From Octopus vulgaris (taxonomy: Eukaryota), in the NCBI GenBank assembly GCA_951406725.2, contig OX597827.1, positions 25,482,001-25,546,000 of the forward strand: a stretch of 64,000 nt of DNA. The letters run 5' to 3'. Shown piece after piece: positions 1-64,000 of this stretch. The position numbers were made by a program, and so were the translations under genes. Below the pieces are notes generated by a model. The model had not been told where the DNA came from. It made no database searches and saw only the letters and a program-made list of their open reading frames with translations. Numbering within the stretch: the stretch's first letter is position 1; each line of letters opens with the position of its first letter.

Positions 1-61
<61 letters not shown>

Positions 62-78
62 CCTCTCTCTCTCTCTCA

Positions 79-140
<62 letters not shown>
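1..140. repeat. Compound microsatellite (ATCT)n-(CT)n-(TA)n
   Basis: Directly visible. It represents dozens of similar tracts, e.g. 7756-8058, 32724-33230, 50690-50880 and 60810-60938. Confidence 0.98.
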
Positions 141-144
<4 letters not shown>

Positions 145-1252
145 GGTGACATCTTTCTATGTGTAGAGAAAATGAAACATGAGGGTGAAAATAAACTAAA
201 TAATACACACGACACATCAGAAAGCTCTTTGGTCTCCAGACGTCCAACTTCGTACGGCCTTCGACACTATATTATATATCACAGAATAGTTTATTGGAGG
301 AGAATTAAATCTAATAGTTTACGAAGTAGCATCCAAATCACCGATATACCATGCTACAAAAACCTATGTAAGTATTTACATAAATGTGTTTAATTAGCTC
401 TCATTCTGTCCCGTTATTTCCTCCTCTCTCCCTCTCTCTCTCACACACGTACACGAACAAATGACATATAAACACATACAGCCTGAAAGAGAGAGAGAGA
501 GAGAGACAGATAGAGAGAGACAGAGCAGTGCACACGCATATGTATTATGTATGTAACTATATATGTATGTATAAATACGAATCGGTTTCTGACTGAAGAA
601 TGAAGGCTCTGAATTACTGTCCGTTTTTCCGTGTTTGTCAATTCGTGAATTTCACGTTCTTTATATATAAGTTTTATTCTATATTATCGCAGCGTACGTG
701 CACCAATCCATTTATGTTTGTCATATCTCCACTATTGCACGATGTCTTCAACTTTAAACCTCCCCTTTATCATCCGCCATTGCTTCTTCCTCAAGGTATT
801 TTGGCGCTTCTTTACCAAGTTATTTTGGCGCCCCTTCCTCTCACCCTCTTTAATTCTTTCTTTCCCTCTCTCTCTTGGTCATTTCTCGGCCATCCTCAAT
901 CCCCCCTCTCTCTTTCTCTCTCACCTTCATGCAACCTGCTGCTGCTAAGCCATTCCACTGCTGACAGCCGCCTGTACAACACATGTGTCCTCTACCGAAA
1001 AGGTAACCGCTTCCCACGCTTGCTGATCAATTGTTTTGTCTCATTTTGTCTGAAAGTCGTAAGACGCCCCCGTATGGAGTTTAACTGCTCTTTCTAGTGA
1101 GTCAGATGTCCTATCATTGTAATCTCTTATGTGTTCAAATGCACACTATATTTTTCTATGAATAATATATAGTCTATTGATTATTCTTTCCTTCTCGCTA
1201 GACCACTGGTAGCGGAGAATTTTTCTAAAATTTGTTTTGCTACCCTAAGATT

Positions 1253-1292
<40 letters not shown>

Positions 1293-4069
1293 ATACTCCT
1301 TTATGGAAAGTGCAAATTCTCTTCAGTCTTTTAAAATTAAAGGTTAATAAGATTTCTTCAAGAGAATTATTTGCAAAATTTTCGGAATTTGATTGGAATA
1401 CAAATAAACAAATAAATAAATAGATAAATAAAAAATGTATGAATAAATAAATAAATAAAATAAAGAAAGAAAGAACATCTAAAACAAGAACATGATGTAC
1501 AGCAGCAAGCTGAAGAAATTGTGAAGTTTATTGGACGCCTTGGTAAGTTAATTTCTATATTTAATGCAATCCATGTTAAGCTAAATTAGTTTTTAGATGG
1601 CTGCCTTTGCAGAATCTCTTAACAAAATACTACAGAATATTTCTAATATGAATTCTTCTCATTAATTCTTAACAATTACAAGTATGTGGGTGTATGCAGA
1701 TGTTGTTTTACACAGAATATACGATGAGGCTGGTTGCTAAAGACTAGAAATTTATGCACACGGAACTGTTTTTGTTCATTGAAATTCCATATAATGTAAA
1801 ACCTTAGGTCACGCAATATAGACATTAAAATGATAAAAAAAAATACAATCAATATAAAGAAACCGCTCACAATTCTTCCATCGGTTCTTCGTTCTTTCTG
1901 TTCTTATTCTCTTACATTTCCATCTGTATCGCGTATGCTACACATAAGCGCTCGACACAAGAAGCTACATACGCACGCACACAAACACACAGACAAACAC
2001 ACACACAAACACGCACATACATGTATGTTCACTTCTATGCATTTATCAATAACCGCATTTGTTGATTCAATGCTAATTGATTCAATACGCCAAACTTTGT
2101 CTTATAATGATTTCTCTACGAGATATTCTAGAAGTCTTACAACAGAAAACAGAATTGAAATTTATATTCTATTATAAATCAATTATGGGAAAGAAATTGC
2201 TTGCGCCATGCACCAAGTGTTCAGCTTTCGGCGTGGCGAGTTTGGTAAGGCTATTTTTTTCTTATTTTTATGAAGTCATTATCACTTGAACATGTTTTTA
2301 TTCACTCAATACAGTAATTTCCTTGTAAAAGGAATTAATATCACAACTTCTTCCTTCTTCTAGCTGGCCACAATATATTTGTTTTTTTTTATCGCTTTTC
2401 CAGTCAAACGTAATAATTGGACGGAAATTAGAGCCAATGGGTAGTGTGTTTCACATTTGGGTGGATAATTAAAAAACATAATCTTCTGTATTTATTGGTT
2501 ATAGGCTATAGAAATCAATGTCTTTCGGGTGGTAATATAATGAACTGGAACGTTGATAGGAGTGTAGAAATGTAGTGTCCGAGATCAAATGAGTTTAAGG
2601 AAGGCAGATTGAATAAATTGAATATAACTTCATTTCTAGCTGTGTTATAAAGTTTGTGCAAGAATTGAGCAAGGGAAAGTACAGGACACCATGCTATTGC
2701 AAGTAAGACTTGGTAAATAAATTATGTTTCTCTGCTAAGCGAGTTAACTACCAGCGTGCATCGTAATCGGCCATTTTAATGACAAAGAATTTGTGTCCCA
2801 TTTGGATTGTCGTGGCTTGACAAAATGTCAGCAACTTCTGAAATTTCTGCCAAATATAAATAATTCAAATCCAGATCTAGTATAATGGTAAGATATACAG
2901 CATTTGTAGAAAGGTACCAGTGCTAGAGGTACACATGAAACGTCCTGCAGGAAACAGGAGACCAGAAATATAGAAAATGTATAATGGCGGTGTGAATAAA
3001 TTGATTGTTTAGACAAAACCATTTGCGTTGAGTGAAAGTATTTAAACTAAATGTTTTATCTCCTGTTTAGCTAAATAAACTTATCTGGAGTCAAAGTGTT
3101 TATATAAATCTTTTTACGATAATTTATTGTATTTATCTAAATCATTATACGTTTACATATATTGTCTTGCTAGTTCCACTTCCATTCCCTTATAGGGTGT
3201 CGTCAAATCCTTTCTCGCTCTCTGAGAGTGTTTAGGTAAATTCTTTTAGGTTGTATTGTAGATTGTAGCTGAATTATTTTACATTGAATTATGGTGTACT
3301 GATCATTCATTTCATGTTCGTTTATAATATGTAGCTAAAAAATATTTATTTTCTGATTCCGTCAACTTTCTTTTGCTTTCACGTTTTCAAAGTCGATTAT
3401 GAGGAAAACAAAAACAAATAAACTGTAATTTAAAGAGGCCAATTCAAAACCGACCCCACACAGCACTGAGCCAATTAAAAAAGAAACAGAAATTACTATT
3501 ATAATACGGGGAACTGAAGTATCGACGGTCAAAATAATATGAGGTATTATTTCAGTGGCTGTCATCCAATCATTAGTTTCGTCTAAAAAAACCATTAACG
3601 TTCTCCCCAAATAATTGCTGGTATGTAGCTATTATATTTAGCTTGAATAGTAATGTATTAAAAAGCCTGAAAATAAGAAAATAGATTTAGATATAAACTG
3701 TTGTAAAATCGCTATTGAATTATGGAGGTGAGAACACGGCGTTGACAATCGTTTGGAGTTGCTTTAAGTTGTGTTGCGCTTTATGTTGTATATTTCACAT
3801 TCTGTATCTATCAGTATGCTCATGTTTCTGGCAATTTTTATATTATTATGTCATAATGAAATTATTATTTTCGGTACGAGAATGAGTGAGAGAGAGAGAG
3901 AGAGAGAGAAAGTAGAAAAGAAAGTTAGTTTCAAGCAATCCGTAGTAAATATAAAAAAAAAAAATTTTCAGGGACAATAGTGCTTTATTGAGACGGAAGG
4001 TTGTAGAATTTTTCGTATAGAAGTACGATACGATAGGCGACCAAGATTGTCGGGTATGCAAATAAAAAT

Positions 4070-4312
4070 ACAAGAGTTAAGGAATGGAGAAGATGAGATC
4101 CCGGCTACATATGTTTCATAGCTAGCGGAACGTCGGAAGTAGTAAATATCCAAGCGAGGTGTATACCACAGGCTGGTTGTCTGGTCAAGGGTATCTTGAT
4201 TGAATGAGGTACATGTTAGCACATGGAAGAATCGATCAGACGAGTAGTCTGCGGTATACACATGTATACATATGTAGCCCGGATCTTATCTTCTCCATTC
4301 CTTAACTCTTGT
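4070..4312. repeat. 45-bp inverted repeat enclosing a second hairpin; probable Penelope-type fragment with the 3' half of a hammerhead
   Basis: 4070-4114 is the reverse complement of 4268-4312 (2 mismatches). An inner stem pairs 4159-4174 with 4246-4261. The minus strand reads GAAA-CATATG-TA at 4117-4106. (TA)n follows. Confidence 0.6.
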
Positions 4313-4319
4313 GTTTGCT

Positions 4320-4374
<55 letters not shown>

Positions 4375-5068
4375 ATATATATATACACACAAAATATGGG
4401 TGTTTAGTTTAGTTCACAGGTGATCTAAACAATTAGGTACACTGGGTAAGTGCTATAACGGATTACCAGCGCTCTATAACCGAAACGGGAGATATGGAAC
4501 GATTGTAGATTTCTAATATAGCGGATATATGATTGTTAAAGAGGACAACAAACATCTCCAGTTATATACGTTATTATGACTGCAAAAATTCAAAGTCTTA
4601 TTTTTCCAATAATAACAACGTATATGACTTGAAATGTTTGTATTGAACTTCTTTCCTTTAGCACCTCAAAAGTAAGATCTCTTCCCTAAAGACAGAGGCA
4701 CATCTCATCCTATGATGGAATAATCTATAAATATTATTATGAGCCACCGAGCCCCCGGAAAAAAAGGTGTTGCGTTTGCAATACTGTTCCTCATCCCCTT
4801 TAATTCTCTGTATCAATTCTATTCTGTGTAAGTCGGACCTTATTTATGTATACATAAATACATTTTAAGTATTAGCTGTATTTAATATACATTATATATT
4901 GACCTGTCTAAATTCATTTCTCTACATTTACTTCGATACCCGGTCAAGTTCAAATCTCTAGAGCACTAAAAAGTGTTTTCTATGCGGAAATCATTCGGAT
5001 CTCATCAATGAGCTATATGTATATAAGTTCGCGCACACATATATGTATGTATCTCTCTCTCTCTCTCT

Positions 5069-5108
<40 letters not shown>

Positions 5109-5169
5109 GGTCACATATATATATAAATACATACATATAATATATATTAAGATATATATATATATATAT

Positions 5170-5380
5170 TACTCTTTTACTCTTTTACTTGTTTCAGTCA
5201 TTTGATTGCGGCCATGCTGGAGCACCGCCTTTAGTCGAGCAAATCGACCACGGGACTTATTCTTTGTAAGCCCAGTTCTTATTCTATCGGTCTCTTTTGC
5301 CGAACCGCTAAGTGACGGAGACATAAACACACCAGCATCGGTTGTCAAGCAATGCTAGGGGGACAAACACAGACACACAA

Positions 5381-5451
<71 letters not shown>

Positions 5452-5604
5452 CATACATATATACGACGGGCGTCTTTCAGTATCCGTCTACCAAATCCAC
5501 TCACAAGGCATTGGTCGGCCCGGGGCTATAGCAGAAGACACTTGCCCAAGATGTCACGCAGTGGGACTGAACCCGGAACCATGTGGTTGATTAGGAAGCT
5601 ACTT
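5170..5604 (-). mobile_element. tRNA-derived SINE body (octopus OK/OR-like), with its 5' head displaced to 7637-7670
   Basis: Matches the intact + strand copy at 41807-42227 (GGTTCAGTCCC B-box-like motif, GGATTTGGTAGACGG, internal TA/GT tract, tail GCTCCAGCATGGCCGCA..TGACTGAAACAAGTAA). Confidence 0.85.
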
Positions 5605-7636
5605 TATTTCATAAATTTGTCATATAGACAGTACAAAGAGCTTTGCGGGCTGGACAAATACATTAATGAATGGAAATGAAATATAATGAATAAATGAGAG
5701 ACGAAACCCAACACCCGCCGATTGGATTTTTTTCGAAAACACATTTTCTTTTTTTTTTTTAAATCAATATGAGGTTTCGAACCTTATACAAGGAGGAGGC
5801 ACTAAAACCTCTTACTTAACGTGTTTTCTTTTTTTTTTCTTTCTTGAAGCAAAAAATTGAGGTTATAAACCATTACAAAATAATCCAATAAGGGTCTTTC
5901 ACCTCCTACTCTTCGATATATCCACTGATATATTCATCATTATCTTCAATGCCGCTTGAGTTCCTGTATCCCGCAATTTCCCATGCCACACTCATGTAGG
6001 ACATGTAAGTCGTGTAAGGGCCACCCGGCCATATGCGACACTCCTCCCCAAATCCTTTAAGCCTTTCCCACAAGGGAAACCTTATGACCTCCACAGCTAT
6101 CTGCGGAGGCCATTCGGGATCCCGTGTGAAGGGCATATCTACTGTTTTTTTATGTTCTTCTACTATTTTTCCACCTCCCCGCCCTTGTAGAAAAAGATAA
6201 TTAATTGATCATCTTTAAGGGTGGGGGTTGTTTCTTCCACAGTGGGTGGCACAACTTCGGGACATGCAGTCGGCACATCATCTCCCCGCTGAGATGACCC
6301 GTTCTTCTTCCTTCTTTTTTCTTTTCTTCCTGGCTTCGGGAGAGTGGAGCTCTTCCGCTTTGTCCGGAGACTCTTCCCCGCCTTCCGAAGCCTTAGGTTC
6401 CTTCGGCGGGCAACTATTGTTGCCCGCCTTCTTCCTTTTTAATCCTTTTTGAGTTGAGGAGGCTGAAGCCTCCTCGACCACATCCACCTCTCCCTTTGAG
6501 CAAGTAGGGGAGGTGGCATCTAGTGACTGTTCCAGGACCTTACCATGGCCCTGGGGGCAGTTCCTTTTAATGTGGCCTGGCTGCAAGCACGAGTGACACT
6601 TTGGGGGACGTCCCTCAAGTATCACCAGATACCTGCAGCCAGCCATTTTCAAGAAATCTGGAAAAACTAGTTCTGTTGTGGCCGATGGGGCCCACAGGGT
6701 CAAAATCGCTTTTGACCCTTCCCAATCGACCGCCGGCAATATTCTTACATTTAAGAGCCTGGGCCCGCCATCCCCCGTCCCCGTCGGATGGTATATTCAA
6801 TCCAATCCACTTCGGTGCCCGGGGGGGAGCCCACATACCTAGACTCGAATTAATTTTCTTTAACAATATGACGGGAGAAACAGAATTTCCTTGCCTTCTA
6901 AAGGCTGACTCGCAAACTGGCGAGCCTTTTCCCCGTTGTCAAACAGCAACCATACGGTTGCATGTTTGACACCACGGGATATATATTTTACAGAGGACAA
7001 ATGTTCTTTAAGTTCATTTTTTATGACTTGTTTTGGGAAGACGGTGATGGAATTAAGAACTTTAGAATACGTTCTAAGTACCATCGTCTTCTCCTCCGTA
7101 TCTTTTAACCATTGCTTAGACGGGTTAATTTCCCACCCTAAGACAGAGTTTTTCTTTTTAAGTTCCTTCACCGCCATGTCAAAAAACAGTTCAAAAATTA
7201 GTTCAAAAGACAGTCTGCCAAAAAGTTAAACCGAATAAAAATTAAACAAAAATGAAAGAGGAGGGGAGTAAACTGAAATTAAACTAATGAAAAGAATGAA
7301 CCAAATTTAGAAAGAAAGAAACAATAGAAGGGAAAAGTAAAAGAAAAACCTCACAAACAGCACAGACGGGTATCTTTTGTATAATACTCCAAAAAGGTAA
7401 TCCAAATGGCTTATTCTTATTTTTCTGGCGAGATACGCCCACTAGAATTCACAAGAAGAATTTTCAAAAAAATTCTCATTTCACCGTTACGGTGTTGAGA
7501 ACCCATTATTTTGCTCGCTATAGCGAGCCATAATTGACATTTTTTCTTTTTGTTATTTTTTTCTATTCGCGGAACTGAAACTCAGATCTACTAACTGTAA
7601 CAGTCCAGACAAACTAGTGTTGCATTCTGGATAAAC
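5605..7636 (-). mobile_element. ORF1-only non-autonomous non-LTR retroelement (L1/Tx1-like ORF1), ~2.03 kb
   Basis: Flanked by the direct repeat AAGCTACTT (5596-5604, 7637-7645), which splits one SINE. It holds a frameshifted ORF with a CCHC knuckle, has AATAAA at the 3' junction and shows no RT or endonuclease motifs. Confidence 0.7.
6278..7177 (-). pseudogene. Frameshifted ORF1/gag-like nucleic-acid-binding protein with a CX2CX4HX4C zinc knuckle
   Basis: Three consecutive overlapping ORFs (7177-6860, 6866-6615, 6739-6278). The ATG lies in a GACATGG context. Motif EGRPPKCHSCLQPGHIKRNCP is followed by a basic low-complexity tail. An RRM-like fold upstream is inference. Confidence 0.75.
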
Positions 7637-7670
7637 AAGCTACTTACCACACAACCACTCCTGCGCCTAT
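7637..7670 (-). mobile_element. 5' head of the tRNA-derived SINE
   Basis: TAGGCGCAGGAGTGGTTGTGTGGTAAGTAGCTT matches the heads at 41808 and 46983. Confidence 0.8.
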
Positions 7671-7680
7671 AACGTTCACT

Positions 7681-7751
7681 TAGCAGAGCGTAGTTTCGAT
7701 CTACGGACATCTGCGTTATGGGCCCAGCACGTTTCCACTGCACCACACTGC

Positions 7752-7752
<1 letters not shown>
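7681..7752 (-). tRNA. tRNA-iMet: Initiator tRNA-Met (CAT), probably a pseudogene
   Basis: The 72-nt minus strand AGCAGTGTGGTGCAGTGGAAACGTGCTGGGCCCATAACGCAGATGTCCGTAGATCGAAACTACGCTCTGCTA has the A1:U72 pair and the ATCGAAA T-loop diagnostic of eukaryotic initiators. The acceptor, D and anticodon stems each carry one mismatch, and no oligo-T terminator follows. Confidence 0.88.
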
Positions 7753-7839
<87 letters not shown>

Positions 7840-7859
7840 TATACATATATATATATATA

Positions 7860-7912
<53 letters not shown>

Positions 7913-7944
7913 CATATATATATACATATATATACATATATATA

Positions 7945-8063
<119 letters not shown>

Positions 8064-8254
8064 AAATAATTACATGACCAAGCTAGAAACGTGACGCCAT
8101 CATGCAATCACCTCATCAGCCATTACTTGGCTTGTAGTCAGCCCTCTTAACTTATCCGAGTCTGGTGCTCCGTACCGTCCTGCACTGAATGGAGTGAAGA
8201 ATCCAGTACTGACCTCCATTTTGGTTGTGGCGCATTTTACTCTGCACCTTTTTT

Positions 8255-8287
<33 letters not shown>

Positions 8288-8590
8288 AGAAATATTGAAT
8301 TTCTAAATCTCTCGTAGAGACATGTACGGTGGTGGGGCGATAGAATGGTTGTATACTGTGAATCTAACAAGAATGTGACAGTAGGGGGTACACCACTGCT
8401 TTATAGCCCTAGGAAGCATCGAACGCCTCCTGATAGCTTTGACACATTTTTTCCCTGTGTCCTTATATACATATACGAAGGGGAGACGTATATGTATATA
8501 AGAACAGAGGGAAAAATGTGTCAAAGCTATCAGGAGGCGTTCGATGCTTCCTAGAGCTATACAATTACGAAGTCGAGGCAAATATCACCA

Positions 8591-8670
8591 GCTGACCGGT
8601 GTCTGCTACTCTAGGCCGATGAAGGACAACGATCCTGAAACACGGTGTCCCTAGATGCAGTTCCGGCAGC
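8591..8670 (+). ncRNA. Type I hammerhead ribozyme, family A copy 1
   Basis: TCTAGG-CCGATGA-AGGA caacga TCCT-GAAA-CAC g GTG-TC^-CCTAGA. Stem I extends by CTGC/GCAG and GCTG(a)CCGG/CCGGCAGC. Predicted cut is after C8649. The core has a U4C variant. Confidence 0.8.
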
Positions 8671-8955
8671 CGGGGGTGTTTGTCTCCCCTTCGTATATGT
8701 ATATAAGGACACAGGGAAAAAATGTGTCAAAGCTATCAGGAGGCGTTCGATGGTTCCTAGGGCTATACAGCGGTGGTGTACCCCCTACCGTCACGTTCTT
8801 GTTAGATTGACAGTATTCAACCATTCTATCGCCCCACCACCATACATGTCTCTACGAGAGATTTAGAAATTCAATATTTCTTATTTTGATAATCAGTGAA
8901 TAAACTTCACTGAATATACATATATACAATTACGAAGTCGAAGCAAATATCACCA

Positions 8956-9035
8956 GCTGACCGGTGTCTGCTACTCTAGGCCGATGAAGGACAACGATCC
9001 TGAAACACGGTGTCCCTAGAGGCAGTTCCGGCAGC
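8956..9035 (+). ncRNA. Type I hammerhead ribozyme, family A copy 2
   Basis: Same core as copy 1, with a perfect stem I CTCTAGG/CCTAGAG. Predicted cut is after C9014. Confidence 0.82.
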
Positions 9036-9280
9036 CGGGGGTGTTTGTCTCCCCTTCGTATATGTATATAAGGACACAGGGAAAAAATGTGTCGAAGCTA
9101 TCAGGAGGCGTTCGATGGTTCCTAGGGCTATACAGCGGTGGTGTACCCCCTACTGTCACGTTCTTGTTAGATTGACAGTATACAACCATTCTATATAGAT
9201 ATATATACACATATATGTATATATATGTAAAATTTCGAAGAAAATTAAAATTTATCTTATATAGTAGCATTTTCAAACTT

Positions 9281-9314
<34 letters not shown>

Positions 9315-10069
9315 CGTTTTGGGGGTTTGGTTTGCAAGATTGTTTATGAGTTTGTGTGTTGAAGCATATTCTCTTGTGTCTGTGGAGAGTCATTTTCTTT
9401 TTGTGCCTTATAATGAGACACACTCACCGGTAAAATTTCCGCTTATTTCTTATTTTTATTTTCCGTTGCGTCCTGCAACCTTTTCAATAGTCTTGACTCT
9501 CTCCGTTATCTACACTGCGTTTCTTTTTGTTTGTTTGTGCGCATGTGTGTGGGTTAGTGTGTGTGTGTATGCCTATACATGCATGCATGTACGTATGTAT
9601 GTTTGTGTTTGCATGTGTATGTATGCATATATGTGTGTGTATGCATATGTATATATGTATGTATATGTGTGCATCTGTATGTACGTATCCTGCATTTTAT
9701 GTGCTTGCATGTCCGTCTTTGTGTTTCTATGTATGTGTGTGTGAGAATGTGTTTGTATATGTATGCACCTCTGTCTCCTTGTCTGTGTGTGTGTTATGCA
9801 ACTATGTACCATGTTTGTATGTTTGGATGTGCATCTTTATATGTGTGGACCCGTGTCCCCATATGTGTCTGTTCTTGTAACGTATGTACCTATCTGTCTG
9901 TATGTTGATCTGTTTATTTTCATATCTATATACTTACATACAGAGAAAAGGTGCATACACATACACTCACCCCCACACACATACATACACTTATCTACCT
10001 AAGAGTCCTCTAACGATTCTACTCTACCTGTGTAAACTGTGGCTATGGTGGTATGGTATCTACTATGTA

Positions 10070-10520
10070 TATTTCCTATTTAGCATTGGGGAAGTTTCAT
10101 TTATAAGGACGTACTCCCGTATTTGTCTGAGTGTTGGGTCTTTTGGATGCTTGGATAAGATGCAGATGCCAAGTTGACCAAAGTTACCTCCATGGTGGTC
10201 TTTGGCATGCTGGTAGAGTATGGAGGACTGTGTTCTGTCGCCATATTGTCTCAGATGTTAATCTAGTCGTTCCGCAATGCTCCTAGGTGTCACCCCTATG
10301 TACGTTCATATATTTTCAAGCACCTTCTATGCATCTTATGCTGTAAACTACATTTCGAGTTCTACAGTTAATGCCAGGGCTAATCCTACATACCATGCAG
10401 TTACCATTGGTGCATATGGTATTCTTAAAGGGGTATGTCCTACATAATTGTGATCCGACGGAGTTCCCTGGCTTTTCAACAATTTTAATGTTGAGTTTGG
10501 TCTCCTTCAGAGCTTTTATA
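10070..10520 (-). pseudogene. Penelope-like element Cys-rich linker plus GIY-YIG endonuclease remnant (Neptune/Naiad-like)
   Basis: KIVEKPG..LCRTYPF..CTNGNCMVC..NCRTRNVVYSIRC, then after frameshifts YIGVTPRSIAERLD*H..LYQHAKDHH..RQIREYVLINETSPMLNRK. Confidence 0.85.
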
Positions 10521-10544
10521 TCTATTTGTATTTTTATATCTATA

Positions 10545-10700
10545 TTTAGATATAGAAACAAAGAATGGAATAGAATACAAAGAACGTGTGACAAAACAAA
10601 CAGGGCGAACACGTGGTATAAAACCGACAAATATCAAGGAGTGATGTTTGTAGAGGCCACAGCCCATGCAGAGCTAGCCCGTAGATTTAGAAAAGCGTGT
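10545..10700 (+). pseudogene. Upstream part of the same Penelope-like ORF, inverted
   Basis: WYKTDKYQGVMFVEATAHAELARRFRKA joins naturally onto the minus-strand KALKETKLNIKIVEKPG. Confidence 0.65.
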
Positions 10701-10729
10701 TGTATTTTCATGTTTGGATTAACTACACA

Positions 10730-10810
<81 letters not shown>

Positions 10811-10933
10811 GTATATATAAAACTTACGTGGAAGAGGATGCGTGGTGTGCAATCATATAATAATATAAATAATATACGTATATATGCATATATACATACA
10901 TATATGTACATATCTATCAATCTATCTATCTAT

Positions 10934-11001
<68 letters not shown>

Positions 11002-11014
11002 ATGTATATGCATA

Positions 11015-11232
11015 TGTGGTTACAGGACGTCACGAAAAGTGTACAACACAAAAATATGAAGCACGAATACATGGAATATGAACTATTCTTTCTAACAACG
11101 AAAGACACAAATGGAAGACTAAACAAACTACATAAATAACGACCCTTCATCAGTTGTTGTCTGTTTCTCTAGTCTCGTATTTCGAGCATTTAACAACAAT
11201 ATACACTTTGGATAAAACAGTTGTACCCACAA
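11015..11232. repeat. Interspersed repeat; second copy at 12548-12745
   Basis: Two diverged same-orientation copies (CAGGAC/TGTCA..GAACTATTCTTTC..TTCATCAGTTGTTG..CTAGTCTCGTATTTCGAGCATT), each preceded by (CT)n(TA)n. Confidence 0.8.
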
Positions 11233-11315
11233 ATGCTTATATATGTATATATATATACATATAGATGTATGTATGTACATATACGTATGTATATATGCAT
11301 ATATATATATTATGC

Positions 11316-11349
<34 letters not shown>

Positions 11350-12370
11350 ACACATACAAATACACATATAGTTACACACACACGCGCGCACAAACACATA
11401 TGGGTGTGTATTCCTACTGAGCTTAAATATTGAATGTTGGGCTCTCAGTATCTTTCGTGCAATTTGAACCAAGAGTGTCCTTTCTCTCAGGCTTTTTATA
11501 TCTATCGGTAAATATCCAGAATAACCAATCGGATGGTTTAACACGCTATACTGCATATGAATTCTATACTTCTGTACAAGAAGTATTTGAAACCAATATT
11601 CCTACATAGGAAACTATTCGAAACCAATAATCGTTAGGATTTTCTCAGTTGTAAGTTCTAATAGAGAGCTTTTTACATTATATTCCAATAGTGACCCATT
11701 GTTTTGCAGCTCCCTGCAGAGAAATCGTTATTACATCCGAGAAGAGATTATTTATTGAGATTTTATAAAGCTACATTGACGATAGAATTGTAATCCCGCT
11801 TGAAGCACTTTGATTTCCTTTCTCTAATGGACCCGTACATGGAATAATAAGCGTGGAATTGGCAGCAATTCATTCGCAGCTTCAACAGATCTTACAAAAC
11901 GAACTAAAAGGTGTTTGAAATAAGATCCCGAACTGTTCCAGGAAAAATAGAGGGAGTTGTATTTTCCAACTTGTCACTGAGGCTCTTGACAAAATGAGGA
12001 ATCTGTTTTTTACTCAAAGACATATATCTTGAGGCCTAGTGCTTGTGTTCGGTTACAGTTTGAATTCCATTCTGGATAAATATATTCCCTAATGTTTTCA
12101 TATTGACCAAACCCTTGTGGCTGTTCTTGTGTTTCTTTTTTGTTTTTTGGTTTACCTAACCTCCCGCTCATGTGTATGCTTTAGCGGGGTCGAGGCTCTT
12201 GCAAACATTGTAGTCAAGACTCACATTTGAGGCAAATTTCCGCCATCCTTCCACCAGGTTTGAAATCCTTGTAAAGGGTCGTAACGACACTCTACTTCCA
12301 GGAAATAGGTTATTAATATATTAGCTGCAAATTATGGTACAAGCCAAACAAGTTCAGGGGAAGGGCTATG

Positions 12371-12449
<79 letters not shown>

Positions 12450-12456
12450 CTGTCTG

Positions 12457-12543
<87 letters not shown>

Positions 12544-12744
12544 GCATATGTGGGCACAGGATGTCAAGAAACGTGTACAACAAAAACTACGAACCATGCA
12601 TACATGGAACATGAACTATTCTTTCGAACAACGAAAGACACACATGGAAGACTCAACAAACCACATACAGAACGACCTTTCATCAGTTGTTGGCTGTTTC
12701 TCTAGTCTCGTATTTCGAGCATTCAACAACAATATACGCTTTCG

Positions 12745-13120
12745 ATCCCAGCACTCAACTGGTTCTTATTTCATCGACTTCGTAAGGATAAAAGGAAATG
12801 ACTATGTCGGCGGAATTTGAACTCAGGAAGTAAAGACAGACGAAATACACCTGGCAATGTTCTCTAGCGTACTAACAATTTTGCCATCTCACTGCCCTAG
12901 GTTACAAAAAATATTAATGTTGGTACAAGGCCAGCAATTTCGGGGGAGGAGCTAAATGATTACGAGAACCCTCGTGGTTAACTACTCCTTATTTTATCGA
13001 CTTCGTAAGGATGAAAGGTAAACTCGGTCTCGGCGGAATTTGAACTCAAAAAGTAAAAATGGACGATACGCCGCTAAACATTTTGCCTGGCGTGCTAACG
13101 ATTCTGCCAGTTCGTCGCTT
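12745..13120 (-). mobile_element. Two adjacent copies of a second tRNA-derived SINE family (Nin/Deu-like core)
   Basis: The + strand motif is ATCGAC..GAAAGGATGAAAGG..GTCGACCTCGGCGGAATTTGAACTCAG..CTGCCAGCTCGCCGCC. Other copies lie at ~20585-20775, 27600-27770, 38900-39245, 41725-42350, 48975-49368, 59430-59646 and, on the + strand, 52681-52860 and 59707-59885. Confidence 0.85.
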
Positions 13121-14322
13121 TAGGTTCCAAAAACCATTAACCCTATATCATCATTTTTCGTCTATTTTGAAACGATGAATACATCAACCTCAAATGGCAA
13201 AATCCATCTTGCTGGACAGAAAGATGGTTTTACAGGGTCTTTTTTTTATTTTGTTGACGTCACACCCAAGGAAAAAATAACATTGAATATGAATAAGAGC
13301 GAATGTTTCATTTCTCTTTGAGCAGTGATAATTCACTGCTCTTCCCAAGTGAGTCTAACTTGATGAACCACGCGTCGTTGTGTCTACAAATAAAGCGTGA
13401 GACTTCAACATAACGTGTCTAGAATTTTCTTAGTAGCATCGATTGGTTATATTTCTTCTTCTAATTTGTCTTTTATATATTTTTTTGTGACCGAACAATT
13501 TTTCGTGTATTTTTTCGTATTTTTCTATTCTTGTCAAAACAAAAAAAAAAAAATAAATAAACACCCCCAAAAAACTAATGAATAAAATAGTAACACAAAA
13601 GAGCTGCAACTTTATTTTTAAATTTCGATGTGTGTTATGGGAGTGAAGCACGAAATTCTATCCATAAACACGGCCATTCTTTGCTGAAGTAATCAATATA
13701 GGTTTATAATTTTGTTCGGACGTTAAAAGAAATGATTAGAACCGAGGTCAGGGGAGGAGGATAAATATTCCTGATGCGGAATCAGACGGGAGACCTGAAT
13801 TGCTTCGCTTAGTTAACATTGATATGACAGCATTCATTATAACAATAAGATTTATGAATGAAGACTGTGATTGTTCATTTATTCAGAAATATGATGTAGT
13901 TGTATAAATGTTCTTGAGAGCAGCTTATATGTAAATAAAAAAGACTCTGTAGATAACTTATGGCAGATATGAAGGGGTCCATTTCGGTTTTATCTTCTAA
14001 GAACCAATAAATACAGCGGAGAAATTTGCTTCTTGTTTTCTTCTTTCTTCTGCCTGGTTCCTTTCACTGAATGTAGGAATAGAGATACATTTAATTTAAG
14101 TATATTTACGGTATTGCAATGGCGATACAGCCTGCAGCATATCGACTAAATCATAGTAATCTGTTGCATGGAGATCAGGGAGATTAGAATGTATTAGAAA
14201 TACTCACTGATACTTGAGATGTATGAGTTGCGTGAGTATCGACGATTTTAGAACTGTAGATATTAATATTCCGTATATGATATTGCATGATATTACACGA
14301 ATAACAACAGACACACGCGTAT

Positions 14323-14371
<49 letters not shown>

Positions 14372-15339
14372 TAGATAAATAGACATGTATGAACAACGAG
14401 TAAAACTACGGGGGTACATTCGCCTAGAGAGATATCATATGGATATCATACATGCACACGTGCACACACACACACACTCACATTCGTTAGCTGATGAGGG
14501 TTTCAGTCGCTACTCGGAGTTTATCAATATTTTACTGATAAGCAGAAAACATGTCTTCTAAATTTTTACTGCAATAAAGCTGCAAAAATTGCCCGGGTTT
14601 ATAGGGAAGGTTTTCTGACTGACTCCTTTTCTGACTCTCATAATGCTATTTATCTCGTGTATGAAGACTCGATCCATCGCTGAACATCAAATCCGGGTGA
14701 TTAGTTGATGCGTCTATGAGATATGATATAACAGTCAAAGGTTAGTTCAATCAATGGTGTGCCAGCTTCTTTTCTTTACTTCAATTGAAGGCGTTCAGTA
14801 CTTTCACTTCAAGTAAAGGAGCTCTACTAAGGTTGAAGTTTCTGGTGGTGAGTTGTAGTTTTCGGGTTTTAATGCCATTAACACGGAGTGTCTGATAGCT
14901 GAAACGTTGGCTCAACACTGGAATAGCAAGATCATTGTGGGTTGATGTTTCATTGTGTACATTAAGTTAGCTCTGCGTTCTGTCGTTGAGAAAAACACAT
15001 CATTTCACGTTGCTCCAGCCCGATCATTAGAAAATGTGTAACCTGGCGACGGATTGGCTTACAAGAGTGAAATGATGACTCACAAAAACCACCCGAATAG
15101 ATGTTTCGGGGGCCACGTTTTGTATTCAGCAATCAAAAGGATGAATAGCCCAAACTCTTCTGTGAATTCTTGCTGGTTGGGATTTGTTGTTCAACTACGT
15201 CGAGGGTTGAATGAATGAATGAAGCTCTGAAGATCACATTTTTTCAACCGCATGTAATAGTTACAAAAACCATTGTAGGATATATTTTCATCCAGTCTTT
15301 GATATATTTATACCTCGTTGTCGGATACCATGGAAATAG

Positions 15340-15960
15340 CGCATAGAGATGGTTGCTGGACTGTCTAGTAGTGTTTCTGTATATGCTCATCAGTTAGAGC
15401 CATTTGCAAAAGAACTCCATATCCATATCCTTTGATATGCCGTGAGCATATTAAGGTTATTCTTCATATAATTTTGCCCTCCACTTTTATGTAATTTCCA
15501 AACACATTTATGCGTCATGCATGCATTTCTGTTTTCCTCAGAACTACCAATATACCAGTCAGTTTTCATGTACGGAAAGAATAAGTGTTCTAAATTTCAG
15601 CTGCATCTCATTTAAATACTTTATTTGATCTGAAATTATACAATTATTTCCTGTACTCCAGGAATATGTCTCAAGGTGAAGTCAGGTCAACTTGTGTCTT
15701 GGTTATTCTCTGGAAACCTTAGTAAGTTTTGTGAAATCTTTCATCTAAAAGTGCAACCAAATAAGTCCGGCCCCACTTTTGACACGACAGGTTCGTTGAT
15801 TAGAATTTGTATATCTATCAAATCGTTGCCTCTTGTAACCATCACAGTATTCTTGGAGGAGGAGTATATTTTTACTCAATCAGTTCTGATATGGAATTGG
15901 TCGCTTGCTGTTTGTTTCTCTAAGAGTTTTCGGGTAATCGTTATGTTATTCCCTATTGCC
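15340..15960 (-). pseudogene. Possible highly decayed R4/Dong-type LINE RT fragment
   Basis: The minus-strand peptide ISKDMDMEF (~15410-15440) resembles the FSxDIxMEFG motif. The rest is riddled with stops. Confidence 0.3.
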
Positions 15961-16042
15961 TATCGAAGCTCAGATTTTGAATGAATGATCTGTTGTATAA
16001 ATCTATTATGTATTTATGCATATATGTATTATGTGTTTTGTA

Positions 16043-17304
16043 TGTAATGGTATCAAAACGTTTCCGACGAGTTATGTAGCGCACCGACGGAATGCAGCAC
16101 ACAGTTGCGTGCGCAGTGAGAGTTAGCAGCGACATCTGCGAGGCAGTGTGCTGAGTGACATCGCTGTGAAATTTGTGTTTTTGTGATCACGTGTATGCTG
16201 TAGTCTGCGATCTCCTTATGCTCAGGAAGTTTGGACAATGAGCCAGGGTGAAAGTTTGTGTTCAACTTGGGAAGTCTGCTGCGGCCATATTGAGCATGCT
16301 TCGGCAAGCTTACGGCAACGAGACAATGAGTCGTACGCAATGTTCCTAATGGCACGGGTGCTTCAAAAGCAGAGGAACCTTCCTGGAAGATGACGAGCGA
16401 TCTGGAAGAACTGTCACGAGTGCCACCACCGGAAATGTGCAGAAAATTCTTCAGCTTGTGCATGAGGATCGGCGGAGAATATCAACGACTGATGTAGTTG
16501 GTCTGTCGTATGGGTCCGTGTAGGTAATCCTAACGCCTGAATAGAACATGCAACATGTCTCTGACCAGTTTGTCCCCCGACTGCTGGCCACTAAGCAGAA
16601 AGACCATCGCATCGAAGTCTGCCAAGATCTCCGTCAGCGTACCGCTCATGACCTATTCTTTGATCATCAACAGTGACGAGAGTTGGGTCTATGACCGTGA
16701 GACGAAGCAGCTTTTCATCTCCACGACCGAAGAAGGCGCGACAGAGCCACAGCTCAATCAAGAGCATGCTCATCGTGTTTCTCGACATCCGTGGTGTTAC
16801 GCATTGAGAGTTCGTCCCCGCCCAGGCCCAGACTGTCAGTCGAGGGTTCTACTACAACGTTTTGAAGCGTTTGAGGTGGGACGTTCGGCGAAAGCAACCA
16901 GACCTGTGGAGCGCAAAGAATTAGATTCTTCATAACGACAACGCACCCTGTCATCGAACTCTCCTCAATCGTGATTTTCTCGCCACAAACAACATGGTGT
17001 CGCTTCTGCACTCACCTTATTCACCAGCTTTATCATCCATAGACTTTCATCTCTTCCACAAGATGAAAAGACAGCTCAAAGATCGCCGTTTTAACACGTT
17101 TGTCGAGATCTGAAGTGAATCGCAAGGAGGTCCTCGACCCCCGTGGGGATTGCCAAGCCGAATTCTCCAAAAGTTCCAGGAGCGCTAGAACTGGTTTATT
17201 GCTGCGCAAGGTGACTATTTCGAAGGAGGTATTGTTAGAACTTGCGTATGTTATTTTTTCTTTATTAAATATAACTAGTCCGGGAACGTTTTGATACCTC
17301 CTCG
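16043..17304 (+). mobile_element. Decayed full-length mariner element (~1.26 kb)
   Basis: TIR GGTATCAAAACGTT(T/C)CCG at both ends with flanking TA. Broken transposase motifs: LEDDERSGR, NSDESWVYD, ILHNDNAPCH, HSPYSPAL. Confidence 0.88.
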
Positions 17305-17904
17305 TATATATTTGTGAGTAACGCATCTATGCACTTATACATGTATGTATTTATGTATGTATGTGTCGATATATGTATATGGGATTGTATCGATCTATTA
17401 CGGGAGAATTCCTTCGTTGAACTACATTCATTAGTTTATGCAAAATTATATGACACGTGACTGGTGGAGGAGCCACTGGAATTATAGAAAATGATTAGGC
17501 GTTTACATGCTCTTCAGAATTAGTTGTCTTTAACAATCGTATTCATCCGGGCTATTTCAACACGAACTATATTACAGGATATGCTCCGACATCGTGCTCT
17601 GTAACATTCATGAGCAGACTTTGCTCTGCTTGTGAGAAACTTTCTCAAGGAGCAAGTAATAAAATAGATGTACAAATACCTTTGGGAACCGAAGACATCT
17701 TAACATATTAAACTGAATTCTGCCGTATCGGACTACTGGATCATATAATGAGATCAATTAAATGAACAGCATCCAACTATGGCGATGTATATTATGATGC
17801 CCTTTTCTATGTCAAATGGCAGTAAGAATCATGTCATGTTGTGCCTCCGACCGTGTTCTTAGGCTAGTTCCCTTTTGCAGTTTAGATTTTGACATTGATT
17901 TGAC

Positions 17905-20168
17905 AAATATTTAATTCAGATCCACTCTCGCCTCTTTATCTAACAGAAAGTTAATATAGAATCCCGAAATAGTAACTAAATGTTTATTATTTCTGAAGTC
18001 TACCAAAAATAATACATTTACATTCTTTCACAGAACAACAACAACAAAAAAAGAAAAAAAGAAAAGAAACAGAAATTGAATGAGGGAATCATAAATGCTG
18101 AACACAAAACAGGAGAATGACTTTAATTGTAATTTTCTCTTTTAAATTTCATATAATAAAAGCGATTTAGTAGTTTTTGCTATGTCAGTCATATTTGCTC
18201 TTGTATTTTGGGAAATTTCAAATTCACAGCTGAGAGAAAAAAACAAAAAGAATTCGTTTGGAATTTACAGTGAAGCATTATCATTGTTTAGAGTAAAACT
18301 AAAACAATTTCACGTCATGTTTTCTACTTAGACATAGCTTAAAATTGCACTTAATTTGATGTCTGCCTCTTTTCTCTTTCCTGTACACATATCTACGAAA
18401 CATCACTATATCACTAAGTTCAGTGATAAATATTGAAGACTAAATTAATATTATTTTGAGAAAGAAGACAAATAAATATTTGAAAACGTAAACAGATTTC
18501 ACTAAATTGAAATATAAGTTCACTTGGTTAAAATAAAATTAAATTGTTTAGAACTACAAAATAAACAGAGAAATGCACATATTGAGATTTTATAATCAAT
18601 AACAATGTCAATAGAAAATAATTTTTACGTCTAAGAGGATTATTATGTTCCCAGCGCTGTGAATCGTCAATAACAAACCAAACTGTACATAATTTATCCT
18701 ACTTTACAAAGAAATTTTTGAATAGTTTGTCATACAAATTAACTGTTAGTTGTCTCTTTCTTTGTTTTGAAGAGATTTAAATCTGGCTGAAATTAACCAG
18801 TGTCTTGTCCATTATATGTTACAGCACAGTGGCAAAAATACGATCCAAGAATTATTTCCAAATAAAATCTACAATTCTTAGAAATTGTTGATGGTCTGCA
18901 TCAGCAAGAGTTAATATACAGGGGAAAATCTTAAAATATTTCGATAAACTTCAACGACTGTGGAGAGAAATACTAAATTACAAGTTATTCCCCATTTGGC
19001 TGAGAGCGATGAAGGGAGGAAAAGAGCTGTTCTATGTTTAGTTGCAAACAAGTAAACGATATGTGGATGAAACTGCGACAATATATCTCCACAACTTGGT
19101 TTCTATGGCAGAGCAGCAGGAAGGAAACCACCTTTTAAACCAGCCAGTATCAAGTGGAAAAAAGATTGCGTCAGTGAGATGAAGGAGTGGCCGATAGCAT
19201 TTTGGGACACTATCATATTCTCAGATGAGTCCAGATTTACTGAATTTTCTGACAGTGGTTCAGTTTGGGTCTGAAAACTCTGATCAAGGATTTGACGTGA
19301 AAAGATTGCAGCCAACCATGAAACAAGGCAGCTATTCTGTGATGATCTGGGCAGTAATTTGGAGCAATGGTCAATCAGAGCTGGTGGAGAGTGATGGAAA
19401 TACATATTTATCCGAGAAACTCTGATAAATATGTGTCTATATTGCAGAAAGGACTCTTTCCAATCTTCTCCAATGGTGAAATTATTTAAGCAGATTCTTT
19501 ATTTATGTCACACGACTAAAAAGATTCATGATTTGTTGGAAAAGAATGGCATTAAGAAACTTCCATGGCCAAGTCAGTCACCAGATATGAACTATGTTCA
19601 ATACCCATGGGGCATAATGGTCAGGACACTTCACAAAAAGAACAAGAAAGCATCCTCAAAGTCAGACCTTTTGAGATTACTGCATGAAATGTGGCAAGAA
19701 ATTCCGCAAGAGAATATTCATCATCTTATCAGTAGCATGCCTTATAGGATCCTTGAATTGAAGAAATGCAAAGGGTATGTCTATTAAAAATTAAATATTC
19801 ACATCATAATAATTAATATATAATCTGAATGTATAATTTCAGATTTAAATAAATATTATATTTACTTCTGTCATGTGTGCGTGTGTGTATACAATATTGC
19901 GACTAGAAACTCGCGAAGCTCTTACAATACACCTGATTTATGTCATTCTCCAGTTTTGTGTTCAGCATTTATGATTCCCTGATTCATAAGATGTTATTTC
20001 TGTTTCTTTTCTTCTTTTTTCTTTTTTTGTTGTTGTTGTTCTGTGAAAGGATGTAAATGTATTATTTTTGGTAGGCTTCAGAAATAATAAACGTTTAGTT
20101 ACTATTTCGGGATTCTATATTAAATTTCTGTTAGATAAAGAGGTGAGAGTGGATCTGAATTGAATATT
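17905..20168. repeat. ~215-bp inverted repeat pair (17905-18121 / 19942-20168) enclosing a Tc1 remnant
   Basis: The arms are reverse complements with scattered substitutions and one ~10-bp indel. Confidence 0.9.
19095..19787 (+). pseudogene. Tc1-family transposase remnant
   Basis: KPPFKP..WDTIIFSDESRF..PTMKQGSYSVMIWAVI..LPWPSQSPDMNYVQYPWG..SMPYRI, with stops and frameshifts. Confidence 0.88.
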
Positions 20169-21982
20169 GTTGATGCCTTTCACCATTGATATGCCTCATA
20201 ATTAATTACACATATTTGAGGCTATGACCAATATGTACAGGAAATAACTGAACGGAAGGACAACTCCGGAAAATATTCACATAATTACTAAATATGCACA
20301 TATTTATCTTAAGGTAAATTGTTTAGATATATAGAAGCTGCTGCAACTAATTTCTTCAAGCAGTGGAAAAAGAGGTATCTTCGAGAGAAGTTTTTATATA
20401 AATAGAATTCTACTACCGGAGATTTTATGTGACATTGGTGGACGGCAATCCCCAATCCAACTGTGTAATATTTACTTCAATTTGGCTTCACTCTAGAAGC
20501 TTTTTTTATCGACAGGGTGAATGGAGTACCGTCTTCATTTTCTACTTCAATCCCGTCACGTATATTGGATTCAAAATTTTGACGCAAGGTAAACAATTTT
20601 GAGGAGAGAGTAAGTAGATTACATCCGCCCCAGTGCTCCACTGGTACTTATTTTATCCACCTCGAAAGGATGACAGACATAGTAGACGTCGCTGGAATTT
20701 GAACTTAGAAGTAAAAACCGGCGAATTTCTGCATTTTGCCCTGCGTGATGTCGATCCTGCCAGCTCGCCGCCCTAACTTTTCGCCATCTATATTAAACCA
20801 TCGAGTTTTAAGATACAAGATCTAATCACCCTGGGTTTGTTTAGAAATATTTCAAGCACTTCAGGTCTCATACTAAACTGGAGACCTGTTTGTCTATAAA
20901 TAAATAAAAAAAAAAGCATTTTACTACGCTTGATATCACGCATAACGGTGAGCCATTCCAATTCCAGTCAATTGCAAACCCAATTTAGAGACGGGGAACT
21001 ACAATTTACATAATACACCTAATATAATTCCTTAATTATTGTTTACTTAAAACATCCTCAGATTTCGTAGTGTGTATAGATCAATTTATACAGAATTTAT
21101 ATCGATTTCTAATATATCTCTATCGATTTATATATCCTATTAAACCTGTTCATTGTTTTCTTCATATAATACCTACATTATCTAACATGCTCCAACTACT
21201 TTCCTCTCATTTATTCATGGTTCGCTTAAAAAACTAATAGAATTTTCAGTGCTACCAAATCCTCGACACAAATGGTATCTCTATTTACTTCCCATGTGAT
21301 TTTCTCAGATACTTTTGCATCAGTACTTCGTCATGAAATCTTAAAGGTAACGCGGGTTATCTTCTCCTGATGGCATCATGATGGGTTGAAATGATCCGTG
21401 AATTATGGACAGACTAGCTCTAAGAATATTTTTATGTTTTTTTTATATATCATTGTTATATAGTTTTATTTATTTCCTTGACCGATATCCGCTCCATTTG
21501 AAGTCCAAGTGTTATATAGATGTTGACTTAAAATTCTTTACACATAAGTCGTGAATGTTATTCTACAGCTTCGGTTCATTTTAATTCACATTTCTGCAAG
21601 GATTTGATCTGAACAAAATTTCATGTTGTGAAGTTGAACATACTTTCTCAACAGAATATATAATACAACTAATTATATATCAGAAAACTAGCTCGTTAAC
21701 AAAATCGCTATTAGTGATGAAAGCTGTATTTATACCGAGAAGTAGCGTTTATCGCCACCTATCGTGGGTGTTCTCAGATGACAGTCGACAGTGTTATTTT
21801 AACCCCAGGAGGACGCCTCCTGCAGTTGGTTGTTCAGTGCTCCTCGGCAGGACATATATTGCAAGCGAGGAGAGAATTCTTTATGTATTTGTAATATTGT
21901 ATTTGTAATACGTGTCGTATGTGTCTCATTTTCCCTTTCAGCCACACTAACCTCTTGCAACATCCAATTCCTTATTTTCACA

Positions 21983-22357
21983 TCTTTATATATAAAAGTA
22001 AGGTTGTCTCTACGATTTAGATTCCTAACTACTCCCACATTTTGCGGTGCAGTTTAACCAAAACCGGGTATCTTATGGTCGTGATTCATATCGAACCCTT
22101 CTGGGTATTAGCGCGCGTCTACGATGAGTCTACGATTTAAAAAAAACTTATCATCATTTTTTTCCATTTTAATGCATTTTTTCGCTATTATATAAGGGAT
22201 GTAACTCTCTAAAAATGTCTACGATGAGTCAACGATTTAAAAAAAAATTACCATAATTTTTTTTCCATTTTTTGCCTTTTTTTGGCTATAACTCTCTAAA
22301 AATGCTTATATAATTATTTCCCTTACAAATCCGAGCAATGCCGGGCGATACTGCTAG
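21983..22357 (+). mobile_element. Complete non-autonomous Helitron (375 bp)
   Basis: 5' A|TCTTTATATATAAAAG. A subterminal GC hairpin (TCCGAGCAATGCCGGG) precedes the 3' CTAG|T. No TSD. Internal ~90-100 bp subrepeats begin GTCTACGATGAGTC. Confidence 0.82.
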
Positions 22358-22537
22358 TTTTAACTATAATAATGGAAAATTATTTTGTGCGAGTCGTCTT
22401 CATACGTAACTATCATGATCACAAGCTACTAACGTTAAAACACTTTTCTTTAATCTTCAGTATTGAGGTCATATAATTCTACACTCATTGTTTTACTTTC
22501 CCGAAATAAATATGTACCTCTATTCAATAAGAATGCT

Positions 22538-22618
<81 letters not shown>

Positions 22619-22849
22619 CATATATATTCAACTTGTTTCAGTCCTTTGACTGCGGTCGTGCTGGGGCACAGCCTTGAAGGAATTTAGTCAAACAAATTGA
22701 ACTTAAAGCATATTTTTTCTATTACTTATTTTGTCAGTGTCCTTGTCGAACCTCTACGTTACAGGAATCGAAATACATCATCACTAGTTGTCATGCGGTG
22801 GTGTGAAACAAACACGGAAACAAAGACATACATACATCGTTAAATGTGA

Positions 22850-23082
22850 CTAGACGCATATATATGTTGGTACGACTTTCGTCCCCATTGCAGTGCCTGA
22901 TATTTGTAGATAATATAGATCATCAAAGAATAAGTTGTTGTTTTCTAGTTCTATCTGTAAACCTTCAAGTACAAATTCTTTTGAGACTCTCTCCTGAATT
23001 CTTTGTGGGTTTTTGTTTATCCAGAATTCCACTCCTTCTACTCCATATATATGGGGAATAATTGTGTAGAGACAATTTACGT
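22850..23082 (-). pseudogene. Penelope-like reverse transcriptase fragment
   Basis: LYTIIPH..G..FW..LENNNLFFDDLYYLQISGTAMGTKVVPTY covers RT motifs A to B' of Penelope-like elements. Confidence 0.88.
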
Positions 23083-23274
23083 ATGTGTGTATATGTATAT
23101 ATATATATATATATATATACATATATGACGGGCTTTTTAGTTTCTGTCTACCAAATCCACTTACACGGTTTTGGTCGGCCCAGTGCTATAGTAGAAAACA
23201 CTTGCCGAGGTGTTACGCGCTGGGAGTGAAACCAATACCATGGGTATATATATGTATAACTAACTAACTTCACA

Positions 23275-23317
<43 letters not shown>

Positions 23318-24140
23318 ACACACACATATATATATATAGATATATATGCCAGTTTAAATTCATCACTACTTGATTTTTTAATCAGTCCCAAATGTTATAT
23401 GTATCATTATCTACGAAAACTGGAATCCATAATTTGCTCTTTGATCAGTCACAAGCAGATTGTTGCATATTCATTGTCTACAACAATCTTGTTTTTGCAT
23501 CTTTCCTGACATCCATACTTATTTTCACGTATAAATCATTCATATTCATTTAATAATCATATGGATATCTATCTATAGAAAACCTCAACGCAAACTCTAA
23601 TATTATAAGCAATAACGAACGATATTTATAATCACCGACTTCATTTAATTCTTTCCATATTAATTTCCATACAAACGTATAATATTTAACATTTTAATCT
23701 CTTATGAAATAATTTTATAGATTATTTTATTTGTCTCAGTTACCAAAACGTTCTAACGAACGGTTACATGAAACGGAATAACTGTGTGAAGTTTTTCGGC
23801 TTCAATAAAATAGTATTATATTCTTCTTTTGGTATTGGTCTCTTATTTAGCCACACCTAGGTTTGCACGTATATGCTTACCTGTGTACGTGCGTATGTGT
23901 GTCTGTGTTCATGTGTATGTGTGTGCATATGTATAGATATACACGTGCATATGTAAATATATACATATGTACATATATACATATGTATATATATGTATGT
24001 GCATATACATACATATATATATAAATATATACATATATTATACACATATATACACACACACATACGCAAACACACACGCACATATATATACCTGTAAATA
24101 TATACACATATAGAAACACAAACATAAAAGTGTGTGTATA

Positions 24141-24187
<47 letters not shown>

Positions 24188-24927
24188 TACATATTCTTTT
24201 ATATTTTAATAGACGGCAAAGTTGTTAACACGATAATTACTCTAACTAATAAAATAAAAAATGAAAAATATGCTGAGTTGGAGAGAATGGTATACCTATT
24301 TCCTTTCTCATACACTGACTTAAACTTCTACTAATAGCATCTACTAAACTAACGATCCTCATAATTCGATTCAGTTATTGCAAACGACTCGCCCTCAAAT
24401 ATGTGTTTCGTGTTCATTTTATAGCATAGAAGTGAAAGTTTCCGTTAATATCAATCTAAATAGGCGCCATCACAGATGGATCTTTCTGAAAATCTCTAGC
24501 TAAAACGATATTAAAGTTGTGAAAACTCTGCGCAAAAGGTTTCCTTCTGATAACATTGGAAAAGTGGTTAAAAATAATATAAAACGAAAATATATTCACA
24601 TAAAATAAAAGACTAAAAATGGCGGAAAAAGAGAGATTGTCAAGTAAAAATTGAAGCTTGAATCGATTATCGTATTTTAGTAGCTGGTTTGATTATTTTG
24701 TCACCTAATATTGTCTTCAGGAAATAACGGTAATAACAGCAGGCGCCTAATCGTCTCAGTTCTCTCTCTATCTCTTAATTTCTCGTTGTCCCTTCTTTCA
24801 CTTTTTCTCTAACCCACGCGCACACACACACTCTCTCTCTCTCTCCATTATGTATTTCTTACTATTCCTTCTCTCTTTTTCTTTCTTCCCTTATACTTCA
24901 TGTTAGTAATGGAGGATATGCATGTAT

Positions 24928-24969
<42 letters not shown>

Positions 24970-25280
24970 CATATACATGCATATATATATATACGCATAT
25001 ACAACGACATATATTTTTATACATATATAATGTATATATATACATATATATATATGTATATGTATGTATATATGTATGTATATACGACGACATATATATA
25101 TATATACATATATATATGTGTGTATACATATACATATATATATATATATATATGTGTGTGCGTGTGTGTAAATTTACATATGCACTTATATTATTATCCA
25201 ACATTTCCTTCTGCTTCAATTCTCTATAACCACCTTGCTGTTTAATCTACCACTTCTTGTTATTCTTATTATGCTTTTTG

Positions 25281-25386
25281 TTGTTGACACTGTTGTTGTT
25301 GTTGCTGTTGTTGTTGTTTTTCTCCTTCTTTTTCCTCGCCTTCTTCTTCTTCTTCTTCTTCTTCTTCTTCTTTTTCTTCTTCTTCG
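25281..25386. repeat. (GTT)n/(CTT)n trinucleotide tract
   Basis: Directly visible. Confidence 0.95.
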
Positions 25387-25852
25387 CCATCGTATTGTAC
25401 TTCTTATTTTTCTTCCTTACATCTTCCTGTTCAATTTCTCAATAGCTTATCTATTCCTCTATACATGAATATCCCTACACTTACCTGTGCACATAAGTAC
25501 ACATACCGTACTTGCATTTACATTCTAAAGAAACTCTACATACTCACACACATACACGCATACACACGTCATATCGTTCGCTATCGAATAGATGCATACG
25601 CAGAGCAAAACGCACGCGCTCTTGCATCGTTATTTACGAGTATTTCGAATTACGTTTGCGAATGTATCAAAAAGAGATTATACGAGTCTATAACTGCCAC
25701 AACGTACTTCACAAGCAACACTGCTACAGCCATACTCTGCTGCTGTTGATGCTGCTGCTGATGACGTGGTGGTTGTTTGAAAGCAAATAAACATATATCG
25801 TATATAATATATCTGCATATTTGATATCTCAGCGGAATGTTTTATACGGTTT

Positions 25853-25925
<73 letters not shown>

Positions 25926-26049
25926 GTATATTCATATATATATGCACGTATATATGTGTATATATATATACTTATATATACATATGAATATATGTATGAA
26001 TATATTGTGCATATGTATATATATGTATATATACGCTATATATTTATGG

Positions 26050-26099
<50 letters not shown>

Positions 26100-26909
26100 A
26101 CACTTACCTGTATATTGATATAAGTCTATATATATATATAACTGATATATATATATGCGTATACGGGCATGCGTATTTTATCTACCATTCTTTTAAATTC
26201 ACACACACAAACACACAGACACGCAAACATATCTGTGTGCGTGTACCTTGTATTGTGTGCGTGTATACCTACACATGAATAATATACTTAAACTTTATTC
26301 TCCTTTATTTGTTCCGTAGAAGATGGAACCTCCTTGTTTTGCTCAGTTTATGTATGTGATTGCTAATTATCACAATATTTTCAATAGAAGCTTGTTGATT
26401 TATGGAGTTTCATTAAGCGTTAATTTAATTTCACGTGGTTATTCTTTTGTAAAGAAATCTGAAAATATTTTATGCGGTACTAAAGCTGACACCAGGAAAA
26501 TTGCTTTCTGGAATGATACTTGCAAATACCCTTTCTGGATGTAACAACAAACGTGCGAAGAAATATACTGTGCATAATTTTTATTGAATGCATTTGAGCT
26601 GGTACATGCGTACACATACACTTACAGATGCCGCACGCATCCATTCAGCAATGGAGGTATTATGTAATACGTGCGTATATGTGATATGGAAATGCACAAT
26701 CATATATTATATATTAGCGCACCGTATTTGGTTATTTAGCTTTCATAACTCATACATGTTTTCGTATGTGTGTATTTCTTGTGAAAGGCGATTGAGCTTT
26801 ATTTGCTAATTTTCTCTTCTGGAATATTATATTTAAAGATACGTTCTTATTTAGAAATAAAGACAACAGTCATGAACATTTCGTTGTACAGGCATGTGAG
26901 TGTGAGTGT

Positions 26910-26997
<88 letters not shown>

Positions 26998-28045
26998 ATT
27001 GTAAATATTTTCTTTAGTTTTATAATTCAGTGTATCTAACGTACCCAAAGACATAAACTATGGCAAGCTTACTGCCAGGTAAAGCAAATTCATGGCCATT
27101 GAAAGATCGTCCTTTCAAATTTCGGCTCCGACAGAGACAGTAAGCAATTCGTTCCTAGTAAGTATAAAATTACGTACCTACTAAGTAAAAAATAGTAAGT
27201 AAAAAATAACGTCAGCACGACCCAACCCAACTCTACATGGAAGTTATAGGCTTAAAACGAACACCAATAACTGTTGTTAATGAAAAGGCTAAAATACATA
27301 GCTTATTTAATTAGGAAATAACATTTTCTACGTCAACACACGCCGCCACAAAAATCTATAATATACTTCTGCTTAAACGAATACCGATATTTATTGCTAA
27401 TCGTGAGGCTATGTATATAGATTATTACATAACTGAAAATATGGTAGGTTCTACGTCTGCATTTCACAGAAACTCGGTAATGTTTTAATAGGTTTAAACG
27501 AATACAAATATCTGTTTCAAATCTTCAGGCTAAAATCGATAGCTTATGATATAATTATGAACTCAGACGTTCTCACCTGCCGAATATTGATTACAAATGT
27601 TGGCACAGTGCCAGCAATTTCATGCAAAGAGAGAAGTGAATTACATCAACTGGTATTTTTTTAAGCGACCCTGAAAGGATGAAACGCAAAGTCTATCTCA
27701 GCACAATTTGAACTCAGGACATAAAGAATCGGAAAAATACTACCTGACGCTAACGATTCTGTCAGCTAGCCAACTTTATAAGCTGCTGATTTAGCTACAA
27801 TACCAGTAATATAATGTAAACTGTGCAGACTTGTCACACTCTATCTCACACTGTTTCTGTTGGTGAGTCATGTTAATGGTACACATATCGGTGGAACGCT
27901 TATCCCTTTACATATTAATTCAAGAGCAGATAAATTGGCGTGAATCCTCGTCGACGAAGATCCGCTCCTGTACATATATTTCAGAATGCAGTGACCATCT
28001 AACTGAGATGCCTTTTTTTCTCTCTCCATTTGTCTTTCTCTCCTC

Positions 28046-28092
28046 GTCTATCATTTCTGTTGAAGAGCTTATGCTCGAAACATAAAAGACTT
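28046..28092 (+). ncRNA. Minimal hammerhead-like motif, family D
   Basis: TTT-CTGTTGA-a-GAGC ttat GCTC-GAAA-CA-TA-AAAG. The core is variant. A homolog lies at 30140-30177 on the minus strand. Confidence 0.45.
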
Positions 28093-28407
28093 TTAAATTT
28101 CCTGAGAGTCAACTTAATATATTCTGTTTGTTTGTTCTTTGTCTCGCCTTCGTATGGTAACTGGTTTGTGTCCTAACTACATCCTTCCGGGTTCAGTCTC
28201 ACTGTGGGGTATCTTGGGAAAGTATCTTCTAATATATCCTCAGTCACAAATCTAATACAGGCATGGTAGGAACAAATTCCAGTGAACATTTAAAACGTTT
28301 TACCTCTGCTAGGTCAGCACAAGCAATACTCATCAACCTGGAACCAGTTTCAAAATTAGCGCCAAAAGTGCCTGTTTCTCATCAGACAAATATATGTACA
28401 TACACAC

Positions 28408-28469
<62 letters not shown>

Positions 28470-28472
28470 GTA

Positions 28473-28505
<33 letters not shown>

Positions 28506-28630
28506 CAACATCACAATCAAGGAACGGCCATAATAGGCCATTCACCCACTAGAAATAACAGCCAAAAGCTTTAACCGCAAAATAACATTAATTCCGTAAA
28601 CCAGGAGAAAATTGAAAAACTTTTACCCTG

Positions 28631-28739
28631 TATTTCTTAGACGATGCACCGTTTCATCTACCGTTTAATGGTAAACTAACCTGATTAAATTAAATCAAGC
28701 CAATCCACCATAGGCCCTTAGACTCATCAGTAAGAAATA
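28631..28739 (-). ncRNA. Type I hammerhead ribozyme with a long stem II insertion, family B copy 1
   Basis: TATTTCTTA-CTGATGA-GTCTA[insert with a 19-bp hairpin]TAGAT-GAAA-CGGTGCATCG-TC^-TAAGAAATA. The core is canonical, stem I is a perfect 9 bp, and the GUC site is at 28640. Confidence 0.88.
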
Positions 28740-29134
28740 GCCAAGTCGGAACAGATATTTTTCACGAGGCATTCCTCTTGCTACCTCGGCAATATCTGAC
28801 CTAAAATTTTCAAATCGTCGCACTCGCGCCAAATTTATCGGCAGCAAATAAATATAAGCCACCGATTCCATTACGGAACTAACCAGAAAATTCATAATTA
28901 ATCAATATAGGGTGGCAAAAAAAAAAAAAAAAAAATTTTTGTAGAATTCTTTTGCCACCAGCGGCCTAGTAGGAAAAAATTAAATAGTCATAAACTATTT
29001 TTACGTTCAACATCACAATCAAGGAACGGCCATAATAGGCCATTCACCCACTAGAAATAACAGCCAAAAGCTTTAACCGCAAAATAACATTAATTCCGTA
29101 AACCAGGAGAAAATTGAAAAACTTTTACCCTGTA

Positions 29135-29241
29135 ATTTCTTAGACGATGCACCGTTTCATCTACCGTTTAATGGTAAACTAACCTGATTAAATTAAATCA
29201 AGCCAATCCACCATAGGCCCTTAGACTCATCAGTAAGAAAT
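29135..29241 (-). ncRNA. Type I hammerhead ribozyme, family B copy 2
   Basis: Core and stems identical to copy 1 (8-bp stem I). The GUC site is at 29143. Confidence 0.88.
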
Positions 29242-30010
29242 AGCCAAGTCGGAACAGATATTTTTCACGAGGCATTCCTCTTGCTACCTCGGCAATATCT
29301 GACCTAAAATTTTCAAATCGTCACACTCGCGCCAAATTTATCGGCAGCAAATGGCAAAAGAATTCTACAAAAATTTTTTTTTTTTTGCCACCCTATATTG
29401 ATTAATTATGAATTTTCTGGTTAGTTCCGTAATGGAATCGGTGGCTTATATTTATTTGCTGCCGATAAATTTGGCGCGAGTGCGACGATTTGAAAATTTT
29501 AGGTCAGATATTGCCGAGGTAGCAAGAGGAATGCCTCGTGAAAAATATCTGTTCCGACTTGGCTATTTCTTACTGATGAGTCTAAGGGCCTATGGTGGAT
29601 TCTTGATTTAATATATATATTATAGATGAAACGGTATATTACAGGGTAAAAGTTTTCAATTTTCTCTGGTTTACGGAATTAATGTATATATGGGTGAATG
29701 GCCTATTATGGCCGTTCCTGATTGTGATGTTGAACGTAAAAATATTTATATATTTTTCCTATATGGTGCATTCTACAAAATACATACATTACATACATAC
29801 ATACATACATATATATATATGGGTGTTTCTTTGTAATCATATTTGCCTCCCACCACTGCTCGACAACCACTCTTGATGTGTTTACGGCTAGTAACTTAAA
29901 AGTTCGGCGGCAAAAGTGCCTGATTGAGAAAATCCCGGTTTTAAAGAAATAATTACTGGCATCGATTCATTCCGGTAAAAATATTTCAAGGGTCCAATGA
30001 CTGCAACAAG

Positions 30011-30048
<38 letters not shown>

Positions 30049-30051
<3 letters not shown>

Positions 30052-30189
30052 AGGGTTTACGAAAAAAACAAAAGACGAAGACAGGTGGTGTACAAAAAAA
30101 AAAACAGATGTATTAGTATAACGCTCAGGAATAGAAAAAGTCTTTTACATTTCGAGCCTACGCTCTTCTACAGAAAGGGACACAGAAAA

Positions 30190-30194
<5 letters not shown>
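30049..30194 (-). mobile_element. Short repeat (family D) between (TA)n tracts carrying a minimal hammerhead-like motif
   Basis: CTTT-CTGTAGA-a-GAGC gtag GCTC-GAAA-TG-TA-AAAG at 30177-30142. Related sequence lies at 28046-28145 and 35896-35972. Confidence 0.6.
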
Positions 30195-30240
<46 letters not shown>

Positions 30241-30265
30241 CATACACATATACATATATTTATAC

Positions 30266-30298
<33 letters not shown>

Positions 30299-31451
30299 TG
30301 TATGTGTGTGTGTGTCTATGTGTGTGTGTGTGTATGTGAATGTATATCAACTGAAAAATTGTTAATAATCAATAAATGAGCAAAATTGCAAAATTGAGGA
30401 GACTGATGAAGAGTTCGGATTGTCAGTGGCAAAGTGGAATTTACGAATGAAAATATAACGGACAGTAAATGTTCCTGTTGGGAATTGTTGGTGTGGAGTT
30501 TGTACTGATATAAAATGTCCCTATGTATCTGGATTGTGTAACATATATATTCTGTCATCTATAACAAAAGCTGTTGCATTAAATATTGCATCCTTCTGCA
30601 CAGTTAGGGATGCATCTTGTACAGTTATACTTCCCTTAGGAATGCGGTGTTAACATAGAGAGGAGCGAGTCTCCAAGAAGGAGAAAAATTATAAGGTTTC
30701 CGTTCTGCAGATCTAATATTTCATTATAACAGGAAAAAAAAATATATAATTTAAAATAGAATGTTTTATTGTTGGTTATACTAAGATCGAAATTATCGAC
30801 ACAGATATAAAAATGTGTCTAAAAGTAGAAGCAGATACACCAGGAATCGAACTATGAATCTAAACGCAAAACCAAGCGATCAATGGAAAGAGATAATATA
30901 TTTAGTATTGCATATTAGTTTCAACTATTTCTTTCATCCACTGAGAATAAAAATAAAAAACTTGTTACGATGGTTCCTTACACAGTCTCTATATTGATAT
31001 TACAAGATAATAAAACGAAAGTTCTCTCTTGTAATACTTACCAAAAATTCGAAGAAATAATGATATAAAAAAATTCAAAGAAAAAACTTCTTAGACAAGC
31101 AATAGCAATTGCAAGAAACAAACAAGTAAAACTTCAGTGGTAAATCAAACTGCAGACAAGAAAGAATTGTAGAAAGTTTCATAAGTTGATTATAGCCAAA
31201 ATGGCGACGTTGTTGAAAATGGCGACAACAAGTACGACGAGAAATAATAATTAAAAGATATAATATGATCAAAGTGATTGCAGAGAAGGAATTTGGTTGG
31301 TTAAATGAGCGACCACGAGAACGTGTAGGTTCATGCGACAACAAACTACTAAGAAAAGTATGACGCTACCGCTGAGTATGATAGCGAACAGTAACTACAG
31401 CAATATTGGTGTATGCAGATGTTTTTTCCATAAATGTGCTTATACTCACAA

Positions 31452-31531
<80 letters not shown>

Positions 31532-32097
31532 AAACGACAGACTATGCTGACGATCTTGCAGATGTTTGCGCATCCATATACGTAAATAATAACAAGTGAA
31601 ACTAATTAGTACATAGGTAATCGTGTTTTATTTCGTATATTTTCATTTGTTTTGCTTATTTTTACACTTTGGTTTTTTGCTGAATTGTTTCTTGAGAACA
31701 CATTCTTCGTGGTAAATGGCGAATTTGACGTCTATTTCTAGCATACAGACTGTCCACTATTAGCGGTCATTCCTCTAAATTTTGTATATATATATATATA
31801 TATATAATACATGTGTGTGTATGTGTGTGTATGCGAGTCAGTGATTGTGAATGTGTACATATACGTTTTTCTAAATGGTAATGCGTCTATACATGAAAAT
31901 GTATATGAATAGATGTGTGCATGTATGTCAATGTATGTATATGTGTAAGTATATGAGCAAACATATGCAATCAATTTCTATGTAACTTTTGATTTCTTTT
32001 TTAATGGTGGATAAGTTTGTTCGCGCGATCAAGTTTAACATATAGCTACATAAATACACACATGCATTCACACATAACTATATACATATTTACATGC

Positions 32098-32170
<73 letters not shown>

Positions 32171-32965
32171 TATATATATATATATGTATGTGTATGTATA
32201 TGTATATCAATATATATATGCGCGATCATGTTTATCATATAGATAAATACATACGTACATGCATGCATACACACATAGTTATATACATATTTACACACAC
32301 ACACACACATACATATATATATGTATGTGTGTGTATGTATATGTATATAAATAAATATATATATATATATACATACATACATACATACATATATAATATA
32401 TATATATATATATGCGTATATGAAAAAAGTCATATATAGATATGCTAATATGACTATATACATGCGTACATTCGCAATTACATTTTTGTGATCCAACAGG
32501 AGGAAGTAAAAGAAAAAAAAATGTGCTGTTTCTTGCTTTCTAAATTAATTTACATCGTTCGATTCACACCTGTATTTTTTAAAACAGATTTCTTTGTTTC
32601 TATGTGACAATAAAAAGTGTTTTATTTAGAATCAGCATTCGATCATACTGCCGTCTGCATAAACCCATAACTGTATCGCATTTTCTTAGAAAAGTACTTT
32701 TGTTTACACCCACCATCTCTGTGTATGTATGTATGTATGTATGTATGTATGTATGTATGTATGTATGTATGTATGTATGTATGTATTTATGTATGTATGT
32801 ATGATTGTATTTATGTATATATGCATGTATGTATGTATTTGTATGTATGTATGCAGGCATGTATGCATGTATGTTTGTATTTATGTATATATGTATGTAT
32901 GCGTGTATATGTCTGTCTATGTATGTATGTATGTATGTATGTATGTATGTATGTATGTATGTATG

Positions 32966-33007
<42 letters not shown>

Positions 33008-33036
33008 CCTACCTATCTATATATCTATCTATATAT

Positions 33037-33068
<32 letters not shown>

Positions 33069-33115
33069 ATATCTATCTATCTATCTATCTATCTACCTGT
33101 CTGTCTGTCTGTCTT

Positions 33116-33169
<54 letters not shown>

Positions 33170-33170
33170 C

Positions 33171-33230
<60 letters not shown>

Positions 33231-33344
33231 GTATGCGTGTGTGATATTACATAGCAAAAGATTTTGTGTTTCACAGTTCGCTCTAATCTCCATCATACTG
33301 CTGACTATATAATATTGCTATCCGTATCTTCAAAACGTCGTTGT

Positions 33345-34370
<1,026 letters not shown>

Positions 34371-34644
34371 AGGATTAAACTAATAGAACAAAACATTAAC
34401 GATGATACATATATAGATAAAATTGTGCAAGAGAGAAAAAAAAGTAACAGAATAAAACGAAACGTAATCTTACGCTGGTGTCACTTTATTTTTTTTCATA
34501 ATCTTTCGACAATTGATAATTATCTTCAAACGGTGCCTTCTTTCTGTCAGTCTGCCTATCTGTCAGTTTGTTACTCTATACAATATGCGAGTGTATCTGT
34601 GCACACACACACTCACAAACACACAAACACACATATATTGATAG

Positions 34645-34940
34645 AAATGGCAAGACAACAAAAGAATGAAAGAGACCTCGATATTATGTAAATAGGGGAA
34701 TTTATCTGTAAATATAATATGTGACAATTATTCGGTAGCCATCATAAAACTCCGAGTTTCAGATGTCGGGGCGGAAACCCACGCCGGTATCTCTTCAGTT
34801 ATCGGGCCATCGAAAATTTTCTTAGCATTTTTTTCGATGGCCCGATAACTGAAGAGATCTCGGATTGAGTTTCCACCCCGACAACCAAAACTCGGAGTTT
34901 TATCATGGCTACCGAATAATTGTCACATATTATATTTACA
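34645..34940. mobile_element. Family C repeat arranged as a ~230-bp palindrome, with a hammerhead-like motif on the minus arm
   Basis: 34708-34817 is inverted against ~34830-34940. Minus strand 34802-34744 reads ATAA-CTGAAGA-GAT..ATCT-GAAA-CTC g GAG-TT-TTAT. The + arm has GAAA changed to AAAA. Confidence 0.75.
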
Positions 34941-34947
34941 TACATAT

Positions 34948-35009
<62 letters not shown>

Positions 35010-35819
35010 GACCAAAAGGCACAGTTATGTACCTTTATACATACGTGCGTGTGTTATAGAACGTATTCATATATTATGTGTGCATATATTATACGTTTTA
35101 AATATTGAGCATTTCATCACTTGTCACCATATAACGATTATTAACATGTTGACAGCGGAAATAATAATATTATAAACACTGCAACTCCAACATTGCATTA
35201 TCGTTTATTTAAGTCGAGAAATTTTAACTAGATCTCTCCCGAACATAGACACATCAAATACTCTAGTAGTTTCGCCGAAAAGTGTCCCAGATTTCATCCA
35301 AGTGATGAACAGACGCACTCATTGAGTACTACAGTGCGTCACTTAACCTTTTACCAAAACATGTGCAATTACCATAGCCTAAACGCAGAATCACAGTAAC
35401 ACAGCGTGATACAGCGATGGTCTTTTGAAAGATAGTGATCTCTCTGTTTTGGCAAAAGAACTTATTGAATCAATAACAAATATCACTAGATGATGGGCGA
35501 ATGGAAAGTCAACAAACTGTCAACAGAGAGAGGATCAACCAGTTTCGTGATTGTTTAAGGCATTTTCTTGAGAAAATACAAACACGGTCCCCAGCTACCT
35601 TTTACTTGTTTCATTCATTTGGTTGCGGCGATGTTGGAGCACCGCCTTGAAGGGTTTTAGTCAAACAAACTGACCACATAGTTTATTTTTCTTTTTAAGC
35701 CTAGTACCTATCGTATCAGCCTCCTTTACCGAACCGCTAATTTACGGGGATATAAATGCACCAACACCGGTTGTCAAGCGGTGATGGGGGTAAAAACACA
35801 GGCACACACACACATACAC

Positions 35820-35887
<68 letters not shown>

Positions 35888-35971
35888 TATATATATATTC
35901 CCGAGCGTCAAACTAATACACCTGTTCTTTATACACCTGTCTTCGTCTTTTGTTTTTCTGTAAATTTCAAC

Positions 35972-36051
<80 letters not shown>

Positions 36052-36429
36052 CAGGCTTCTTTCAGTTTCTGTCTACCAAATCCACTCAGAAGGTTTTGGT
36101 CGGCCCCAGGATATAGTAGAAGACACTTACCGAAGGGGCCACTGTGTGGCACCTTCGATAAGTGTGGTTGACGAAGTAAGCTTGTACTCATGCACCCATG
36201 CTACATTTGTTTGCTATATATATTTTTTTCTTTTCATACAAGATACCATGCTGTCTTAGATATGGTGCCTAAAGTGCCCGAGTGATTACTGCAGAGACTT
36301 TTCACTGACGCTCTTAGAATTCTGCTAATCCACTGGACTGAACTGGATTTTATCGACCCCAGGATTTGAACTCAGAACATAAAGATCCTGGACACTTGTT
36401 CCTCACTTTTGCTTTCTACTGTAAGCCAA

Positions 36430-36580
36430 GCGTTCGATGCTCTGACTGTTTTCCCAATTTTGCCTCAATTCGGTTTCTGTCATCAATAATCTTGGAAACG
36501 GCACGAACAAGGTGCAAACTCATTTCCTTTCCGGCAAAATCGTTTCGAAATTTGCGCAGCCAAAGGGGAAAAATAAAAAC
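36430..36580 (-). pseudogene. Possible mariner HTH fragment
   Basis: WLRKFRNDF..SKIIDD..IEA resembles the mariner pattern WFxKFRxG..RPxxIDD. The match is short. Confidence 0.3.
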
Positions 36581-38053
36581 GAAATCAATATCGATTTCTG
36601 AAGATATTCGGACATCCAAATAATTATCTGAACAACTTACTACCTTTCGTTTAGAAATCTGTCAGAAACGCAAAAACAAAAACAAAACGAAAAAGAAAAA
36701 AAACATAAAACAATAAAAAATATAGACTTTTTTAGACGAGATATAAATGTCTAATTAAATATGACATAGGAAATGTAATTGTAAGCAATTTGGATGATGA
36801 TGATGCTGATGATGATGATAATAGTAATGAAATAATGAGATGTCTATAGTTTGATTCGATGCTAAATAATCACATCCCACTTCACCTTGCTATAAACGGA
36901 ATTGTTAATGATTTGATGTGTTAACATTAATGTTAGCGAAAAGAAACATATTTATGTCGAGAATAAAAAAAAGAAAAGGACGAACGTTTTGATCAAGAAA
37001 TAGAAAGAAATGGAGAGAATTGTATGGAAAAGATAATATTAACAATATCGATGCAGCTTCCTTCTCGTTTTTTGTTTTGTTGTTTTATTCAATCATCTCT
37101 TAGTCTTCAAGGGGAAACTGAAATTGAAGACTCGGAACGAGTATTAAAAGTATATCGTTTATCGAAACAGCGGAGGTCTGCGGTGCCATAGAGCAACTGG
37201 TGATTAAATATGGTTTTAGCTGAATCGTTCACCATATGGTTTTCATCTGGTGACCTTTCATTGAATAACAATTCACATTACTGCTGTATGTCCTAGCATC
37301 TACTGCCTTTCACATATATTCCATCGAGGTAGACTGGGCGAAGAAGATATACTTCACTTATTTGCGAAAGCGTGAAGAAATAGCAGTCAAATCCTGCTCA
37401 AACTAAACCGCACAACCTTACAGGTTAAATAATGCTTTGCTTAAGGCTGTTCTCAGTTGTGCATCCTTACATGAAAGAGGGAATCAAAGGGCTTTGGTTA
37501 CAATTTTGTTTCATCAATGCCGACCTGGGGTTATACATCGTAACTCACTATTTCCAACAAGGAAAACGCTTCAGTGGTCAAACTTCGAGCAAGAAGTAAG
37601 AGCTAAATTTTAGCAAATCGCTATCATTTAAATAAAGAACATGCCGGATGATATCGTCTTACTATTTAAAATAAAATGCAGGACGGTCACGGTTGGAACG
37701 CCTTTGTTAATGGTCAGTGGGATTATTGAGATCAGTGCTGACATAAGACTAAATCGTAGTAACAATTTAACATCAACTGAAGAACTGATCTATACTTTTT
37801 GAAGAGCTGATGTTTATTATACTTTTACTAGAGGTTTGATAGTGACTTCGCAGTTTTGGTCTACTAACCGTCATGAGTCTGACGAAGGGTGGTCGACCAT
37901 TTTCTTATAAAAGTATTATGATATATATGTGTAACTGTCTATGTGTGGTGCACACACACACCTACACACACCCACACCCACCTACACACAGCTACACAAA
38001 CCCACCCACCCACCCACCTACACACACACACCTACAAACATACGCCCCACCGC

Positions 38054-38088
<35 letters not shown>

Positions 38089-38241
38089 TATATACAAGCA
38101 GAAGGACCCGGTTTCACTCGGGTTATAAACTCATAGCCTTAACACTGTTCTCTTTGCCTGTAGTGTAAGATTAGTACATAGTACTCAATGGTTTTACACT
38201 TTTGTACATTGCGTGCACATACTCTTCACGTAAGTGCTCCT

Positions 38242-38720
38242 TTATATACTATGTCTTTCTAGTTTATCACTGAGAATGTAGAGGTTCTCTTCATCTCCAA
38301 CTCTGGAACATCCATCATACAGCTGACCTGGTGAGAAGCATGGCTGAAGAAGGTTAAGTCCCACCACCTTTAGAGATTGACCTTGTGCTTTGTTGATAGA
38401 CATTGCAAAGCTCAGTTTGACACGAAACTGCAGTCTTTTGAACTGAAAAGGGAGATCATATGAGATGAGAGGTATCCTTGGAATGAAGACATTTTCACAC
38501 ATCATGTTGCCTGTAACTATTGTTGCTTCCAGCTGATGGCGCATGATTGCTTTAGCAACAAACCCTGTTCCATTGCAGAGACTGTGGGCATCAAGGTTTC
38601 TTAAGAGCATTATAGAAGAACCTATTTTCATGATCAGAATGTGTGGCAGAAACCCTAGTGGTTGAAATAAATTGAGGAACTCCATAGGGTAATGCGTTGC
38701 CTGCCCGTGATCAGGGACAG
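38242..38720 (-). pseudogene. Helitron PIF1-family helicase C-terminal fragment
   Basis: PH.L.MKIG..IMLLRNLD..LCNGT..VFIPRIPLI..FKRLQF.VKLSFAMSINKAQGQSL..VGL..CFSPGQLY.GCSRVG. The N-terminal motifs and Rep domain are absent. Confidence 0.92.
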
Positions 38721-39801
38721 AGTCATTTGATCTGTACTTTCACATAGTCACTTGTGGCTTTTGTAGTTTGTGGCATGCATGTACGTAAGGCATGCGTACA
38801 TATGCGGCTAGCATTTATGCAAATAGTACAGATAACAAAACATGGGTGATAAAACATGTTTATTAACATCGTAATTTTCACACTTGTTTCCATACCGAAA
38901 TTAATCGACCCCGAAAGGATGAAAGACAAAGTTGACCTCGGAGGAATTTGAACTCAGAGTGTAAAGACGGGGGAAATAACGCAAAGAAGTTTTCCGAGTA
39001 TGCTTGTGATTCTATCAGCTCGCCGCCTTTTTCCTTATTGCCCACAAGGAGCTAAACATAGAGGGACAAATAAGGACAGACAAAGGGATTATGTCGATTA
39101 CATCGAACCCAGTGCGTAACTGGTACTTATTTAATTTAATCGAACCCGAAAAGATGAAAGGCAAAGTCGACCTTGCGGAATTTGAACTCAAAATGCTAAG
39201 CATTTCGCCCGGCGTGCTAACGATTCTGCCAGCTCGCCGCCTTTTACGTTCACATATTGATGTTGATATAATCGAGATTACTCTCCTCCTAACATTTGAT
39301 GCGATGTACTTGTAATACAAAGCTATCTAATGCAAGATGAACGAAGGTAAATAGAATACAAACCGGAGATTCATTCAGAAAAAAATTAGGGACATATTTC
39401 AGTTAAATAAATATACGATTCCAGTAAAGGATTCAATATAATGCTGCCATATTTTGTCAATAGCAGTCAAATTTCATTTAAACTATATTGAGAGAAAACA
39501 TATGATTAGGGAGAAACACGGTGTAATTCGTGGTTTAAAGGTTACAGTATTCGACATATTGAATATTCGTCTTGATGTTAGGAAGACATTTATAGAAGTG
39601 TATTTACTGAAAGATGAAAGGAAAGGTCGCCATATTCCATAATGTCGGTTTCTCTGTAGAGTGTATTGATTGAGAAGACAGAGAACATTCTGCTTATATA
39701 TATGTGTGTATACATGCGGATATGTTTATATATATGTATATATGTGTCTATGTTTATATATATATATATATATATTTAAACACACATTTATATATATTTG
39801 T

Positions 39802-39846
<45 letters not shown>

Positions 39847-40559
39847 TGAGTGTGTATATATATAATTCAGTGTTATTGAATGTTATATTTACACATACAG
39901 TGTAGCTCTCTCTCACTCTCCTTCTCTCTCTCAATATATATATATGTGTTTGTCTGGGTGTGAAAAGGGGGGTGAAGAGAGTGAGGGAGAGAGAGAAACA
40001 GAGAGAAAGAGAGAGAGAGAGAAAGAGAAAGAGAAGCAAATATTATATAGCAATAAGTATATTTGTACTGAGACGCAAGTTGTGTTTCTTGATGTTGGTA
40101 GTGGAGGTTTTTAGCCCTCATTCAGATCTTGCCAGGTAGGTCTATTAATTGCGGTTTCACAGCAATCAATCCATCTCTCTAATCATACGCAATATATCAT
40201 CATATCTCAGTATCATTTATTATCAAATATTTATTTCATCATATCAACGTGGTTAGGTATGACTTTAGGAAGTCTGTGGCTGCTATTCCTAGTTGGCACT
40301 CAGCTTAAACGCATTCAGATAGATTCAAAGCTTCAAAGTAAAACTATACATACATACATACATACATACATACATACATACATACATACATACAGGTATA
40401 TATGTGTATGTGTGTGTGTATTATGTAGATGAGGTTATAATCTAAGGACATCTGCTTATTCCAGTATTCCAAAGACACATCTGTTTATTCCAGTATTCCA
40501 AAGACGTATGCAGATAATATATTTGTGTGAGGTACGTATAAGAGTGGAAAATAGAAGGA

Positions 40560-40888
40560 AGAACCCCTACGGTCCTGAATGACCGTGGGATTGCACCTAG
40601 AAAGTTCCCCTCCGAGGTACAAGTCTGGGCAAGGTTGTTTATAGAAGGCCAGCTGTCGCCCATCCATACCAGCCTCCTCTCTCCACACCACCGATGTTAT
40701 CCAAAGGAAAGGCAAAGGGGCTGATACAACTTGGCACGTGTGACGTCGCAACTCATTTCTACAGCTGACTGAACTGGAGCAACGTGAAATAAAGTGTCTT
40801 GCTCAAGACCACAATACGTAGCCCGGTCCGGTATTCGAACTCACGATCGTAAGCTCGACGCCCTAACCACTGGACCATATGCCTTCAC
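40560..40888 (-). mobile_element. Third tRNA-headed SINE family
   Basis: The head GTGAAGGCATATGGTCCAGTGGTTAGG..GAGTTCGAATACC carries A and B boxes, followed by TTGAGCAAGACACTTTATTTCACGTTGCTCCAG. A degenerate relative lies at ~14900-15030. Confidence 0.75.
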
Positions 40889-41140
40889 ATTTTAATATAA
40901 CTATATATCAAAACACGAGACTGGAAATACGTTTTGGTATTATTGTTTCACAATTTCACGTCTTTCATTTGCTAAGAGGAGTTACAAAATTGTACATGTA
41001 GGGAAAGTGTATAGGTCTGAAGATTTTCTAATGGATGTCTGAGGTGTTTCTCCTGCTTGGAAGTCCCTTTAGCCTTTTAGACAATGCAACACGTGTAAGG
41101 GTGAATAATATCAAAAACTGTGTCCAATCTTCTGTTTTGA

Positions 41141-41251
<111 letters not shown>

Positions 41252-41806
41252 ATGTCTGTCTTTCTCTCTCTGTATAGACATACACACACACATATTTGTT
41301 TTTATGACAAGTTCTATAGAAAAGCCTTTAACACACACCCAATCTAATGAGTGGTCTAATGGTGTCTGTGTGAAAATGTTCCCTATCCATCTCCCTCACT
41401 TATCTTTCTTTTCCTGTCACACGTACTCAAGCTGAGTGGCAAAAACTTCGGAATATTGAAAACCTCACATTCTGTCATCTTCTACAGTCATCTCATCTTC
41501 ATTCTAAAAGACACTTACTTTTCTAAAGAATATGTTATTCTTCTTGGACTTGTCCTTCATCAAAAGAATCAGTTCCTTCTAGATCAGACATTGAAACTAT
41601 TAACAATTGCCGTATATTTCTTTTACGTCGCCCAGTAATCAGGTTGAACTAAATTACTGATACGTTAGTCATCATTTTCGATTAACTTTTTCATTGCACT
41701 GTTCAATATACTGGTTTTGAATTTCGGCACAAGGCCCGCAATTTTGGCTGAGGAGGGTCTGTCGATTAAATCGGCTCCATTACTCAAATGATACTTTATT
41801 TTATTT

Positions 41807-41972
41807 ATAGGCGTAGGAGTGGCTGTATGGTAAGTATCTTTCTTACGAACCACATGGTCCCGGGTTCAGTCCCACAACGTGGCACCTTGGGCGAGTGTCT
41901 TTTACTATAGCCTCGGGCCAACCAAAGCCCTGTGAGTGGATTTGATAGACGGAAACTGAAAGAAGCCCGTCG

Positions 41973-42003
<31 letters not shown>

Positions 42004-42227
42004 GTGTGTATGTTTGTGTAACTGTGTTTGTCCCCTCACCGTCGCTTGATGACCGATGCTGGTGTGATTACGTCCACATAACTTAGCGCTTCGGCAAAAG
42101 AGACCGACAGAATAAGTACTATTATTAGGCTTACAAAGAATAAGTCTATTTTGCTCGACTAAAAAATGCGGTGCTCCAGCATGGCCACAGTCAAATGACT
42201 GAAACAAGTAACAAAGTAAAGAATAAA
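41807..42227 (+). mobile_element. Full-length tRNA-derived SINE nested inside a SINE of the second family
   Basis: Complete head, body and tail. The host SINE halves are ~41725-41800 and ~42235-42350. Other copies or fragments lie at 22630-22830, 23126-23240, 35600-35800, 36048-36145, 46465-46552, 46983-47130, 47470-47769, 49620-49800 and 60332-60780. Confidence 0.85.
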
Positions 42228-45200
42228 AGAGCAACTCCGAAAGGATGAAAGGCAAAGTCGATCTCAACAGTATTTGACCTCAAAATGTAAAGACGAACGA
42301 AATGCTGCAAAGCATTTTGTCCGGCGTGCTAACCATTCTGCCAGTTCGCCAACACATAGCAGTCGACATACAAGGCCCTTCAAAACATTGGCAAACCTAT
42401 TTTACGCCGGATTTTGTTGCACTTTCTTCCTCTACTCTTGTTATTTCTTGAACGTTTTATACATTCGTTTGTGTCCAGTCTTATCAAGAAAATGGTTCGA
42501 CGATGACAAGTGATGTCTGCAAATTCCAATGCAATTACCATAAACGTTCGATCGGTGAATAGAAATTCTACGAGACTATCTCAATGATTGTTGCTTACCG
42601 AATCTGATTTAAATTTACCCAAACGATGATTGGTTGCCAAATGTGACGCGTTCGTGCCTTCACTTTGATTGATAGCCGAAATTGGAATGATTGTGTCTCA
42701 TTGCTGACTGGGAACGAAAAACGACCTGGTCACATTTTAATGCTGATTGGCTGTTGAATGTGATGAAAGAAATTCCGTTTCAATTTCCATACACCGGAAC
42801 TGTATATACTTTTATATTTATATAATGTAAATAAAATATTAATTGTCAAATAAGATAATTTAGACAAACGGATGAACTATCATTACAAAATGATTAAAAG
42901 AAAGTAATTACAAGCGGGAAAATGGCATAAAGCCAAAGAACAATAACTGTAAGCCTATCGACCAATGGCGTTCACGCAAGCGCCTGCCCACACACACACA
43001 TGTACACACAGGCGCAGGAAGAATGGCTGTGTTGTCAAAAATTTGTTTCGCAGTCACGTGCTTTCGGGCACGTGATTTCCATCATGCGGTATTCTGTAGT
43101 TTCCTTCTTCAGCCATGCGTCGCAATCAATTCCTTGTTAGCGAAATCGGTTAATGGCAATGGCAAATGTTTAGATTCACATCGTATCATGCTTGTGTATA
43201 CCTCAGTGTGTGCGTGTCTTTTTCTTTATTTGTCCCCTTGTTTGTGTGTTTGATTAACAATCTGTGTCGGTTTGTTTACATCCCACCGTGGCTTTAGTGG
43301 TTAAAAAAACAGCGATACAAGTAGCAAACTAGAAAATAAGTGGATTTGGTCAATAAAACCCAGGAATAAGGTGCCACAGAAAGGCCGCTGTCTAATGACT
43401 GAAGAAAGTAAAGAAATACATATAAATGTATGTATGTATGTATGTATGTATGTATGTATGTATGTATGTATGTATGTATGTCATTATTCAGTTCTATTTC
43501 AATATTTCTTGCTAATAGAAAAAGAGCCGGTTTCTAACCTGGATTCAAGGCTCCTTCACTGGAACTTCAACATCAACAACAGAGTATGTATGTATGTATG
43601 TATGTATGTATGTATGTTTAAGAGAGAAGACTAATATATATGTATGTATGTATGTATATATGTATGTAGGTCTCTGTATGTGAATGTTCGTATGTTCGTT
43701 TATTTTTACCAATATTGACGTTCATACCGTTATATCATGTTTGGGGCTCTCTTATTGGTAATATCGCATTTTAAGGTAATCTAAACACACCTCAGATATG
43801 AATCTGTTTATTATGTATAGTTACCGCGAGGAAATAACAACAACACAACCCAACAACTGTAATGGAACCAGATAAGCACGACAGAATAATCCGTGAATTG
43901 AATCCATCTTTCTTCACTAAACGAACTAAAAACTTCGTGGAAGACATCAGTGTCATGTCTTAATATTTACGCATCCCTTGTAACCAAATTTCTATGTAAA
44001 TTAACAAATGAGAAACCAATATGCTATATTTCTCCTTGTATTTACATTTTCACATTAATGTTGAAATATTAATATTCATAAATGTAAAAGTTACACACAT
44101 GTGCCCCTTGGGTGAGTCATCGATCGAAGTTTGGATTGAACTTTGCACTGAGTAGTACGTGCTGTTTCATTATGTTTGTATATTTCTATTAAATATAATA
44201 AATGGAAAATAAACAGTAGTAAATACAGAATAACATTTTCTGAAATGTAAGTATGGATGAGAAAAGGAATTGATAAGTATCGAAATAGATTGAACGCATA
44301 GCTACAAAATATAAAGACAACATTATAATAAAACGTGGAGAGAAAAAAAAAAGTATGAGAAAAATGAGATATAGGATTGAGAGAAAATATTAGAGAAAGA
44401 GGGAGATGTAGAAAGAAATAGAGAAATACTGACGAGGAAAATGAATGCTAGTGAGTGAATGCGAAATGGAAACTACGAAAGCGAAGAGTGGGGTGCATAA
44501 ATTGTACATTATTACGGAACAATAATAAATGAGTTGAATAGCAGAACATGTGCAGGTGACACAACGTCGGTGCAAAAGCTTCGTATTAAAAGGGAAGTTT
44601 GAGTGCATATTAAATTTAGAAATTCAGGAATGCAGAAGGTTAATACATGGTGTTTCACTATGGCAAACATTCTGAGGTAATCATAGTGTTAAGTTATGAT
44701 TGGGTTCAGTTACTGAAGGAAAAAATATTTCCGTCTTTTACCTGAAATTAATCTAAAGTTGACTTCAGCAGGTGCATTTTACAAATATTTGAGAAATCAT
44801 TAAATTTTAATCCGATAGTGTTTTTCGTTTTCAGTGGTAAAACTTGAATTTTCATCTGAACGTAACTGAACGACAAACGACATACAAATATATTTGCAGG
44901 TTGAGTTTGATTACTTCTCCATCGATACGTGATGAATTATCTCCCTGAAATGTTCTAAAAGTTAGTAATTCAGATTAAATATTTTGCTGGGTATTTCAAC
45001 CTCATTTTAATTAACTATACTGGGCCCGGTTAGTATACATGACTATCTTAATAATCACTCTAACTCTCTATTAAAACAAAACCACTAACTAATATGTTGC
45101 CGTCGCATCTCACACATAACTACGATCTCGAAAATCCTCTATCTTAGATATAAAATACATACGTAGTTTTGTTATTACTATAAATGATGTGTTTGTTCAG

Positions 45201-46581
45201 CACTGGGTCAGCAGTGATCCAGCAGATAAAGGATCAAAGAGGATTTTGTCGCGACTCTCTACCTCCTATTTTTGTCTGCTCTGGATAATGAACCCACGAT
45301 GAATGCAACGGGTATGTTTTCCTTTTTGTTGTAGAAGAATATTGTGTGTGAGTAAGATTCGGCTGCTATGTTGAGCAGAACGGAATACCACGCAGCGGTG
45401 CCCTCGTTAGCTTTGCATGGAAGAAATATATAGTTTCCTCTGGTATCTGACTTGTGTATAAAATTGTTCTCAAAGCCCTTGCTAAATTTATGACAAGTTT
45501 CTTATTTCCAAAGCTTATAATGCTATCAGCTTCAGTGTAGTCCAACCCTAGATTTCGACATTCGGTGATGTGTACATGTCAGCATTTGTTGTGAGAAATA
45601 TGTTTTGAGTAGTTTAATGCAGATTTTCAAACAATTTAAAATTACTACACATGTGTTGTTTATAGTTTTGGTGCAGTAAATATTATTAACAGATTTTACA
45701 TTACAAAATTAGAGGACCATTTATGTGTAGAAGAATACATTTCGCAAGTAACGGTGTATACCAAGCATAGCTAAAAAAGGTTTCGCGTAACTGATTTTGA
45801 CGGAGGACTAATTATGTATGAAAATACATTGAAGTCAACTGTGATGAAATGGGAAAATATTATCAAGTTTAAGTTGAAGAAAACAGCCTCAGCAATATAT
45901 CTTTGGGTTATGCATAAGAAAATAAATACACTGATTTACTAGTCGTATATTTTTCTCCGGGCAAAAATCCTTGCTTCTTAACATTTAAAACAAAGTGGTT
46001 TAACAGGAGACATATAGACAGATATACCGATTGCGAGAACTACAAAGATACGAACACAGCTTCACCCTAAAAAAATGCAGACAAAATCGCAAAAATCTAT
46101 GAACCATTTATATATCACCTGTGTTCATATTAATCTAAAAGTTTACTGAAACGGCCCACTATTAATGTTGAGTGATTTTTTCCGTTTTAATTATAAAGTT
46201 TGATACGTTATTAATGGAAAACCTGAATGAATTTTGAATGTTATTGAGCGCTTTACTGGGACAAGGCCTGAACACTTGTGTTATTTGACAAAATGGTATT
46301 TCTAAGGTGTATTGTAAATAATCCAGTTGAATTTCTATCGTTATAATTTTCTCTTTTTATGTTGATAAACTTTTGTATATCTATTGTAATTCTCCCTTTG
46401 TAATATCGCTTTGTATTCAGGAAATATAGAAACACATAGTTTTCTTTCAATTTAACACATGGCGCAGTAGACAAGTGTCTTCTACTACATCTTCAGGCCA
46501 ACCAAAGCCTTGTAAGTAGATTCGGCAGACGGAAACTGGGAGAAGCCCGTCGGATATACACACACACATACACTTAAACCC

Positions 46582-46644
<63 letters not shown>

Positions 46645-46648
<4 letters not shown>

Positions 46649-46872
46649 CAATTATTCGGCTGCCATAAGAAAACTCCGAGTTTCGGATGTCGGGCCGGAA
46701 ATCTGCTCCGCATCTAGTCAGTTATTAAGACAAGATGCCGGAGCAGATTTCCGCCCCGACATCTGAAACTCGGAGTTTTCTTATGGCAACCGAGTAATTG
46801 TCACATATTATATTACAGATAAATTCCTCTATTTACATAATATCGAGGTCTCATTCCTTCTTTTGTTGTCAT
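46645..46872. mobile_element. Family C repeat, inverted arrangement between (TA)n tracts
   Basis: 46645-46715 is inverted against 46733-46804. The minus arm has a degenerate core CTGACTA..CATCC-GAAA-CTCGGAG-TT. Confidence 0.75.
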
Positions 46873-46882
46873 ACTATTACTA

Positions 46883-46975
<93 letters not shown>

Positions 46976-47145
46976 AAATATATAGGAGCAGGAGTGGCTG
47001 TGTGGTAAGTAGCTTGCTAACCAACTAGATGGTTCGGGTTCAAGTGTACTGGGCTTAAGTACGGGGTCGATTTGCTTGACTAAAGGCGGTGCTCCAGCAT
47101 GGCCGCAGTCAAATGACTGAAACAAGTAAAAAGAAAAAAAAAGAA

Positions 47146-47176
<31 letters not shown>

Positions 47177-47393
47177 CATACATGCATATGTATGTGAGTG
47201 TATTCATGTGTGGGCTTGCGTATTTTGTCCCCACCGTCGTTTGACAACCGATGTTAGGGTGCTTACGTCCCCGTTAGCTAGCGGTTCTAGGTTTACAAAG
47301 AATGAGGCCTGGCATCCTCGATTTCCTCGACTAACACCCTTTAAAATGTTGCTTCAGCGTAGTCGCAGTCAAATGGCTGAAACAAGTGAAAGC

Positions 47394-47447
<54 letters not shown>

Positions 47448-48234
47448 ATGTATATATATATGGACCGCGTTTAGTCGAGGAAATCGACCACAGGACTTAT
47501 TCTTTGTAAGCCTAGTACTTATTCTATCGGTCGCTTTTGCCGAACCGCTAAGTTACGGGAACGTAAAGACACCAGCATCGGTTGTCAAGCGATGATAGGG
47601 TACACACGTACACACGTTCATATATACATATATACAACAGGCTTCTTTCAGTTTCCATCTACCAAATCCACTCACAGGCAATAGTAGAAGACACTTGCCC
47701 AATGTGCCACGCAGTGGAACTAAATCCGAAACCATGTTGTTGGTAAGCAAGCTACTTACCACACAGCCAATCGATTTATGTTCCCGGAATTTGTTAATTT
47801 CTGTTCGTATTAGTGTTTATCGATGGTTCTTCTTCGACATTGGTTCTTAACGCTTATGAAGATCCAGTGGTCGTTATAGGAGAGCAGAAATTAATAATAT
47901 AATATTTAAAAACAGTGTGAACATAGAAAAATCAATTTATTTACATAATAGTCAATTTCATGTCGCCTACGTTTGTTTCAATTCCCTCCTTCATTCAATT
48001 TTACAATTAAATTTGCATTATGAATTTAAAAGGTAAAACACACTTCATGGCAAAATATGATATATTTTCATATATATTCATTTACATCGTAATGGAAGGA
48101 GAGCTCTTTACATACTAAATACAAGCATTTGTGTGTGTATGTGTGTGTATGTGTGTGTGTGTACTTGAATGTGTCAGCATGTGAGACTTTGGATTCCATT
48201 CTAAAAACATCTATAGGTTCAACTTCGACCCTAA

Positions 48235-48358
48235 TAGACAATGGACATTGTCCACTATGGTCGTAGTTTAACATCTGGCTATTTTTAGAGCGAAATGCAG
48301 GGTTAAACTACGATCATAGTGGACAATAGCCATCGTCTACTATAGTCGTAGTTTAACC
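48235..48358. repeat. Tiny foldback or MITE-like element
   Basis: 48235-48272 is inverted against 48302-48339. 48301-48358 is itself a near-palindrome. Confidence 0.65.
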
Positions 48359-48518
48359 TCTAACTGGATTGGTAGACGGAAACTGAAATAAGACCGTCGT
48401 ATATGTATATGTGTGTATAGGTCTGTGCGTTTGTGTTTGTCCCCCCCCCCCATCGCTTGACAACCGATACACACACATACATATATTCACATACACACAC
48501 ATACATACATACACACAT

Positions 48519-48551
<33 letters not shown>

Positions 48552-48554
48552 CAC

Positions 48555-48588
<34 letters not shown>

Positions 48589-48855
48589 GTATACACATAA
48601 CTGTATATACATATACACAACACACACACAAAGGTATTTTTATATATCTTTGTGTGTGTGTTTGTTCCCCAACACCGCCCAACGACAGGTGTTGTTGTCT
48701 TTACGTCCCTCTGACGTGAATATTCTGCAAAATGGACACGTTTGAATTGAAAAGTACTGCGATTTGTTCAGCCAAACTCTACAGAGCCTTGCCCGAGCAA
48801 GGCGACAGTCCAATGACTGAAAAAAGGAAAAGAATAAAAGTGTAAAGGTGTGTGT

Positions 48856-48897
<42 letters not shown>

Positions 48898-49499
48898 GTA
48901 GATAGAGATAGAGAGTATATACATTTATATGTGTGTGCCTGAGTGCTTTTAATATTCAAATAGATACTTTTATTTTCTACTCTAGGCACAAGGCCAGAAA
49001 TTTTAGTGGGTGGGGCCAGTCGATTACATCGAACCAGTACGCAAATGATACTTAATTTTTCGACTCCGAAAGGATGAAAGGCGAAGTCGACCTCGGTGGA
49101 ATTTGAACTCAGAACATAAAGACAGACGAAGTACCTATTTCTTTATTACCCACAAGGAGCTAAACATAGAGGGGACAAACAAGGACAGACATAGGTATTA
49201 AGTTGATTATATCAATCCCAGTGCGTCACTGGTACTTAATTTATCGACCCCGAAAGGATGACAGGCAAAGTCGACCTCAGCGGAATTTGAACTCAGAACG
49301 TAGCGGCAGACAAAATACCGCTAAGCATTTGGCCCGTCTTGCTAACGATTCTGTCACCTCGCCGCCTCTCAAATAGAAATATAGCCAGCATTATCACATA
49401 ATTCTTTGTATGTGCGTATGTGCGCGTCTGTCTACCTTCCTCTCGCTCTCTATGTATGCATATATATATACACACACATATATATTTAGGTGTTATATA

Positions 49500-49531
<32 letters not shown>

Positions 49532-49842
49532 CATATATATATATACATATATATATATATGTGTGTGTGTATATATATATATATGTATATGCCTGTGTGT
49601 GTGTCTGTGTCTGTGTTTGTACCCCCAACATCGCTTGACAATCGATGCTGGTGTGTTTACGTCCCCGTAACTTACCAGTTCGGCTAAAGTGTGCGATATC
49701 ATAAGTACTAGGCTTACAAAGAATATGTACTGGGGTCGATTTGTTCGACTAAAGGCGGTGCTCTAGCATGGCCGCAGCCAAATGTCTGAAAAACGTAAAA
49801 GAATAAAAGAATATATATTATCAGTATACACATACATATATG

Positions 49843-49887
<45 letters not shown>

Positions 49888-49954
49888 ATGTGCCCCAGCA
49901 TGGCCGCGGCCTTCGGGCAAAAACATTTGTAAGGATTTAAGGATATATATATAA

Positions 49955-50013
<59 letters not shown>

Positions 50014-50686
50014 GAGCGAGAAGTAGCTATATACATACATAAGTAGCTATATACATACATACATACATACATACACATATGCATATATGCATTTATATGT
50101 GGAGGTAAAGGTGAGAGCGAAATAGAGAGGGAAAGAGTGAGAAAGAGATCTATAGATTTCAAAACAGAATGGAGGGGAAGAAACAGCTAGATCCATATAG
50201 ACTCACGTATTTGTAAACCAATCGAATTAATAGTTATCATTTTTGTGTTGACGATTCCTTTACCCATCGCCCCTTACACACATTTCAGAACGCACAGAAA
50301 TACAGACGCATTCCACACACATTCACGCAGTGTATGTGCAAGCAGACATATATATTTTTTTAATCTATCAGAATTTTCTAATTAAAATATTCCGAGCAGA
50401 AATAATTGGCCACGATGACTTGAATGTAATAAAAAAGAAAACTATAAAATACTGCGATACAACTCAGAAAATAAACAGCCAAACAAACCATGCAAATCTT
50501 AGTTGGTAAAACATACCTGAAAGCTACCGACTAATACGTTAGTCATGTGACGTGCACCGAGAGACCTTGCTAAATCAATGAGAACAGAACTGAACAAAAT
50601 GGAAGACGATTTGAGCAGAAAACGAACATGGAAAATCATATACACAGATATATGAATGTATGTACCTAAGTTTACATACACTCACA

Positions 50687-50785
<99 letters not shown>

Positions 50786-50843
50786 TTATGTATATATACA
50801 TATATATGTATGTATATATGTATATATATATGTATATGTATAT

Positions 50844-50882
<39 letters not shown>

Positions 50883-50968
50883 CACATACATACATGTGCA
50901 CACACACAAAATATTTATTTATTTATTAAGTAATGGAACTCAACACACACTGAATTTGTGTGTGTGTG

Positions 50969-50999
<31 letters not shown>

Positions 51000-51887
51000 A
51001 CGCACGCATTCACACGCGCGCACACACATACACACATACGTACATATATATAGTAATACTAACATGTATATACACAGAAATGTGTATGAATATTGTGTAT
51101 AGACATAAAGAGTAAATGAGAGATTCATTATGAATATTTGTATGTGTGTGTGTGTGTGTGTTTATATGTGTGGATTTATCTACTTACCAATGTGTATGTA
51201 AACATAATTTTTATAGAATTTTAAAGCAAAAGTTTTATGGAAAGTGAAAAAAGTAAATAACCTCCAAGGTAAAATCAAATAATAATAAAAAAAAAACGGA
51301 GAGAGAATCTAGGAAGGTCAAAGGTCGACGTTGATATCTCAAGTGAACCTAATTGCTCTCGTATGTCAATAAAGATAATGATTAGTGATCTTGTAGCTGC
51401 AATACCAACTGAAACGTGATTTTATTTTCAGTCTTGAATTGAAAATCTGAAAATGACATTAGATACGATGCTGTAGTTCTGAAACTAACCAAAAGAAAAG
51501 CAAGGAAAAGAAAAACGAAATAAATTGGAGTAAATAGGGAAGAAAAATGGTAATGAGAGCGACTCAAGAGTATTTGATATCACGGACACCATCTGTACGG
51601 ACGCTGATTATTTGGTAGCAAGAGGATTAACATAATCACGTATTAGTATGCGATTAGCAACCTATGTTTCTTTACTGTTCGATATTTCAGTCAATGAAAT
51701 CGAGCCATTCCGGGCCGCCGTTTTGAAGAATTTTTTGATTGTATAACCCCAGCAGGATGCGATTCAATTTTCCACTGTTGCATCGATTCTGTATTGCTCG
51801 AGACATTAACTTGAGGGTTATAAACAGCAAATCATTTTAGGCTGCTATACAAATAAACAGAAACGTGGCCACACAGTAATTCACACA

Positions 51888-51960
<73 letters not shown>

Positions 51961-53199
51961 ACTCACAATCACGCACACACGTACAAACACACACACATAT
52001 TATATATATTAACAATTTTCGATGTATATAACAGAATGTAAAATATAATTAATTATTTTATTTTAATTTTATTTAAATTTTTTTTGTCAATGAAAGATTA
52101 GAAAGTGGAAACAGTTTGACATTTTGAGATGAAGACTTTCTGAAAAGAGAAAAATTGAGTTGTTTTGTGGCCAGTCTTGTTAAAAAGACGGAGTTCAGAA
52201 GATAAGAAGTGACCTAGGCGGAATGAGGCTTCATAGGAAGAGAGCTAATAGTTTCCAAATTATGTATGTACGGGTATGTATGTGACATAGTTTTACTCTG
52301 CGAGCAGTGAACCCTGTGTATATGTAGAAGTGTATATACAACTGCACGTATAATGACGTGTAAACACCCATGTGTGAACAAAGTCCAGAACATCCCACTT
52401 CAAACGGACTGAGTGTTCGAGCACAACAAACTGAACGTGTGATCTGTAATTGATGTTCTATGATCATCTGATACATGGATACTTAAGAAGATAATTAATT
52501 TATATGTATTACATATGAATATCACAGAAAATATATGATAAAATATGATTAAGACAAAACTAAACAGTGCACCTCTTATATAAATCAGCGCGGAAGAAGG
52601 AACGAAAGAGCCGAGGGCTTTTGGCGAACGATTCAGAAATGATTACCATTAGAAACCTAGTTTATCATTTATGCTATTAAAGGCGATGAGTTGGCAGTAT
52701 TGTTAAAGCGTCGAATAAAATATCTTTCGGTATTTGATATGATTTAACATCCCACCGGGGTCAACTTTGCTTTTATCCCGCTGGGTTTGATAAAATAATG
52801 TTCTAGTCTTGTACTGGAATCGAAAGTAGTGACTGAACCCTCTCTTTCAAAATTGCTGGCGGTTTTTCTATATCAGAAATCGAAATAGACTTTTTAATAC
52901 AAACACAACGAATGAGATAATTTGGGAAAAAATGGTTATTAAAAAAGCTAAAAATAACACAATTTAACTATTTCTAGGCATAAGTCAATCATCAACAACA
53001 AAAAATTGATGAATTAAATGGAATTTATTGTGATCGCTATTCGAAAAAATATTTCGTATCATAAACAGTGAGTTACGTGATTGCAGTTACTCTGAAAAAA
53101 GTTACCCTAACCCGAAAGGCTCATCTCTTTATGTTAGTGTCCAAAACAACACAATTGAAAAAGAACCGCTGCAGCAATAAAAAATTCCATTGCAGTATT

Positions 53200-54650
53200 G
53201 CATTTATGCTGCACAGCAATACGATAACCAAAGCACGCAAGTATTAGAAAAGATACACGCTAGCTGTGGAGAAAATGAACAAAGAAGAAAAAATAACACA
53301 ACCAACGAAGAAGCGAACGAAGGTAAATCCATAAAGAGATGCATAGCATTGAAAAAAGTTGGACTTACAGACAGACTTCTGCTTGGAATACAGCAAAACA
53401 TCAAAACATCTGACCACATGTAAAAACGGTCTGCAACTAGTGAATGAAAAGATTACAACAGAACCAGCTACAATAGAGAAAAATAATGCAACACAGTATT
53501 ACCTGGCCGACCACGCAAGCAGTAAAGGAGAACTCAAACCAGATATCAGAACCAGCCAAACAAGATACTAATAAGGTAAAATAGCAAATCAAATAAGAGA
53601 GGAAAATGAAAACCTGCCAGAATATTGAAGACAATAGCATTCTCTGTAGACATATTCAAGCAGATAGATAGGCACCGCACTCTTTTATCATCGAACCCCA
53701 CGCTTAACAAAAACAGAAAAAAGACTCATGTCAACAGATCAAGCAGATTTAATGTTGAGGTGGGTCCCAATGGAAAAATATAGGAAGTAGAAGAAAACAT
53801 TGTAAAATCGATGATCGAGGAACCACGTAAACAACTTCCCAAGCTACAAAGGAATAAACAGCTCCAAGAAATAATAAATAAATATAATAGGGTCTCGCAA
53901 GAACCTGTGTTCATGGTACCGAATTGACCGAAAATTGGTAGAGTGAATAATATGATCTATTCAGCTGCAGTGGTTGTATCACAGAAAAGGGAACTTGATC
54001 GTAATAGAGATAAAAGTTCCGCCATAATCTACACTCATGAATGAAGGGAATATATATATAGAACTGACAAAAGGGAAGGACTAGCCTTATTTAGCAACTG
54101 GAAATGGAGGGATCCAATAGGTATTCAAAATATAAAGATAAACATTATCGAACAATACAATGTCAATAAAGAGAGACTACTCTGGAAGCAAAGAGAAAGA
54201 CAAGAATACCATGAAAAACATCCAGAATAAGGGTGCTTTGAAAATGGAAGCATTTGGTGAAATTTCGGCTTCAAAACGGAAATGAAATAGAATAAACAAG
54301 CAACAAGCACGCTAACATTAACGGCTGCCCACTTTTATAAAGGGCAAAACAATCGAAACTGACAGCGAGATCAAAGCAACTCGATATAATTATTAAGGAC
54401 TGGAACGAAAATACCGGCGAGTTGAGGGGCATCACGATTCCTTCGGAACCATAAAAAGAAAACACACACACAACAACCAACAAAAATTGCTATTCGACAC
54501 GGAGGAGGAGTGGGGAAACTGTCAAAAAACCCAACGATCTCCAGACTGAAATGAACAGGATATGGGCATAGAAATAACAATATCAATAATAATTGGAGTA
54601 CTGAATATGATAAAAAAATATGGATAAACAACATTCACCATAGCAGAGTT
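53200..54650 (+). pseudogene. Probable decayed R4/Dong-like non-LTR retrotransposon
   Basis: An A-rich, coding-like strand with the peptide VNNMIYSAAVVVSQKR (~53943-53990), which resembles R4/Dong N-terminal regions. Many stops. Confidence 0.4.
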
Positions 54651-55928
54651 CACAGTGTTATAAGTAGTCGAAAAAAATATCTCTGTTTTCTAAACTTCTT
54701 ATCTTTTGTATCAAATTTACAATTCAATTATACTCCTCAATCATTGCCCTCTCTGAATATAATACGTACACTGTACAATAGCAGCCGAATGAAATAATAC
54801 AATCTACACAACACATGCATTACATCATGGACACCGAGCAAAGCAACACAATACACACTCATACATCACCAACACCCCGATACTATAACAATAGCAACAT
54901 TTTAAACTCAAGTCGCACATTTTCGACTCATTGAAAGGATTGGTTGACTGTCGGCTCTGTTCTTCACGCAGTAACACGTGCTAATGTAGATCTGTAGGTC
55001 TGCAGTATTCAGAAATTAAACAAATGCATAGCGGATAGATTGATCACGATTCAGGCAGGTCAGACTGCGGGCCCTCCCGTTCCTAGCGTGCTTATTCCGG
55101 ACAGGTAATACTCCTAATCTGTTAACCACAATGCCGATTAAAAGATTTCATTTGGTTTTCGTTAACACCAAATTGATTCTTTAAGAATGTTGTCCATAAT
55201 ATGAATATGAACTTTCCACCAACTGTAACGCTCTACTGGTAGAATTCTGTGAAAGTCGCATGATATCCAGGTGCAAAAGGCCTGATATTGATGTATAGCA
55301 TTTCCCAAAACTGCAGATGTATCAAAGAAGGAATTAATTGGCAAGTGTGTTTTATAAAGAGCAAACAATTTGTCAGATTAATTGCACTGATAATATATTT
55401 GTCCCACTTAATATACAGACGGAAACCTTAGATAACGAGCAGTTGCCCCTTCAAGTGTTGAATAGCATTTGTGCTATATTTTACTGGTAAATAAATAATG
55501 GAGGTTAAATTCTTTACATGCCACTGGAATAGATTTACCTTATAATGATAATATAAAACCATGAGACTAAAAAAATGAAACGTATAAATATCTGGGAACA
55601 TGGAAAGTCAGAAAATTAAAAGTGTAGAAGTGAAGCCGTCACGAAAAAATACTTTCGCGAGGTAAAGATTTTAAAATTAAATTCAAGACGGTAACATCGT
55701 ACAAGTAATACACCTGAGTGAGGTATCACTAGTAGTCCATGAAAGAGAAATGATTGAACGGAAAAAGAATGAGCTGAAGGGTATCGATAGAAAGAAAACC
55801 CAGAAGCATTTACGATGCACAGAAGCATACGTCCCTGTACCGACTAATTATAGTGGAATAAAACAGAAAGAGGTGGAAAGAGAATGAATGATGAAGATGT
55901 GGTGAGGTGGAATCTGGAACATAAGAAG

Positions 55929-55992
<64 letters not shown>

Positions 55993-58437
55993 GAGTGTGT
56001 GTGTGTGTGTGCATCCACAATGTCTGTATGCATGTGTGTAACAAATCCTAAGTCAGAACTGACATTTACATATTACAAAACTCGCCGTAGCTTAAACAAC
56101 AATAAGACTTTAAGCAGAGTATTTGTGTAATTCTTCAGGGCGGGATCTGGTGTGATGCAGAAGGACTAACCCACAGTATAGTTTTTAAAATCTCTACCTG
56201 ACTCTCGTTCTTTTAAAGATCAATGGCAGGATGAACGCCTAATATTATTTGCGCAAAGTTAAGATTACTAGATTGATCGATACTTCAATTAAAGATAGTT
56301 ACATGATGCGGTGTAAAAAAATTCCCTGTTTAATTTATTTAAACATAAAACTTGTTTTGTTTCACAACTATTTACTTGGCATTCTATTCTATGGAACATT
56401 TAAAGAGAAAAGAATGATAATCGCAGTATTAAACATTCGGTTTTGGAAAGGGTCAATCGTAAGAAACCAATATTATACTGTCGATCTTCACTACCAGACT
56501 ATTTTTATCCTCATATGAAAGTCCATATCTATATTCATGCCGCTTATACCCTTGAGAATGTTCGATTCTCTTAATACCACAAACTTCATGGTTACTTATG
56601 AAAATTTTATCTGAAGGTATGTTTCGCAGCATTAAGTTTTCGGTAAACCGAGTTATCCATCCGATATTTGTTTTTAAGCTGCAACCATTTTGTTGTATCC
56701 AAGGTCCGTTAACAATATTTGAATATTGCAAGTGTATTTACAGTATGTTGTCTTTCCCTGTTATATTTCATGCCTAACCACAAACATCTTATGGTCGATA
56801 AAACATGAACTATGAAGGATTGTGGTCAAATCGTTTAGTACCAGAGGTAACACTCACCTACTCCACTAGATAGGTATCGGAAAATATATTAGATGTGTAA
56901 AAACTGACGGTGTAAGAAGAGAAAAGCAATTATTTATTTAAATGTTATATTGATGATAAAGACTTCAATAAAGGTGTAATAGAGATTATCAATATTAAAA
57001 ACACAAGAAAATGACTTAAATTACACAATATATGTGAAATGCTGTCTTCAGATATGGTATTGCTATGGAAACGAAAGAGGCGAAGCTTAGATTAATGAGA
57101 CTAAGAGAACTTGAAAGATGTGTGGCCTTAAATGTGAAAGCCTTATCAAGCGTTTCTTACTTTCTTCTCCTTTGCTTGATCCTCTGTTGCGTCTCTTTAT
57201 TTTAAGTTCTTTCGCTCCGCTGGAGACTGTAACATCTCCCTATCTGTAGAACGTGCTGAAAAGGAACTGTTATAACGTGACATTAATTGTCTATCGAAGC
57301 ATAAAAGATCAGAACCATCGTCTATATTCCTGTACGGAAGATAACCACAATGGTCATTGAAGCATGATGATAATGAGACTTGCTTCTTCAGAACGATATC
57401 GAACACGCTAGCTTTCAGGTAGATTTGCTACAAGCATCTATTTCCTCGGTTGAATGATACTTCAAGTTTTTGACACATATCTTCCAATAAACATCTTGTT
57501 CTGGTTCTCTTACATTACAAGAATAAACAGTTCGCATGTGATTGATGTACATGTGAAGCGTAAGTGAGAATGTTTTAGAAATATATTTATGTCCATATAA
57601 AATTTAGCAATACAGCTTTTAAGTCTGAACATAAACACAACATGATATAACATAACAACATGCTTTATCGTAAATCTATAATAAAATAGAAAATAGAAAC
57701 AGTTTAAACAGTTCAACTTAAAATCACAACAAAACACTTCACACATTTAAATCGTGGTTTTTCGATATTTGCAGTTTGTAGTTTGTTGCAGTAAACGATA
57801 ACATTTTTCTATATTTGCACTCCATTTGAATAATTTAATATTTTCCACTCGCCTAGGTTAGCTAGGTAGATTTTAGATCGCGAGATTTAGTTTGATAAAT
57901 AAACATTGAAAGAAATAAGTATGATCTTCCTGTAAATGATTCCTAAGTGTCAAGTAAATCTGTTATCTTAATCGGGATATTTGATAATGGTACAGTCAAA
58001 ATCTAATCTCTTCCACATTTCAAACAAACGCCGAAACGTATATAGATTAGTATATCACAGGCAAATTTAATTCTGAAAAAGTGCATGAGTATGTCACCTT
58101 CTGTATATAATTCACATATATCATGAATGTTAACGTTCGCTTTTATTTTTTTACTCGAACAGGGAAAAATTCTATAGTGTTCCACAACATCTAAGCATCT
58201 ATAAAAATGTAATTATCATGTCTAAAACCGAAAACGCCTCTGGGAAAAAAAATCCTTTAAAATGGTATCCGCGTAAAATACTACGGCAGTTACTCCTATA
58301 GGATTCTAAACAGAATTTAGCAACTACCTATTCTATTTTTATATATATATATGTATCTATGCATACATAAACACTACACTCTCATTGCACACTAACACAC
58401 ATGTGCATAAACATGCACACGCATAGATAAACACACA

Positions 58438-58496
<59 letters not shown>

Positions 58497-60217
58497 TCAC
58501 ACATATATGTACCTATATTTATATGCATACACTTACATAAACATGAACAGAGCATAGAAAAGAGGAAAAATGAAAAGCAAAGTACGATCTCAAAAGATAA
58601 ATAGGTTGCTATAGAAAATAACTCGACCTATTCATGTTTATTAAACTATTTCAAAAACACTTCCCACACATTCACATATATCACAAAATCTCGAGCAAAA
58701 ACACACGAAACTTTTACAAAAAACAATTTCTAGCTGATATCAGATAATCCTTATTGTTCCAAACTTTCAACCCAGGCAGATATTTCTCTTTTCTCAGTTT
58801 CTCATTCTTGTAAGAGAAACAAAACAACTTCCAATTCTCTTGCGGTAAAATGTATGTGAAAATAACAAATATATTTTTGCTACAGGAAACAGCAACTCTA
58901 CTGCCATGTCTTGCATATGCCTATCGGCTAGGCTCGGCTAAGACCTTTCTAAATCGACTTCTTAAACCGTACACTGATCCGTGATCCTAATAAGAATTCA
59001 CTAGATCATACTATTTTCTTAAACGATATTTCATGAACAAAAGAAAAAAAAATTCCATTTTCTCGATCCAACTCTTTCGAGATACTTTGCTACAACTTAA
59101 AAATGCTCAACAAGCCTCTCAAGCTAATTTCCTTATGTAAGAGGGATTGAACATTCGCAGGTACTGATGGTATTTTCAAATTGGTGATTCACTCTCTCTA
59201 AACAAATTAGAGATTAAAGACACATCACCTCCACAAGACGTTCGCTATAACCAAGCTGAGTTTACGCTATTAATTCCACAAATTTTAGTTACATTAACTT
59301 AGTCAAAACTACACACTTCAACGTTAGAAATAAAAAGATTCTGGCAAAGATCGCTTATATTTTAACAGCGAAACGACCTCTAAACTTGTACACTGCCGCT
59401 TCACATCGTGAAGATAAACTGATACATTCTTTTCTACTCTAGGCACAAGGCACCCAATCTTTTTTTTTGGCGGGATCCCAGTTGATTAGATCGATTCAGT
59501 ACGCAACTGGTACTTAATTTATCGACCCCTAAAGGATGAAAGGCAGGGTTGACCTCGGCGGAATTTGAACTCAGAACGTAAAGACAGACGAAATACCGTT
59601 AAGCATTTCGCCCTGTGTGCTAAGGACTCTGCTAGCTCGCCGCCTTCATAGACTGATATGTTACAGGTTTTTCTTTTGTAATATTAATAACACTCTCTCC
59701 CCATTTGAAGGCGACGAGTTGGCACATTGTTAACACGTGGGACAAAATGCCTAGCAACATTTCGTCCGTCTTCACATTCGGAGTTCAAATTCCACCAAGG
59801 TCGACTTAGCCTTTCATGCTTGCGGGTTGGATAATAAGAGTACCAATTAAGCACTGGCGTCAATGTAAACGTCTTACCTCGACTTTGCTGGCGTTGTGTC
59901 ACTAATTCAAATCAATATCACGCACCAATTTGAAGATGATGAGGCGGTATTTAGTCCGTCATTACAATCCTAGTTCAAAGTCACCAACTGTTGCCTTTTC
60001 CGGTCAATAAAATAAGTACCACTTGTACACTGGGGCCAATGTAATCGACTTACCTCCTTCCCCAAAATTGCTGGCCTTGTGGCAAAGTTTGAAACCAATA
60101 TTTCTTAATACTTGTCCCTCATGTTTTGCCTTTATCCTTGCTTTCATTATGATCATGTCTTTCACAATACACGTATGTATGTCTGTATGTATGTATGTAT
60201 GTCTCTCTCTCTCTTCC

Positions 60218-60253
<36 letters not shown>

Positions 60254-60809
60254 TACATACACACATATATATATATCTGTATATACACATACATACATTT
60301 ATATATATGTGTGTGTGTGTGTGTATGTGTTGGCACAGCTGTAGCTGTGAGGTAAGATGTGTACTTCTCGACATGGTTACGAGTTCAGTCCCACAGCGTG
60401 ACAGATTGAGCAAACTGTTCACTTCTATAGTCTTGGGCCAACCAAATACTCGTGAGTGGAGTGGATTTGATAGTCTGTAACTGAAAGAATCTCATCGTAC
60501 GTGAACGTCAGTGTGTGTGTGTGGATGTATACATGTATGTGTGTGGATGTATACATGTATGTGTGTGGATGTATACATGTGTGGGTGTTTGTCATTAACA
60601 CTGCTTCACAATCGACATTGGTATCTTTATATCTGCATAACTTAGCGGTTCAGCAAAGAACAAGGGCCAGATTCAAAAATTAAAAGGATGGAAAAATAGC
60701 CAGTTCAGTCGATTCGTTCCACTAAAATTCCGCAATGTGGTGCCCCTGCATGGCTGCAGTCTTATGACTGAAAGAAGTAAATATATATACATACATACAG
60801 ATATTCATA

Positions 60810-60939
<130 letters not shown>

Positions 60940-61134
60940 GAATATGAGAGGTTTAGTTCACTGGTGATCTAAACGAATAGGCACGCTGCCTAAGCTCTAT
61001 AATTGGTCATACGTTAGATTCCAAGTTCACAGCTGAGGCTGGAGCTTAGGATCCGTAGTAGGCCACCGAGTGAGCAGGTATATTTTAGAGGAAGGAAAAC
61101 AACAAAAACAAAGGCGGGACGAGTATCTCAAGTC

Positions 61135-61162
<28 letters not shown>

Positions 61163-61165
<3 letters not shown>

Positions 61166-61362
61166 ATGTGACAGTTAGTTGGTTGTCATAATTGCGTTTT
61201 GTCTTAATAACTGATGAGATGTCGGAGCAGGCTTCAGCCCCGGTATCCGAAACTCTGAATTTTATTATGACAACCAACTAATTGTCACATATATTTATAG
61301 ATAAATTCCTCTATTTTACATAATATCGAGGTCTCATTCATTCTTTTGTTGTCATATTATTA
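61163..61362 (+). mobile_element. Family C repeat with its best-preserved hammerhead (61201-61271)
   Basis: GTCTTAATAA-CTGATGA-GATGTCGG..CCGGTATC-c-GAAA-CTC t GAA-TT-TTATTATGAC. A 29-bp inverted copy pairs 61164-61192 with ~61264-61292. Confidence 0.72.
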
Positions 61363-61487
61363 ATATATATATATATATGCACATATACAGATATATATGT
61401 GTATACATGTACATATATATATACACATATATATGCATATAGATATACATACATACATACATGCATACATACATACATACATACATA

Positions 61488-62780
61488 CAAGGGGCGTTCA
61501 ATAAGTAATGCCCCTGACCCACTTCCCATAGCAGTAGAGCAACGAAACTTGGCACAGTTATTAGTCTTTTTCTACATAGGAACCACCCAGAGTTACGCGT
61601 TTCTCCCATCGTTTGATGCATCGCTGGAGACCGTTTTTGTAGAAGACCCCAGCTTGGTCCTCCAACCACGACGTGACTTTAGAAATCAAGGCTGCATCAT
61701 CTGTGAAATGCTTTCCTTTCAAAAACAACTTCATGGCTGGGAAAAGGTGAAAATCAGAGGGTGCAAGGTCAGGAGCGTAGGGGGGATGGGGGAGGAGTTC
61801 ATAGCAGCACGCCTGTGCTTCTGATCTGGCGACACGCGAGTTGTGGACCGGAGTGTTGTCCTGCAGGAGGAGGATGCCTTTGCTGATCTTGCCCCACCTC
61901 TTGATTTTGATAGCTTCTCTTAATTTCCTCAAAAGTGAAGCATAATAGGCTCCTGTAATTGTGGTACCCTTTGCCAGGAAATCTGTCATCACTACTCCGT
62001 CCTGGTCCCAGAAGACTGTGAGCATGACCTTACCAGCGGAGGGCTTTACCCTTGCATTCTTTGGAGGAGGTGAGTCACGGTGCTTCCACTGCATTGACTG
62101 GGCTTTGGTCTCTGAATCATAGTGATGGACCCAGGTTTCATCCTGTGTAATCAGTCTTTTGAAAAATTTTGACTCATCTTCTTGGCACATCTCCAAATTC
62201 ATCCTCGAGCACTCGACGCGTTCTTGCTTCTGGAAAGGTGTGAGCAACCTGAGAATCCATCTGGCAGACACCTTTTGCATATGCAAATGGTCATGAATGA
62301 TAGTTTCCACAGACCCGGTACTAATCTTGACCTCATGAGCTATTTGGCGAATAGTTATGCATCGATCTTCCAAAATGGCAGCCTCAACTTGACGCACAGA
62401 TGCCTCATCAATGGCAGAAGGGGGGTGACCAGATCTGGGAGCTGTTTCCACAGAGTTCCGACCATGTTTGAATTCACGATGCCAGCGTTTTACAAGGTCA
62501 TATGATGGGGCATCATCACCATCAGTTACTTTCATTTCATCAAAAGTCTCCTGTGGTGTGCTTCCTTTCAAATACAAAAATCGGATCACTGCTCGACACT
62601 CAACAGGCTCCGTTTCACACTTGACTCAGTTCAAACACCTGTAAATCAGAAACCACAATTAGCTCAGAGCTGTAATTTGCCACTTAATCTATAGAGATAT
62701 ACATAATTGCACATGCAAACTTTCAGCTAGATCAAACAACTGCAAGTGGGTCAGAGGCATTACTTATTGAACGTCCCTCG
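61488..62780 (-). mobile_element. Full-length mariner transposon (1293 bp) with a TA target-site duplication
   Basis: ~37-bp TIRs C(A/G)AGGG(G/A)CGTTCAATAAGTAATGCC(C/T)CTGACCCACTT, with TA at 61486-87 and 62781-82, inside a (CATA)n tract. Confidence 0.96.
61561..62613 (-). CDS. Mariner DD34D transposase, open frame but the start codon reads ACG
   Basis: TQDETWVH / LQDNTPVH / YAPDLAPSDFHLF, with exactly 34 residues between the last two Asp. No internal stops. An in-frame ACG at 62613 sits where the ATG is expected. Confidence 0.9.
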   Translation of the reverse strand, partial: TEPVECRAVIRFLYLKGSTPQETFDEMKVTDGDDAPSYDLVKRWHREFKHGRNSVETAPRSGHPPSAIDEASVRQVEAAILEDRCITIRQIAHEVKISTGSVETIIHDHLHMQKVSARWILRLLTPFQKQERVECSRMNLEMCQEDESKFFKRLITQDETWVHHYDSETKAQSMQWKHRDSPPPKNARVKPSAGKVMLTVFWDQDGVVMTDFLAKGTTITGAYYASLLRKLREAIKIKRWGKISKGILLLQDNTPVHNSRVARSEAQACCYELLPHPPYAPDLAPSDFHLFPAMKLFLKGKHFTDDAALISKVTSWLEDQAGVFYKNGLQRCIKRWEKRVTLGGSYVEKD

Positions 62781-62807
62781 TACATACATACATATATATA
62801 TATATCG

Positions 62808-63775
62808 GAACTCCACCGATTCAATTTTGACATCGTATCTCTCAGTGAAACCCGGAGAGCCGGAGAAGGCCGGCTGAGAGAAGAAGGCGGTCAATACACC
62901 TTTTTCTGGAAAGGTTACGATCCCGACCACCAACGGATCCATGGTGTGGGTATTGCAATACGAAACACCATCCTATCGAAACAGACAGAGCAGCCTATTG
63001 GAATGTCCGCACGACTCATGACCCTCCGAATCCAGCTTGTCAAAAGTCAGCACGCAACTATCATCAGTGCGTATGCTCCCATCCTTGACGCGGAGGATTT
63101 AGTCAAGGAGGAGTTTTACAGCCAACTCGACAGCATTCTCTCTACCGTCCCAAAGGACGACAAGATCATTCTCCTGGGAGATTTCAACGCCAGAGTTGGG
63201 AGAGATCGTGAACTCTGGACAGGAACCATCGGAAAGGAAGGAGTGGGAAAAGTCAATGCCAATGGAACTCTGCTACTCAACAAATGTGCTGAACATAACC
63301 TGGTGATAACCAACACCCTTTTTCGCCAGAAGAATCGATATAAGGTCTCACGGCAGCATCCAAGATCGAAACAATGGCATCTCATCGACTATATCATCGT
63401 GAGATCCCGAGACCAGCAAGATGTGTTGCTCACCAGAGCCGCCACTGGAGCAGATGAGTGCTGGACAGATCATCGCCTCATCGCCTCCACCATGAAAATC
63501 AAACTCCGACCAAAAGTGAAGTATCACAGCAAGGAAAGCAGAGTAAAGAAATTCAACATCGAAGCACTGCAAGACCCAAAAACTCGTGTTGCTCTACAGG
63601 TCAATCATCAAAATTAGACTCCAAACCATCTCGTCGAAGAAAATTGGAACCAGCTGAAAGAAACCATCATCACCGCTTGCGAAGAAACCATCGGCCGCAA
63701 GAAAAGGAAACACCAGGACTGGTTCAACGACAATGATGAAGCTCTCAAAGAACTGGTCGACCAAAGGAGGAGGTA
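62808..63775 (+). pseudogene. RTE-clade LINE fragment: APE endonuclease domain
   Basis: DIVSLSETR..YTFFWKG..GVGIAI..RLM..IISAYAP..LLGDFNARVG..NTLF..HPRSKQWHLIDYIIV..TDHRLI. A frameshift occurs near 63610 and the fragment ends before the RT. Confidence 0.93.
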
Positions 63776-63832
63776 ATAAATACTAGATTAGCAAGAATAA
63801 TCTGAACGCTAAAAGGTTAATATCAGACCTTG

Positions 63833-63935
63833 TTTTTTTCTTTCCTTCTCGCGCCACGCCTGGCTCATAAGGACCGGTTTCCCGGTTTCCTTGGCGTATA
63901 GGTTCCCCACCTGGACGGGATGCCGGTCCATCTAC
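63833..63935. repeat. Probable SINE 3' fragment
   Basis: A GC-rich segment GCGCCACGCCTGGCTCA..CCCCACCTGGACGGGATGCCGGTCC follows a T-run. It is recognised by resemblance only. Confidence 0.4.
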
Positions 63936-64000
63936 AAGCTGGGAGGTGATTTTGTCCAACACCAGCTCCACCAACTCTTGGTCAAAATCTGGACAAATGA

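Follow-up and report, generated by a model that had tools for sequence, protein, structure and literature searches.

The window analysed here is a stretch of 64 kb (64,000 nt) of the Octopus vulgaris genome (contig OX597827.1, positions 25,482,001 to 25,546,000), which is AT-rich and microsatellite-dense and contains SINE-like dispersed repeats, a mariner transposase and LINE fragments. Between two TA-rich flanks lies an element of 8285-9194, composed of an inverted arm, a short piece and a direct arm of 1.73 periods (8563-9194). The direct arm carries two type I hammerhead motifs, with cores CCGAUGA at 8616 and 8981, whose predicted cuts after 8649 and 9014 are one 365-nt period apart. The original prediction, made for 8559..9195, had recognised the tandem, which is real, and its coordinates did not take in the inverted arm or the extra short piece. 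The features are as follows.

8260..8284, no strand: (TA)n microsatellite, left target flank; the period-2 tandem repeat spans 8260-8287, and the exact match of the arm to the unit ends at 8285.
8285..8487, minus strand: inverted arm, 5'-truncated and without hammerhead; corresponds to unit 8682-8884 (96% over 203 nt, 8 differences).
8487..8563, plus strand: short piece; corresponds to unit 8692-8769 (93.6% over 78 nt), with a 6-nt microhomology to unit 1.
8558..8922, plus strand: unit 1, a full 365-nt period without protein-length ORF.
8603..8660, plus strand: hammerhead copy 1, type I; C for U at core position 4 (U4C) at 8617, predicted cut after 8649.
8650..9014, plus strand: predicted monomer RNA between both cuts; 365 nt, 44% GC, strongly self-paired.
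8830..8884, plus strand: tail-like segment between two inferred reverse transcription start sites; the arms end at the equivalents of 8829 and 8884, and its first half is AC-rich.
8923..9194, plus strand: unit 2, partial (272 nt), ending in TA-rich DNA.
8968..9025, plus strand: hammerhead copy 2, type I, with the parts of copy 1 shifted by 365; U4C at 8982, predicted cut after 9014.
9195..9230, no strand: TA-rich right target flank, in which a target-site duplication is indistinguishable.

The full and the partial unit are 98.2% identical over 272 nt (8558-8829 versus 8923-9194, 5 differences), and the predicted monomer folds to -118.7 kcal/mol (z -5.0), a stability reached by 0 of 100 shuffled sequences. 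Non-LTR retrozymes are recognised as tandem non-coding units of 150-450 bp with less than 50% GC and one hammerhead per unit; all of these traits were found, the hammerhead being a core variant. A coding role for the 365-nt unit was considered and rejected, as it has no protein-length ORF and the longest ATG ORF wholly within the element encodes 69 aa. No reverse transcriptase (RT)/GIY-YIG ORF between pseudo-LTRs was found in or beside the element, which is not an autonomous Penelope-like element (PLE).

We scanned both strands of the 64-kb window with a descriptor allowing C or U at core position 4, and recovered four hammerheads: the 8616/8981 pair and a second pair on the minus strand (28730/29233). 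The same descriptor returned a mean of 0.05 matches per window across 40 composition-matched random windows. Rfam hammerhead models gave no match at the gathering threshold, nor at E up to 10 on 161 nt, and Rfam over the element returned chance matches only, to hairpin and microsatellite models. When compared to the canonical type I core (C3 U4 G5 A6 N7 G8 A9 / G12 A13 A14 A15.1 / U16.1 H17), both copies fail at position 4, where each has C, and fit the consensus at every other position. The two GUC-cut hammerheads proposed to bound a single 365-nt repeat unit were confirmed at their positions, as was the replacement of CUGAUGA by CCGAUGA in both cores.

The motif has the type I architecture described in PMC4209133, with a 6-bp helix I, a 4-bp helix II and a short self-complementary helix III. 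In copy 1, helix I (8610-8615/8650-8655) leads into the core (8616-8622), helix II (8623-8626/8633-8636) is capped by the hexaloop CAACGA, and GAA (8637-8639) is followed by the nine bases of the helix III region (8640-8648) and by C17 at 8649. Outside helix I lies an internal loop (UAC at 8607-8609 opposite U at 8656), and loop II has A at its 3' end. In the Schistosoma hammerhead, the contact between loop 1 and loop 2 involves a 5' U and an extrahelical pyrimidine of loop 1 and the 3' A of loop 2 (PMC2632901), and all three residues have counterparts in copy 1 and in the wider family, a statement of sequence comparison only. In copy 2, a locus-private G at 9021 replaces the contact U (T at 9021 makes up approximately 100% of depth in all four sequencing runs described below). 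The residues for the contact of stem I with loop II that had been suggested earlier are kept in copy 1 and in the family, while copy 2 has lost one of them; because of this loss, the locus may be partly dead. A stem III with a 1-nt loop, as had been drawn before, cannot close: the monomer would form 3 bp with a 3-nt loop, and the dimer 8 bp round a G.G mismatch, 8 of the 9 positions pairing between two copies.

Part of the unit is present in 20 of 24 public runs surveyed (10 studies, four organism codes); none of the 24 is on record as RNA, a circumstance that carries no information on expression. We mapped contigs of four runs to one period plus flank (8830-9260) at 80% likeness, and in each of them contigs were mapped (1765, 877, 721 and 26), with many variants and differing flanks. 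The unit belongs to a many-copy family, for which contig counts do not give copy number. Contigs of all four runs bridge 8890-8960, so that head-to-tail units without ORF are a family-wide arrangement. C4 is the majority letter of the family: no variant at 8982 was present among the variant rows listed, 40 of 56, and, because rows of 11% are among these, a majority T could hardly be missing, although a minor T is possible, as 2 to 5 C>T places per run fall outside the listed rows. The original prediction had asked whether C4 was the family consensus or a private inactivating change; with C the majority in the contigs of four runs, U4C is not a private lesion. Neither metagenome contigs nor viral contigs contained the exact 19-nt core pattern (0 matches in each), which at that sensitivity gives no sign of a viral or microbial source.

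Among the same 40 of 56 rows, none of the 39 substitution places lies within the 40 positions of the core and helices (P 0.002-0.008), in a test that was devised after inspection of the table and with two other stretches of approximately 40 nt equally free of listed change. Helix III does vary in the family, by a 1-nt deletion at 9009 and by loose contig ends at 9007-9010, and by inspection all of the variants observed are self-complementary. Changes listed at 8958, 9033 and 9036 retain or improve predicted pairs of distal helix I. We also considered whether C4 is actively kept against CpG decay and rejected this argument: only 4 of 16 CpG sites have a listed change, and an unchanged 8982 is uninformative.

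The same core change occurs in a natural viroid variant, with considerably lower activity in vitro that is enough in vivo (cited in Perreault et al. 2011, PMC3088659); there it is a rare variant of a replicating RNA, whereas here it is the majority state of a genomic repeat family. In folding predictions, C3-C4-G5 pairs with the middle of helix III at a probability of 0.99, as compared to 0.73 for a U4 control; this short helix, made stronger by C4, would be a trap for the core of the monomer. The active single fold is predicted at +6.1 kcal/mol with C4 and +4.1 with U4, likewise in the circle, energies that leave out tertiary contacts and kinetics. For a transcript of 8558-9070, the double hammerhead is predicted at +2.0 kcal/mol versus +8.8 for the single form, while in longer transcripts the double form would reach +6.8 (to 9194) and +8.0 (from 8487) versus +6.1. 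As the double form is predicted to be cheap up to 9070 and not up to 9194, dimer cleavage would be favoured only in a limited interval during transcription. Cleavage by dimers of PLE-linked hammerheads is reviewed in PMC6765202 and PMC4209133. On balance, and with some reserve, we expect the ribozyme to cleave at a useful rate.

An ordinary invertebrate retrozyme with good monomer cleavage would account for the same motifs if the loop-loop contact offset U4C and the trap were an effect of the folding model. The 3 bp open to helix III in the monomer exceed the 1-2 bp of dimer-dependent motifs (PMC4209133), the contact residues appear intact, coral and mussel retrozymes are described as cleaving as monomers (Cervera and de la Pena), and the trap, being predicted with U4 too, is not specific to C4. 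We nonetheless consider good monomer cleavage improbable, given that self-complementarity of the helix III variants is what would be expected of dimers, and that C4 is predicted to add 1-4 kcal/mol to the active fold, for the double form and the isolated monomer.

Insertions of PLEs are described as partial tandems that have an inverted, 5'-truncated copy beside them, usually a tail of 30-40 bp at one end, and a bias towards microsatellites (Craig et al. 10.1101/2021.04.23.441226). Purified PLE protein was shown to nick both strands of AT-rich DNA and to extend them, with two internal start sites on the RNA that are as far apart as the tail is long (Frangieh et al., PMC11167929). The octopus element displays this signature: a partial tandem and an adjacent inverted, 5'-truncated copy in a microsatellite and AT-rich target. 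The hammerhead-sense 3' ends of both arms face outward into TA-rich DNA and lie 55 nt apart on the unit, that of the inverted arm being longer than the right end by these 55 nt, as compared to the published tail of 30-40 nt; A+C reaches 0.7 at 8810-8860. The inverted arm and the offset ends had been overlooked in the original prediction; they imply that reverse transcription began within the unit (equivalents of 8829 and about 8884) rather than at the ribozyme cut. Start sites inside the unit point to PLE enzymes, and we regard PLE-type mobilisation as highly probable.

The long end recurs in the family. Loose contig ends into TA- or AT-rich DNA were found at 8881 (14 contigs), 8884 (13 and 1), 8886 (1) and 8891 (7); these five rows, of the 24 of 271 listed, comprise 36 contigs at 8881-8891, where the left arm ends. 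No loose end at 9014/9015 is present among the same 24 of 271 rows, and for the short end (8829) the corresponding stretch, 9189-9260, was skipped as repeat in the contig mapping. In all four runs, summed contig depth declines from the region of the 3' end towards the hammerhead and beyond it, reaching its minimum at 8920-8934 without a step at the cut site. This slope fits 3' priming and 5' truncation, but we did not count it, since contig depth is no basis for ranking the parts.

A G at 8753/9118, common to units 1 and 2, makes up less than 1% of depth in every run, and at this place the short piece and the inverted arm have the family letter C. One template read twice is the simplest explanation of the shared G; a homogenised tandem donor or later gene conversion could also produce it. 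The short piece itself is likely to be the product of a template switch or an internal deletion. We also considered plain local duplication and rejected it, because removing one period deletes 8830-8927: a shorter ancestor would be without this segment, and the direct arm did not grow from a shorter local copy.

A second hammerhead repeat, unrelated in sequence, is present on the minus strand at 28506-29780, with a 502-nt period and about 1.7 periods. It contains two canonical-core type I hammerheads (cores 29233 and 28730, minus strand) with a 68-nt helix II domain; its units are 99.4% alike and its monomer has a z of -5.3. An inverted arm on the plus strand has many small deletions, from decay or from an effect of hairpin sequencing, the arm ends are about 70 nt apart, and the left end lies in (TA)n. 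With two unrelated families of the same layout, PLE-type junction evidence is repeated within one window.

This recurrence bears on whether either insertion could have arisen without retrotransposition, by satellite-like local duplication with a chance foldback or as a palindrome assembly artefact. Palindromes are difficult to assemble, the small deletions of the second inverted arm would fit such an origin, and the junction with the right flank is covered by none of the four runs, that part having been skipped as repeat. However, the arms of the first element differ at family-polymorphic and private places, unlike a foldback artefact, the layout is the same in two unrelated families, and family contigs end where the left arm ends. 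We regard such an origin as very improbable.

Taken together, this analysis suggests that the locus holds a variant non-LTR retrozyme whose ribozyme is predicted to be attenuated and to favour the dimer, and that PLE enzymes mobilise it by starting within the unit and copying beyond a single period, a reading to which we assign a probability of roughly 0.55. The class proposed originally, a retrozyme-like unit with dimer-capable hammerheads and a 365-nt monomer, fits every test run, and its cleavage and circularisation remain predictions. The U4C hammerhead would slowly cut tandem transcripts, for the most part in its double form, and the 365-nt monomers released would close into circles, which PLE enzymes would then probably copy into TA repeats. 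C4 would pair with helix III sequence and keep the single hammerhead mostly off, protecting the circle, and strand swapping between two copies in the nascent transcript would free the core. At the target, the PLE endonuclease would nick both strands of (TA)n, and each nick would prime reverse transcription from an internal site of the unit, either near 8829 or near 8884. One cDNA would halt after 203 nt to give the inverted arm, and the other would run back through both cut sites to give the direct arm.

Because the cDNA crossed both predicted cut sites, its template would be circular or an uncleaved multimer rather than a linear monomer left by cutting. A circle and an uncleaved tandem transcript would give an identical insertion, and we hold the chances of a circular template to be even. 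Divergent RT-PCR alone cannot separate the two, because the sequence of a ligated junction is that of the tandem DNA.

A mini-element mobilised by PLEs, with a silent or dispensable hammerhead, would require no circles at all: uncut tandem transcripts would be the templates, and the motif would be kept as a fold or a protein-binding site. The reduced in vitro activity of U4C and the predicted trap in the core agree with this, as do an insertion that reads through both cut sites and the absence of 9014/9015 from the loose ends listed. The PLE studied in vitro could do without its hammerhead, with mainly unprocessed RNA as template and no RNA reads ending at the hammerhead cut site (Frangieh et al., PMC11167929), and 8 of 9 Xenopus retrozyme dimers showed no cleavage in vitro (Li, Clavereau and Pollet 2026, 10.64898/2026.07.22.740005). 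On the other hand, no substitution is listed for the core, for helix I or II or for the distal contact residues, while 39 other places vary, and the locus-private G shared by both units fits one template read twice. We consider a silent hammerhead possible, and on the unlikely side.

The variant retrozyme with an attenuated ribozyme also has a stronger form, in which C4 is a fixed switch: the core would stay locked as long as the RNA is a circular monomer and would be active solely in the double hammerhead of nascent tandem transcripts, and a Penelope-type RT would start at two internal sites, roll round the circle and write two-armed insertions into TA repeats. We find this form doubtful; if true, the junctions would be direct genomic evidence of the enzymes that move animal retrozymes.

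Metazoan non-LTR retrozymes include mussel units of 350-390 bp, and their circles have been demonstrated (Cervera and de la Pena 2020, PMC7229834), whereas those of the U4C unit are predicted. The unit resembles these retrozymes in being a non-coding 365-nt tandem unit with GC below 50%, one type I hammerhead per unit, a self-paired monomer and many copies. It differs from them in the family-wide C at core position 4, and in retaining the loop-loop contact residues that are mostly absent from the mussel motifs. Inverted arms and offset ends are without mention in the main text of that report (0 matches for 'inverted'). As core position 4 fails the consensus and cleavage is predicted only, the unit is a variant and not a canonical member of the class.

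The likeness to GIY-YIG PLEs, as these are described in 10.1101/2021.04.23.441226, PMC11167929 and PMC4209133, comprises the partial tandem, the inverted 5'-truncated copy, the extension at one end, the (TA)n/AT-rich target and the hammerhead in the repeat. In contrast to these elements, the unit has no ORF, its hammerhead is of full canonical size where that of PLEs is minimal, and its offset is 55 nt rather than 30-40; no autonomous PLE with the terminal sequence of the unit was found. PLEs have been proposed as the movers of animal retrozymes from co-occurrence and homology (Li et al. 10.64898/2026.07.22.740005; Cervera and de la Pena). With the vertebrate retrozymes of the former report, the octopus family shares a proposed reliance on PLE enzymes and the occurrence of dimers and dispersed monomers. 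The vertebrate case rests on co-occurrence and pLTR homology, with tandems attributed to local amplification, whereas here the insertion junctions bear the signature and the tandem would have been made at insertion.

Hammerheads have been noted in a squid genome annotation. In the literature available to us we found no report of a family-wide U4C retrozyme, nor of PLE-type inverted arms or tails on retrozymes; such cores may already be listed in 2017 work on PLE hammerhead variants, in the first description of U4C or in the supplements to Li et al. and to Perreault et al. The class is known, and the family-wide U4C and the PLE-type insertion signature are the new aspects. Two unrelated ORF-less hammerhead repeats with PLE-type junctions in one window name likely start sites, and purified PLE protein could now be used to test the link to PLEs. 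Where U4C is the state of a family, as here, whole families escape Rfam models and any search that requires CUGANGA; such a family is also a natural experiment for asking if selection favours slow or gated cleavage in retroelements that form circles.

A reverse transcriptase fragment of 78 aa is present on the minus strand at 22853-23086, beside a TA repeat. Its best match is 51% to a Mytilus RT-domain protein (2 matches among 30 candidates), it also matches RT-fragment clusters in a protein atlas, and its relatives score weakly against RVT_1. We take its motifs to be PLE-like; no profile assigned the fragment to PLEs and no link to the U4C unit was found.

Within the unit, 8738-8758 is predicted to fold into a hairpin whose 7-nt loop is similar to a tRNA T-loop or a Pol III B box, a similarity within chance as a motif, as is the B-box-like 9-mer near 8745. 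The shared G at 8753/9118 breaks one pair of this hairpin that the family letter keeps, and we regard the hairpin as a lead to a putative promoter of the unit.

Variant shares at 8903 and 9131 differ sharply between two runs of one organism code (9131 T>A, 0.4% in run X1 and 84% in run X7), which would reflect subfamilies, populations or biased expression. Run X7 also has rows of equal depth over 9078-9181 (28.1, taken as one contig), with T>C at 8 of 29 T; the changes include 4 of 4 minus-strand UAG sites and 0 of 6 sites with a 5' G (about 0.003 by hand). ADAR enzymes favour UAG and avoid a 5' G, and the pattern looks like A-to-I hyper-editing of an antisense transcript, on the guess that X7 is RNA; such editing would fit double-stranded RNA from inverted arms.

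Elsewhere in the window, ARAGORN called no tRNA across the 64 kb; a tRNA-like match on the minus strand at 7681-7752 (Rfam 31.8 bits, not an ARAGORN call), beside a long TA repeat, is probably a SINE head or a pseudogene. The remaining frames are a zinc-knuckle frame at 6278-6796 (minus strand), a 354-aa mariner-type transposase frame at 61561-62625 (minus strand) and a LINE-type endonuclease frame at 62688-63617 (plus strand).

Follow-up and report, generated by a model that had tools for sequence, protein, structure and literature searches.

Judged by its sequence, the locus described here is one young insertion of a protein-free, tandem hammerhead retroelement, that is, a non-LTR retrozyme, and every retrozyme feature that could be tested was found in it. 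With considerable confidence, we propose that it was copied by the reverse transcriptase (RT) and GIY-YIG endonuclease of a Penelope-like element (PLE). Copying by Penelope-type enzymes is likely the reason why insertions of this family end at two fixed points, one per side. The locus lies in a 64,000-nucleotide stretch of the Octopus vulgaris genome (contig OX597827.1, positions 25,482,001 to 25,546,000), to which we refer as the window.

Structure of the locus

The insertion consists of two unequal arms between microsatellite sequences (Table 1). A preliminary description of this DNA had recognised the tandem ribozymes, but had missed the inverted arm, a broken third ribozyme within it (core at 29573) and the microsatellite flanks. 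The inverted arm matches the direct arm up to about position 29601. Past this point it is riddled with deletions and TA-like replacements, and can be recognised to about +206 (unit positions are counted from the cut site), heading towards end site B. The degradation of one arm into a mixture of element and (TA)n, seen in the window at 29602-29780, was also observed at two other loci (L094 and L096). Such degraded arms are probably assembly consensus artefacts of filled and empty alleles at polymorphic insertions.

Regarding the retrozyme features, the family is arranged in tandem units, each with a type I hammerhead, in arrays of up to at least 18 units. It has no coding frame and no LTR, with no frame of 170 aa or more overlapping the locus, and its dispersed copies carry target duplications of more than 4 bp. 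The 503-nt monomer originally proposed agrees with the distance between the two predicted cut sites, but is peculiar to this locus, which has a longer T run; most units measure 490-492 nt.

Table 1. Features of the insertion and its flanks (window coordinates)
Feature	Position	Strand	Remark
Whole two-armed insertion	28505-29780		One insertion; minus-strand tandem arm and inverted plus-strand arm
Direct arm	28505-29351	-	Runs from unit position +294, across a complete unit, to a 3' end of site A type at +136; about 1.7 units in all
One unit, cut site to cut site	28640-29142	-	503 nt; most copies 490-492
Hammerhead copy 1	29135-29241	-	Type I; core start 29233; predicted cut after C29143
Hammerhead copy 2	28631-28739	-	Core start 28730; predicted cut after C28640
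Hairpin within stem II	29171-29214; second copy 28668-28711	-	19 bp, six G-U pairs
Stem III	29145-29154	-	3 bp with a tetraloop that is palindromic; 10 nt self-complementary; GC or AU at the centre of the loop, depending on subfamily
Predicted hairpin, UUGAUU stretch and end site A	29007-29045	-	+126 to +138; internal copy
Predicted hairpin, UUGAUU stretch and end site B	28894-28960	-	+243 to +253; internal copy
Inverted arm	29352-29780	+	Starts at unit position +186; joined head to head to the direct arm
(TA)n target, left flank	28410-28505		
(ATAC)/(TA) microsatellite, right flank	29780-29819		

Other features were observed elsewhere in the window. At 61564-62625 (minus strand) there is a 354-aa frame with mariner-type transposase domains (Transposase_1, HTH_48), and at 62688-63614 (plus strand) a 309-aa frame with a LINE-type endonuclease domain (Exo_endo_phos). 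A 172-aa frame with a CCHC zinc knuckle (6281-6796, minus strand) is probably a LINE ORF1 remnant. A tRNA-like match of 31.8 bits that adjoins a long (TA)n run (7681-7752, minus strand) is probably a tRNA-derived SINE head.

The repeat family in the genome

A pattern describing the long-stem ribozyme was searched in the whole genome (2.8 Gb, 227 contigs) and gave 2,722 matches, against 3 for a reversed control pattern. For the unit itself, 40 of 923 candidates were scored and gave at least 230 matches, those of full length being 93-100% identical and mostly 490-492 nt long. Several subfamilies could be distinguished, up to about 10% apart. Within the youngest subfamily, the best-matching arrays provided 161 hammerhead copies, of which 142 have exactly the sequence found in the window; one array entered this count through two overlapping loci.

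To describe variation, 115 arrays were compared at the lineage level, and the core was found to vary only at N7 (U, A, C or G) and H17 (C or A). Among 19 haplotypes, hand-picked as distinct types, stem I, the basal part of stem II and stem III show one two-sided change each, that of stem III being a GC/AU swap which keeps the palindrome. Because the core varies only at these two positions and each stem has one compensatory change, the ribozyme is, on this comparative evidence, under selection across subfamilies. The identity of the young copies and a core variation of the kind expected under selection bear out the initial view of a recently active ribozyme element. Contigs of four sequencing runs, which are not recorded as RNA, cover 25 of 30 bins for each run and include subfamily variants; strand, ends and circles are not readable from contigs.

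The hammerhead and its folding

Both minus-strand copies are intact type I hammerheads, open at stem I and with three stems around a CUGANGA / GAAA / UH core. In detail, each has CUGAUGA, then GAAA, U16.1 and C17, which bears out the perfect core reported at first. Stem I has 8 bp, or 9 bp in the second copy, which is one base short. The 5 bp of stem II surround 58 nt (7+19+6+19+7), i.e. a 7x7 internal loop and the 19-bp hairpin. The word canonical, which had been used for this hammerhead, is slightly overstated in view of pair 10.1-11.1 closing stem II: it is G-U in one of the 19 haplotypes, that of the window, A-U in the other 18, and never G-C. A G10.1-C11.1 pair is the usual, not an absolute, hammerhead feature. 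In the accessible text of PMC4209133 it is given as highly conserved. The 7x7 internal loop could stand in for the missing usual terminal loop in the contact between loops 1 and 2.

Rfam reported no ribozyme at gathering score, with Hammerhead_1 (RF00163) at 22 bits against a cut-off of 34; for Rfam, it is therefore true that short-stem descriptors miss the element. Matches to Rfam microRNA families were set aside, as they reflect the inverted arms only.

The stem III stretch, correctly described before as self-complementary, is predicted to form a 10-bp self-duplex of -14.1 kcal/mol. In the predicted minimum-energy fold, the core is paired with stem III, and this fold lies 5.2 kcal/mol below the active one (3.4 in a second subfamily). 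Because of this misfold and the self-duplex of the palindrome, dimer-assisted cleavage is plausible in terms of the predicted folds; monomer activity is also possible, as stem III has 3 bp and a tetraloop. Dimer-acting hammerheads of newts, axolotl and PLEs, as presented in the accessible parts of PMC4209133 and PMC6765202, likewise have a loop 3 whose palindrome makes an intermolecular stem III possible, and the GC/AU swap found here preserves the palindrome as in their loop 3. Unlike them, the octopus hammerhead has a stem III of 3 bp with a tetraloop, and G10.1-C11.1 is replaced. In frog retrozymes, one of nine predicted dimers cleaved, according to the part of preprint 10.64898/2026.07.22.740005 that was consulted.

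The hairpin inside stem II

The 19 pairs, six of them G-U, that had been noted within about 58 nt of stem II were confirmed, as was their pairing on the minus strand only. On this strand the folding energy of the hairpin is -21.7 kcal/mol (z -8.7; none of 200 shuffles did as well), compared with -5.3 kcal/mol (z -1.7) on the plus strand. All six non-Watson-Crick pairs of the insert are G-U on the ribozyme strand, which points to an RNA-level cause behind the strand asymmetry; either selection or A-to-I editing during copying would fit. An accessory domain selected for RNA structure, as proposed at first, is no more than a candidate reading: the asymmetry is real, but none of the 19 pairs covaries, and A-to-I editing predicts the same asymmetry.

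At the level of single pairs, 14 of the 19 are invariant among the 19 haplotypes, three have one-sided changes and two depart by mismatch only, one of these being broken in 16 haplotypes. In this comparison of copies for covariation, which had been suggested as a check, not a single pair has a two-sided change. The distal 13 bp and the loop are almost invariant across subfamilies, and the full 19-bp form occurs mainly in the youngest. Between lineages, 0 of 32 sites are variable in the distal hairpin and loop, against 62 of 370 elsewhere in the unit. Given the lack of variable distal sites, the insert is conserved in sequence. Most likely, the long stem II is a conserved extension that spares the core and is perhaps recognised by sequence.

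A neutral extension of stem II, with no selected accessory domain and with G-U pairs that are fossil A-to-I edits fixed in RNA-mediated copying, is a serious contender that falls somewhat short of being probable. The missing two-sided changes and the pair broken in most haplotypes would be in line with it. Three stem II changes that mark the youngest subfamily are A to G, and a weak tendency in the same direction exists inside single arrays, where A>G was counted 15 times on 96 A and T>C 10 times on 140 T. Moreover, another invariant run, of 43 nt, sits elsewhere in the unit. Against neutrality stands the lack of variation in the distal hairpin and loop, together with the failure to find an insert-free relative: a short-stem-II version of the ribozyme pattern had 4 matches against 3 for its control, which is chance level. 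In a metagenome scan, the hairpin as query had 0 matches.

Insertion ends

In this family the 3' ends of insertions are fixed and the 5' ends are variable. The 3' end is either at site A (about +131, range +126 to +138 from the cut) or at site B (about +249, range +243 to +253), each directly after a predicted hairpin and a UUGAUU stretch. The preliminary description had rightly seen a ribozyme element, but had left it unplaced among known retrozymes and had missed these Penelope-type ends.

The choice of loci for the end counts took no account of the ends themselves; it relied on similarity or on location in the first two contigs. The first set comprised 58 merged loci: 38 two-armed (34 A+B and 4 with one unclassified end, among them the degraded arm of the window), 18 one-armed (12 B, 6 A) and 2 incomplete. 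The second, mostly from other subfamilies and taking in the 2 completed loci of the first, comprised 59 loci, of which 46 are two-armed (38 A+B, 1 A+A, 7 with one unclassified end) and 13 one-armed. Altogether, 72 of 84 two-armed insertions are A+B, and so have an inverted, 5'-truncated copy with a tail at one end, as PLE mobilisation would leave it; one was scored A+A, none B+B, and 11 have one unclassified end. By eye, the end in the single A+A case shows the B motif, preceded by an internal deletion. At four of seven loci checked (L013, L095, L104 and L119) a target duplication is visible and measures 14-15 nt, the other three being in near-pure TA. The rule of one end of each type suggests that both starts are used in a pair, one per target strand, as far as this can be read from genomic copies.

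UUGAUU occurs three times per unit, at positions 121, 224 and 431 (window 29022, about 28905 and about 29201). The first two copies precede site A and site B, and the third lies within the invariant portion of the stem II hairpin. The hexamer could be a common protein-binding word, or chance.

The variable 5' ends of the arms fall all along the unit: 5 of 197 lie no more than 5 nt from the cut, against about 4 expected. A cut linear monomer was therefore rejected as template, and a circle or an uncut multimer would fit the absence of enrichment. Rare variants were present in all units of both arms in 10 cases and in one arm only in 2; 11 were mixed and 101 single. Since they are fixed in both arms so much more often than in one, they suggest that each insertion goes back to a single template lineage. 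In array L168, the two arms show four differences. The register of unit variants within arrays offered too few informative sites, probably owing to CpG decay.

A second retrozyme and Penelope-like elements in the same genome

The window contains a second, unrelated retrozyme at 8285-9194, with a 365-nt unit (8650-9014) and a type I hammerhead with a CCGAUGA core and a short stem II, for which Rfam listed no hammerhead up to E 10. It has an inverted arm, (TA)n flanks and two ends 55 nt apart. In the genome it has 2,048 candidates, and 16 of its 19 two-armed insertions are A+B.

An autonomous PLE (L275 4202-8472, G000:C8) has a 4,271-bp tandem unit with frames of 454 aa and 775 aa, the latter combining RT and GIY-YIG domains with a cysteine-pair linker ahead of GIY-YIG. 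It carries a minimal hammerhead with a CCGAAGA core and has 25,358 first-look candidates. Over 300 residues, 129 of the 131 copies listed are 100% identical in amino acids, and we consider the element, on its sequence, very young and intact. Eight of its 11 two-armed insertions are A+B and three have one unclassified end. A second intact PLE family (L071 430-5670, G000:C16) has a 781-aa frame with RT and GIY-YIG; both families end in (TA)n and have two end sites, and the tail of the 781-aa family is about 38 nt (L072). By eye, the pLTR of this family shows a likely hammerhead variant with U3-A8 replacing C3-G8, and repeated motifs that we take to be CCAAT/CRE-like.

The approximately 490-nt retrozyme unit has no RT/GIY-YIG frame and is not itself an autonomous PLE. 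BLAST of both retrozymes against 30 endonuclease-bearing loci, and against the 4,271-bp unit, gave no homology between retrozymes and the PLE families compared; of 6,136 endonuclease candidates for this partner search, the best 150 were scored. One 53-nt match within the endonuclease-bearing loci was traced to a truncated piece of retrozyme lying in (TA)n.

Comparison with described elements

Metazoan non-LTR retrozymes, as treated in the accessible text of Cervera and de la Pena 2020 (PMC7229834) and Li et al. (10.64898/2026.07.22.740005), are similar to the octopus family in their tandem non-coding units, type I hammerhead and low GC, in having no LTR, PBS or PPT, in target duplications of more than 4 bp and in the presence of PLEs in the same genome. 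In coral, mussel and axolotl, tandem retrozyme transcripts self-cleave and circularise (PMC7229834). The unit of about 490 nt is above the 150-450 nt given in PMC7229834 and within the preprint's range of 51-972 nt. In the portions of these two sources that were available, we found no description, for metazoan retrozymes, of the inverted arms, the microsatellite targets or the pair of fixed ends observed here. The words inverted, microsatellite, octopus and cephalopod are absent from the main text of PMC7229834, insertion ends are not discussed in the consulted part of the preprint, and the octopus genome repeat annotation (PMC13282606), in its accessible part, uses neither ribozyme nor retrozyme. 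In the literature available to us, we found no description of a long-stem-II retrozyme or of paired retrozyme ends; supplements could hold long-stem or cephalopod examples.

Endonuclease-bearing PLEs, with the microsatellite targeting of the Neptune type and Poseidon from anole (PMC11167929, PMC8557442, both in part), share partial tandems accompanied by an inverted copy that is 5'-truncated, a tail at one of the ends, targets that are AT-rich or (TA)n, and 3' ends downstream of the hammerhead. The octopus element is unlike them in having no ORF, a full-size rather than a minimal hammerhead and no homology to the pLTRs tested. Whereas helix II measures 4 bp in canonical hammerheads and 7-8 bp in the minimal ones of PLEs (PMC4209133, accessible text), its stem II is extended by 58 nt. 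In eight Naiad cases, hammerhead half-cores lie 35-50 nt apart, according to the accessible part of PMC8557442; these split half-cores may be similar long-stem ribozymes.

How the element may be copied

The following sequence of events would account for the insertions. Tandem units would be transcribed, and the hammerhead, probably aided by dimerisation via the palindromic stem III, would cut out the monomer of about 490 nt, which a host ligase would circularise. A Penelope-type protein would then bind the region +100 to +250 and make a staggered cut in AT-rich DNA. From the two 3' ends of the target, cDNA would be primed on one and the same RNA, at site A for one end and at site B for the other. 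With a circle or an uncut multimer as template, both cDNAs would continue past the ribozyme site over a varying number of units, and would be joined head to head. In the accessible text on the anole PLE, cDNA is primed internally at two sites in vitro, and the tail is the sequence between the starts (PMC11167929). Likewise, the available part of PMC8557442 describes PLE insertions with an inverted copy, a tail on one end and a (TA)n bias.

Some observations count against this proposal. PLE tails are reported to be 30-40 nt, and those observed here are about 105-118 nt, three times as long. Furthermore, the PLE families compared have no homology to the retrozyme, the predicted misfold lies below the active fold, pair 10.1-11.1 is never G-C in the 19 haplotypes, just one of the nine predicted frog dimers cleaved, and the arms of L168 differ.

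With the same element and enzyme, the inverted arm could instead arise by fold-back or template switch onto the first cDNA, the second fixed end being produced by endonuclease resolution and not by a second priming. This route also predicts variants common to both arms, and endonuclease-mediated resolution has been proposed for the PLE tail (PMC8557442, accessible part). We consider it unlikely, since either arm may be the longer one (arm A in 26 and arm B in 45 of 71), there is no correlation in length between the arms (r 0.11), the arms start at different unit positions, and in vitro the protein of the anole PLE acts on both target strands, which it cuts and extends, and starts at two sites (PMC11167929, accessible part). 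An ordinary satellite or MITE spreading at the DNA level, its ribozyme a relic, would fit the tandem units, the terminal inverted structure and the local satellite-like amplification discussed in the consulted part of the retrozyme preprint (10.64898/2026.07.22.740005), but is largely refuted and highly improbable given the fixed 3' ends with variable 5' truncation, the unequal arms, the end type in common with the autonomous PLE and the ribozyme-type core variation.

The preferred reading, copying by a Penelope-type enzyme with paired priming, can be extended tentatively, and the extended form is rather doubtful. One ribozyme circle of about 490 nt would be read at once by both subunits of a Penelope-type RT dimer. 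At each of the two sites of hairpin and UUGAUU, about 118 nt apart, the RNA would be passed to one of the strands of the staggered cut, and both subunits would roll round the circle. The G-U hairpin of stem II would serve as a sequence-specific handle, keeping the ribozyme inactive while in the circle.

Implications

In the animal retrozyme literature, PLEs have been named as likely mobilisers from shared ribozymes, co-occurrence and pLTR similarity (PMC7229834, 10.64898/2026.07.22.740005, accessible parts), and the preprint argues from the latter two that retrozymes derive from PLEs and are non-autonomous. Here, a PLE footprint is seen on the insertions themselves, in two unrelated retrozyme families and an autonomous family of one genome, all under a near-strict rule of one end of each type. 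Such ends are the signature of the Penelope 'tail', and so provide genomic evidence on how retrozymes move. This signature is more informative than the long stem II, which is itself unusual and means that standard descriptors undercount genomic hammerheads. Because the footprint occurs alongside young, intact enzymes, what moves retrozymes and how the tails and inversions of PLEs form can be tested in one system. If a single circle is indeed read by both RT subunits, this would be direct evidence of retrozymes as SINE-like parasites of PLEs, paired priming would explain both the PLE tail and the inversion, and the circle would be a minimal RNA substrate for a telomerase-related RT.
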